The notes beneath the pieces were generated by a model, which was given only the letters and a program-made list of their open reading frames with translations, made no database searches and was not told the DNA's origin. Below, piece by piece: positions 1 to 64,000 of a DNA stretch of 64,000 nucleotides (positions are counted from its first letter, which is position 1; every line of letters starts with the position of its first letter). A program made the position numbers and the translations under genes. The stretch is from Chrysemys picta bellii (taxonomy: Eukaryota): contig NC_088807.1 of NCBI RefSeq assembly GCF_011386835.1, forward strand, positions 23,250,001-23,314,000, given 5' to 3'.

Positions 1-100
1 CTCCCCCCTGAGATGCCCCCTTTCCACCAGCCCCAGCCCTTCCCCCCACCTGGGTTATGGCAAACCCCTCCCCGCCACACTTTTCCCATAATGCACTTGC

Positions 101-1845
101 CTGGGCATCCTTCCCAGCCTGGATCGTGGCCTCCGGATTGGCCGTCTGCCCCGGCTGTCTCCGCCCACATGGGGGTCCAGATGTTCCCAGGAGAGATACT
201 GGAGTGGTGGTGGTGGGGGGGGAGGAACCACAATCATTTGGTATCGACCCCGCCCTTAAATTCTTACCCCTTCCTGACCAAGAGACCAGGGCTGTGAGCT
301 TCCCCACAGCAGTGCCCCCCCAGCCTGTGACACCCCCAGGGGTGCTGAGAGCTTCCCCATGACAGTGCCCCCAGCTGGTGACTGTCCCAGATGCTGCGAG
401 CTTCCCCGCAGCAGTGCCCCCAGCCGGTGACTGTCCCAGACATTGCAAGCTTCCGCACAGCAGTTCCCCCCAGCCCTGAAGTTGTGTGTGCATGGGGGGG
501 TTGGGGTTCATAAGATACCTGTTAACTCGCACCCCGTATCTGCTCTCATCCACCGCCATGGCCTTCGTCATCGCCGTCACTGCGCCCTGGGGACAGACTC
601 CAGCTCAAGGGGCTCCTGAGATACACCCCCCCCCAAACTCCAGGCCCCCGGGGGGGAGGGGAGGTCACTCGCAATAGACCCAGCCCCCAAATGTCTGATC
701 AGCATTGGCTAGAGGCACAGGACTCCTGGGTTCTCTCCCCTGCTCTGGGAAGGGAGTGGAGGCTATTGGTGGGAGGAAGGGGGCTGGGAGCCAGGACTCC
801 TGGGTTCTCTCCCCCGGCTCTGAGAGGGGAGTGGGGGCTAGTGGTTAGAGCGGGGGGGTGGGGCTGGGAGCCAGGACTCCTGGGTTCTCTCTCTGATTCT
901 GCCGGTACCTTGGTGGCGACGTAGGGAACAGCCTGCCTCTGTCCGATGATGCCAACGAGACTGGAGATGTTGATAATGTTGCCCCGGGTCTCCCGTAGAT
1001 AGGGCAGGGCGAACTGCACCGGAGAGATGAGAGGGAGGAGGGGGAGATGCAGCCACTTCTGGGGGGGTGCAGGGGCTGGGTATACGGGGACCCTCCCCGG
1101 TGCTGGGCTGCGGCTGACTCTGGGGTGGAGCACGGGGGCTGGTTCTACAGGGACCCTCCCTGGCACTGGGCTGCGGCTGGCTCTGGGTGGAGCGTGGGCA
1201 GTGGTTATACGGGGAACCTCCTTGGCGCTGGGCTGCGGCTGGCTCTGGGGTGGGGCACGGGGGGCTGGTTCTACGAGGACCCTCCCCAGCGCTGGGCTGC
1301 GGCTGGCTCTGGGGTGGAGCGCGGGGGCTGGTTCTAGAGGGACCCTCCCCGGCGCTGGGCTGCGGCTAGCTCTGGGGTGGAGCGTGGGCAGTGGTTATAC
1401 GGGGAACCTCCCTGGCGCTGGGCTGCGGCTGGCTCTGGGGTGGGGCACGGGGGCTGGTTCTACGAGGACCCTCCCCAGCGCTGGGCTGCGGCTGGCTCTG
1501 GGGTGGGGCGCAGGAGCGTCTCTCACCTTTGCTGTCAGGAAGTAGCCGACCAAGTTGACCTCGAGAAGTTCCCGGAAATGCTGGGAGGTGACGTCGTCGA
1601 TTTGCTCTTCGGGGGGATCTGGGGAGGGGGTGTGAAAAGCAGGACGCAGGCCCCTGAAAACGCCCCCCTCCTCCCCCGAAGCTCAGACCTGGGGATCTCC
1701 ATTTCCCCTTCCAACAGGACAGCGGGGCCCATATGCCCCCTAATTGCCCCCCAGCTCAGGGGTTCCACCCCCCATTCCAGGATGGGCCCAGGGACACCCC
1801 TCCCCGCCCCCAACGATTGGGGCAACTCACGACGTCCGGCGTTGT
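101..1845 (-). CDS. HSD17B14: 17-beta-hydroxysteroid dehydrogenase 14, 3' half (exon 4 part to exon 8)
   Basis: Minus-strand exons with splice sites: 1831-1845 (..NAGR, cut by gap), 1527-1618 ([31 protein letters not shown]), 909-1013 ([38 protein letters not shown] YxxxK), 519-586 ([22 protein letters not shown]), 101-198 ([26 protein letters not shown]; 98 bp, one extra G; GC donor). The last exon lies left of the window. Confidence 0.93.
1070..1510. repeat. About 60-bp dispersed minisatellite (family C)
   Basis: GGCGCTGGGCTGCGGCTGGCTCTGGGGTGGGGCACGGGGGCTGG..GACCCTCC; related arrays at about 2900, 8090, 43940-44240, 44640-45300, 48830-49060, 51140-51260. Confidence 0.85.
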
Positions 1846-2345
1846 NNNNNNNNNNNNNNNNNNNNNNNNNNNNNNNNNNNNNNNNNNNNNNNNNNNNNNN
1901 NNNNNNNNNNNNNNNNNNNNNNNNNNNNNNNNNNNNNNNNNNNNNNNNNNNNNNNNNNNNNNNNNNNNNNNNNNNNNNNNNNNNNNNNNNNNNNNNNNNN
2001 NNNNNNNNNNNNNNNNNNNNNNNNNNNNNNNNNNNNNNNNNNNNNNNNNNNNNNNNNNNNNNNNNNNNNNNNNNNNNNNNNNNNNNNNNNNNNNNNNNNN
2101 NNNNNNNNNNNNNNNNNNNNNNNNNNNNNNNNNNNNNNNNNNNNNNNNNNNNNNNNNNNNNNNNNNNNNNNNNNNNNNNNNNNNNNNNNNNNNNNNNNNN
2201 NNNNNNNNNNNNNNNNNNNNNNNNNNNNNNNNNNNNNNNNNNNNNNNNNNNNNNNNNNNNNNNNNNNNNNNNNNNNNNNNNNNNNNNNNNNNNNNNNNNN
2301 NNNNNNNNNNNNNNNNNNNNNNNNNNNNNNNNNNNNNNNNNNNNN
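1846..2345. other. Assembly gap (500 N)
   Basis: Run of N; cuts HSD17B14 exon 4 on the left and a TULP2 exon on the right. Confidence 0.99.
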
Positions 2346-5300
2346 CCGGGGATAATCACAGTCATTTTTCGGGGTCCCCTGAACCCCAACACATTGGTCT
2401 CCTGTTGTGAGGAGCAGCAGAGAATCTATGACCCCATCGTCCCCCAACATCCCCCTGCCCCAAAAACCCTCCACACCCTCGTCATATCTGTGACAGCGGC
2501 CAGCTGGGGATACCAGCGCTGCGAGCTTCCCCACAACAGTGCCCCCAGCTGGGGTTCCCAGCACTGAGAGCTTCTCTGCAGCAGTGCCCCCAGCTAGGGA
2601 TGCCGGTGCTGCGAGCTTCCCCATAGCAGTGACCCAACTGAGGAATGCCAGCGCTGCGAGCTTCCCCACAGCAGTGACCCAGCTGGGGACGCCAGCGCTG
2701 TGAGCTTCCCCACAGCAGTGCTCCGGCTCCAAGGTTTTCTCACGTACGTAGCAAATGGCCGCCAGCTCCTGCCGGATCGGAGCCGTTTCGGGACGAAGGG
2801 TTTTTTATCCGGATTCGTCCCGTTATCGAACACTGTGAACCTGGTGCCCAGCACGTTGGACCTGCCAGGAGATCAGAAAGGCCTGGTCACCTGGGGACCC
2901 CTCGCCCGGCGCTGGGATGCGACCGCCTCTGGGGTGGGGCGCGGGGGCTGGGTATACGGGGACCCCTCACCCAGGTGGAGATGCGGCCCCTCTGGGGTGG
3001 GTGCAGGACCCACCTGACTTTCCCGATGAAGCCGTCCCCATCCCGGGACAGGTCGATGGGGTCGAGGGAAATGAGGTAATTGGAGGTTTTGCTTTTCTTT
3101 CTCTTCCGGCCAGACATGAGAAACAGCTGAGAGAGACGGAAATGAACAACCTGCCCCAGGCTCTGCCCCACGGTGACCCCTCTTCCATTGCCTCCCCTGG
3201 CCTCTGCCCCACGGCGTCCCCTCTTCCACTGCCTTCCCCGGCCTCTGCCCCACGGCGTCCCCCTCTTCCACTGCCTCCCCTGGCCTCTGCCCCACAGCGT
3301 CCCCCTCTTCCACTGCCTCCCCTGGCCTCTGCCCCACGGTGTCCCCCTCTTCCATTGCCTCCCCTGGCCTCTGCCCCACGGCGTCCCCCTCTTCCATTGC
3401 CTCCCCTCAGCCTGCGCCCCACGGCACCCCCCTTCTCTGCCTTCCCCTGGCCTGTGCCCACGGTGCCCCCCTCTTCTGCTGCCTCCCCTCAGCCTGCGCC
3501 CCATGGCGCCCCCCTCTTCTCTGCTTCCCCCCAGCCTGCACCCCATGGCACCTCCCTCTTCCGCTGCCTCCCCCCCCCCAGCCTCTGCCCCCCGGCGCCC
3601 CCCTCTTCTGCTGCCTCCCCCCAGCCTGCACCCCACAGCACTCCCCTCTTCCACTGCCTCCCCCCTGGCCTCTGCCCCACGGCGCCCCCTCTTCCGCTGC
3701 CTCCCCTAAGCCTGTGCCCCATGGCGCCCCCTCTTCCGCTGCTTCCATCCATCCTCTGCCCCATGGCGCCCCCCTCTTCCACTGCCTCCCCCCAGCCTCT
3801 GCCCCATGGCACCCACCTCTTCCACTGCCTCCCCAGGCCTCTGCCCCACAGTGTCCGTTCCCCCCGCACTGTTACCCCCCCAGTACCTTCCTCCCATCGT
3901 CTCTTTCCAGGTGGAGGTAGTAGAAGGGGAAGACGCCCTTGTCCACCCCCTTGCGGTCCCGGCTGATGCGGCACTGGACGGTCACCCCGGGGGGCGCTGG
4001 GCGCAGCACGAACCCCTCCAGCTCCTCCGGCCGCGGAAGCCACGGGGTCCCCGGTGCTTCCTCCGGCAGCTGCGGGAGAGGGAAAGGGGTGAGGCCTGCG
4101 GGGGGGAGGGGGTGATGAGAGGCCAGGCCTTGTGTGCCCCGGGGTGGGGAGTCTGGGGGGGGGGGGTCACAGGGCCGGGGGCAAACGCCCAGGGCAGATA
4201 CTAGTGCAGGAGGCGTGTGTGGGACACGGGGGCCTCGTGCAAAGGGGTGCAAGGGGCCATCCTGGTGGGTGGGAGCCAGGCGCGGGGGCCCTTACGCTGG
4301 GGGTGTCGGCCTCTGGTGCGGGCTCCAGGGATCTGCAGAGGATGTCGGGGTCTCCTTCCTCCTCCTCGGCACTCCCAGGGGGGCTGCCGAGAGACCCTAG
4401 GGGGGAGATCAGGGGGAAGGTCAGAGAAAGCCCTGCCCCCCCCAAGCCGTCCTCAGTGCCCCCCCGAGAGCCCTTATCCCCTGAGCCCCCCTCCCTGGCA
4501 GCCCCCCCCACCTGGCACACATACCCCTGGCCCGCCCTACCCCATCCCCACTGGGCGCTCCCCCCACCTCACCCCTCTGTCCCAGAATCCTTTGCACTGA
4601 GCCAAACCCATCAGCACAGAGGGGTCAATCGATCCCCCCCCCAGCCTTCCCTACCCACAATGCCCCTCTCCCTCGCCCCCCCCTCACCTCTGCTGGGGAG
4701 CTTTCTGTCCTGTCTTCTCTTGACGGGGGAGGGAGGCACGGGGGGGTCCTGGGGCAGTTGCCCCTCCCCCTCTGAGTCCCCCTCCAGGGCTGACTCCCAG
4801 CCCGCAGCGCCGGCCTCCAGGGGGGTGTCCCCGTCGCTGCTGTCCTGAGGGTCTGGGGGGATGGGGAGGGAGCGCTTAGTGCTGGAGGAGACGCCCCCCA
4901 TGCCCGAGCCACTTTCACCCCAGCCTTGCATGGGCGCTTGGCAGTGAAACCCCCTCATGCCCGCTCACACATGAGGGATGCACCCTCGCCCCCCTTGCAC
5001 GCCCAGCTGCATGCTCCTCTCCCCCGCCCGGGCCAGTTGCACCAGGGCCGCAGTCTCCATGCCCCCCCCCCCTCGCATGTCCAGTCCCGCCCCGCTGTCC
5101 CACCTCCCCCCACAGATCCTGGTAGTGCCCCACCTCTGAACTCCACGATGACAGAGGGGACTCGCTCCCCTCGCGCAAGCGATGGGACATTCGGCTTAGA
5201 GCTCCGGGGGCGTCGTGCGTCGGCATGGCCGGCTGTGGGGCAGAGAGGGGGCCGGGGGGTAGAGGTGCGGGGTCAAAGGGTGCACTGTCCCCTTTAAAAG

Positions 5301-8300
5301 GCCGGGCCAGGGGCGTCATAGCAACCGTTGCTAAGGAGTTAGGAGTGTGACAATACAGCAACGAGGTGGGGCACCCACTGCACCGGTTGCATAGCAACGG
5401 AACGGTGCATGCAGCATGGCAACAGTTGCATAGCAACGGAACAGTGGGAGCAGCATGGCAACTGTTGCATAGCAATGGAATGGTGCACATATTATGGTGC
5501 ACGTGTGGCAACGGTTGCATGGCAACGGTTGCCCCTCTTTCCTGCCACTTGCTCACCCCCCGCTACGCTTGGCCGGCCAACCCTTGCGCGTGGAGCTGGG
5601 CGCCGCCTTGGCCTTGTTGATGGGCCGTGTGTCCTCCAGGACGGCCTCTTCCAGCTCCGCGTCGGAGGCACCTGGATGGGGGAGGCAGAGAGTGACGGAG
5701 CGGGCGGAGCCGGGGCGGGTCCCACCAGGGACTGGCCCCGCACCGAGGATCTGCCCCCCCCCGTTACCTGCGGCCTCCCCCCCGGCTCGGGGGCCCCGGT
5801 TCAGGTGCACGGAGCTGCTCCAGGCGTCAGTGGGGCGATGGGCCTCCGGGACCGACTCCACCAGGAAGGGGTTGCTGGTTCCTATGGGCAGAGAGAGTCC
5901 GTCACCTCCTGTGGCGCCAGCCACGCCCCCGGCAGACAAGCCCCGCCCCCGGCAGACAAGTCCCGCCCCGTTGGGTGAGACAAGGGGCGCTCCGCCATGC
6001 CACAGTTTAGAGTGGGTGGGGCCTAATGGCCATCGGCCACACCCCCAAATGCCACGCCTTCTTACCTGGGCCTAATTACTGGAAGCCCCGCCCACAACAG
6101 ACAAGCCCCACTGCTTCCCTGCCCTATTTTGGTTAAGAGGGGGAGCAGTTCTGCCCTCTGTATTAGGCCACCTGCTAGTGGGCGGAGTATATTTGCTATC
6201 AGCCCTGCCCACAAATAACAGGCCACGCCCACATACGCCACACCCCTTCTCTCTTTTTCCAATGGGATGGCTGCCTGCACTACTGCTAGTAGAGGCGGGG
6301 CCTAATTCTTGGAAGCCCCGCCCACTCTTAGCAAGCCTCACCCCCAAGAGGACCCACCCCTTCCACCTCTCTCTTGATTGACAGAGGGATACCAGGACAG
6401 CCACATCCTGTGCTGTGGGGGTGACTTTTGTTCATCAAGCCCCGCCCCAGTTGACAAGCCACGCCTCCATGGACAAACCACGCCCCTTTCCCCTGCCTTC
6501 CTCTCTGAACCAGGCAAACTATTAACCCCCTTTGTGGCGTTACCTCTGGCAGGGGCAAGGCCTAATTTTGGAAGCCACGCCCCTAATTGTTGAGCCACAC
6601 CACTACCTTGGGGTTGGAGGAGGGAGAGTCCCCCCTCCACCGTGACCTGACTGTGTGGGATTTCACCAGCCAGCCAATCACCCCAGTAGGGGCGGGGCTA
6701 GCCCATAAACCCCGCCCACCTGGTGAAGAACCAGAGCTGAGACCGGGGGGGAACTCATTACATGGGTGAGCATGGACCCCTCTCACCGTTGCAGAGGCTG
6801 TGGTCGCTGCAGGACTCCATCAGGGGGGTGCGCTCCTCGGGCCGGCGACCCCGGCGGCCCGTCACCTTGGCATCGGGGTTGGCCTGGACCATGAGCGGCT
6901 CCTGGCGCTTCCGACGCTGCTTCTCCTCAAAGATGCGACGCTGGGGGTGGGGGGAAGGGGGCAGGAAGGGAGAACAGGCCCTGGAGGCACTGTCCTGGGG
7001 AGACACCGCTCCCAGCCCCGATCCCCTCGATCCCAGAACCCCCCAGGGCCAGGGGGCACCACTCCCAGCCCCAATCCCCTCGATATTAGAACCCCCCAGA
7101 GACCAGGGGGCACCGCTCCCAGCCCCAATCCCCTCGATCCCAGAACCCCCCAGAGACCAGGGGGCACCGCTCCCAGCCCCGATCCCCTCGATCCCAGAAC
7201 CCCCCGGAGACTAGGGGGCACCACTCCCAGCCCCGATCCCCTCAATCCCAGAACCCCCCAGAGACCAGGGGGCACCGCTCCCAGCCCCGATCCCCTCGAT
7301 CCCAGACCCCTTGGGGGCTCCGCTCCCAGCCCCGATCCCCTCAATCCCAGAACCCCCCAGGGCCAGGGGGCACCACTCCCAGCCCCAATCCCCTCGATCC
7401 TAGAACCCCCCAGGGCCAGGGGGCACCGCTCCCAGCCCCGATCCCCTCGATCCTAGAACCCCCCGGAGACCAGGGGGCACCGCTCCCAGCCCCGATCCCC
7501 TCGATCCCAGACCCCTTGGGGGCTCCACTCCCAGCCCCGATCCCCTCAATCCCAGAACCCCCCAGGGCCAGGGGGCACCGCTCCCAGCCCCGATCCCCTC
7601 GATCCTAGAACCCCCCGGAGACCAGGGGGCACCGCTCCCAGCCCCGATCCCCTCGATCCCAGACCCCTTGGGGGCTCCGCTCCCAGCCCCGATCACCTCG
7701 ATCCCGGAACCCCCTGGAGACCAGGGGGCACCGCTCCCAGCCCCAATCCCCTCGATTCCAGAACCCCCTAGGAGATGCGAGGGCACCGCCCCGGGCACCT
7801 ACCTGCAGCTCCAGCTTCTGCTGCCGCAGGGACGCGGGCTCCTCGCCCAGGCGGCTGGAAGAGAAGGAGCCGGTGGCGTCGGGCGGCGAGGCGGGGCGGG
7901 AGGGCAGGCGCCGGTAGGAGCTCCGTGCCATCTCGCCGCCAGCCACCCACCCACCCAGGGGCCACCCCAGCAGACCCTGCCTTCACCAGGCCCAGGGACG
8001 GCCACGGCCGAGGTGGGGGGTTCCGATCGCCACGGCGCCAGGGTTTGTGATGTCATAGGTGCCCCCAGATGTTCCCTGGCCATGCAGCGCTGGGACGGGG
8101 CGCGGGGGCTGGGTCTATGGGGGCCCCTCGCCCGGCGCTGGGACGCGGCCCCTCTGGGGTGTGGTCTGAGAGACTCGGGGGGGGGTCACAAAGCAGGGGG
8201 TATCTAAGGAGGGGAATTTGGGGGCCTTGGCCTGGGGAGGCCCCTGGAAGGGTCTAAGAGACCCTGGGGGGGCCAGAGTAGAGACCCCCTGCAAGGAGGG

Positions 8301-8547
8301 ACCCCAGCAAGTAGGGAAGGGGGAATGAGGGAAGCAACAACTGCTAATTAACCCCCCTCCCCCACCCCGATAAAGCAGGATTAGCTCATTAGGGATTAAC
8401 AAGGACTGGATGGGCTGAGTGCACAGACACTCTGCCCCAAACACACTACACCCCCCCCACACACACACTGCCCCCCACTCCTTAACGCACCCCCCAACCC
8501 CCTTCCAATCCCCAAGCTTACGTGTCTCCCCGTCCCGTCGCGTTCAT
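2346..8547 (-). CDS. TULP2: Tubby-like protein; TULP2 by synteny (3' exons lost in the gap)
   Basis: Exons: 8522-8547 (candidate start MNATGRGDT, phase fits next exon), 7803-7854 ([16 protein letters not shown]), 6787-6940 ([23 protein letters not shown]), 5768-5881, 5557-5671, 5134-5232, 4688-4844, 4296-4396, 3887-4069 ([36 protein letters not shown]), 3014-3126 ([22 protein letters not shown]), 2748-2861 ([23 protein letters not shown], -1 indel), 2346-2401 ([18 protein letters not shown]). Tubby-domain motifs are clear; paralog assignment rests on head-to-head position with NUCB1. Confidence 0.88.
3160..3860. repeat. About 39-bp C-rich minisatellite (TULP2 intron)
   Basis: Unit CCTCTGCCCCACGGCGTCCCCCTCTTCCACTGCCTCCCCTGG, tandem. 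Confidence 0.9.
5317..5533. promoter_or_regulatory. Array of RFX/X-box-like palindromes in a TULP2 intron
   Basis: GTTGC-N3-GCAAC at 5386-5398, 5425-5437 and 5514-5526; GTTGC-N3-GCAAT at 5464-5476; extra half-sites. Confidence 0.6.
7005..7770. repeat. About 52-bp minisatellite (TULP2 intron)
   Basis: Unit CCGCTCCCAGCCCCGATCCCCTCGATCCCAGAACCCCCCAGAGACCAGGGGGCA. Confidence 0.92.
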
Positions 8548-10061
8548 GGTGTGTGGGGGGTTGGCCGGACTCCGGCTGGGCCTGGAGAGAAAAATTCACT
8601 GAGCGCTACAGGCCCCCTGTGTCCTCCCTGGTCACAGAGAGGGAAACTGAGGCATGGGGAGGAGACGGACTTGTTCATGGTTTCCCCTTGGACACATGGA
8701 ACCCAGGAGTCCTGGCTCCCAGCCCCGCCCTCCCCCGGCTCTAACCATTAGACTCCCCTCCCAGAGCCAGGGACAGAACCCAGGAGTCCTGGCTCCCAGC
8801 CTCCCTGACTCTAACCAGTAGACTCCATTCCCCTCCCAGAGGTGGGAAGAGAACCCAGGAGTCCTGGCTCCCAGCCCCTCCCACCCCCGGCTCTAACCAC
8901 TAGACTCCCCTTCCCTCCCAGAGCAGGGGAGAGAACCCAGGAGTCCTGGCTCCCAGCCCCTCTTTTCATTCTGGCTGTCAGTCTTCAGGGATAGGAGAGG
9001 GGCATCCCCCCGCACCCACACCCCAATCTCAGACCTGTGAGCGTTGAGGGGAACGGGGATACCGGCTCTGAGTCTGGCTCCAGCTTCGGCTCTGGCAGGT
9101 CTGACCTGGGGGGCGGGGAGGGATGGATGAGATCTGACCCCCCCCGCCCCAGCTCCAGCCCCCAGCCGGGGGAGGCCATCGGATTGTCTCCTCCATAATC
9201 GGCTTTGGTTTCTTATCCCTCCAGGCCCGGTGGCTGGCTTTAAAGATGCCCACGTTGCACAGGGCCAGGGCAAAGACAGTCCCTGCCCCAGCTGAGATCA
9301 GGGCCCCGTCATGCCAGGCGCTGCCCAGACCCACGGCGGGAGAGAGGCCCTGCCTGGTGGGCTACCAGCAAAGGGCAGGACAGGCCCATGATTTTGGGGG
9401 GTCACCTCAGAGGGGATTGGCAGGGAAAGGGGAGGGGAGGGTGCCTGTGTTTATGGGGGTGATTGTATGAACTCACTTCCTGCCCCTCATGCCTCTTTAC
9501 ACACTGCCCCCCAACTCGAGCTGGTCCCAGGCCCCTTCCCCGCCGGGGAGGGGGCAGGGGGAAATCACCCCATGCCACTTGGGGTCAGATCATCCCCCTC
9601 CAAGGGAGACTTCACAGCAAACTCCCCCAACCCCCCGCACTGCACAGACACCCTCCATCACCTCTCGGGGGACCAAACACTTCGCTGCCTTCTGATTGGA
9701 CGGTGGTCACCGTGGCAGCGCTGGGCAACAAGGGATGAAGGCGAATTCCCTCCTGGACTCTTGCATTTTCTCCGTAGGGACCGGCTGGCTCAGGGGGGCG
9801 GGGAATGGGGCCAGGGCCTGTGCCCTCTAGGGGGCGCCGGCTCCCATCTGGCCCCAGGGCAGGGACTGGCTGGCTCAGGGGGGTGGAGAATGGGGCCCGG
9901 GGCCTGTCCCCTATAGGGGGCGCCGGCTCCCATCTGGCCCCAGTGTCGGGGATGGGCTGGCTCAGGGGGACAGGGAATGGGGGCGGCGCCTGTCCCCTCT
10001 ACCCTAGTCGCCCCTTCCTGTCCCCAGTTGCCACTTTACTCTCGCTTGCCCCTGTCCCGGG

Positions 10062-11030
10062 GTGGAGGATTCCACCTTCCCGAGCGGCCCCCTGGATGGC
10101 GAATTCAGACGGGACGGGGGCGACATCACGTCCCTGTGGTCCCGCACTCACCCCGCGTCGCCTGGGGAAGCGCGTCGGCTGCCGCTGGGAGCGGTGCGAG
10201 GCACTGGGAGTGCTGGTGCCGCAGATCAGGTCGGAGGCCAACACCATCGTCACCCCGAGTGCCAGGGGCTTGCTGGAGAGGACTCCGATGGCCGCCGTCC
10301 ACTCGCTGTACGTGGAAACCCTGAAGCGTAAACCGGACCAGGGTAAAGCCTTCAAGTTGACCAGCAAGTCACCGACGAGGCCCAGGAAAAGATCCTCCTT
10401 GTCGACGTCGGGGTCTCCTTTGAGAACAGGACCCCGGCCTTTCGTGAAGCCCGGGCTCGTGAGCTGCAAAAGTACGTGCCCCCCCCGGCTGACGCCCTGC
10501 GAGCGAGGTGCAGATGGACGCCCTGATCATCGGAGCCCCGGGCCCCTGGGACCCCTGCCACGAGCGCTTGCTGCGGACCTGCGGGATCGGTCGATGCTAC
10601 GCACGGCTCGTGCGGCGCCTCCTGGTCTCAGACACCCTCCGCTGGTCCAGGGACATCTGCCCCGGCCACGTCACCGGCCACCGGCAGTCCCAGGAGGCCT
10701 GAGCCGGAGCCGCATCGAGCATCGACTTTGCCCCTTGGACGATAGGAACTGGACCCATCAACTCAGCGAACGTTAAATCTCACCAAATCAGGGTCAATCC
10801 AGCCTCGTCATCGTATCCACCCCGGAACAAGGCCATTATATGGACAACAGGCCCTCCTCTCTCAATGGCTGTACTTTGACCCGTTAACCTTTGACCCCAA
10901 TCAGGGATATTGCAGATGACGGATTCCTGACGCCACCCGATCTCACCCCAAACTTCGCACCCCTCGAGAACCTGGAGGTGAGTCCCTGAGCTCCAGAAAC
11001 TTCTGCGCTCACTGTTCTTAAACAGCAGCC
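10062..11030 (+). mobile_element. 5'-truncated, internally deleted R2-superfamily (Utopia/NeSL-like) non-LTR retrotransposon relic with REL endonuclease remnant and 3' UTR
   Basis: Frameshifted translation gives DGEFRRDGGDITSLWSR..LGKRVGCRWE..LGVLVPQIRS..YVETLKRKPDQGKAFKLTSK // VTDEAQEKILLVDVGVSFENRTPAFREARARELQKY..EVQMDALIIGAPGPWDPCHERLLRTCGIGRCYARLVRRLLVSDTLRWSRDI, stop at 10700-10702, then about 330 bp of UTR-like sequence. Family call is from recalled turtle Utopia sequence, not a search. Confidence 0.8.
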
Positions 11031-11059
11031 TAATACCAGCTTGAGGTGGGGGCAGGGAG

Positions 11060-11339
11060 CGTGGCTGTGCATGCAAATATTGACCAGTGGGCGTGGCTAG
11101 GCGGGCAGATATCGCCCAGGGGGCGTGGCCAGCACGGGAGAAAACAACGTGGAGCAATAGGGGGAAGGGGGCGTGGTCCAGCGTTGGGGGCGTGGCTTGC
11201 CGCGGAGGCGGGGTGGTATAGAAGCGGGAGGGCGGGGCTCTGTATGTAAACGAGGGGGCGGAGCATCCGGGCGGCAGGAAGCGTCGTTTCCGCTGCTCTC
11301 TGTGTCGAGCGGAGCCGGAGTCGGGAGCGGGGCCGTCGC
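11060..11339 (+). promoter_or_regulatory. NUCB1: NUCB1 promoter and non-coding exon 1 (CpG island)
   Basis: Octamer ATGCAAAT 11071-11078; several GGGCGTGG/GGGCGG boxes; ERSE-II-like site 11148-11158; donor C|GTGAGT at 11339/11340. Confidence 0.75.
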
Positions 11340-12313
11340 GTGAGTCCGGGAGAGACCGGGACCCCCCCCCCTTCCGGGATCCCCCTCCCGCACCGCCGGG
11401 CTCTGCCCCCCCCCCGGGGTCTCCCTCCTCCACCACTGGCCTCTGCGCCCCAATACCCCTCCCCCACTGCTGGCATCTACCCCAGCCCCTCTCCCAACCT
11501 CCGGGATGTTCCTCCCTTCCCGGCTGGCCCCTACCCCCACTGCTGGGATCTCCTGCCCCTCCCCCCCCCGAAGCTCCAGCCTTCCTCCCCCCTCCCGGAA
11601 TGTGTCCCCCCAGAGAACCCCTCCCCCCCACTGCCAGCATCTGCCTCCCTTCCCGGGTGGCCCCTCCCGTGACCACTGGGATCTGCCCCCTCCGGAGCCC
11701 CCATCCCCTCCTCTCTAGGGATCCCCTGGATTCTCCCTCGGCCCCCCCTGCAAATCCCCCCGGAATCTGCTCCCCAGCCCCTCCTCCTCTGCTCCCCTCC
11801 CCCCCCATCCTCCATGGGAATCCCCCGGCCCACTCCAAAGACCTGCCCCTCCCCCCTGAGATCTTTCCCCTCCCTCACTCCATGGGGATTTCCCCCCATC
11901 TCCTCCACGGGGACCCCATGTCCCCAGGCAGTCCCTCCCTTTTGGAGAAGGATCCTCTGACACATCCTCCCCTGGGCATCACCCCCTGTAACATCCCCGT
12001 CCAGCACAGGGACCCCCTTCACTTCCTGCCCCCCAGTATCACAGAGGATGGGGTGAGCCCCACATATTCCAGGAGCCCCCAGCTCACAGTAACACCCTGT
12101 TCTGCCCCCCCAACATCACTGGGACCCCCTGCCCCCCAACATCACAGCAGATGGGAGTGAACCCCATATAAGGATCCCCCAAGAATGAGACCCCCTGTAC
12201 CCACCCCACATACAACCGACCCCCACATTTCTCCCCAGCATGCCAACTGCCCCTCCCCCGCTAACCACCCACCTTTCCCCTCCTCCGTTCTCTGCAGGCA
12301 AACTCCAGAAACC

Positions 12314-15300
12314 ATGCAGCTCTCCTGGGTTTTGGCCACCGCCCTGTTTGCCGCCGTGGCGTCTGTGCCCATCGACCGACCCAAGGCGGAGAAGAAGGCG
12401 GAAGAGACGCCCCCAGAACCGCCGGTAAGAGTCCGGGTCTCTGCCCCTTTTTGGACCGGATGGCGCCCCATCACCTTGTAGCAGGGAGTTCCGCCGGCAA
12501 GGCCGAGTCAATCCCAAGCCCCATGTTTAGTCCCTGGCCACTTTGTTGGCCCTGTGATGCCCGGTTTCGGTCTCAGACCCCCTCTCCCCTTTTTTCTTTT
12601 GTTTGGACCCAACAATGCGCGGTTGTCTTGTAGCAGGGAGTTCCGCTGGCTTATCACCAAGTTGCTTCTGTGTGTCTGGGGTACCTGTCTTGCCTCTGTG
12701 ACCTTCGTGTCTGAGCCCCACAGGATCTTTAATCCTCAGCCCTCCTCCTGTGAGCTAGGGCGGTGCTATTCCTCCATGTTATAGACGAGGGGAAACTGAG
12801 GCACGGGTCACTGTCCAAGCCTCTTCTCTCCCCCTCCCCCCCGCCCCCGAGCCTGGCCTTCTTTTTATAAAACCTCTAAGGCATTGGTGTTTAGCTGCTA
12901 GGGGGTGTCACGGACTCACAGGTCGTGCCCACTCTTGGCCCCGTACGGTCCGTGGAGGGAACCCTTCAGTACGACACCCCCCACTTCGTCACAGGGGGTC
13001 ACGGCAAGACCTAAATGTGTGGGGCAGATCTCCTGCTCCCTGGTTCCCACCCCTTCCTTTGATAGAGGGCTGCTTTCCGATGCAATCTCTCACGGTTTGT
13101 CCCTGATTCTCTCGGGGAATAACCAGAGACTGGCTGGGTGGTGGGTGCCAGGGACCCTGGCTAATAACGGTTCGGCTAAAAACAACAGATTCGCAAGGGT
13201 GAAGGGAAAAATCTAGCTTGTGGATGCTGGGAAGACAGACATCGAAGGGTTTCCTGGTATGGGTGTTACAGCAGGAAAGCTGAGAGCCCCCCACTTAGGG
13301 GGCTGCGTGTTTGAATTTAACAAGACAACTAAACTCGGCTGCAATAGGATTGAAGTCAGACAATAAATCGATACTTCATCCGGCCGGCGCGCAGAGGAAG
13401 TGCACGTGACGCGTGGTGGCCCCCAAATTCAGCTCGGTTCTAACCCACTCCCCAAAATGAACGCCGCGGACGCTGGCCAGGGAGGAAGAAACCCCTTGGA
13501 CGTCTCTGGCTCGCAGCTTCGTTTGAAAATGATCAACTGACCTAATCAATAAACCAAGGACATCTGGGGCTGATTGGTGGCTGCTGAGATCAGCTGTTGC
13601 CGTAGTTGGCCTTTAAGGACTTAGACGTGAATGAAAACATCAATCCGCTGTTACGTGGATTAAACCGAGGCTTGGCCGATTTGAGTGTGATGGATCATTT
13701 CAGCAGCGAAGCTCCGTGTTTATTTTTACGCCGATTTTCGGTGTTTCTCGACGTCAGTTTTCACGGGGGCGTGAAATTCGGAAATTGGAAAGCTTTCGTG
13801 GCGCTAAAACGCACGTGATCAACGTCGTGTGGCAAACTAGCCCACGGAAATAGCCTTCAATCAAAGCGTAATAGGCTTCCCAGCAGCGTTTTCTCCCTCT
13901 TTGCCTCCCTGGGAGGTTCGATTTGCCTCCACGGTGCTGGTTTTTTCCGTGTGTCCGGGGAAATCGACGCTTACGATCTAAAATCGGTCCCTGTCACCGC
14001 GCCTCCTTACCGAACACACCTGAATGTTCCCTGCTTGTCTTGTCAATTATCGATCTGATCGTTAAGGGAATCATTAAGAAAGGGATAGATAACAAGACAG
14101 AAAAGGGGGGGAGGGATAGCTCAGTGGTTTGAGCATTGGCCTGCTAAACCCAGGGTTGTGAGTTCAATCCTTGAGGGGGCCATTTAGGGAACTGGAGCAA
14201 AAAAATGTGGTCCTGCTAGTGAAGGCAGGGGGCTGGACTCGATGCCCTTTCGAGGTCCCTTCCAGTTCTATGAGAGAGGTATTTTAAAATATCATATTGC
14301 CTCTATATAAACCCATGGGACGCCCACACCTTGAATACTGCGTGCAGATGTGGTCGCCCCATCTCAAAAAAGATTATATTGGGATTGGAAAAGGTTCAGA
14401 AAAGGGCAACAAAAATGATTAGGGGTCTGGAACGGCTTCCATAGGAGAGATTAATAAGAATGGGACTTTTCAGCTTGGAGAAGAGACGCCTAAGGGGGGA
14501 TATGATGGAGGTCTATAAAATCATGCCTGGTGTGGAGAAAGTGAATCAGGAAGTGTTGTTTACTCCTAATACAAGAACTAGGGGTCACCCAATGACATGA
14601 ACAGGCAGCAGGTTTGACACAAACAAAGGGAAGTATTTCTTCACACAACCCACCGTCAACCTGTGGAGCTAGGTGCCGGGGGACGTTGTGAAGGCCAATC
14701 GTATAACTCTGTCCAAACAAGAATGAGAGACGTTCACAGAGGATAACTCTACCCGTTCCTGTTAGCCAAGCTGGTCAGAGAGGCAACCCCATGCTCTGAG
14801 GGTCCCTAAACATCTGACTGCCAGCAGCTGGGAGTGGACGGGATGGATCACTGGATACTAGTCCCAAGCCCCCTTGCTTCCCAGCTGGGCATCTGAGATC
14901 ACCTCCCCCAGGCCCACCTCTGTCCATTGTCTTCTCTCCAGGGAAACCAGGTTACGGGGCCTTCTCTCCCCTCTTCTGTCTTCTGGCCGGAACCGGCTGG
15001 TCCGGTCACTGGGTCCTCTCTTCGCAGCCCATTGTCCTCCCACTGGCCAGAACCGGCTGCAACTCCTGAGCTGGGTCACCGGGTCACCGGTCGCTGGGGT
15101 ATCCATCCTCCAGGCCATTGGCTGGGGTCCCACGTTCCCTCTCTGGTCCTCTGTAACCACAAACTCCCTCTCCCCTCCCCTCGTTAAACCAGTAACACCC
15201 AGGGACACTGAGTCCCACCCCGTCGGCATGCAAACCATCGGAAAACAAGACAATCCCCCACTTCGTCACAGGCCCGTTGGTCTGATCTAGTAGGGCCGTT

Positions 15301-18300
15301 CTTATGATTAATTCCTTGTTTCATCAATTCCATCAGTTACAGACAAGATCTGTGTCTTCTGCCTTAAAGGCTTGGTCAGCAGTTAGAGGAATTCCTGATA
15401 AGTTGGAAGCGTCTCTCGTTAGTTTATTAATTACAGACAACACCTGCCTCTCAGCCATGAGAAGTCGTCTCTCTCTGGGCTAAATCAATGGAGCCAGAGG
15501 GAGAGGATACACGATCCATGAATAACACGCTACGGTCCGGTTAAAATTTGATGGCGGCTCCCACACAGTTCAGGGGGCCTGAGATGAGACCAAAGACTCC
15601 CCGGCCCCCCGCGGGATTCCAGGAACAGCATTAACCCTTTCGCACCTGCTGGTGAGCACTGCAGCATACAAGGGAAACTGAGGCAGGCTGCGGCCTGCTG
15701 AAAAAGATAGCGGAAAATTCCCCGCTGGCTCACGCGGGCGGCACCCCCCTGGATCGGGCCCCGTGGGCACGGTCATGTTTTGGCTGGTGGGTTCTGGGAA
15801 GGCGGATCTTGAAGACTCTCCTCTTGGGAGGATTACGGTACCGCCGAGTGCCCCCCACAGCTCAGCTAGGCAAAGGGAGGATCATATACAGATGGGGAAA
15901 CTGAGGCCTAGCCCCCCCGCCTCCAACCACTAGACCCCACTTCCCTTCCAGAGCCAGGGAGAGAACCCAGGAGTCCTGGCTCCCAGCCCCCCCCTGCTCT
16001 AACCACTAGACCCCACTCCCCTTCCAGAGCCGGGGATAGAACCCAGGAGTCCTGGCTCCCAACTACGAGCCCCTCGTGGCGCAAGTAAGGCGTCACCTGA
16101 AGCAGGATGGGCGACCGTGTTCTGTGTGGTCGCTGTACGTCCCCGGCAGGTTCTGTGTGTCCTGGAGGAAATGGGGGGCAGATCCGGCCGGGGGGTCCCC
16201 CCTGCCCGGGAGGGGCCCGTGGTCTGACCTCTCACTGTCCCTCGGCAGGACACGGGGCTGTATTACCATCGCTACCTGCAGGAGGTGATCAACGTGCTGG
16301 AGACGGACAGTCACTTCCGGGAGAAGCTGCAGGCGGCCAATGCCGAAGACATCAAGGTGAGAGAGACGGGACGTGGGGCCTTTCCCCTCTGGGGGGCGCC
16401 CTATCTGGCCCCAGGGTGGGCTGGCTGGGGACGGGGCGTGTCTTTTCCTGCCCCAGGGTGGGCTGGCTGTGGGGTGGGGCATGGGGAAGGGGGCGTGTCT
16501 TTTCCTGCCCCAGGGTGGGCTGGCTGTGGGGCGGGGCATGGGGAAGGGGGCGTGTCTTTTCCTGTGCCCGGGTGGGCTGGCTGGGGGGCGGGGCATGGGG
16601 AAGAGGGCGTGTCTTTACAGCAGTTCCTCCCCCTTGTCCGTGGCAGAGCGGGAAGTTGAGCAAGGAGCTGGACTTCGTGAGCCATCACGTCCGCACCAAG
16701 TTGGACGAGCTGAAGCGCCAGGAGGTCTCCCGGCTCCGCATGCTGCTCAAGGCCAAGATGGACGCCACCATGGAGCAGAGTGAGTGGGGAGCCCGGACGC
16801 CTGGGGTCCTTCCCCAGCGCTGGGAGGGGATGGGGGTCAAGTGTGTGTGTGTGGGGGGGCTGGGAGAACTCGGGTACTTTTCCCAGCTGTGTTAGTGGTA
16901 CCTGGTGAACTTTCACTTTTCCCTCTCTGCCTCAGTTTCCCCACCTAAGCAAGGGAGGATGGGGGGCTGGAATCCCCCAGAGGGGGAATGGCCCCATTCC
17001 CTGCTCCCCTGAGCCACCCAGTCCCTGCCCTGGGGCCGGATGGGAGCCGGCGCCCCCTAGAGGGGACAGGCCCCGCGCCCCATTCCCCACCCCCTGAGCC
17101 AGCCAGTCCCTGCCCTGGGGCCGGATGGGAGCCAGTGCCCCCTAGAGGGGACAGGCCCCGCGCCCCATTCCCCACCCCCTGAGCCAGCCAGTCCCTGCCC
17201 TGTGTCTCCCCCAGACGTGCAGATCGATCACCTGGGGTTGCTGAAGCAGTTCGAGCACCTGGACCCCCAGAACCAGCACACCTTTGAGGCCCGCGACCTG
17301 GAGCTCCTCATACAGGCGGTGAGTGGGGGGGGGGGGGGGAAGGTTCGGAAGGAACCAATTCTTCGGGGGGGGGAATGGGGCAGACAGGGAGGAGGCAGCA
17401 AGGGGGTTTGTGGGGGGGGTTCATCCCATCCTCGTCCCAGATACAGTGATGGGAACCCCCCCCTTGTGCGCGGAAACCCCCTCGTGTTAACCCTTCCACC
17501 CCCTCGTGGGGGTTCCCTTGGGTCCATTCGCCCAGCATGGGGTGGGGGGTAGAGGGTGGGAGAGCAGGGGAGGCTGGGAGCCAGGACTCCTGGGTTCTCT
17601 CCCCGGCTCTGGGAGGGGAGTGGGGTCTTGTGGTTAGAGCAGGGGGAGGGGAGGGGAATGGGGGCCAGGACTCCTGGGTTCTCTCCCTGGCTCTGGGAGG
17701 GGAGTGAGGTCTAGTGGTTAGAGCAGGGGGCCGGGGGTCAGGACTCCTGAGTTCCGTGCTGACGGCCGCCCCTCCTGCAGGCCACCAAGGACCTGGAGAA
17801 CTACGACGCGGCCCATCACGAGGAGTTCAAACGATACGAGATGCTGAAGGAGCACGAACGGCGCGAATACCTCAAGTCCCTGGACGAGGAGAAGCGGCGG
17901 GCGGAGGAGGCCCGGTTCCAGGAGCTGCGCCAGAAGCACAAGGAGCACCCCAAAATCAATGTCCCGGTAACGACCTTTCCCCCTCCGTGGGGGGCTGGGT
18001 TCCCCCCCAGTTGGGCAGGGGGAGGGGGCAGAGCAGGACATGGGAGTTACCTGGGGAACTGCTTGCTACAGGGTGTGTGTATGGGGGGACGGGACGCATT
18101 TGCCTGCAGGACCTGTTTGTGGAGGGGTCACAGGTCAGTGTTAATGTGTAGAACTCCCTGCTTGGAGGTTGGGGGGGTTACCCCAGAGATCCCACCGCTG
18201 TGGGGCATGGGAGGTTAGGGGGGGTTGCCTGCCTCTGTCCAGCTACGAGCCACTAGAGGGCGCCATGGAGCCAACAGCCAGGCTTGCGCTGAATTCACCT

Positions 18301-21300
18301 GCGGAACTCCATGCTGCAGGGGGCGGAGGTGGTCTCCGGTCGTGGGCTTGGGCAAGGGGAGGGGATTAGCGCACCCCACCCCCCACTCTGGGAAAATGTG
18401 GCGTAATTGCAGGGGGAAGTCAAGTAGGGCAGAACCTGAATGATGATTGGCAAGCGCGGGGCTTGGAGACAGGAGACCTGGGTTTTATCCCCTCCTCCCC
18501 TTGATTCTGCCCCCTACAGGGCAGCCGAGATCAGCTCAAGGAAGTCTGGGAGGAGACAGACGGGCTGGACCCCAGCGAGTTCAATCCCAAAACCTTCTTC
18601 AAACTGCACGGTGAGGGGCCTATCTCCCGCTCCCCCCGCCCCGTGACACTCCCCACCCTTGCCCCAGACAGTCCAGAGTCCTCTGCCCAGCTCCCCGCTC
18701 CATACGGGGCCAGTGCCCCCTGCTGAGGTCACTCCAGCGGGAGTCAGGCACATCCCGTCCTCTGTTCAGGGGATTTAGGGGCTGGGGGAGGGGGGCAGGC
18801 TTGGTAACACACTAGATCCCTTGGGGTGGGATGGGGGGGCTGTAGGAGGGAGCCCCCCCAAGCCACCTCTCCCCCCCCCCCCCCCCCCCAGCATTTTCAC
18901 ACAGACCTGACCATCCTACCCCATAGTGGGTGGAGAGAAATTGACAAACACACCCAACCCCCCCACCCCCCTGCAGCCCTTGGGCCCCCCTGCGGGGCGG
19001 GTGGGGTTTGACACGGGGACATCTGGCTCCTGGGAACTAGGAAACTTATCACCCGTCGGGGGCCACTGGGGGAGAGCGAGGTGGGACTGGCGCCCCTAGA
19101 GGGGAAAGGCCCCATTCCCTGCCCCTGAGCCAGCCAGTCCCCGCCCTGGGGCCGGATGGGAGCCGGCGCCCCCTAGCGGGGAGATTCCCCTGCCCCGGCT
19201 GCGCTCACCCCCCCCCCGTCTGTTGCAGACACAAACAGCGACGGGGTTCTCGACGAACAAGAGTTGGAAGCACTTTTCACCAAGGAGGTGAGCTCCCCTG
19301 GGTGTGTTGGGGGGCCAGGCGGGGGGTGAAGGCCTGTGCAGGAGGGTCCTGGACTCCAGGGCTCCCTATTATCCTTCCTCCTGAACCCCAAGGGAGTGGG
19401 GGAAGCCACCCCATGGCTGTGCTGGGGTGGCGGGGGGGTGGGCAGGAGGGGTAGTCAGACAGCAGGGGGTGGCAAACAGAGGGGGAGTGTGTGTGTGTCG
19501 GGGGAGAGTCGGGAAGGGAGCTGGGATGAGGAGGGTGAAGATGGGGGGGGGGCTGGCGGCAGAGGACAGGGAGGTGCTGAGGGGCAGATCTTCTGTGGGT
19601 CTGTATATTTGCGGGGAGGGGAGCTAAGCTGTGGGGATAGCAGTGGGACAGTGTTGAGGAATGGAGCGGGGCTGACCTATGGGGGCAGGCTGGGTGAGAC
19701 AGACTGTTGGAGGCAGCGGTGGGATGGGATCGGCGGGGCTGAGAGGTGAGGAGGATGGAATAGGCGGGGCCCTTGTGGGCAGCGATGGATGGGCGGGGCT
19801 GAGCCGTGTGGGTGGGCAGGGGCGGGGCTAAGCAGCTGGGGAGGCGTTGATCAGGTGTCTCCCCCCAGCTGGAGAAGGTCTACGACCCCCGGAACGAGGA
19901 GGACGACATGCTGGAGATGGAGGAGGAGCGGCTGCGTATGCGGGAGCACGTCATGAAGAACGTGAGTGACACACACACTCCCAGTGGGGGGGAGGGGGTG
20001 TCCTGGCCCTCAGTCTATTCTAGGGGGTCCTGGATTCCTGGCGCTGGCAGATCGGTGGGTCGCGGCATCTTCATTAGTGTTGGGTCCTGTGTGTCCATTT
20101 TCGGTGCAGCTCGGTCCCTGGAAATCCAGAAAGAGCCGTCTCCGGGTACCCGGCACGTTACCCGTCTCTGGGATGTTTCTCAATCAAGCTGTCGGTTCAG
20201 CGCGGCTCGTTTTCCAGCGAGCGATCCGCGTTGTCCGTAGTTCCCGGAATGCTTTCGTCCGTGGTCGGCTGCACTGTGTCCCGGGGGGTTCCTGGTTTTG
20301 GGGGGTCCCCGTTCCAGCCTGCGGCTCCAGTACCTGTTCTGGTCTCCCATGGGGCAGGGAGAAAAATCAACCCCCCCATCCTTTCCCCCCCTCCCCCCAA
20401 CACACACCCCACAGGGCCACAATGCCAGGGAGATGGGCACAGAGTTAGACAGAAAATTCCCATGTTGGGGCCCAGGATGGGGGACAAGAAGAGGGGTGGC
20501 TGGGGGGGCAGAGGGAGGGGTAGCGAGTGCTGGGGGGCCCAGACCCGATCTCACTCCTTTATCTCCATTCCCCAAGGTGGACTTGAACCAGGACCGGCTG
20601 GTGACGCTGGAGGAATTCCTGAAGTCCACCGAGAAGAAGGAGTTTAACGAGGCCGGAGGCTGGGAGGTGGGTGTCGGGGGGCGGCTGGGAGGTTGGGATT
20701 TGGGGGGCTGTGTCTCTTGGGGTTGTTGGGCTCTCTTGGGGAGGCTGGGTTGGGGAGGCTGTATTGCCTAACGAGGGTGGTGGTGGAGGGGATGGGGGCT
20801 GAGTGTGGGGAGGTGAGGGGTCATTCCCGGCTCTCACCTCCCTCCCACCCCAGACGGTGGACGAGACCCAGGTGTACTCGGAGGCGGAGCTGCAGCGGTT
20901 CGAGGCGGAGCTAGCGGCCCAGGAGGCGGAGCTTGGCCGGCGGGCGGAGCAACTGAAGCGCCAGCACCAGGATCTGCAGGAGCAGCAGGTCCGGCTGGAC
21001 GCCCAGAAGAAGGAGTATCAGCAGGTGGGGGCGCTGCGGGGTTCCCCCCCCGAGAGAGCCCCCCTTTCCCCACCCCCTCCCTTGCTCCATCCACCGAGGG
21101 GTTGGGGAGGGAGAGCGGCTGTGGGTCCCACCCTGCTCCTCCTCCCGTGGGCGGTCTGCCCCTTTCCTGCCTAAGGTGGGGATCCCCCCCCCCGGGAAGT
21201 GACACTGTAGGGGGCAGGCCTGTGCCCCTTGAAGTTGGGGGATGGGGGCTGCCCCCCTTCCATGTGTCTGGCCCCCCCGGGGAGTCGGGAATTTTGGGGT

Positions 21301-22188
21301 GGGGGATCAGCTGCCCCCCTCTCCCCCGCCCCACTGCTGTCACGGGGGGGGGGATCGGCACGGGGGGGGGAATCTAGTCGCAGTAGCAGAGTTGTTTCTT
21401 TCCCTGCCCCCCATGTATCTGTCCCCGGGGGGGGGGGGGGTTCGGAGCAGGAGGGGGGCAGACACCAGCAATTCCCATCCCAGTGGGGGAGGGGTAAAGG
21501 CTGCCCTGCCTCCCCCATCAGCAGGGGCCAATGGGGGAGCAGGCCCAGGATTAACCCTTTCCTTCCCCCCCGCCCCCAGGCTGTGCTGCACATGGAGCAG
21601 AGGAAAACCCAGCAGGGGGAGGCACCGGCGGAGGAGCTGAAATTCCAGGCCCAGCCCCCGCACGACGCCCCAGCGGGTAAGATGACGGTTCAGGACTCCT
21701 GGGTTCTCTCCGAGGCTCTGGGGATGGGAGTGGGGTCTAGTGGTTAGAGCGGGGGGGCTGGGAGCCAGGATTCCTGGGTTCTCCGCTCAGGGAGGGGAGT
21801 GGGGTCTAGTGGTTAGAGCAGGGAGGTGGGCTGGGAGCCAGGATTCCTGGGTTCTCCGCTCTGAGAGGGGAGTGGGGCCTAGTGGTTTAGAGCGGGGGGG
21901 GGCACTGGGAGCCAGGACTCCTGGGTTCTCTCCCCAGCTCTGGGAGGGGTGGTGGATTTAGGGGTTAGAGCCAGGGGAGGGGGAACTAGGAGCCAGGACT
22001 CCTGGGTTCTCCGCTCTGGGAGGGGAGTGAGGGTCTAGTTGCTTCGTGCCAACCCCCCTTCTCCTGTCTCCGTTCCAGATCCGGCCGTGCCGGCAGCCCC
22101 AGGCCATGCCCCTGAACAGAACCACGTGGAACCTCCCCAGAACCAGCAGCAGCAGACGCCGCCACAGCCCGAAGTCCAGATCCAGTGA
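12314..22188 (+). CDS. NUCB1: Nucleobindin-1 (Golgi EF-hand Ca2+-binding protein), 12 coding exons, 450 aa
   Basis: GT-AG exons 12314-12424, 16249-16356, 16647-16779, 17215-17318, 17781-17966, 18520-18610, 19229-19287, 19869-19961, 20577-20666, 20854-21024, 21580-21676, 22079-22188 sum to 1353 nt in frame. Signal peptide [21 protein letters not shown]; [20 protein letters not shown]; EF-hands [14 protein letters not shown] and [13 protein letters not shown]. Non-coding exon 1 ends at donor 11339; ATTAAA near 23163. Confidence 0.97.
12906..12985 (+). mobile_element. Short fragment of the same LTR family
   Basis: TGTCACGGACTCACAGGTCGTGCCCACTCTTGGCCCCGTACGGTCCGTGG matches about 50732-50775. Confidence 0.6.
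14105..14275 (+). mobile_element. tRNA-derived SINE (tortoise PolIII/SINE type) with CR1-like 3' tail
   Basis: A box GATAGCTCAGTGG and B box GAGTTCAATCC, followed by GAAGGCAGGGGGCTGGACTCGATG..GGTCCCTTCCAGTTCTATGA. Confidence 0.85.
14305..14855 (+). mobile_element. CR1 LINE 3' fragment
   Basis: CR1 ORF2 C-terminal remnant ([49 protein letters not shown]) plus 3' UTR. Confidence 0.88.
21690..22035. repeat. About 73-bp dispersed minisatellite (family A), example array
   Basis: GGGGCTGGGAGCCAGGACTCCTGGGTTCTCTCCCTGGCTCTGGGAGGGGAGTGGGGTCTAGTGGTTAGAGC; also at about 715, 8695, 15915, 17575, 27245, 27880, 28460, 30000, 33550, 33890, 34400-34880, 41100, 41440-41710, 47520, 48010. Confidence 0.9.
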
Positions 22189-23884
22189 AACCCTGTGTGA
22201 GCTGGACATGGGGGGGGGCTCGTATTGGCCCCGCCCCTCCCCCTCTTGGGCCCTGCCCCTCTTCCTTCCCCCCTGGCGCAGGGCTGGAGTCCTAATATAG
22301 CATCCAGGCCAGGGGCTGGGCTGTCTGCAGTCCCTTTTTTGGCCACTGGGGGGTGACATTGAGTCTTGTCTGTTTTCAGAGCAGGGGCATTGGTTGGAGC
22401 TGGGGGCTTCCTGCCCCATAGTGCTGCATTGTGTTTCCCAGCTTCCCCCACTTGCCCGTGGGGGGCGGTGAGGGGCTGCTGCAGTGCATGCTGGGTAGGC
22501 CCAGCTCAGTCTTTTCCCTTCCTCATCCCACACACTAGCAGGTATTCTGGAGGTGGAGTTGCAGTGCAGGATGGGTAACCCCCCTGCCCCCCCCCCCAAA
22601 TCCCCATCATAGAAAGCTGCCTTGCTATTGGGTAGTGCATTATGGGTAACCCAGCCCCCCATCATGGAAATAGATTGTGCTATTAGCACTGTGTCCTCCC
22701 TGCCCCACCCCACCCCACACACACATGCCAAAAAGCCTCCTGCTTTTAGGGGGTGGGTCCTGGGTACTCCCCACCAGAACCCATCTCCCCGTGTTCCTGG
22801 ATGGGGAGTTCGAAGGGGGAAGCACTTGAGGTTTGGCGAAGGGGTGTGTGTCTGTCTTGATTTGGGGTGGCAGGGAGCTCCCCCAAAAAAACTCTCTCAG
22901 CTCCCACGTCTTTCCATATTGCTCGTGGGCCCCACTGCCCCATCTTTGCTCCATCTCCCCACCCTGTGCTGCTCGAGGTGATGAAATAGATGAACCACCA
23001 TCGTCCTGAGCCCCTGGGTTTATAGCACAGGGGGACAGACACCCCCCCCCGCCTTAAAATCCTTCATCCCCTGGCCACCTTCCTGAGCTGTGAGTGGGGT
23101 TCACTTGACGACTCCCCCCTCCAAATTCTAGCTGCAGTCTTAACGCCAATAGAAACAGGTTCATTAAATGTGGGAGGGTGGAGCTTCACAGGGGGCGGAG
23201 CTTCCCCTGAGCTGGGCGGACCCAACCAGACCCGGGGCAGGGTGTGAGCAGACCCATGTTAGAAATTATGGGACGGGGCACCAGACTGTTCGAATCATGG
23301 GCATTTTGGGGGAGATGGGATGGGACCTAGACGTGGCAGGAGTTTGGGAGTGATCTGGTAGTGGGGGGAATAGACCCCATGACACCCCTAGCAGCGCTTC
23401 CCAGCTGCTGTGGAATGAAACTGACCAGGCCCCTGGTGTCTCCCCAACTCTCCCCTCCAACTCATACCAGCTTTAGGGGTGCTCTGCTGTCCCTCCAAAT
23501 CCGCAGTCTCTGCCCCGCAGCACGGGGAGCAGTTGTGTGTGTCTTTCTGCCTCACTGTTTTCCCCACATAAAGGGATAATTTAAGACACAAACTGGTCTC
23601 ATTTTTGGGCTGGCGTGGGGGGCTGCTTTTAGCCGGCACCGGGTCCGACTGAGACTGGGATCTTCTGTCCTGGGCTCCAAAGGATGTCAAAGAAGCTGAC
23701 AAAGTGACGGGGGAAAGGCCGGTCCCCAAGTGCAGTTTTTTAATTGGTTTGCTGATCGAAGGGAGGGGTTGGAGCCTGTGTGGGACTATTTTCTAAGTCC
23801 TGCCCTACAATTCCCACCTTGTTCCTTGCATTTTTATCCCACTGCCCCCTGCAAATCCCATGAGAGATTCTCCCATGCTATGAA

Positions 23885-24205
23885 AAAAAAATTTTTTTCA
23901 CACTATGCACACAGTCAACCAGTGGAACTCCTTGCCACAGGATGTTGTGAAGACCAAAACTGTAGCAGTGTTCAAAAAAGAACCAGATAAATTCATGGAA
24001 GACAGGCCCATCACTAGCCATTAACCAGGAGGAACAGGGATGGTGGCCCTGACCTCTGTTTGCCAGAGGCTGGGAATGGGCCACAGGGGACAGATCACTT
24101 GATAGTTACCTGTTCTGTTCACTCCCTCTGGGGCACCCAGCATTGGCCGCTGTCAGAGGACAGGGCACTGGGCTGGATGGACCTTTGGTCTGACCCGTTC
24201 TTATC
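23885..24205 (+). mobile_element. CR1 LINE 3' end fragment
   Basis: TTCACAC..GTGGAACTCCTTGCCACAGGATGTTGTGAAG..GGGCTGGATGGACCTTTGGTCTGACCC..GTTCTTA, a typical CR1 terminus. Confidence 0.85.
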
Positions 24206-24931
24206 AGTGAATATATTATGTTTATCAATGGAATTGAGATGCAATTTTTTACCCCTAGAAATAAAACCAATCTTGCTTAAAACAGCTCAGAAAATACTTT
24301 CTCTCCCTGTGAGCAGACCCATCCAATCACCTTCGCTTACATTTAAGTATTAAAAAGTTGAAGGGGGCTGGAGTTTTTTGCCCCCACCCCATGGGGCCCC
24401 AAAGTAATTTTACCCCCATTCCTGCTGGTATGGCAGTGGGACATCCCCCACCCCCTGCACCCCAATCCAGCTCCAGTACTCTGAGAGCGGGGGGGGGGGG
24501 GGGGGGTTCATGACCACAGAGTGGGGAGAGACTTCCTATTGCTAACAGGATTCTTGTATGGAGCAGGAGAGAGACCCTGAACTGGGCCCTGGCAGATGGT
24601 GGTGGGAGTGTTGCCTTCCTGGGCAGCTGGGACTGTGGGAAAGATTTGGGGGACTGTGGTGGAGAACCAGCCACACCTGAGCAGCGCTGGGATCAAAGGG
24701 CTAACAGGACCCTGGGATGCATCAACAAGGGAACCCCCTGGAGGAGCAGAGAGGTGGTTTAGCCTCTGGATCAGGCCCTGGGGGCAATGCGCCCAGTTCT
24801 GGGGCCTGCAGTTACCAGGGGAGGTAGGGGATTAAGCAGCACAAGGCAGATTTCGGTTGGAGTTTAGGGAAAAGTTTCGGGCTCTAAGGGGAGGTCAGCG
24901 GTGGCCCTGACTTCCTGGGCAGGTGGGAGAG

Positions 24932-26071
24932 TGTGACGGGTTGGATCACGGAAACCCCCTTGGGAGCTGCCACCCGATGTGCAAAGACTACCCCTGCTTC
25001 CGTTTTCCCTGCCAGCTCAGGACTCCAGCACCCTGTCTTGCTGAGCCAGACACTCCTGTCTGGCTCCAGACACAGACCCAGGGTCTGAATCACTTGTCCC
25101 AGAGCTGCAAGTTTACCTGAAAACAGCTCACAGAAGTGCGCTTGTCTTTAGCACTCAGATGCCCAACTCCCAATGGGGTCTAAACCCAGCTAAATCCGTT
25201 TTACCCTGCATAAAGCTTATGCAGGGCAAACTCATAAATTGTTCACCCTCTATAACACTGATAGAGAGATATGCACAGTTGTTTGCTCCCCCAGGTATTA
25301 ATACATACTCTGGGTAAATTACTAAATAAAAAGTGATGTTATTAAATACAGACAGTAGGATTTAAGTGGTTCCAAGTAGTAACAGACAGAACAAAGTAAG
25401 TCACCAAGCAAAATAAAATAAAATGTGCAAATCTATGTCTAATCAAACTGAATACAGATAATCTCACCCTCAGAGATGCTTCAGTAAGTTTTTTTCTCAG
25501 ACTGGACACCTTCCAGGCCTGGGCACAATTCTTTCCCCTGGTACAGCTCTTGTTGCAGCTCAGGTGGTAGCTAGGGGATTCTTCATGATGGCTCCTCCCC
25601 CTCTCTGTTCTCTTCCCCCCTTTATATATCTTTTGCATAAGGCGGGAACCCTTTGTCCCTCTTGGTTTCCACCCCCCCTCACTGGAGAAGCACCAGGTTA
25701 AAGATGGATTCCAGTTCAGGTGACATGATCACATGTCACTGCAAGACTTCATTACTCACTTGCCAGCCCACACAGATACAGGAAGACTCACAGGTAAATA
25801 CAGCCATCTGCAGACAATGGGAGTCATCAAGATTCCAAACCATCATTAACGGCCCACACTTTACATAATTACAATAGGCCCTCAGAGTTGTGTTTTATAT
25901 TTCTAGTTTTAGATACTAGAGTGATACATTTATACAAATAGGATGATCACACTCAGTAGATTATGAGCTTTGTAATGATACCTTACAAGAGACCTTTTGC
26001 ATGAAGCATATCCCAGTTACATAATATTCACTTATATTTTTATAAAACCATAGAGACTGCACAACGTCACA
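24932..26071 (+). mobile_element. Solo LTR (Gypsy-like, 1140 bp) inserted in an old CR1 fragment
   Basis: TGTGACG...CGTCACA perfect 7-bp terminal inverted repeat; flanks GAGAG/GGGAG (5-bp TSD with one mismatch); AT-richer than surroundings; CR1-like sequence on both sides (about 24830-24931 and 26072-26140). Confidence 0.85.
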
Positions 26072-27403
26072 GGGAGGTTTAAGGCTTGGTTGGACAAACA
26101 GCAGGTTGGGCTGGTCTAGACTCGCTCAGCTCCGTTCTAGGTGACTGAGGTCAGCCCAGTTGATCCACGTGTCTCTGGTGGGCAGGAAGCCACTAGATCA
26201 GGCGTGTGTAATCAATGACTCAGGCCAGCCTTGGAAAGCGCTTTAAACGCCTACCCCGTGCCCATGAGTCACCTGCCAGGGCGCACAGTCTCTGTGCATC
26301 TTGGGAGTCTTCCACTCCTCCTCCGGCCAAGCCAGATCCTCCCCCTGGCTTGCACCCGGCTCAGGTCAAGGAAATCCAGGACAGGTCCCCCCCCGCCAGT
26401 AATACAGCTGAGAGCAAGGGCCAGCCGCTGCTCCTTAAAGAGTCCAATCTTCACAGCAGGAAGGAGCCTTCTCTCCTTGTACAGATGGGGAAACCGAGGC
26501 AGGGTCCAGGCCCCTCTGAGGGAGAATGCCAGGGATAGAACCCTGGAGTCCTGGCACCTCCCTGCTCTAGGGAGTAGACCCACCTCACCCCTCCCCACAG
26601 CTGGGGAGAGAACCCAGGAGTCCCAGCCCCCTTACCCCAACTCTGCCCTCCCCTCCCAAGAGAGGGGATCAAGGAGTCCTGGTTCCTAGCACCTACTTTA
26701 AGTTTAAGAGGCTGATGTAACAAGGCCTTGGGCCACTTATACAATACACCCCCCACCCTCAAGGGGGAAGTTGGGAGGTTTATTAACCCTTTGTGCTCAT
26801 ACCAATCTTTATCCGCACCCCCCCTGAGGCTGCGTTACAGAGACCAGCCTGCATCTAAGGGCTCAGCCTGGCGGGAGACATCCAGGAAATTCTCACCGTT
26901 CGGAGGCCAAGGGGTTGGTTTGAACACCACCACGCAGAACAAGCGGCCGTGTTTTAAACCTTTATTAACAGACTTGGAGCAGTTAAAAAGCAGCCCAGAG
27001 TCAGGGTGGCAGGGGAATAAAATACCAAGGCGATTCAGAAACACAAAGAAGAGGCCATGTCCTCTTGAGAAATTGACTCCTCCCTCCCCCCTTCATCCAG
27101 GTATAAAAAAAAATAAATATTTAGTCCCCTCTGAGGCCGGATGGACCAGCCGGAAAATAATTTAACAGTAATAAATAAACGCAACAGATTGGAGCACGTG
27201 CAGGTTAGAGATTGAGGTAGGTAAAGGGGTGTCATCCCCAAAGAAACCCAGGAGTCCTGGCTCCCAGCCCCCCCCCCCCACTCTAACCACTAGACCCCAC
27301 TCCCCTCCTAGAGCCAGGGAGAGAACCCAGGAGTTCTGGCTCCAGAGCCAGAAGGGTTAATGCAATCACCACTGGGGGCGCCAGGGGGAACAGAGTCTGT
27401 GGC

Positions 27404-29585
27404 CTAGCCCAGTCTTCCATCCCGGATGCCTGGGTCCTCCACTCCCCTATAATCGGAGGGGAGGGGCATATGCTTCCCAGCCTGATCCTCCCAGACACCT
27501 GGGTCCTCCATCCTTTCAGAGCAGAGCTGGAGAGACTTGTCCCGCATCCCCTGCCCCGGGTTCTCCTTTCCCTCGTGGAGGGGGAAGGGAGTCTCCTGTC
27601 CTGCCAGCTCCTGGGCTGCACCATGGATCTTCCTCCAGGCTCGGGCCCGATGTCCCGGCTCCAGACAGGGCCCCAGGACAGCCCCCAGCTGCTCGATGCG
27701 CCGGCGAAAGCGGCTCCGGTCCCGGGCCAGCTCCTCCCAGGGCCCCCGGCGGGCAGCCTGGCTGGCAAAGGGCCAGACCAGCAGGGGGTGCACGGTGACG
27801 ATGAGGGAGAATCGAACCTGGGCGGGGGGAAGAAAGAGGGTGAGAGAACCCAGACACTAAGGACATGGGGGAGAGGCCCATAACCACTAGACCCCCCCCA
27901 CCCCCTCCCAGAGCCAAGGAGAGAACCCAGGAGTCCTGGCTCCCAGCCCCCCCTGCTCTAACCACTAGACCCCACTCCCCTCCCTTCTGCACCAAACTTT
28001 CTGCTCCCTAGAAGCAGCTGGTCCGGGCCAGCCTGTCTCCGTGGGAGGGGTGGGGTGGGGGGGGGGGGGGGGAAGGCAGCCAATGACTCACCCGTTGACA
28101 TCATCCCCTTCCGGGAAAACCCAGGGTTACACAGAAGTTACCAGATGTTTCCTAGCAAAGGGGGTGGGGTAGGGCTGCGGGTTGGGAGTGAGGGGCACCG
28201 GCAGGGCTGGGGGGAGCCCAGGGCTGGGCTAGCAGGGGGCTGGGGGTCAGGAGTGAGGGGCACTGTGTAGCTCTTGGGGCAGATGGGGGGGATGAGGTTG
28301 AGATGCCCACCTAGGGGAAACCTCTTCCCCCCCCCCAGGACCCAGCAGGTCCCATTTCACTCCATTGCATAAGATACCACCTCCCTCATGGGAAGGCAGG
28401 TGAATGATGTCACCCCCTGAAATTACCCAGCAGGCCACTGGACCTGTGCTTAGGGAAACTGGTTGGAGGAGAACCCAGGAGTCCTGGCTCCCAGCCCCCC
28501 TCTGCTCTAACCACTATACCCCACTCCCCTCCCAGAGCCAGGGAGAGAACCCAGGAGTCCTGGCCCCAGCTCACCTTCTTAGCTGTCCGGTTGCCCTCAG
28601 AGTCCGAGGTCTCCGCCTTGACGGGGTCCCCGGCTCCCCGGGATCCCCGCTCACAGCGGTGAGTCCTACCGGGGACACGCCGTCTCATAGGCCAGGGCTT
28701 TTCTGGGGGTTTCCAGGGGTCCCCCACTTTCTCAGCCTCAGAGTCCGACCCGCAGAGGTAGAAGGAAACCCGGAATTCCTGGTCCTTGGGCCGTGGCGGG
28801 GTGGGGCCCAGGGGGGCCCTGGCTAAGCGTAGCGGGTTGAAGGGGTCCTGCCCATGGCACAGGGCCCCCCACAGCGCTTCGTTCTCCTCACGCCAGGCGT
28901 CGTCTTCCAGCTCCTCCTCTGAATCGGTCCAGTCTGTGCCGGAGCAGTGCCCTCCATCATCTCCCTCCTCCTCGCTGGGCCAGTCCCCGGCCTCGTCGTC
29001 GTCCTCCTCCTCGGGGCAGTAGAACAAGGACAGGACCAGGGGGTTCCCAGTGACTGGGTGCCCCGGGTCTGTGCCACCCTGCGGGCAGCTGGGGGCATCT
29101 CCCCCAGGCGGCTTGAGGCCTCCAGGTTTCCCACCGGCCCCGTGACATTTCCTGTCCTGTGGGGACCCGGATGGATCATCCCAAGGTTGCTTCTGACCAT
29201 CTTCAACGTCCTCCAGATGTTCCTCCATCTCCAGCCGTGCCGTGGCCTCTTCTCCACGGCTCGCTCCCTCCTCCTGGTCGTGGGACACAGAAGGAGCTCG
29301 GGGGTATCCCCCCGAATTCTCTCCTTCCCGACGGGGGGCTGGCCCCTGGGACGCAGCAGGACCAGCCACAAAGTCCTCCCCTTTCTCCGGGGCTTCCAGA
29401 TGTGCCAGGAGCGGGGTGGCCAAGCCACAGCATGGGCGGGCCGGCCCAAAGCTCTTCTTCCTCCTCTGCCACCTCCTCATCATCACGGCTGTGGGGAGGC
29501 GACGCCAGTAACCCAGGAGTGGCAGCGCGGCCCAGGTGAGCACATCCAGGAGGCCACCCAGTTGCGGGGACAAGACGCAGCGCAT
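27404..29585 (-). CDS. PPP1R15A: Protein phosphatase 1 regulatory subunit 15A (GADD34), about 474 aa
   Basis: Exon 2 CDS 28575-29585 (acceptor after 29620, MRCVLSPQ.., acidic PEST-like blocks, ends AKK). Exon 3 27404-27817 ([32 protein letters not shown]). The PP1-binding KVRF is split by the intron; the WExxARDRxRF eIF2a/PP1 region is present. AU-rich 3' UTR with minus-strand AATAAA at 26961-26966. Confidence 0.93.
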
Positions 29586-30982
29586 CTCGACAGGGCTGGG
29601 AGTCGTGGTTCCCTCAGGGGCTGGAATGGGGAAGGGAGACACGTCAGTGCCGGAGAATCCAGCGGTCAGGTGTGTATGTAGGGGGGGATGGGGCATCATT
29701 GTGGGGCTCCCAGCTCATCCATTGGGAAATTTCCCAGCCACAGACATCCCCCACTTCCCCCAAGCAGGGAAAGAACCCAGGCGTCCCAGCTCCTATCTGC
29801 TCTATATTATTAGATTTCCCTAGAGCTGGGGAAAGAACCCAGGAGTCCGAGCTCTCCTGGCTCTGGCAGATGGCTCCTGAGTGCCAGTCCCTGGTACCAT
29901 CAGCCCTCTGTAACCAGCCTGGTGGGACCCCCCCCCCCCCCCGGAGTTTGTAAATGTCTCAGCAGTGACTCAGAACAAAGTGTGTGTGTGGGGGGGGGAA
30001 GAGCTGGGAGCCCGGACTCCTGGGTTCTCTCCCTAACTCGGAGAGGGGCGTGAGGGTGAAGTGGTTAGAACAGGGGGGAATAGGAACCAGGACTCCTGGG
30101 TTCTATCCCTGGCTCTCTGTGCCTCAGTTTCCCCTCTAGTTTTCAGGGTTGTTTTTTTTTCTTTTGGGCGGGGGCACCCAGAGGCTTCCACGCCTCTGGA
30201 GTCTCCGGTTGAGTGACTGAGGGAGACCTAGGAGTGTCTGGCTACACCCCAACCTGGAAACTGGGGATGCACGCACACACACACCCCACCCCGGCTAGGT
30301 CCCCAGAGCTGCGGGGGGGGTGGGGGGGGCAGTGTCAGATCGTCACAGGTTCGGTCTGGTGTTGGGGCTTGGAGCTAGATTGGGGAGCTGCTGGTGGGAC
30401 AGGGGGTGATCAGTGGGAGAAATAGGGATCAGTGTCAGAGGGAGGAGGGGCTGTGGGAACACCCTGGGAGGCTGGTATGCAGCCCTGCTGAAGGAGCGGG
30501 GTCCCCTGGACAGTGGGGAAACACCCCAAGTTTTGACACCCCTCCCACAGCACAGCTCACCCCATTCCAGGGCACAGATCCCGAGGGGGAGAAATGTACA
30601 GTGGGGTGTTGAATAAACAGAGGACAGGATCACCCCAATGTGGGGCACTTGGGGTCAGAATGGGGGGGGCTCAGAATAAGAGGGGGAACAGACCCCCTAA
30701 AATGGGACACCAGGCTGGGGCCACTGGCCAGGGAGTGGGGGGTGGACAGGGTCAAGGATGGGGGGTCAGGGAAGAAGAGCAGTTTGGCAAAGGCAGAATA
30801 AGGGTGCAGGGCCCTCAATTGAGCCGGGGGAAACAAGGGGTGCAGGTTGAGTTGTGGGGTGCAGGGAAGAAAGGGGGCACGGGGGGAATAGAGGGAGTCA
30901 GTGGGGCAGGGGAGGCGGATCGGGGGGCTCCGTGTTGCCGCCCCCCAGGGCAGCAGGGCGTTGGGGTCCCCCCCTTACCGGC

Positions 30983-31069
30983 TCAGCCGGTGAGCAGGGC
31001 GCTCCAGCAGCGGGCGGGATCCGTGGGGCGGGCGGGGTCCGTGGGGCAGGCGGCGGCGGGCGGCTCCAT
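30983..31069 (-). CDS. uORF in PPP1R15A non-coding exon 1 (28 aa, MEPPAAACPTDPARPTDPARCWSALLTG*)
   Basis: ATG at 31069 in weak -3 context (cccATGG); TGA ends at 30983, 4 nt before donor GTAAG (exon 1 boundary 30979). Same position as the mammalian GADD34 inhibitory uORF. Confidence 0.8.
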   Translation of the reverse strand: MEPPAAACPTDPARPTDPARCWSALLTG

Positions 31070-31129
31070 GGGGTCTGGTTGTGCTGTGGCTGGAGGCAGA
31101 GAAGTGATGGGCGGGGCCGGGCGCGCCGG

Positions 31130-31156
31130 GTTATATAGCGCCTGGCGCTGACGTCA
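31130..31156 (-). promoter_or_regulatory. PPP1R15A core promoter: TATA box and palindromic CRE
   Basis: TATATAA on minus strand at 31132-31138; TGACGTCA at 31149-31156; GC box at about 31110-31120. Confidence 0.85.
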
Positions 31157-31199
31157 CGGGGTGGGGGGAGGGCGACAGAGCGCTACGCAGCTCGGCACG

Positions 31200-33530
31200 T
31201 AGCCAGCAACACACCGCCCAGCACGTGCCCAGCCGTGCAACACAACACACACCACCCAGCACGTGCAACACAACACAACACACACAACCCAGCACGTGCC
31301 CAGCCGTGCAACACAACACACACAACCCAGCACGTGCAACACAACACAACACACACAACCTAGCACGTGCCCAGCCGTACAACACAACACAACACACACA
31401 ACCTAGCACGTGCCCAGCCGTGCAACACAACACACACCACCCAGCACGTGCCCAGCCGTGCAACGCAACACAACACATACAACCCAGCACGTGCAACACA
31501 ACACAACACACACAACCCAGCACGTGCCCAGCCGTGCAATGCAACACAACACATACAACCCAGCACGTGCCCAGCCGTGCAACGCAACACAACACACACA
31601 ACCCAGCACGTGCCCAGCCGTGCAACACAACACAACACACACAACCCAGCACGTGCCCAGCCGTGCAACGCAACACAACACATACAACCCAGCACGTGCC
31701 CAGCCGTGCAACACAACACAACACACACAACCCAGCACGTGCCCAGCCGTGCAACACAACACAACACACACAACCCAGCACGTGCCCAGCCGTGCAACGC
31801 AACACAACACAACCCAGCACGTGCCCAGCCGTGCAACACAACACAACACACACAACCCAGCACGTGCCCAGCCGTGCAACACAACACAACACACACAGCC
31901 CAGCACGTGCCCAGCCGTGCAACGCAACACAACACAACACACACAGCCCAGCACGTGCCCAGCCGTGCAACACAACACACACAACCCAGCACGTGCCCAG
32001 CCGTGCAATGAAACACAACACAACACACACAACCCAGCACGTGCCCAGCCGTGCAATGAAACACAACACAACACACACAACCCAGCACGTGCCCAGCCGT
32101 GCAACACAACACAACATACACAACACACACAGCCCAGCAAGTGCCCAGCAGTGCAATGCAACACAACACAACATACACAACACACACAACCCAGCACATC
32201 CCCAGCAGTGTAACAACGCAACACAACATACACAACACACACAACCCAACACTTGCCCAGCAGTGCAACACAACACAACATACACAACACACTCAGCCCA
32301 GCACATACCCATCAGTGCAACACAACACAATGCAACATACACAACCCAGCATGTGCCAAGCAGTGCAATGCAACACAACACATGCAAAACAGTGCAATTC
32401 GAGACAATACAGCGCATACCCAGCAACATGTACACAACCCAACCCAGCACAACACAACACAGCACGTACCCAGCAGTGCAATGCAACACGTACACAACAC
32501 ACAACATACCGGTTCACAGCACAGCGTGTGAACAACTGAGCGCCACAGAACCCCCCTCCCCAACACATACACAACAGTCCACAATGCAGCACGTACACAA
32601 CACAACACACATAACAGTACACAATGCGGTACATGCACAATAGAGTGCAAGACAACAATTCCAGACACATCACAACATGCACACACAATATAACCCCTCA
32701 CAATGCAGGCCCTATCCTGCCCCACCCAACACATACAGCAACACACACAGCACAACAGAGCATCCAGATGCCACACACCTCACGCACAGCACAGTGCAAA
32801 CCATGCAGAACAAATGCCACACAACCGAGCAAATACACAACACAGTCACAATCCAACACACGCAACATAATGGTGCAAACACACAACACAGTCACAATCC
32901 AATGCATGCACAACACATCAGTGCAAATGCACAACACAGTCATAATCCAACACACACAGCACAACGGAACAAATATACAACACAGTCGCAATCCAACACA
33001 GCACGCACACAACCCTGCCCAGTGCACACACAACAGAATCACAACACCACATCCACAATAGAGCCTGCACACAACCATACACCCATTGCACATACAACCC
33101 AATCAAAGCAACACAATCCCAAGCAATACACAACACAGGCAACGCAACCACAACATGGCAACTCAGTACAATCACAACCCGCTCCAGGAGCCTGCCCAGC
33201 ACACTGAATACACACCACTCGACAATACTGCACAAGCTCAACACACACATAACACCACAACCTAGCAAAACTCAACACAAAGCACCACCAGACAATATAA
33301 CACCATCACACAACACAACACAACAGTAGGCACAGCACACAGCACAGAGCCCCCGGAAACACAGCACAACCCAGGGATGTTTAACACACCATGCAAACAC
33401 ACAGTGCAATACAACACCCTCTGGCGGAGCAGCACAAAAGGTGACACGGCGTGTGGCACATAACGCAACCCACACAATGCTGCTCTCCAGAGATACACAA
33501 CAACACAACCACCACTAAACGTAATACCAA
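31200..33530. repeat. CA-rich tandem array (about 35-45-bp unit) decaying into CA low-complexity sequence
   Basis: Unit AACCCAGCACGTGCCCAGCCGTGCAACACAACACAACACAC; homogeneous to about 32100, degenerate beyond. Confidence 0.95.
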
Positions 33531-33730
33531 ACTAAACATTGTCTATGTGGGAGCCAGGACTCCTGGGTTCTCTCCCCGGCTCTGGGAGGGGAGTGGGGTC
33601 TAGTGGTTAGAGCAGGATGGGGGCTGGGAGCCAGGACTCCTGGGTCCTTTCTAGCTCTAGGCAACACAGGGGTCCCAATCCAGGCCTGGTGGGGGATGAC
33701 TGGGGATCCCCGTTACACTCCTGCGGGGTT

Positions 33731-33845
33731 GGAGTTTCCCTTGAAATTCCAGGCCTCCGCGCACTTTCACTATTAGTTTTCACTTTCACTTTTTGGACTT
33801 ATTTTTCTTCCGTTTTCAAAACGGTGCGAATGTAGTTTTCGTTTG
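33731..33845. promoter_or_regulatory. NF-kB plus IRF/ISRE motif cassette
   Basis: GGAGTTTCCC (rc GGGAAACTCC) 33731-33740; TTTTCACTTTCACTTTT (rc AAAAGTGAAAGTGAAAA) 33777-33793; CACTTTCAC 33762-33770; AGTTTTCGTTTG about 33834-33845. Confidence 0.6.
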
Positions 33846-34725
33846 CTTCCGTCTCTGCAGCTGAAGTAGTTGGTTGGTGGGGAGGGGCCTGGGAGCCTGG
33901 ACTCCTGGGTTCTCTCCCTGGCTCTGGGAGGGGAGTGGGGGTCTGGTGGTTAGAGCAGGAGGGACTGGGGGCCAGGACTCCTGGGTTCTCTGTGTGTCTT
34001 GTTGCCACCCTGTGCCTCAGTTTCCCTGTTTGTGAAATGGGATAATGACCCCCTTAGGGACGCACCAGGGATATTAACAGGGTCCCCTTTATAGATCCCC
34101 ATTACTCAGGGCGGACTTCTCTGGGCAAGCCCCGCCCCCCATCTGCAGCGGGGGGGGGGAGGTGGGCGTGGCCAGACATGCAGCGCCCCCGGGAGCCATG
34201 GGCAGGTGCAGGGGCCGGGACGCCGCCCTGTCCTGAAGGGGTCCAGCCACACGGGGGCGTCAGATGCTCAGGCCAAGTGTGTGTGCGGGGGGGAGGGGAG
34301 GGGAATGACCCTGTATCTGTGGGGCACATGGGTCAGCCCCTCCCCAACACACACCCCTCCACCTCCAGGCACCTCTCTGGGTTCCCAACACCCACGCTAA
34401 CCCACCCCCTCCCGAGCCAGGGAGAGAACCCAGGTGTCCTGGCTCTCAACCCCCTCGGCTCTAACCACTAGCCCCCACTCCCTTCCCAGAGCCAGGGAGA
34501 GAATCCAGGAGTCCTGGCTCCCAGCCCCCCCTGCTCCAACCACTAGACCCCCCGTCCCTTCCCAGAGCCAGGGAGAGAACCCAGGAGTCCTGGCTCTCAA
34601 CCCCCTCGGCTCCAACCACTAGCCCCCACTCCCTTCCCAGAGCCAGGGAGAGAAGCCAGGAGTCCTGGCTCCCAGCCCCCCTTGCTCTAACCACTAGACC
34701 CCACTCCCCTCCCAGAGCCAGGGAG

Positions 34726-34849
34726 TAGGGTGACCAGACGGCAAGTGTGAAAAATTGGGACAGGGGGTGGGGGGTAATAGGAACCTATATAAGAAAAAGA
34801 CCCAAAAATCAGAACTGTCCCTATAAAACCAGGACGTCTGGTCACCCTA
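34726..34849. mobile_element. hAT-type MITE (124 bp)
   Basis: TIR TAGGGTGACCAGA...TCTGGTCACCCTA; perfect 8-bp TSD CCAGGGAG (34718-34725 and 34850-34857). Confidence 0.92.
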
Positions 34850-35039
34850 CCAGGGAGAGAACCCAGGAGTCCTGGCCCGGAGCCCCCCTGCTCTCTGTCC
34901 CCGCCCGGCCCTGGTGAGGCTGTGGTGGGAGGGGAATGGACGGAGGAGAAATTCTCTTTGTCCCAGTCTCCTCCGGGGAGCCGGGCAGTTATTCGGGGCG
35001 GGGGGGCGAGAAACAGCTGAGAGCGAGAGGAAGGGGCGG

Positions 35040-36160
35040 CTGGGGATGGATAGATAGATAGAGGGAGTGGATGGGGATATATAGGAAGAGGGGTGTTGGG
35101 GGACAGGAAGAGGGGTGTTGGGGGATAGAAGGCTAGAGGGGTGTAGGGGGACGGATGGTAGAGGGGCGTAGGGGGATAGGTAGAGGGGCATAGGGGGATA
35201 GGAAGAGGGGTGTAGGGGGACAGGAAGAGGGATGTAGGGGGACGGATGGTAGAGGGGTGTAAGAAGACAGGAAGAGGAGTATAGGGGGATGGAAGGCTAG
35301 AGGGGTGTTGGGGGACAGGAAGAGGGGTGTTGGGGGATGGAAGGCTAGAGGGGTGTTGGGGGACAGGAAGAGGGGTGTTGGGGGATAGAAGGCTAGAGGG
35401 GTGTAGGGGGACGGATGGTAGAGGGGCGTAGGGGGATAGGTAGAGGGGCATAGGGGGATAGGAAGAGGGGTGTAAGGGGACGGATGGTAGAGGGGTGTAG
35501 GGGGACAGGAGGAGGGGTGTAGGGGGACGAATGGTAGAGGGGTGTAGGGGACAGGAAGAGGGGTGTAGGGGGACGGATGGTAGAGGGGTGTAGGGGGACA
35601 GGAAGAGGGGTGTAGGGGGACGGATGGTAGAGGGGTGTAAGAAGACAGGAAGAGGGGTATAGGGGGATGGAAGGCTAGAGGGGTGTTGGGGGACAGGAAG
35701 AGGGGTGTTGGGGGACAGGAAGAGGGGTGTTGGGGGATGGAAGGCTAGAGGGGTGTTGGGGGACAGGAAGAGGGGTGTTGGGGGATAGAAGGCTAGAGGG
35801 GTGTAGGGGGACGGATGGTAGAGGGGCGTAGGGGGATAGGTAGAGGGGCATAGGGGGATAGGAAGAGGGGTGTAAGGGGACGGATGGTAGAGGGGTGTAG
35901 GGGGACAGGAGGAGGGGTGTAGGGGGACGAATGGTAGAGGGGTGTAGGGGACAGGAAGAGGGGTGTAGGGGGACGGATGGTAGAGGGGTGTAGGGGGACA
36001 GGAAGAGGGGTGTAGGGGGACGGATGGTATAGGGGTGTAAGGGGACAGGAAGAGGGGTGTAGGGGGACAGGTAGAGGGGTGTAGGGGGACGGATGGTAGA
36101 GGGGTGTAAGAAGACAGGAAGAGGGGTGTAGAGGGACAGGAAGAGGGGTGAGGATAGGGA
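35040..36160. repeat. G/A-rich 22-25-bp tandem array
   Basis: GGGGTGTAGGGGGACGGATGGTAGA and GGGGTGTTGGGGGACAGGAAGA units with higher-order block repeats. Confidence 0.95.
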
Positions 36161-38154
36161 TGGACAGAAGGAAATAGAGAGAAAGGAAGGTGGAGTGAGG
36201 GGAGGAGGAGGAGGAGGGGGAACAGGAAGAGGGAGGGGGCAGGCGGCCAGGCTGGGGGGCTGAGCGAAGAAGGGGGTTGGGGGGGGCAGAGAGGGAGCTG
36301 TGGGGGAGTGAGGGAAGGAAACAGGCACTGGCCCAGTGGGGTGTCGCTAAGATCCCTCCCGAGCGGCCCGGACCCCAGCGTGCCCCATTGGGAGCCAGGT
36401 AAGAACTGCCCCCCAACCAGCCCCCCAACCCTGTCCTGTCCGTCCACAGCGCCCCCCCCCCGTCTGTTCATCCCTCCTGGAGTCTCAGGGTGGGGGGTGG
36501 GGGGGCGCAGAGCAACTGGAATCAATGGGGGGGTTGTGTGTCTGCCCCCCGCCCAGGCCCGTGGGCGCGGATTCCTTAGGTGGTGTGCATACCATGCCCC
36601 GCCCCGGGCACCAGCTGGCATGGGGCGGGCAAGGGGGGAGCTCAGGCTGGGGGGGGGGTCAGAGGGCTAAGGGGGGGTGGGGGAATTTGAGGGGGGGTGA
36701 TTTGCCCCCCGTGGGGGGAACCCCGCAGCTGTGGGGGGAGATGGGGGGCAGGCCGGCTGGGGGACGCGGGGGAGAGGGGGGCTCCAGCCAGGGCACTGAG
36801 CCAAGGAGGAGGGGTTGGGGGGGCTCTGGGATGTGGGGGGAGGGGCGGGGGGGACGCAGCTGCCGTGGGGGGGAGGGGGGAGACCAGGGAGTTTTGTCCT
36901 GCTCTGAATTCCAGCTAAATACCTCGGGCCTGCTGGGGCCTGACGTTGCGAGCTTCCCCCCAGCAGTGCCCCAGCCAGGGACCCTGACACTGCGAGCTTC
37001 CCTCCAGCAGTGCCCGAGCCAGAGACCCTGGGGCTGCGAGCTTCCCCCCAGCAGTGCCCCAGCTGCGGACCCGGAAGCTGCGAGCTTCCCCCCAGCAGTG
37101 CCCCAAGCCGGGGAACGGGTTAAATCCAGGCCCGCCGGGTCTCTGACCCCGGGGTGGGGCCGAGCTGTGTCGGATCAGGAATTCCTGGCTCCCTGCGCCC
37201 CCCGCCCCCGCAGGCAGCTGGTCCCTGTGTCCCAGCCGGCGCCGCAGCCGGAGCTGGGAACAGAACCAGCGGCTCTGTCGGCCGGATCCCCCCGCCCCGG
37301 GCCCGGCGTCCGCCCGGGGGTGCGCGGGGCTCCGGCGCCTCAGCTCCCCACTTGACTGATCTGCAGTAAGGGGGGGGCAGGGCGTGTTTTGGGGGCCCCT
37401 GTCTGGGTGCCGGGGGTCGGGTTATAGCGGGGGGGGGGCGTTACTGGGTCGGGTGCTGGGGGTCCTGGGGGCTGGCGTATAGCGGGTCGGAGGAGGGGCA
37501 TGTCTGGGTGCCGGGGGTCCCCAGGGGATGGGTGTAGCGAGGGGGGCGTGTCTCCGTTCTGAAGGTCCTGGGGGCCGGGGTATAGCAGGGTGGGGCAGGA
37601 CCGTGTCTGGGTATCGGGGCTCCCAGGGGCTGGGGTGTAGCGAGGGGGGGCGTTTCTCCGTTCTGAGGGTCCCGAGGGGCTGGGATACGGGGGAGGGGAC
37701 GGGGCCATGTCTGGGTGCTGGGGGTCCCCATGGGGATGGGGTATAGCGGGGTGGGGGCAGGACCGTGTCTGGGTATTGGGGGTCCCCATGGGGATGGGGT
37801 GTAGTGGGGGGATGGGGCCGTGACTCCATGCCGGTGGGTCCCCGGCTGGGGGCACTGCTGTGAGGAAGCTCGCAGCTTTGCACTGGCCCTTGCCATGGGG
37901 CCTTGCTAGCCGCCGCTCTCACCCCCTAGCACAGCCCCCCCCCCCCCCAGCTGTGTCCGGGCCTCCCACCCCCATCCCAGTGCCCAGGCCAGGGGCATGA
38001 ATGGCTCCATTCATCCTCCGCCCCCCTCGGGGGCCCCCCCTCCTGCGGCCCCCCTCCCGGGAATCTGGGGCCGCCGCTAGCTCAGGTCTCGCTTTGTTCT
38101 CCCACCCACGGGCCACCCTGGACCCTACGCGCCGGGTCAGGGGAGATGCCAGCC

Positions 38155-38850
38155 TGTCTGCCTGCTGCGAGCTTCCCTGGAGCAGTGCCCCCAGCCGGGG
38201 ACCCCGGTGCTGCGAGCTTCCCCGGAGCGGTGCCCCAGCCGGGGACCCCAGTGCTGTGAACTTACCTGCAACAGTGCCCGCAGCTGGGACCCTGGTGCTG
38301 CGAGCTTCCCTGCAGCAGTGCCCCAGCCAGAGACCCCAGCGCTGCGAGCTTCCCCGGAGCGGTGCCCCAGCCGGGGACCCCGGTGCTGTGAACTTACCTG
38401 CAACAGTGCCCGCAGCTGGGACCCCGGCACTGCGAGCTTCCCCGCAGCGGTGCCCCAGCAAGGGACCCCAGCACTGCGAGCTTCCCCGGAGCGGTGCCCC
38501 AGCCGGGGACCCGAGCTGTGAGCTTCCCTGGAGCAGTGCCCCAGCTGGAGACCCCAGTGCTGTGATTTTCCCCACAGCAGTGCCCCAGCTGGAGACCCCA
38601 GCGCTGTGAGCTTCCTCACAGCAGTGCCCCAGCTGGAGACCCCAGTGCTGCGAACTTACCTGCAGCAGTGCCCCAGCTGGAGACCCCAGCGCTGTGAGCT
38701 TCCCCCGAATAGTGCCCCAAACAGGGACCCTGGTGCTGTGAGCTTCCCTGAAGCAGTGCCCCAGCTAGAGACCCCAGTGCTGTGAACTTCCCTGCAGCAG
38801 TGCCCCCAGTCGGGGACTCTGGTGCTGCGAGCTTCCGCACAGCAGTGCCC
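38155..38850. repeat. About 42-bp dispersed minisatellite (family B)
   Basis: GCTGCGAGCTTCCCCACAGCAGTGCCCCAGCTGGAGACCCCA; also at about 290-470, 2495-2720, 36945-37110 and inverted at 52145-52670. Confidence 0.9.
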
Positions 38851-38904
38851 TGACGCCCCAGGCCCATGTTCTGTTCCAGGCGTGGGCTGGGCCGGCCGGG
38901 AGCC

Positions 38905-41900
38905 ATGGCCGACGGGGAACGTCCCAGGAGCAGCCTGAGCCAGGCCAGCAGCGTCCTCACCATCTCCTCCGTCAGCCTGGGGGCCGCCAAGGTGTGTGGG
39001 GCGGGGCTGGGGCTCTGCCATGGGGTGGCCTGGGGGGGGACTCCGACCCACCACCCCCTGCCCCCCACATCCACCCTCTCCTCTTCTCCCGCCCACAGCT
39101 CCCACCTTAACTCCCACAACACCTACTCCTAAACCTGGGCCCCCTAGAGGGGACAGGCCCCATTCCCTGCCCCCCTGAGCCAGCCACTCCCTGCCCTGGG
39201 GCCGGCTGGGAGCCGGCGCCCCCTAGTGGCTGGTGTGTGTGTGTGTGTGTGTGGGGGGGATTAACCCTTTCCTGTCCGCCCCCCCCCCCCCCAGCCGTCG
39301 CGCTCCCTGCGGAGGGTTCACACCTTCGGGAAAAGGGAAAATTCCATCAAGCGGGACCCCAACGCCCCTGTCGTCATTCGGGGCTGGCTCTGCAAACAGG
39401 TACCAAGGGGGTGTTAGGTTGGGGGGGCGACAGGGCGGGGAGGTGATCGCTTGGGGGGTGATGGGGCAGAGGGGTCTGGGAGTTCGGGGGAGCAAGATCA
39501 TTGAGGTGGGTATAGGGCAGGGACACTCAATGGGGTGGGGGAATGGTGAGGTGGGGGGGATGGGGGAGGGGCTGTTGGGGGGCATGAGGGAGGGGCTGCT
39601 AGTGTGGGGGGATTGTTGGGAGGCCATGGGGGAGGGGCTGTTGGGGGGCATGGGGGAGGGGCTGCTAGTTTTGGGGGGCATGGGGGAGGGGTGGTTGGGG
39701 GCATGGGGAGGGGCTGTTACTTTTGGGGGGCTGTTGTGGGCATGGGGAGGGGCGGTTGGGGGGCATGGGGAGGGGCTGTTACTTTTGGGGGGCTGTTGGG
39801 GGGCATGGGGAGAGGCTGTTAGTTTTGGGGCATGGGAGAGAGGCTGTTGGGGGGCATGGGGAAGGGGCTGTTAGTTTTGGGGGGCATGGGAGAGGGCTGT
39901 TGGGGGGCATGGGGAGAGGCTGTTAGTTTTGGGGGCATGGGGAGGGGCTGTTGGGGGGCATGGGGAAGGGGCTGTTAGTTTTGGGGCATGGGAGAGGGGC
40001 TGTTGGGGGGCATGGGGAAGGGGCTGTTAGTTTTGGGGGGCATGGGAGAGGGGCTGTTGGGGGGCATGGGGAGAGGCTGTTAGTTTTGGGGGGCATGGGA
40101 GAGAGGCTGTTGGGGGGCATGGGAGAGAGGCTGTTGGGGGGCATGGGGAAGGGGCTGTTAGTTTTTGGGGGCACGGGAGAGGCTGTTAGTTTTGGGGGCA
40201 TGGGGAGGGGCTGTTGGGGGGCATGGGGAAGAGGCTGTTAGTTTTGGGGGGCATGGGGGAGGGGCAGTTGGGGGACATGGGGAGAGGCTGTTAGTTTTGA
40301 GGGCATGGGAGAGGGCTGTTGGGGGGCATGGGGAAGAGGCTGTTAGTTTTGGGGGGTGATGTAGGGGGCTGGCTCTCTATGGGGCGATCAGGCTGGGAAC
40401 AGGCCTGGGGGTTGGATGGGGAGGGTGGTAGGTTTGGGGGAATGGGGTGGGGGCTGTTAGTCAGGGTGTGGGGTGCCATGGGGCCGGTGCTCTGGGGGGG
40501 TCGATGTGTGGGGGGGTTTCTTCTAATAGGGCAAAGGGTCTGATCCCTTGGCGAGGGACTGGTACCCGGGGGGGGGGCAGGGAGTTGGAGGGCCGCTGGG
40601 GGGCAGGGGCCTGGAGGGGCGAGGGGAAAGGCTGGGCCCCCGCCCCCCACTCGCTGCCTGTGCCCCTCACCCTGCTGTCGGGGCGGCTCTCGTTCCAGGA
40701 CAGCTCCGGCCTAAAGCTGTGGAAGCGACGCTGGTTTGTGCTGGCCGATTACTGCCTCTTCTACTACCGAGGTACCAGCCCCCCAACCCGCCCGGCCGGG
40801 GGCGCCGTGGGGAGTGGGGGAGGGGAGCTCCCGGCTGCCCCAGCCCTGCCCCAGCAGGGGGCGCCGTGGGGAGTGGGCCAGGGAGCGACAGCCCATTAAC
40901 CCCTCCTTCCTTTTGGGGTCCCCCAGACAGCAGGGAGGAGGCGGTTTTGGGGAGCATCCCGCTCCCCAGCTACGAGATCCGGCCGCTGCCCGGGGAGGGG
41001 AAGAGCCGAAGATTCACATTCAAGGTCAGTCCGGGGGGAGTCGGTCTGGTCAGAGCGCCCCCCCAGGTACCCCATTCGGGGTCCCCCACTTGGAGACACC
41101 CGGACGCCTGGGTTCTATTCCCCAGCTCTGGGAGGGGAGTGGGGGCTGGTGGTTAGAATGGGAGGGGGCTGGGAGGCAGGACTCCTGGGTTCTCTCCCTG
41201 GCTCTGGGAGGGGAGTGGGGGCTAGGGGGTTAGAGCGGGGGAGGGGGGCTCTCTGGAGCCGACGGTCAGGGCCCCTCCCCGCTAACTAGCACCCCCCCCC
41301 ATCTGTGCCCCAGGCCGAGCACCGGGGGATGCGGACGTACCACTTCAGCGCGGACACCCAGGAGGACATGAACGGCTGGATCCGAGCCATGAGCCAGTCC
41401 GCTGCGGCCGAGAGTGATCCCAGCACCATGTAGGGGTGGGGGGGTCTAGTGGTTAGAGTGGTGGGGGTGGGAGCCAGGACTCCTGGGTTCTCTCCCCAGC
41501 TCTGGGACGGGAGTGGGGTCTAGTGGTTAGGCTGAGGGGGGCTGGGAGCCAGGACTCCTGGGTTCTCTCCCAGCTCTGGGGAGGGGAGTGGGTCTAGTGG
41601 TTAGAGCTGAGGGGGGCTGGGAGCCAGGACTCCTGGGTTCTCTCCAGCTCTGGGAGGGGAGTGGGGTCTAGTGGTTAAAACATGGGGCAAGGGGTCTGGG
41701 ACTCCTGGGTTGTGGCATAATAACTATTCTCTGTCTCTCACCCCATAGCAGCAGCCGACCCCCCCAGCTGCTCAGCCGGCCGGTGCCCCCCCAGGCCCGT
41801 CTCTTCGAGGACGTCCGGCCACTCACGCCCGACCTGGGTCCCGCCAAAAGCGCCGAGTCCTTGGAAATCGCCCGGCTCTCGGGCCCCCACTCGTCTGCAG

Positions 41901-44900
41901 AGAGTCTGTCTGCGACGGGACGGGGGGCACAGGGCGAGGGGGGGCTCCTGCCCAGCGGCCCTGCCCCACCCCCCAGCCCGGTCAATGGGGAAGGGCTCGG
42001 GGGGGAGCTGCAGGGCCTAAGGTAAGAGCCTTTCGCCCTGGTCTCCTCCAGAAGGGGGCGCTGTGTTAGTGGGGGCAGGGGTACCTCACCGCCCGATTAA
42101 CCCTTTCATCTCTGCTCCTCTTTCCCCAGCTCTCTCTCATCCCGCATTCTGCGGGGTCAGGAGCCCTCGGCAGCCAAACGCCCCCCTCCTGGCCCCCCCA
42201 GACCCTCCCCACCCCCCCCTGAGTCTGAACAGCCCCCCCTGGAACTCCCCTCCCCCTGGGAACCCTCTGCAGCTGCCCAGTCCCACGTCCGCTCCTCCCG
42301 TTCCTACTCCCTTCCCCCCACCCCCGCTGAGCTCAGGGGTGCGCGGGGGGGCCAGGGGGGTGCAGGGGCGTCCTCCGGGAGGGTTCGAGCCCCTGAGCTG
42401 GCTGCGTCCTGCGAAGATCTCCCCCTGCTGGTCCAGGCCGGGTCCAGCCTGGCCCGGCCCCACACCCCCGTGGGGAGGGTGGATATCGCCCCCGGGGGGG
42501 CCGTGCGGGGCAGCAGGCCCATCCCTGGGCGCCCCCAGACCCCCGCCGACCGCTACGACGTGCGGCCCTCCGAGGAGCCCTGTGCCCGGCCCCCCGGGCG
42601 CTACCCCCGCAGCCCTCACCCCAGCCACTGCCTGGCGCGGCCCGGGACCCCGGCGGAGGAGAGCCCCCCGCAGACGGCCACGCTGGGACCTGCCCTGGGG
42701 AGACAGCCCCGGAGCCGGGTAGGCTGTGGGGGGGGCGCTGGGCTGTGGGGAGCGGGGTGGGGGGGGTCAGCAGGGGGCGCTGGGCTGTGGGGAGCGGGGC
42801 AGGTGGTCAGCAGGGGGCGCTGGGCTGTGGGGAGCGGAGTGGGGGCTCGGCAGGGGGGTGTGCTTCGGGGTGGGGGGTCAGCGCTGTCTGACCCCTGTCT
42901 TCTCTGCCCCCCTGCAGTTCACAGACCGTGTGTACCCCTCCCTGGGGGCTGCCCCACCCCGCGCCCGTCTCCACGGCCGATTGGTGAGTGACCCTCCTCC
43001 CGCACCCCCGTTCTCCTGCCCCCCCATGTCCTCCCACCGCTGACCCTGTCCTCGCCCCTTTCTCCCTAGATCTCCCCACATTCGGCCTCCTCCGGCTACC
43101 TCCACCTGCCCCCACTGCCCCCGCTCGCCAGCCGCCCCCCAGGGAAGAGGACCTCACTGGGAGCTCCGGTATGTACCCCCCGCCAAGTCCGTGCCTCAGT
43201 TTCCCCCTCCATCCTCTGATCAGCCCCTTGCAGGGGCGCCCTGTGGCTAGGCCGACAGGATTCTGGCATGGGAGTGGGGAGGGGAACATGGGGGGAGGGC
43301 CGGACTCCTGGGTTCTCCGCTCCTCACCCTCTTGTTCTTTTTTCTTCCCCAGCCCTGGACCGTGGCCCCTCTGTCCCGGGACAGGACCCTGTTGACACTG
43401 CCCAGGGCTGAAAGTGACACCGATGTGAGTGTGTGTGTCTGTGTCCTCTGCCCCCCATGCACAGCGTCACCCACATGCCCCGGACACCCCAAAATCCCCC
43501 CTGGATCAGACCCACAGGCCCATCTACCCCTGTATCCCGCCTCCCCCGGCTCGGACCCCTGGGCCCATCTACCCTGGTATCCCCCCTCCTCCCTGGTTTT
43601 TACAGCTGAGCATTTTGGGGTATTTGGCCAGGCCTTTGGCACACGAGACGCTCCCCAGGGTCACTTCCTGCCCGAGACGCCCCAAACCTGAACCCCATGT
43701 CCGCAACCCCCCCACACTCACACTAACCATGGCGCCACCTGGAGGCCGCAGCTGAAACAACCAGGTTTTCTCACCCTCCCCCCCCCCCCCCCCCCCGGGA
43801 TGTCTTTTTTCTTTTTCCTCCCACCCTAGATTCTCCTGACTAAACTCTGCGGCCAGGACAAGCTGCTTCGGGGGCTGGAGGAGGAGACGGGGCAGCTGCG
43901 GGCTGAGAAGGTGATTTCACCCCCCACACACACACACCAGCCTGGGCAAGGAGTCCCCGTATACCCAGCCCCCGCGCCCCACCCCAGAGCCAGTCGCATC
44001 CCAGCGCCAGGCGAGGGGTCCCCCGATACCCAGCCCCCGTGCTCCACCCCAAAGCCAGCCGCATCCCAGCACCGGGTGAGGGGTCCCCCGATACCCAGCC
44101 CCCGTGCCCCACCCCAGAGCCAGCCGCATCCCAGCGCCAGGCGAGGAGTCCCCAGATACCCAGCCCCCGGGCCCCACCCCAGAGCCAGCCGCATCGCAGT
44201 GCCGGCTGAGGGGTCCCCATATACCCAGCCCCCGCGCCCCACCGGTCAGGCTTGGCAATTGCTTCCACCAGGTGGCGCTGGGTGAAAACAGAGGCTGCCC
44301 CAGAGTGGCGGTGGTAGTGGGGGCAATGGGGCATTAACCCCTTAAGTGCTGGGCTGTTGGTAAGGGGGCCCCAGAGGATTTTCCCCATGCCCTCCAAGAT
44401 AGGGTGGGAGGGCAGGAACTTCCCCACCCCTCTGGTCCCGCCCCACCCCATCCAAGGGGTAACCGGGTTGGACCCCGCAGGAGAGGCTGGAGAAGGCCCT
44501 GGAGCTGGTCCGGCACCAGCTGGATGAATGCCAAGGCCCGGAGCTGGCAGAGGAGAAAATCTGGTACCAGCAGAGGCGGCTGCAGGACGAGCTGGTGCAA
44601 GTCAGAGCCCGGCTTTGCGACCTGGCGCTGGTGAGTGTGAGCGGCCCCGAACCCCACCCCAGAGGGGCCGCACCTCAGCCCCGGGTCCCCGTATACCCAG
44701 CCCCCCGCCCCACCCCAGAGGGGCCGCACCTCGGACCCGGGTCCCCGTATACCCAGCCCCCCGCCCCACCCCAGAGGGGCCGCACCTCGGACCCGGGTCC
44801 CCATATACCCAGCCCCCCGCCCCACCCCAGAGGGGCCGCACCTCGGCGCTGGGTCCCCGTATAGCCAGCCCCCTGAACCCCACCCCAGAGGGGCTGCGTC

Positions 44901-47900
44901 CCAGCGCCGGGTCCCCGTATAGCCAGCGCCCCACCCCAGAGGGGCCGCACCTCTGCCCCGGTTCCCCGTATACCCAGCCCCCCGCCCCACCCCAGAGGGG
45001 CCGCACCTCGGCGCTGGGTCCCCGTATAGCCAGCCCCCTGAACCCCACCCCAGAGGGGCTGCGTCCCAGCGCCGGGTCCCCGTATAGCCAGCCCCCCGCC
45101 CCACCCCAAAGGGGCCGCACCTCAGCGCCGGGTCCCCGTACACCCAGCCCCCCGCCCCACCCCAGAGGGGCCGCACCTCAGCGCCGGGTCCCTGTATAGC
45201 CAGCCCCCCGAACCCCACCCCAGAGGGGCCGCACTTCAGCGCCGGGTCCCCGTATAGCCAGCCCCCCGAACCCCACCCCAGAGGGGCCGCGTCCCGGCCC
45301 TGTGTCCTGTATAACCAGTTTCCCATTCAGGACAGCGAGAGGGCTTGGGGAGATTTCGCCGGCCTAGAAAATGAGCTGCTGACGCTGCGGGAAACGCTGG
45401 CTCAGATCCGACAGCTCGGGCACCCCCAGGTACGTCACCCTGCTAGGGCACCTCCATCTTGCCGCTGCGCTGAAGGGATGGGCCTGTGGGACTCCCTGCC
45501 ACATGATTTCCCTGGGGCGAATCGCTCAGCAAATCCCTAAAGCAAACCGGGATTGTACGGAGGGCGCTGGGCTGTGGGGAGTGGGGTGGGGGGCTCGGCC
45601 GGGGGCGCTGGGCTGCGGGGAGTGGGGCGGGGGGCTCGGCCGGGGGCGCTGGGCTGCGGGGAGTGGGGTGGGGGGCTCGGCAGGGGGCGCTCTCCCCTCA
45701 CAGCTATAGGGATGTGGGAGCGCTGGCTAGGAGACACAGGGCCTGGGAGAACCGCCTGGTCTGTCTGGCTGCACCAGCCGTAGATGATATTCTGGGAGCA
45801 GGCGGGATACCGGGGTAGATGGGCCCGTAGGTGGTGCTGGGGTCCGATGCTAATTACTGTGCCGTGACCTTTCCCCTCTGCCCTTTGCCCTCAGGAGCAG
45901 GGGGCCGCCCAGCAGGAGCTGTGGATGATCGATGACATCATTGCGGGGTTGGGAGCCAGCCCTGCCCCCTACCCCGCCTTGGACCCCAGGACAAGTCCAG
46001 GTGCTGGCTGCAATGTCCCAGGGTGGTGATAGGGGGCACTGTGCTGTGGGGGGCAGGGTGGGGCTATCGGGGGGCGCTGTGCTGTGGGGGGCAGGGTGGG
46101 GGCTATCGGGGGTGCTGTGCTGGGGGGGCAGGGTGGGACTATCGGGGGCGCTGTGCTGTGGGGGGTGGGGGCTATCAGGGGTGCTGTGGGGGGCCGGGTG
46201 GGGGCTATCGGGGGTGCTGTGCTGGGGGGGTGGGGGCTATGTGGGGGGACCGGGCTGTGGAGGGTGGGGGGCCATCAGGGGGCACTGTGTGGTGAGGGCT
46301 ATCGGGGGCGCTGTGCTGTGGGGGGTGGGGGCTATCAGGGGTGCTGTGGGGGGCCGGGTGGGGGCTATCGGGGGTGCTGTGCTGGGGGGGTGGGGGCTAT
46401 GTGGGGGGACCGGGCTGTGGAGGGTGGGGGGCCATCAGGGGGCACTGTGTGGTGAGGGCTATCGGGGGTGCTGTGCTGTGCTCTGGGGGGGTGGGGACTC
46501 AGTGGGTCGCTGACGCTGTCACGTCTCCTTTTCAGGCTTCTCTCTGGCTGCCTCCTCCATTCTGGAGCATGGGGGGGGCTCAGCCCGGAGCCACCTGCCC
46601 CTCCTGGGGCCGGATGGGGGAGGCCACGACCACGAGCTGCCCCTCAGGGTGAGGGGCCTGTTTTCCGGGGCGGTGGGCACCCAGGCCCTCACTCCCGACC
46701 CGCAGCCCCTGCTAGCCCAGCCCTGGGCTCCCCCCAGCTCTGCCGGTGCCCCTCACTCCCGCCCCGCAGCCCCCTGCTAGCCCAGCCCTGCCCCCGCAAC
46801 CCTGCCGGTGCCCCTCACTCCCGCCCCGCAGCCCCTGCCAGCCCAGCCCTGCCGGTGCCCCTCACTCCCGACCCCGCAGCCCCTGCCAGCCTAGCCCTGC
46901 CCCCCCCTAGCCCTGCCGGTGCCCCTCACTCCCGACCCGCAGCCCCTGCTAGCCCAGCCCTGCCCCCCCTAGCCCTGCCGGTGCCCCTCACTCCCGACCC
47001 GCAGCCCCTGCTAGCCCAGCCCTGCCCCCCCTAGCCCTGCCGGTGCCCCTCACCCTCCCGACCTGCAGCCCCTGCCAGCCTGGCCCTGGGTTTCTCTCTG
47101 TTCCCCCGCAGGCCGTGCCAGCTGGCGGCCTGGAAGAGGGCCGAGCAATGAGGGGAGACGCCTGGGGCTCCCAGCCCCCTCAGAGCCCCTCTAGAAGAGG
47201 GGCCGGGTCCCCCGAGCTGGACGGAGGGCGCCCCCTGCAGGAGACGGATGTTGCGGCACCAGGTGCGGTTTCTCCCCCCCCCCCCCCCCCGTGCCCAGCC
47301 CGGCTGGGGCAGCATTCGCCCTTGGTCTCCCTTCCCAGCCCCCTTTTAACCCCTGCTTCTCCCCCCCACAGGTCTCAGCTCGCCTCCGGCCGCCCCCCAC
47401 CTGCCCCGGAGCCCCAGCCCAGGCCCCCATGAGCCCCGAGAGCAGAGAACCAAGGAGCTGCCAGCCAAGGTAGCCGGGCTCCCTCCCTTCCCCTGGGGGG
47501 TCAGTGTGTGGGAGCCCGGACACCTGGGTCCTATCCCCAACTCTGGGAGGGGAGTGGGTTTTAGTGGTTAGAGCGGGGGGGTGGGGGGAGGGGCTGGGAG
47601 CCAGGACGCCTGGGTTCTCTCCTGGCTCTGGGAGGGGATTGTGGGTGAGTGGTTAGAGCAGGGGAGGGGGGAGATCTGGGAGCCAGGACGCCTGGGTTCC
47701 CTCCTGCCATTCTCCCCACCTCCCAGGTGATCACAACGGACCCCCCTGGTCCCCACCGGGCCCGGATGAGCGTCCAGGAGCAGCTGGAGCGGATGCGCCG
47801 GCACCAGGAAGGCCAGAGGCAGCAGGAGGGGGGCAGGCCGAACCCCTGGGGCTCCCGGCAGGGCTCTGTCCGGGCCAGCGCCAGCCGGGTGGGTACGCAG

Positions 47901-49720
47901 CCTGCGGGGGAGGGGCTGACCGGCTGCCAGGCGGTGGGGCATGTCCCGAGGCCACACCCATTGTCTCCCCCAGTAAAGCCCATATCTCACCCACCCTGTG
48001 AGGGGAGGGGAGGGCTGGGAGCCAGGACTACTGGGTTCTTTCTCTGGTGCTGGGAGGGGAGTGGAGGCTAGTGGTTAGAGCAGGGAGCTGTGAGCCAGGA
48101 CTCCTGGGTTCTCTCCCTGGCTCTGGGAGGGGAGTGGGGCCTGGTGGTTGGAGCAGGGGGCTGGGAGCCAGGACTCCTGGGTTAGAAGATGGGTTCTGCT
48201 CTGGGGGGCAGCGCTGGCTAGCGGGGTGGAGTGGTTCTCTCCAGAGCTCGGATTCCTGGATGGAGCTTCCCCCGCGTTCACTTCCCCCTCCTAAAATTCC
48301 TCCTCCAGCTCCCTCTTCCGACTCACTCCCCCGACCTCGGGCCAGAGCCAACCCAGACCCCCATGGAGCCACCGCCGAGGGGGGGGCAGAGCGGGGGGGC
48401 CCTGGGGCCGGTCTCCCCCACCCCTCGAGAGAGACCGTCACCGGGTCATCACCTTGGCATACGCGCTAGCCACCGAGGCCTCTGAGCGCAGGAAACTCAT
48501 CACAGGTAACGGGGCTGTGAGCCCGGACTCCTGGGTTCTGTCCCCCCACAGTGACCTCTCTTTTCCATCCCCCCCCCAGCACCACTCCCATCCCAGCTGG
48601 GAAAATAGCTGAACAAATGAAGTGAAAAATGGCTGGAATCTGGTTCAGCTGTTGGGGAAATTTCTGACTCCTGCTGGCAGGTCCCTGGGGTGGGAACAGG
48701 TGTGTGTGTGTGTGTGTGGGGGGGGGCGTCCCTGGGGGGGCCGGAGGATGGGAAAGGCCATGTTTCTCTCTATGTCTAATTCATTAAAGCTCCCAGGAAC
48801 CAGACAGACACCTGAAGGGGTCCCCAGCCCCCACGGCCCACCCCAGAGGTGGCCGCATGTCCATGCCCGGCGAGGGTCCCCATATAACCAGCCCCCGTGC
48901 CCCACCCCAGAGGTGGCCGCATCTGCACGCCCGGCCAGGGGTCCCCGTATCACCAGCCCCCACGCCCCACCCCAGAGGTGGCCGCATCTCCACGCCCGGC
49001 GAGGGGTCCCCATATAACCAGCCCCCACGGCCCACCCCAGAGGTGGCCGCATGTCAGCACCGGGGAGGGGGGTCGGTGACTCTGGTCTCCTCTCTCTGTG
49101 CAGGGAAGACTCCGCCTGAGCCCCAGTTGGCGGCCAATCCGGACCCTTCCCCAGAGCCGCTGGATGCAGTGACCAATCAGCACACGCTGTTTACTCCCGC
49201 ACTCCCCCGGGGGCATCCAGAGGCCAATCACGTCGAGGCGGAACCATGTGCCCCAGCCAATCAGAATACAGCACTTAGCGCCAATTCAGTGCAACGGACG
49301 GGAGCGGCCAATCAGGCGTCGTCTCGATTTCAAGCGGCCAATTGGGCCTTGCCTGTTCACGAGCTTTCCAATTGGTTTTCACCCTTGCCTGAAGCAGCCA
49401 ATCAGGCAGCATGTCTGTCAGAGGCAGCCAATCGAGCATCGCCCCTGTCCGAGGGGTCTCATTGGGCACCCCCTTTGCCCACATTGGCCAATCAGACGTC
49501 GACTGCACCCAAGGCGTCCAATCGGGCATCGCCTCCGTTCTGGGCCGCCCAAAAGGAATGTGGGGATTGGGCGCCGGAGCAAAGGATTGTGGGTAACCAG
49601 GACGTGGCCAATGGCGGGTGTCGGGTGCGGGGCGGGCGTGCCGTGCCCAGGCAGGTGGTGGCGTACCTGGGCGAGGGGAGCCAGCCAATCAGGATCACCC
49701 TACTGCAGTCCAGCTTCTAA
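38905..49720 (+). CDS. PLEKHA4: Pleckstrin homology domain-containing family A member 4 (PEPP1), 20 coding exons
   Basis: Exons 38905-38991 (MADGERPRSSLSQASS), 39295-39399, 40699-40771 (DSSGLKLWKRRWFVLADYCLFYY), 40927-41024, 41314-41429 (PH domain), 41749-42021, 42337-42718 (acceptor less certain), 42918-42983, 43070-43168, 43353-43424, 43830-43910, 44481-44630, 45331-45429, 45895-46000, 46536-46648, 47112-47262, 47372-47469, 47727-47888 (RMSVQEQLERMRRHQE), 48245-48505 (-1 indel in a G run), 49104-49720 ending ITLLQSSF*. Confidence 0.93.
39545..40350. repeat. GGGGGCATGGGGAGGGGCTGTTAGTTTT minisatellite (PLEKHA4 intron)
   Basis: About 20/40-bp alternating tandem units. Confidence 0.9.
44640..45300. 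repeat. About 54-bp VNTR, PLEKHA4 intron (short allele)
   Basis: CCCCACCCCAGAGGGGCCGCACCTCGGCGCCGGGTCCCCGTATACCCAGCCCCCCG; the counterpart at 60445-61810 is about twice as long. Confidence 0.92.
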
Positions 49721-50727
49721 CCCATTGGCTGAGAGGCAGGGTCAAGTCCCGCCCCCTAGGGTGGGCTCTAGGGCAGGGCGGGGGACTGTATAGGGGGATG
49801 TGCCCAAAGATGGGGCGGGGCTCAGAGGTTTGGGGTCCCTGCTCCCAGGGAGGGGACCCCTTAACCCCACCTAGGGGCCCATCGCCTTGCTGCCCCCTGG
49901 TGGGCAGAGTGGGAAGTGCAACCCCCTGGGCCCCTCACTCCCAACCCGCAGCCCCTGCGAGCCCGGCCCTGGGCTCCCCCCAAACACCCACCCAGCTGAA
50001 GCTGACAATGGGAGGGGGTTCTCATGAGCACCCAGAGGGAAGGGGGATTTATGGGGACACCTGATCCTCCCCCACTCTCATGGGACTCTGTACGGGGGCA
50101 GCAGGGGAAGGGAGAATCCTTCAACTGGCCCCCTCGCCCCCAGGCAGCTCCCTCCCCTGTTACCCCCTTTTCCTGCCTGTTGGTGTCTCTGGGGCTCCCC
50201 TGTGGAGGGGTACCGGAGTTGGGGAGACCTTCGAGCTCGCCGGGGCCTGGCCAGGGAATACGCTGCAGTCTGTACAGGGAAGGGGTCACTACACGGGGGG
50301 CTGTGGAATTTGTCCCCCGTGTGTGTGCGGGAATGGCCCGTGTTCGAGTTCGGGTCTGCCCAGAGGCAGGCCGCTGCAGGAAGGCAGGCGGCCGGACGAC
50401 CGAGGAGGGGCCAGGCGGGGTTGTTAAGATGGGGAGACTCCTGAACTGGGGGACAAGAGGGCTCAGGGGGGGCCGGGCTGAGGAAGCTGGACCCTGGTGT
50501 AACTTTGGGTTCTCTGCGCTAACCCGACGGCTCTTACCCCACGGCGTGAATGTCCCTGCAGCTCCTGGAGGTGGGGGCTCGGCTCCCTTTGGGGGACACG
50601 GCTCGCTGAGGGGCCCAGCGCAGGCGGAGCTGTGGAGGGAGCTCACGGCGTGAAGCCGGGGGGAAGACCCTGAGGTTGGGTCCCAGGAGCGGGTGAAGCC
50701 AAGGGGCGGCGGACCCTAGTGACACAG

Positions 50728-51130
50728 CATCACGGACTCACAGGTCGGGCCAACTCTTGGCCCTGTGTGGTCCGTTGGGGGGACCCTCTTTAGCGCGACA
50801 GCCCTTCTCGGGGGTCCCCTCTCTCCCGGGGTCAGGCCCCCCACCTCCTGGAGCTGCACCTCTCTGAGCCTTAGCACGTCTGTCTCTGCCGTGGGCCCCC
50901 TCAGGGAGTCCACTCGCTCCGGACCCCTGGGGCCTCCACCCCCGAAGGGGACGATGCCTCCGCCCCCCCCCCCCGCCCCCGTTCTCTAGGCCAGAGCGAC
51001 TCTCAGCCGGCGTAACACAGGAGGGTTTAGTGAGCGTCTGAACAGGACTTTGGGCCCAGAAATTTAACAAACTGTCCCAACGCACCTGGAGACAGACCGC
51101 GGGGACGTGATAAAACATGGCAGCCCCAGA
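50728..51130 (+). mobile_element. Gypsy-like LTR fragment in the PLEKHA4 3' region
   Basis: TCACGGACTCACAGGTCGGGCCAACTCTTGGCCC..; a related short fragment is at about 12906-12985 and an inverted copy at about 53920-54250. Confidence 0.65.
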
Positions 51131-51346
51131 GGGGACGCTTCCCAGCACCGGGCGAGGGGTCCCTGCATACCAAGCCCCCGCGCCCCACCCCAGAGGGGCC
51201 GCGTCCCGGTGAGGGGGCCCTGCATACCCAGCCCCCGTGCCCCACCCCAGAGGTGGCTGGGAACTCATCCTAGATTTAACCTGGTCCCTCTGGGGGTACG
51301 TTGGGGGGTTTCTTCCTTCTGGAGTATATTGCAGAGAAATGTAACC

Positions 51347-51352
51347 AATAAA
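51347..51352 (+). terminator. Probable PLEKHA4 polyadenylation signal
   Basis: First AATAAA seen after the stop at 49720, followed by U-rich sequence. Confidence 0.55.
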
Positions 51353-51584
51353 TCTCATTTATTTAACCCTCGTGTAACCCCTGAATCTCAGCCTCTTTAT
51401 TCCAGAGACAACCCCCCCCCCCGGCTTTTCACAAGGCTGGTCAGAGCCGGCGCCCCCTAGGAGGGACAGGCCCCGTGCCCCATTCCCTGCCCCCCAAGCC
51501 AGCCAGTCCCCGCCCTGGGGCCGGGTGGGAGCCGGCGCCCCCTAGAGGGGACAAGCCCCCTGCCCCGCCCCCCTTTCGGGACAG

Positions 51585-51604
51585 GACTACATTTCCCAGG
51601 ATGC
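51585..51604 (+). promoter_or_regulatory. ZNF143/Staf-type motif in the HSD17B14 promoter
   Basis: GACTACATTTCCCAGGATGC, about 80 bp upstream of the ATG at 51685. Confidence 0.75.
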
Positions 51605-51684
51605 ACCGTTCTCTCGCCCCCCCCCCCCGGCCCATGTAGCTTCCCCTTTCCCGGCTCCGCTGCGGCCCGGGGGCGCCCTGCACC

Positions 51685-53264
51685 ATGGCCTCGGGGCTGC
51701 GCTACCCGGGCAAGGTGGCCGTAGTGACCGGGGGCAGCCGGGGCATCGGGGAGGCGATCGTCAGGGAGTTCGGTGAGTGGGGGCTGGGGAGGACCGGGGG
51801 GGGTGCAGCGGGAGCTGGGGCAGCAGGGACCCCTGGGGGGCTGTAGGGGGGGTCTCGGGGCGCTGCCGGGGGGGGAGCAGAGCCCTGCGGGGGGGGGAGC
51901 TGGGGATCAGGGCATGTGTGGGTGGGTGTGTGGGGGGGGGTCGGTATATTGCAGGAGGGTGGGGGTGGGGGTCGGGGTGGGGGGGAGACTCCAGGGCTGG
52001 GTCCCTTCCGTCTTGGATCTTCCTGGACTTTGTCCGTCTGTCCCGTGTCCGCCCGGCCATTCACTGACCCTGGGAGTCGCGGGCAGCAGTGAGATTTATG
52101 TGCCTTGCGATGTGTGGGGCTGGCCAGCAGGGGGCAGCAGAGACCCATCGTCTCCCAGGAGCACTGCTGTGGGGAAGCTCGCAGCGCTGGGGGGAGGGGG
52201 GAAGTTTCTGGTTAGGGGCACTGCTGTGGGGGAAGCTTGCAGCACTTGGGGGCGAGGGGGAAGTTCCTGGTTAGGGGCACTGCTGTGGGGAAGCTTGCAG
52301 CGCTGGGGGGGAGTTTCTGTCTGGGGACACTGCTGTGGGGAAGCTCGCAGCGCTGGTGGGAGGGGAGAAGTTCCTGTCTGGGGACACTGCTGCGGGGAAG
52401 CTCGCAGCGCTGAGGGAGGCATTCCCGTCTGGGGACACTGCTGTGGGGAAGCTCGCAGCGCTGGGGGGAGGGGGGAAGTTCCTGTCTGGGGACACTGCTG
52501 CGGGGAAGCTCGCAGCGCTGGGGGAGGCGTTCCCGTCTGGAGACACTGCTGGGGGGAGGGGGGAAGTTCCTGTCTGGGGACACTGCTGCGGGGAAGCTTG
52601 CAGAGCTGGGAGAGGCGTTCCATCTGTGGACACTGCTGTGGGGAAGCTCGCAGCACCCGGGGGGGGGTTACTGGCACTGGTGTTTTTGATGCTAACTTCA
52701 TTCTCTCATACCCCTCTCCCATTGTGCCCTGCTTTTTCTCCTCCCCCCTTTGTCCCCCTCCCGGCCCCCTCTTTTCTCTGTCCCCCCCAGTTCGGCAGGG
52801 GACTCACGTGGTTTTCTGTGCCCCCGAAGCTGAAGGTGAGAAATCACTCCCCACTTTTCTGGGACCCCCATGCTGCATGTTGGGAGCTCCGGGGTGGGGG
52901 TGCTGGGGCAGGGGATGTGGGGTGCTGGTTTGGGGGGGTGGATATTTCTCTCTCTGAGCCCCCAAATCTGTCCTCCCCCTGTGATGGGTGCGCCCCCCCC
53001 AGTGTCTGGCGTATCCGGCTCCTCCCCACTCCTGGATACCCCCCTCCCCCCGTGTTTGGCTGCCCCCCCCACCCTCCTTTTGCCTGCCCCCTCCTGGGAT
53101 CCCACCTCCCCTGGTGTCCAGCCTCCCCCCGGGCTGTCACCATCCCCTCCTTTCCCTTGCAGGGGCTGCGGGGGCGGGCACTGGAGCAGGCGCTGCGGGA
53201 CTCGGGGGGCCCCGGAGACCCCCATTTCCAGCCCTGTGATGTCACTAGCGAACGGGACATCCAG
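51685..53264 (+). CDS. HSD17B14: 17-beta-hydroxysteroid dehydrogenase 14, 5' half (exons 1-3)
   Basis: Exon 1 51685-51772 (MASGLRYPGKVAVVTGGSRGIGEAIVREF, SDR TGxxxGxG); exon 2 52791-52835 (VRQGTHVVFCAPEAE); exon 3 53163-53264 (GRALEQAL..FQPCDVTSERDIQ, one extra G). A gap follows in intron 3. Confidence 0.93.
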
Positions 53265-53419
53265 GTAGGCGGGGGGGATGGCGGGGGGATCTGTCCAGTT
53301 GGAGGGAGGGGGCAGATGCTGCAGGGGGGGCAGTGTCCCCAGTCCCCCCCCCCGGCTTTCTGTGGCGGGATGGGCAGTGCCCGGGGGTGGAGGTTCGGGG
53401 TCACCTCAGCTTGGAACCT

Positions 53420-53919
53420 NNNNNNNNNNNNNNNNNNNNNNNNNNNNNNNNNNNNNNNNNNNNNNNNNNNNNNNNNNNNNNNNNNNNNNNNNNNNNNNNN
53501 NNNNNNNNNNNNNNNNNNNNNNNNNNNNNNNNNNNNNNNNNNNNNNNNNNNNNNNNNNNNNNNNNNNNNNNNNNNNNNNNNNNNNNNNNNNNNNNNNNNN
53601 NNNNNNNNNNNNNNNNNNNNNNNNNNNNNNNNNNNNNNNNNNNNNNNNNNNNNNNNNNNNNNNNNNNNNNNNNNNNNNNNNNNNNNNNNNNNNNNNNNNN
53701 NNNNNNNNNNNNNNNNNNNNNNNNNNNNNNNNNNNNNNNNNNNNNNNNNNNNNNNNNNNNNNNNNNNNNNNNNNNNNNNNNNNNNNNNNNNNNNNNNNNN
53801 NNNNNNNNNNNNNNNNNNNNNNNNNNNNNNNNNNNNNNNNNNNNNNNNNNNNNNNNNNNNNNNNNNNNNNNNNNNNNNNNNNNNNNNNNNNNNNNNNNNN
53901 NNNNNNNNNNNNNNNNNNN
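53420..53919. other. Assembly gap (500 N)
   Basis: Run of N between HSD17B14 intron 3 and the inverted PLEKHA4 duplicate. Confidence 0.99.
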
Positions 53920-55316
53920 TGGGCCCAAAGTCCTGTTCAGACGCTCACTAAACCCTCCTGTGTTACGCCGGCTGAGAGTCGCTCTGGCCTAGAGAACGGG
54001 GGGGGGGGGGGGGGAAGGGGCATCGTCCCCTTTGGGGGTGGAGGCCCGGGGGGTCCAGAGCGAGTGGACTCCCTGAGGGGGCCCACGGCAGAGACAGACG
54101 TGCTAAGGCTCAGAGAGGTGCAGCTCCAGGAGGTGGAGGGGCCTGACCCCGGGAGAGAGTGGACCCCCGAGAAGGGCTGTCGCGCTGAAGAGGGTCCCCA
54201 CCATGGACCGCACGGGGCCAAGAGTGGGCATCTGTGAGTCCGTGATGCCGTGTCCCTAGGGTCCGCCGCCCCTTGGCTTCACCCGCTCCTGGGACCCAAC
54301 CTCAGGGTCTTCCCCCCGGCTTCACGCCGTGAGCTCCCTCCACAGCTCCGCCTGCGCTGGGCCCCTCAGCGAGCCGTGTCCCCCAAAGGGAGCCGAGCCC
54401 CCACCTCCAGGAGCTGCAGGGACATTCACCCCGTGGGGTAAGAGCCGTCGGGTTAGCGCAGAGAACCCAAAGTTACACCAGGGTCCAGCTTCCTCAGCTC
54501 GGCCCCCCCTGAGCCCTCTTGTCCCCCAGTTCAGGAGTCTCCCCATCTTAACAACTCCGCCTGGCCCCTCCTTGGTCATCCGGCCGCCCGCCTTCCTGCA
54601 GTGGCCTGCCTCTGGGCAGACCCGAACTCGAACACAGGCCATTCCCGCACAAACACGGGGGACAAATTCCACAGCCCCCCGTGTAGTGAGCCCTTCCCTG
54701 TACAGACTGCAGCGTATTCCCTGGCCAGGCCCCGGCGAGCTCGAAGGTCTCCCCAACTCCGGTACCCCTCCCCAGGGGAGCCCCAGAGACACCAACAGGC
54801 AGGAAAAGGGGGTAACAGGGGAGGGAGCTGCCTGGGGGCGAGGGGGCCAGTTGAAGGATTCTCCCTTCCCCCGCTGCCCCCGTACAGAGTCCCACGAGAG
54901 TGGGGGAAGATCAGGTGTCCCCATAAATCCCCTGTCCCTCTGGGTGCTCATGAGACCCCCCCTCATTGTCAGCTTCAGCAGGGTGGTGTTTGGGGGGAGC
55001 CCAGGGCCGGGCTCGCAGGGGCTGCAGTTCGGGAGTGAGGGGCACCGGCAGGGCTGGGGGGAGCCTAGGCCAGGCTCGCAGGGGCTGTGGGTTGGGAGTG
55101 AGGGCCCCAGGGGGGTTGCACTTCCCACTCTGCCCACCAGGGGGCAGCAAGGCGATGGGCCCCTAGGTGGGGTTAAGGGGTCCCCTCCCTGGGAGCAGGG
55201 ACCCCAAACCTCTGAGCCCCGCCCCATCTTTGGGCACATCCCCCTATACAGCCCCCCACCTTGCCCTAGAGCCCACCCTAGGGGGCGGGACTTGACCCTG
55301 CCTCTCAGCCAATGGG

Positions 55317-58300
55317 TTAGAAGCTGGACTGCAGTAGGGTGATCCTGATTGGCTGGCTCCCCTCGCCCAGGTACGCCACCACCTGCCTGGGCACGGCACG
55401 CCCACCCCGCCCCCGACACCCGCCATTGGCCATGTCCTTGTTACCCACAATCCTTTGCTCCGGCGCCCAATCCCCACATTCCTTTTGGGCGGCCCAGAAC
55501 GGAGGCGATGCCCGATTGGACGCCTTGGGTGCAGTCGACGTCTGATTGGCCAATGTGGGCAAAGGGGGTGCCCACTGAGACCCCTCGGACAGGGGCGATG
55601 CTCGATTGGCTGCCTCTGACAGACATGCTGCCTGATTGGCTGCTTCAGGCAAGGGTGAAAACCAATTGGAAAGCTCGGGAACAGGCAAGGCCCAATTGGC
55701 CGCTTGAAATCGAGACGACGCCTGATTGGCCGCTCCCGTCCGTTGCACTGAATTGGCGCTAAGTGCTGTATTCCGATTGGCTGGGGCACATGGTTCCGCC
55801 TCAACGTGATTGGCCTCTGGATGCCCCCGGGGGAGTGCGGGAGTAAACAGCGTGTGCTGATTGGTCACTGCATCCAGCGGCTCTGGGGAAGGGTCCGGAT
55901 TGGCCGCCAACTGGGGCTCAGGCGGGGTCTTCCCTGCACAGAGAGAGGAGACCAGAGTCACCGACCCCCCTCCCCGGTGCTGACATGCGGCCACCTCTGG
56001 GGTGGGGCGTGGGGGCTGGTGATACAGGGACCCCTGGCCGGGCGTGGAGATGCAGCCACCTCTGGGGTGGGGCGTGGGGGCTGGGGACCCCTTCAGGTGT
56101 CTGTCTGGTTCCTGGGAGCTTTAATGAATTAGACAGAGAGAAACATGGCCTTTCCCATCCTCCGGCCCCCCCAGGGACGCCCCCCCACACACACCTGTTC
56201 CCACCCCAGGGACCTGCCAGCAGGAGTCAGAAATTTCCCCAACAGCTGAACAGATTCCAGCAATTTTTCACTTCATTTGTTCAGCTATTTTCCCAGCTGG
56301 GATGGGAGTGGTGCTGGGGGGAGAGGGGAGGGGGATGGAAAGAGAGGTCACTGTGGGGGGACAGAACCCAGGAGTCCGGGCTCACAGCCCCGTTACCTGT
56401 GATGAGTTTCCTGCGCTCAGAGGCCTCGGTGGCTAGCGCGTATGCCAAGGTGATGACCCGGTGACGGTCTCTCTCGAGGGGTGGGGGAGACCGGCCCCAG
56501 GGCCCCCCGGTCTGGCCCCCCCTCGGCAGTGGCTCCATGGGGGTCTGGGTTGGCTCTGGCCCGAGGTCGGGGGAGTGAGTCGGAAGAGGGAGCTGGAGGA
56601 GGAATTTTAGGAGGGGGAAGTGAACGCGGGGGAAGCTCCATCCAGGAATCCGAGCTCTGGAGAGAACCACTCCACCCCGCTAGCCAGCGCTGCCCCCCAG
56701 AGCAGAACCCATCTTCTAACCCAGGAGTCCTGGCTCCCAGCCCCCTGCTCCAACCACCAGGCCCCACTCCCCTCCCAGAGCCAGGGAGAGAACCCAGGAG
56801 TCCTGGCTCCCAGCTCCCTGCTCTAACCACTAGCCTCCACTCCCCTCCCAGCACCAGAGAGAGAACCCAGGAGTCCTGGCTCCCAGCCCTCCCCTCCCCT
56901 CACAGGGTGGGTGAGATATGGGCTTTACTGGCGGAGACAATGGGTGTGGCCTCGGGACATGCCCCACCGCCTGGCAGCCGGTCAGCCCCTCCCCCGCAGG
57001 CTGCGTACCCACCCGGCTGGCGCTGGCCCGGACAGAGCCCTGCCGGGAGCCCCAGGGGTTCGGCCTGCCCCCCTCCTGCTGCCTCTGGCCTTCCTGGTGC
57101 CGGCGCATCCGCTCCAGCTGCTCCTGGACGCTCATCCGGGCCCGGTGGGGACCAGGGGGGTCCGTTGTGATCACCTGGGAGGTGGGGAGAATGGCAGGAG
57201 GGAACCCAGGCGTCCTGGCTCCCAGATCTCCCCCCTCCCCTGCGCTAACCACTCACCCACAATCCCCTCCCAGAGCCAGGAGAGAACCCAGGCGTCCTGG
57301 CTCCCAGGTCTCCCCCCTCCCCTGCTCTAACCACTCACCCACAATCCCCTCCCAGAGCCAGGAGAGAACCCAGGCGTCCTGGCTCCCAGCCCCTCCCCCC
57401 ACCCCCCGCTCTAACCACTAAACCCCACTCCCCTCCCAGAGTTGGGGATAGGACCCAGGTGTCCGGGCTCCCACACACTGACCCCCCAGGGGAAGGGAGG
57501 GAGCTACCTTGGCTGGCAGCTCCTTGGTTCTCTGCTCTCGGGGCTCATGGGGGCCTGGGCTGGGGCTCCGGGGCAGGTGGGGGGCGGCCGGAGGCGAGCT
57601 GAGACCTGTGGGGGGAGAAGCAGGGGTTAAAAGGGGGCTGGGAAGGGAGACCAAGGGCGAATGCTGCCCCAGCCGGGCTGGGCACGGGGGGGGGGGGGGG
57701 GGAACCGCACCTGGTGCCGCAACATCCGTCTCCTGCAGGGGGCGCCCTCCGTCCAGCTCGGGGGACCCGGCCCCTCTTCTAGAGGGGCTCTGAGGGGGCT
57801 GGGAGCCCCAGGCGTCTCCCCTCATTGCTCGGCCCTCTTCCAGGCCGCCAGCTGGCATGGCCTGCGGGGGAACAGAGAGAAACCCAGGGCCGGGCTAGCA
57901 GGGGCTGCGGGTCGGGAGTGAGGGGCACCGGCAGAGCTGGGGGGTGGGGGGGCTGGGCTGGCAGGGGCTGCGGGTTGGGAGTGAGGGGCACCGGCAGGGC
58001 TGGGGGGGAGAACAGGGCTGGGCTAGCAGGGGCTGCGGGTCGGGAGTGATGGGCACCGGCAGGGCTAGGGGGGGCAGGGCTGGGCTGGCAGGGGCTGCGG
58101 GTCGGGAGTGAGGGGCACTGGCAGGGCTGGGGGGGCAGGGCTGGGCTAGCAGGGGCTGCGGGTCGGGAGTGAGGGGCACCGGCAGGGCTGGGGGGGGCAG
58201 GACTGGGCTGGCAGGGGGCTGCGGGGCGGGAGTGAGGGCCTGGGTGCCCACCGCCCCGGAAAACAGGCCCCTCACCCTGAGGGGCAGCTCGTGGTCGTGG

Positions 58301-61300
58301 CCTCCCCCATCCAGCCCCAGGAGGGGCAGGTGGCTCCGGGCTGAGCCCCCCACATGCTCCAGAATGGAGGAGGCAGCCAGAGAGAAGCCTGAAAAGGAGA
58401 CGTGACAGCGTCAGCGACCCACTGAGTCCCCACCCCCCACAGCACAGCACAGCGCCCCCGATAGCCCCCACCCTGCCCCCCACAGCACAGTGCCCCTGAT
58501 AGCCCCACCCCCCACAGCACAGCACCCCCGATAGCCCCACCCTGCCCCCCACAGCACAGTGCCCCCTGATAGCCCCACCCCCCACAGCACAGCACCCCCG
58601 ATAGTCCCCACCCTGCCCCCCACAGCACAGTGCCCCCTGATAGCCCCACCCCCCACAGCACAGCGCCCCCGATAGCCCCACCCTGCCCCCACAGCACAGT
58701 GCCCCCTGATAGCCCCACCCCCCACAGCACAGCACCCCCGATAGCCCCACCCTGCCCCCCACAGCACAGTGCCCCCTGATAGCCCCACCCCCCACAGCAC
58801 AGCGCCCCCCGATAGTCCCACCCTGCCCCCCACAGCACAGCACCCCCGATAGCGCCACCCTGCCCCCCACAGCACAGCACCCCCGATAGCCCCACCCCCC
58901 ACAGCACAGCGCCCCCCGATAGCCCCACCCTGCCCCCCCAGCACAGCACCCCCAATAGCCCCACCCTGCCCCCCACAGCACAGTGCCCCCTGATAGCCCC
59001 ACCCCCCACAGCACAGCACCCCCGATAGCCCCACCCTGCCCCCCACAGCACAGTGCCCCCTGATAGCCCCACCCCCCACAGCACAGCGCCCCCGATAGCC
59101 CCACCCTGCCCCCCACAGCACAGTGCCCCCTGATAGCCCCACCCCCCACAGCACAGCACCCCCGATAGCGCCACCCTGCCCCCCACAGCACAGCACCCCC
59201 GATAGCCCCACCCCCCACAGCACAGCGCCCCCCGATAGTCCCACCCTGCCCCCCCAGCACAGCACCCCCAATAGCCCCACCCTGCCCCCCACAGCACAGT
59301 GCCCCCTGATAGCCCCACCCCCACAGCACAGCGCCCCCCGATAGTCCCACCCTGCCCCCCACAGCACAGCACCCCCGATAGCCCCACCCCCCACAGCACA
59401 GTGCCCGATAGTCCCACCCTGCCCCCCCAGCCCCACCCCCCACAGCACAGCGCCCCCCGATAGTCCCACCCTGCCCCCCCAGCACAGCACCCCCCGATAG
59501 CCCCACCCTGCCCCCCACAGCACAGCGCCCCCCGATAGCCCCACCCTGCCCCCCACAGCACAGCGCCCCCCGATAGCCCCCACCCTGCCCCCCACAGCAC
59601 AGCACCCCCCCGATAGCCCCACCCTGCCCCCCACAGCACAGCACCCCCGATAGCCCCACCCTGCCCCCCACAGCACAGCGCCCCCCGATAGCCCCCACCC
59701 TGCCCCCCACAGCACAGTGCCCCCTATCACCACCCTGGGACATTGCAGCCAGCACCTGGACTTGTCCTGGGGTCCAGGGCGGGGTAGGGGGCAGGGCTGG
59801 CTCCCAACCCCGCAATGATGTCGTCGATCATCCACAGCTCCTGCTGGGCGGCCCCCTGCTCCTGAGGGCAAAGGGCAGAGGGGAAAGGTCACGGCACAGT
59901 AATTAGCATCGGCCCCCAGGACCACCTACGGGCCCATCTACCCCGGTATCCCGCCTGCTCCCAGAATATCGTCTACGGCTGGTGCAGCCAGACAGACCAG
60001 GCGGTTCTCCCAGGCCCTGTGTCTCCTAGCCAGCGCTCCCACATCCCTATAGCTGTGAGGGGAGAGCGCCCCCTGCCGAGCCCCCCACCCCGCTCCCCGC
60101 AGCCCGGCGCCCCCGGCCGAGCCCCCCGCCCCGCTCCCCGCAGCCCAGCGCCCCCGGCCGAGCCCCCCACCCCGCTCCCCACAGCCCAGCGCCCTCTGTA
60201 CAATCCCGGTTTGCTTTAGGGATTTGCTGAGCGATTCGCCCAGGGAAATCATGTGGCAGGGAGTCCCACAAGCCCATCCCTTCAGCGCAGCGGCAAGATG
60301 GAGGTGCCCTAGCAGGGTGACGTACCTGGGGGTGCCCGAGCTGTCGGATCTGAGCCAGCGTTTCCCGCAGCGTCAGCAGCTCATTTTCTAGGCCGGCGAA
60401 ATCTCCCCAAGCCCTCTCGCTGTCCTGAATGGGAAACTGGTTATACAGGACCCGGGGCCGAGGTGCGGCCCCTCTGGGGTGGGGTTCGGGGGGCTGGCTG
60501 TACGGGGACCCGGGGCCGAGGTGCGGCCCCTCTGGGGTGGGGTTCGGGGGGCTGGCTGTATGGGGACCCGGGGCCGAGGTGCGGCCCCTCTGGGGTGGGG
60601 TTCGGGGGGCTGGGTGTACGGGGACCCGGCGCCGAGGTGCGGCCCCTCTGGGGTGGGGCGGGGGGCTGGGTGTACGGGGACCCGGCGCCGAGGTGCGGCC
60701 CCTCTGGGGTGGGCTTCGGGGGGCTGGCTATACGGGGACCCGGGGCCGAGGTGCGGCCCCTCTGGGGTGGGGTTCGGGGGGCTGGCTATACGGGGACCCG
60801 GCGCCGAGGTGCGGCCCCTCTGGGGTGGGGCGGGGGGCTGGGTGTACGGGGACCCGGGGCCGAGTTGCGGCCCCTCTGGGGTGGGGTTCGGGGGGCTGGG
60901 TGTACGGGGACCCGGGGCCGAGGTGCGGCCCCTCTGGGGTGGGGTGCGGGGGGCTGGGTGTACGGGGACCCGGGGCCGAGGTGCGGCCCCTCTGGGGTGG
61001 GGTGCGGGGGGCTGGGTGTACGGGGACCCGGGGCCGAGGTGCGGCCCCTCTGGGGTGGGGTGCGGGGGGCTGGGTGTACGGGGACCCGGCGCCGAGGTGC
61101 GGCCCCTCTGGGGTGGGGTGCGGGGGGCTGGGTGTACGGGGACCCGGCGCGGAGGTGCGGCCCCTCTGGGGTGGGGTGCGGGGGGCTGGGTGTACGGGGA
61201 CCCGGCGCCGAGGTGCGGCCCCTCTGGGGTGGGGCAGGGGGGTGGGTATACGGGGACCCGGCACCGAGGTGCGGCCCCTCTGGGGTGGGGCGGGGGGCTG

Positions 61301-64000
61301 GCTGTACGGGGACCCGGCGCCGAGGTGCGGCCCCTCTGGGGTGGGGCGGGGGGCTGGGTGTACGGGGACCCGGCGCCGAGGTGCGGCCCCTCTGGGGTGG
61401 GGTTCGGGGGGCTGGGTGTACGGGGACCCGGGGCCGAGGTGCGGCCCCTCTGGGGTGGGGTGCGGGGGGCTGGGTGTACGGGGACCCGGCGCCGAGGTGC
61501 GGCCCCTCTGGGGTGGGGTGCGGGGGGCTGGGTGTACGGGGACCCGGCGCGGAGGTGCGGCCCCTCTGGGGTGGGGTGCGGGGGGCTGGGTGTACGGGGA
61601 CCCGGCGCCGAGGTGCGGCCCCTCTGGGGTGGGGCAGGGGGGTGGGTATACGGGGACCCGGCACCGAGGTGCGGCCCCTCTGGGGTGGGGCGGGGGGCTG
61701 GCTGTACGGGGACCCGGGGCCGAGGTGCGGCCCCTCTGGGGAAGGGCGGGGGGCTGGGTATACGGGGACCCGGCGCCGAGGTGCGGCCCCTCTGGGGTGG
61801 GGTTCGGGGCCGCTCACACTCACCAGCGCCAGGTCGCAAAGCCGGGCTCTGACTTGCACCAGCTCGTCCTGCAGCCGCCTCTGCTGGTACCAGGTTTTCT
61901 CCTCCGCCAGCTCCGGGCCTTGGCATTCATCCAGCTGGTGCCGGACCAGCTCCAGGGCCTTCTCCAGCCTCTCCTGCGGGGTCCAACCCGGTTACCCCTT
62001 GGATGGGGTGGGGCGGGACCAGAGGGGTGGGGAAGTTCCTGCCCTCCCACCCCATCTTGGAGGGCATGGGGGAAATCCTCTGGGGCCCCCTTACCAACAG
62101 CCCAGCACTTAAGGGGTTAATGCCCCATTGCCCCCACTACCACCGCCACTCTGGGGCAGCCTCTGTTTTCACCCAGCGCCACCTGGTGGAAGCAATTGCC
62201 AAGCCTGACCGGTGGGGCGCGGGGGCTGGGTATATGGGGACCCCTCAGCCGGCACTGCGATGCGGCTGGCTCTGGGGTGGGGCGCGGGGGCTGGGTATAT
62301 GGAGACCCCTCAGCCGGCACTGCGATGCGGCTGGCTCTGGGGTGGGGCCCAGGGGCTGGGTATCTGGGGACCCCTCGCCTGGCGCTGGGATGCGGCTGGC
62401 TCTGGGGTGGGGCACGGGGGCTGGGTATCGGGGGACCCCTCGCCTGGCGCTGGGATGCGGCTGGCTCTGGGGTGGGGCACGGGGGCTGGGTATCGGGGGA
62501 CCCCTCGCCCGGTGCTGGGATGCGGCTGGCTCTGGGGTGGGGCGCGGGGGCTGGGTATACGGGGACTCCTTGCCCAGGCTGGTGTGTGTGTGTGTGTGTG
62601 GGGGGGTGAAATCACCTTCTCAGCCCGCAGCTGCCCCGTCTCCTCCTCCAGCCCCCGAAGCAGCTTGTCCTGGCCGCAGAGTTTAGTCAGGAGAATCTAG
62701 GGTGGGAGGAAAAAGAAAAAAGACACCCGGGGGTGGGGTGGGGGGTGGTGAGAAAACCTGGTTGTTTCAGCTGCGGCCTCCAGGTGGCGCCGTGGTTAGT
62801 GTGAGTGTGGGGGGGTTGCGGACATGGGGTTCAGGTTTGGGGCGTCTCGGGCAGGAAGTGACCCTGGGGAGCGTCTCGTGTGCCAAAGGCCTGGCCAAAT
62901 ACCCCAAAATGCTCAGCTGTAAAAACCAGGGAGGAGGCGGGATACCAGGGTAGATGGGCCCAGGGGTCCGAGCCGGGGGAGGCGGGATACAGGGGTAGAT
63001 GGGCCTGTGGGTCTGATCCAGGGGGGATTTTGGGGTGTCCGGGGCATGTGGGGGACGCTGTGCATGGGGGGCAGAGGACACAGACACATACACTCACATC
63101 GGTGTCACTTTCAGCCCTGGGCAGTACCAGCAGGGTCCTGTCCCGGGACAGAGGGGCCACGGTCCAGGGCTGGGGAAGAAAAAAGAACAAGAGGGTGAGG
63201 AGCGGAGAACCCAGGAGTCCGGCCCTCCCCCCATGTTCCCCTCCCCACTCCCATGCCAGAATCCTGTCGGCCTAGCCACAGGGCGCCCCTGCAAGGGGCT
63301 GATCAGAGGATGGAGGGGGAAACTGAGGCACGGACTTGGCGGGGGGTACATACCGGAGCTCCCAGTGAGGTCCTCTTCCCTGGGGGGCGGCTGGCGAGCG
63401 GGGGCAGTGGGGGCAGGTGGAGGTAGCCGGAGGAGGCCGAATGTGGGGAGATCTAGGGAGAAAGGGGCGAGGACAGGGTCAGCGGTGGGAGGACATGGGG
63501 GGGCAGGAGAACGGGGGTGCGGGAGGAGGGTCACTCACCAATCGGCCGTGGAGACGGGCGCGGGGTGGGGCAGCCCCCAGGGAGGGGTACACACGGTCTG
63601 TGAACTGCAGGGGGGCAGAGAAGACAGGGGTCAGACAGCGCCGACCCCCCCACCCCGAAGCACACCCCCCTGCCGAGCCCCCACTCCGCTCCCCACAGCC
63701 CAGCGCCCCCTGCTGACCACCCGCCCCGCTCCCCACAGCCCAGCGCCCCCTGCTGACCCCCCCCACCCCGCTCCCCACAGCCCAGCGCCCCCCCCCCACA
63801 GCCTACCCGGCTCCGGGGCTGTCTCCCCAGGGCAGGTCCCAGCGTGGCCGTCTGCGGGGGGCTCTCCTCCGCCGGGGTCCCGGGCCGCGCCAGGCAGTGG
63901 CTGGGGTGAGGGCTGCGGGGGTAGCGCCCGGGGGGCCGGGCACAGGGCTCCTCGGAGGGCCGCACGTCGTAGCGGTCGGCGGGGGTCTGGGGGCGCCCAG
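55317..64000 (-). CDS. PLEKHA4: Inverted second copy of PLEKHA4 3' exons (probably an alternate haplotype)
   Basis: Minus-strand exons 63807-64000+, 63539-63604, 63354-63452, 63098-63169, 62616-62696, 61824-61973, 60326-60424, 59756-59861, 58276-58388, 57711-57861, 57508-57605, 57013-57174, 56397-56656, 55317-55933. Lengths match copy 1 except the penultimate exon (260 vs 261 bp). Confidence 0.9.
58430..59730. repeat. CCCCACAGCACAGCACCCCCGATAGCCCCACC VNTR (long allele)
   Basis: Counterpart of the shorter array at about 46030-46495. Confidence 0.92.
60445..61810. repeat. About 54-bp VNTR (long allele)
   Basis: Reverse complement of the 44640-45300 unit. Confidence 0.92.

What the first reader, a model, noticed from the sequence alone, without database searches (positions are those of the whole stretch)
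5224..5533. RFX X-box palindrome array in a TULP2 intron, upstream of an in-frame ATG: candidate internal ciliary/testis promoter
The 324-bp intron (5233-5556) holds three perfect GTTGC-N3-GCAAC palindromes (5386, 5425, 5514) and a one-mismatch fourth (5464), spaced 39, 39 and 50 bp, with extra GCAACnGTTGC half-site pairs. GTTGC-N3-GCAAC is the classic EF-C/RFX1 site. On the TULP2 sense strand the array is followed by an AT-rich TTTTAAA (5293-5299) and an in-frame gccATG (5224-5226) in the next exon. RFX factors control ciliary and spermatid genes, and Tubby proteins act in ciliary trafficking. Inference: RFX drives a short isoform that keeps the tubby domain but lacks the N-terminal QEPLMVQ region.
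Basis: partly seen in the sequence, partly recalled or inferred. Interest (0 to 1): 0.7.

Follow-up and report, generated by a model that had tools for sequence, protein, structure and literature searches.

The report
Conserved X-box-like array in TULP2 intron
A short intron of the turtle TULP2 gene (a sperm-tail gene in mice) holds a row of near-perfect docking motifs for the cilia regulator RFX, kept since turtles and alligators split, so it is probably a real control element, but not the start of a shorter protein.

Summary
The palindromes are real. There are three perfect GTTGC-N3-GCAAC sites and one one-mismatch site at the stated places (0.02 expected by chance). They sit in a decayed 39-bp tandem repeat in the 324-bp intron 4 of minus-strand TULP2.

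New here: the same array lies in the orthologous intron of six other turtles, including a side-necked and a soft-shell-lineage species, and of the American alligator. In every one of these loci, all sites with at most one mismatch lie in that intron only. A gecko has only a decayed remnant.

Half-site columns are invariant across the seven turtles (window plus six) as often as the flanking coding exons (76% against 63-73%). The bases between them are invariant far less often (41%, p = 3e-6). Sites fit the RFX consensus GTNRCC-N-RGYAAC with one conserved mismatch. No compensatory changes support an RNA hairpin.

Annotated protein models of other turtles (RefSeq among them) read exon 5 in another frame, so the ATG at 5224-5226 is out of frame. 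It is also absent from non-emydid turtles. No in-frame Met exists before the interior of the tubby domain.

Best reading: a selected cluster of RFX-type sites acting as an intragenic enhancer of TULP2. The scan has not reported this array on other DNA.

The parts
5233..5556 (-). Intron 4 of TULP2 (324 bp, GT..AG)
   Evidence: Searches show the sequence. The exon borders are fixed by tblastn of Trachemys TULP2 P0172 and by the seven-turtle alignment A2.
5316..5535 (-). Array of 14 GTTGC/GCAAC pentamers. Sense-strand unit: CC-GTTGC-YRT-GCAAC-C-RTTGCC plus a variable spacer.
   Evidence: TRF finds a 39-bp period at 5386-5487 and a 14-bp period at 5506-5532. The intron holds 14 pentamers against 0.64 in shuffles. 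The unit matrix comes from 36 sites in 8 species.
5386..5398 (.). Perfect palindrome GTTGCATAGCAAC, one mismatch to the RFX consensus
5425..5437 (.). Perfect palindrome GTTGCATAGCAAC
5464..5476 (.). One-mismatch palindrome GTTGCATAGCAAT. The aligned site in Chelonia is GTTGCCAGGCAAC, a perfect consensus X-box.
5514..5526 (.). Perfect palindrome GTTGCATGGCAAC
5321..5331 (.). Outlying GCAAC-N-GTTGC pair, conserved in 6 of 7 turtles
5293..5299 (-). TTTTAAA inside the conserved GGCCTTTTAAAGGGG. Its role is unknown. It is not conserved outside turtles.
   Evidence: present in 6 of 7 turtles, deleted in Carettochelys; absent from the alligator intron.
5269..5279 (-). CCTTTGACCCC, a likely branch-point sequence 40 nt before the acceptor
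   Evidence: Conserved in 6 of 7 turtles. The fit to the yUnAy branch-point consensus is my own knowledge, so the branch-point role is inference.
5557..5675 (-). TULP2 exon 4 (..[38 protein letters not shown]). The G run 5556-5561 has one G more than in all other turtles.
5134..5232 (-). TULP2 exon 5, 99 nt, read as (A)[32 protein letters not shown]. It is skipped in frame in two annotation models.
   Evidence: Caretta P0175 and Macrochelys P0164 lack it
5224..5226 (-).

Best explanation
The array is a selected cluster of binding sites for a dimeric factor that reads a palindrome on double-stranded DNA. RFX-family proteins are the best candidate.

Each unit offers three half-sites, GTTGCY, TGCAAC and RTTGCC. 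Two of them form an EF-C-type X-box with a 1-nt hexamer spacer. I infer that 3 to 7 such units recruit RFX dimers inside TULP2, about 2.4 kb downstream of the start-codon exon. There they would act as an intragenic enhancer of the normal TULP2 promoter in flagellated or ciliated cells, and less likely as a promoter.

Shown here: the motif content, its uniqueness within each locus, its presence in turtles and alligator, and stronger conservation of half-site bases than of the bases between them.

Inferred: RFX binding, enhancer activity and tissue.
For: 1. In seven archelosaur loci of 9-38 kb, plus the window, every site with at most one mismatch to GTTGC-N3-GCAAC lies in intron 4. There are 4 perfect sites in the alligator and 5 in Emydura, against about 0.01-0.02 expected.
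2. The pentamer count stays at 13-16 per intron in six turtles and the alligator, although intron length varies from 316 to 808 bp and unit number varies. Shuffles give 0.6-1.4.
3. With motif positions defined on the window alone, identity to other turtles is 88-100% at those positions and 51-82% between them. Fisher p runs from 0.025 to 5e-6, and the result holds without CpG positions.
4. Column by column, 76% of motif columns are invariant in 7 turtles, against 41% of non-motif columns (p = 2.6e-6). Exons 4 and 5 score 73% and 63%. Only 1 of 5000 random block placements reaches the observed value.
5. Positions that played no part in picking the sites (+13 to +19, CRTTGCC) are also 26-35 of 36 conserved.
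6. Of the 36 sites, 29 lie within one mismatch of the published RFX consensus GTNRCC-N-RGYAAC, and 2 are perfect.
7. RFX1 and RFX3 bind such inverted repeats (EP/EF-C/MDBP sites) in viral enhancers.
8. Tubby genes are RFX-dependent in C. elegans and Drosophila. Mouse Tub is down in the Rfx2 knockout list.
9. Mouse Tulp2 is testis-specific and needed for sperm flagella.
Against:
- Most sites carry a conserved departure from the RFX consensus: T instead of a purine at the first base of one half-site, in 31 of 36 sites. The true reader could be another factor.
- X-boxes of ciliary genes usually sit close to the transcription start (my own knowledge). This array sits in intron 4.
- Tulp2 is absent from the held supplementary lists of RFX2-dependent or RFX-target genes in mouse and human.
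- Turtles and crocodilians evolve slowly, and the units turn over. Part of the persistence may therefore be inheritance plus repeat homogenisation.
- Alignment inside a repeat can favour matching words.
Confidence: 0.5

Rival explanations
1. First reader's model. The array plus the TTTTAAA box is an internal promoter. Its transcript starts near 5240-5280 and uses the ATG at 5224-5226 to make a short TULP2 that keeps the tubby domain.
For: The motif cluster lies 20-90 bp upstream of an A/T-rich box that is conserved in 6 of 7 turtles. X-boxes are usually promoter-proximal (own knowledge).
Against: - The ATG is out of frame with exon 5 as read in all annotated orthologues.
- It is absent outside emydids.
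- The nearby ATGs of the other turtles and of the alligator fall in different frames.
- There is no in-frame Met before LFLMSGRK inside the tubby domain.
- The A/T box is absent in Carettochelys and the alligator, although the array is kept.
- No annotated isoform begins at exon 5.
Confidence: 0.06
2. RNA-level element. In the pre-mRNA the array binds a splicing factor or folds into hairpins just after the exon 4 donor and ahead of the 99-nt exon 5, and so controls exon 5 inclusion.
For: - Exon 5 is 99 nt, and two annotation models (Caretta, Macrochelys) skip it in frame.
- The array starts 25-60 nt from the donor in turtles, alligator and, as a remnant, gecko.
- The intron RNA folds better than shuffles (z = -3.1).
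Against: - Across 53 sites and 5 stem pairs there is not one compensatory double change. All departures are one-sided.
- All copies keep the same letters, not just complementarity.
- Both arms of the palindrome are equally conserved. That fits a dimer on double-stranded DNA better than a strand-specific RNA motif.
- A good fold is automatic for any palindrome array.
Confidence: 0.14
3. Neutral minisatellite. An old palindromic tandem repeat that persists because turtle and crocodilian DNA changes slowly and slippage keeps regenerating units. The RFX likeness is chance, as with other motif-spelling repeats in this genome.
For: - It is a tandem repeat whose copy number and period differ between species: 39 bp in the window, 42 in Emydura, 34 in the alligator.
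- This genome has other minisatellites that spell CTCF, E-box or CCAAT motifs.
- Exons of this gene are themselves only 72-84% identical between turtle and alligator.
Against: - Decay is not uniform. Pentamer columns are as conserved as coding exons and much more conserved than interleaved bases.
- The core 21-mer is shared by the turtle and alligator consensus units, while the spacers differ in length and largely in sequence.
- Most other intron sequence no longer aligns between turtle and alligator.
Confidence: 0.18
4. A cis-regulatory cluster read by a factor other than RFX. Candidates are another palindrome-binding dimer that prefers GTTGCYATGCAAC, or MYB at the CCGTTG words.
For: T at the eighth base is conserved in 31 of 36 sites, against the RFX consensus. 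Turtle units contain CCGTTG, the reverse of CAACGG, which I recall from memory as a MYB-type word.
Against: In the alligator CCGTTG has become CCATTG while the 13-mers stay perfect. MYB words are therefore not the conserved part. I know of no other factor with this exact palindrome, and literature searches for the 13-mers found nothing relevant.
Confidence: 0.1

Closest known systems
EF-C / EP / MDBP sites, the RFX1 and RFX3 inverted repeats of the polyomavirus and hepatitis B virus enhancers
   Same: They are inverted repeats bound by RFX dimers and act in enhancers, not at a start site. That their form is GTTGC-N3-GCAAC, with hexamer half-sites 1 nt apart, is from my memory. The alligator 27-bp unit consensus carries GTTGCTAGGCAAC, which I recall as the polyomavirus EF-C core.
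   Different: Here most copies read GTTGCYATGCAAC, so one half-site is TGCAAC rather than RGCAAC. The sites also come as 3-7 tandem units with a third half-site 1 nt downstream, inside a cellular intron.
Promoter X-boxes of ciliary genes, including tubby genes (C. elegans tub-1, Drosophila CG9398/Tulp)
   Same: The target gene family and the motif family are the same. RFX dependence of tubby genes is documented.
   Different: Those X-boxes are single or double sites within a few hundred bp upstream of the start codon. This one is a multi-copy array in intron 4. No X-box with at most one mismatch lies upstream of exon 1 in the window.
[quoted passage not shown]
   Same: Several RFX sites in one gene are proposed to tune expression level, not to add up simply.
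   Different: That case has two separated 15-bp sites in an upstream region. They are not a tandem repeat and not intronic.
Motif-spelling minisatellites of this same turtle genome (CTCF array near FGF21, CCAAT coding repeat in PLEKHA4)
   Same: Each is a tandem repeat whose unit spells a transcription-factor motif.
   Different: Those follow-ups, as summarised, found no sign of selection on the motif. Here the motif bases are selectively conserved and the array is shared with a crocodilian.

Membership tests
RFX X-box (EF-C type) | Two inverted hexamer half-sites GTNRCC and RGYAAC separated by 0-3 nt | tested here: inconclusive
   Of 36 sites in 8 species, 2 are perfect, 27 have one mismatch and 7 have two. 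All three perfect palindromes of the window have one mismatch. The mismatch, T for R, is itself conserved.
RFX X-box (EF-C type) | Bound by RFX proteins in vitro or in vivo | not testable with these tools
   No ChIP or EMSA data for reptiles. Tulp2 is absent from the held mouse and human RFX target lists.
RFX X-box (EF-C type) | Conserved in orthologous regulatory DNA | tested here: met
   Present in the orthologous intron of 6 other turtles and the alligator. Motif columns are more conserved than their neighbours.
RFX X-box (EF-C type) | Promoter-proximal position, as typical for ciliary targets | tested here: not met
   The array lies in intron 4, about 2.4 kb downstream of the exon that holds the start codon (7931).
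Alternative internal promoter giving an N-truncated protein | A downstream in-frame start codon that yields a functional product | tested here: not met
   The ATG at 5224-5226 is out of frame and not conserved. The first in-frame Met lies inside the tubby domain.
Alternative internal promoter giving an N-truncated protein | Transcription start sites mapped in the intron | not testable with these tools
Neutral minisatellite | Head-to-tail units with copy-number change between species | tested here: met
   TRF periods are 39, 42, 34 and 27 bp. There are 2-5 perfect sites per species.
Neutral minisatellite | Even decay along the unit, with no position-specific constraint | tested here: not met
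   76% of motif columns are invariant against 41% of non-motif columns, p = 2.6e-6. Only 1 of 5000 random block sets reaches that value.
Conserved RNA hairpin or intronic splicing structure | Compensatory base-pair changes | tested here: not met
   No double changes at 5 stem pairs in 53 sites.

The most novel reading that the evidence does not exclude
The array is a DNA-bound roadblock rather than an enhancer. RFX dimers sitting on 3-7 tandem sites between exon 4 and the 99-nt exon 5 would slow RNA polymerase II and so set exon 5 inclusion in flagellated or ciliated cells. This intragenic factor-to-splicing coupling would be a counterpart of the reported CTCF effect on CD45 exon 5 (recalled from memory). 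It would have been kept since before turtles and crocodilians split, which I recall as about 250 million years ago, through constant turnover of the repeat units.
Probability: 0.07. Interest if true: 0.75.

Novelty: new member of a known kind. Interest (0 to 1): 0.45.

Why it matters
TULP2 is needed for sperm flagellum formation in mice, yet its transcriptional control is not described in the papers I could search. A strongly conserved cluster of RFX-type sites inside the gene gives a concrete, testable element that links a vertebrate tubby gene to the RFX cilia and flagella programme already known for worm and fly tubby genes. It is also a clean example of a tandem repeat whose units turn over while the factor-binding bases stay fixed, which bears on how binding-site clusters are maintained. 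For the scan, it shows that a motif-spelling repeat is not always an accident. Here the cross-species test separates it from the CTCF and CCAAT repeats seen nearby.

Tried and rejected
- **RNA evidence.** I did not resend the letters, so read laying was unusable and there are no data on start sites or exon 5 usage.
- **Rfam.** The scan of 4500-6500 gave only a sub-threshold mir-1238 match outside the intron. I rejected a known RNA.
- **RNA hairpin.** The fold is good (z = -3.1) but there is no covariation.
- **MYB sites (CCGTTG).** They are not kept in the alligator.
- **RBFOX GCAUG and NOVA YCAY words in the spacers.** They are present in some turtles but do not coincide with the conserved bases.
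- **CRE half-site TGACG before the A/T box.** It occurs only in emydids.
- **Dispersed repeat or transposon.** There is no other copy in 64 kb plus about 125 kb of loci. A genome-wide test was not possible.
- **Mammalian counterpart.** Tulp2 is not in the held RFX2 or RFX target supplements.
- **Literature search for the exact 13-mers.** Nothing relevant. Emery 1996 is not held, so I took the consensus from papers that quote it.
- **Spliced model.** I did not build or search a joined spliced model of the window's gene. Exons were compared by reference and against database proteins only.


Full report
**The observation.**
- The plus strand holds GTTGCATAGCAAC at 5386 and 5425, GTTGCATGGCAAC at 5514, and GTTGCATAGCAAT at 5464.
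- The pattern GTTGC-N3-GCAAC occurs three times in the 64-kb window, all here, against 0.02 expected.
- GCAAC-N-GTTGC occurs five times, all here, against 0.04 expected.
- Ten of the window's 67 RGYAAC half-sites fall in 5320-5533.
- The sites are not independent. Tandem Repeats Finder reports a 39-bp unit (2.6 copies, 84% matches, 5386-5487) and a 14-bp duplication at 5506-5532. The four units are 68-85% alike.

**The gene.**
- The minus strand encodes a tubby-family protein. The exon at 3875-4090 is 97% identical to a Chrysemys picta protein.
- Trachemys TULP2 (P0172) maps exon by exon onto 7931-2345.
All comparisons were made exon by exon or with database proteins.

**The reading frame.**
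- Annotated proteins (RefSeq and GenBank records) of Trachemys, Emydura, Carettochelys, Dermochelys, Gopherus, Mauremys, Chrysemys and Pelodiscus join the exons as ..SG|[15 protein letters not shown]...VPSVIVEFR|DPQDSS. The alligator does the same with ..QRK|APISEAR...VPSVIVDFR.
- In that frame the ATG at 5224-5226 straddles a His and an Ala codon.
- The ATG exists only in the window and Trachemys. Other turtles have GCG or GTG there.
- The nearby ATGs of the other turtles and of the alligator fall in different frames.
- No orthologue has an in-frame Met between exon 5 and LFLMSGRK, which lies inside the tubby domain.
- A transcript starting in the intron therefore cannot encode a protein that keeps the tubby domain.

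**Conservation.**
- I fetched the TULP2 loci of Chelonia, Emydura (a side-necked turtle), Carettochelys (soft-shell lineage), Trachemys, Macrochelys, Dermochelys, Alligator and the gecko Eublepharis.
- The array is present in intron 4 of all six turtles and of the alligator.
- In each whole locus, every site with at most one mismatch to the palindrome lies in that intron and nowhere else.
- The alligator has 4 perfect and 3 one-mismatch sites, and Emydura has 5 perfect sites, against 0.01-0.02 expected.
- The period differs: 39 bp in the window, 42 in Emydura, 34 and 27 in the alligator. Copy number differs too.
- The pentamer count nevertheless stays at 13-16 per intron in six turtles and the alligator, and is 7 in the shortened Carettochelys intron. 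Shuffles give 0.5-1.4.
- The gecko intron has no such site. It has only a half-decayed ACTGCCAGGCAAC at the position of the first unit.
- Between the window and the alligator, little outside the exons and the array still aligns.

**Is it selected?**
- I defined motif positions on the window alone. Identity to the other turtles is 88-100% at pentamer positions and 51-82% at the interleaved positions. Fisher p runs from 0.025 to 5e-6 for the five non-emydid species, and is similar after removing CpG positions.
- Counting each column once, 76% of pentamer columns are invariant in seven turtles, against 41% of other array columns (p = 2.6e-6). Exons 4 and 5 score 73% and 63%. Only 1 of 5000 random placements of fourteen 5-bp blocks reaches the observed value.
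- A matrix of 36 sites from eight species gives the unit CC-GTTGC-YRT-GCAAC-C-RTTGCC. The last seven positions were not used to pick the sites, yet they are 26-35 of 36 conserved.
- Caveats: species share ancestry, aligners favour repeated words, and unit turnover can renew motifs.

**What reads it.**
- The published RFX consensus is GTNRCC(0-3N)RGYAAC.
- With a 1-nt spacer, 2 sites are perfect, 27 have one mismatch and 7 have two.
- The recurrent mismatch is a T where a purine is expected (31 of 36 sites). One half-site is therefore perfect and the other is TGCAAC.
- RFX1 and RFX3 bind such inverted repeats in the polyomavirus and HBV enhancers.
- Tubby genes depend on RFX in C. elegans and Drosophila. 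Mouse Tub is in the down-regulated list of the Rfx2 knockout, but Tulp2 is not listed.
- Mouse Tulp2 is testis-specific and needed for sperm flagella.
- An RNA hairpin is not supported. The intron folds well (z = -3.1), as any palindrome array would. At five stem pairs in 53 sites there is no compensatory change, and all copies keep the same letters.
- MYB-type CCGTTG words are lost in the alligator while the palindromes stay.

**Verdict.** The palindrome array is real, ancient and under position-specific constraint. The best explanation is an intragenic cluster of RFX-type binding sites regulating TULP2 (confidence about 0.5). The rivals are an RNA-level splicing role near the 99-nt exon 5, another factor, or neutral persistence. 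The internal promoter with a short isoform is not supported.

Noticed in passing
window 5556-5561 and 2748-2863: The window's TULP2 has 1-bp frame breaks relative to Trachemys and all other turtles. One is an extra G in the run at the end of exon 4. The other is a shift inside the exon encoding ..[21 protein letters not shown]. Together with the HSD17B14 frameshifts noted earlier nearby, this looks like assembly indel error in GC-rich DNA, but real gene decay is not excluded.
   Followed up: partly
window 5134-5232: Exon 5 is exactly 99 nt. The Caretta and Macrochelys annotation models skip it in frame, so it may be a cassette exon.
   Followed up: partly
one search hit list: None of the 120 TULP2-like proteins listed (of 155 found with the N-terminal half of tuatara TULP2) is from a bird, although turtles, crocodilians, squamates, amphibians and mammals are all there. 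This may mean gene loss or unassembled GC-rich DNA in birds.
   Followed up: no
window 5269-5299: GGCCTTTTAAAGGGG and CCTTTGACCCC are conserved in 6 of 7 turtles. They are deleted in Carettochelys and absent in the alligator. The second fits a branch point 40 nt before the acceptor. The first is unexplained.
   Followed up: partly
L008 8200-8260: The gecko intron 4 keeps a half-decayed ACTGCCAGGCAAC at the place of the first turtle and alligator unit. This hints that a proto-site predates the split of lepidosaurs from turtles and crocodilians.
   Followed up: partly
window about 7000-7800 and 3200-3900: There are long GC-rich minisatellites in TULP2 introns, open in several frames ([15 protein letters not shown]-like and [11 protein letters not shown]-like translations). 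An N gap lies at about 1850-2350.
   Followed up: no
L001 3001-3933: The Chelonia model P0002 (754 aa) fuses 311 residues encoded 26 kb upstream onto TULP2 and reads through intron 3. It is likely a chimeric gene prediction in a gapped assembly (29% N).
   Followed up: no
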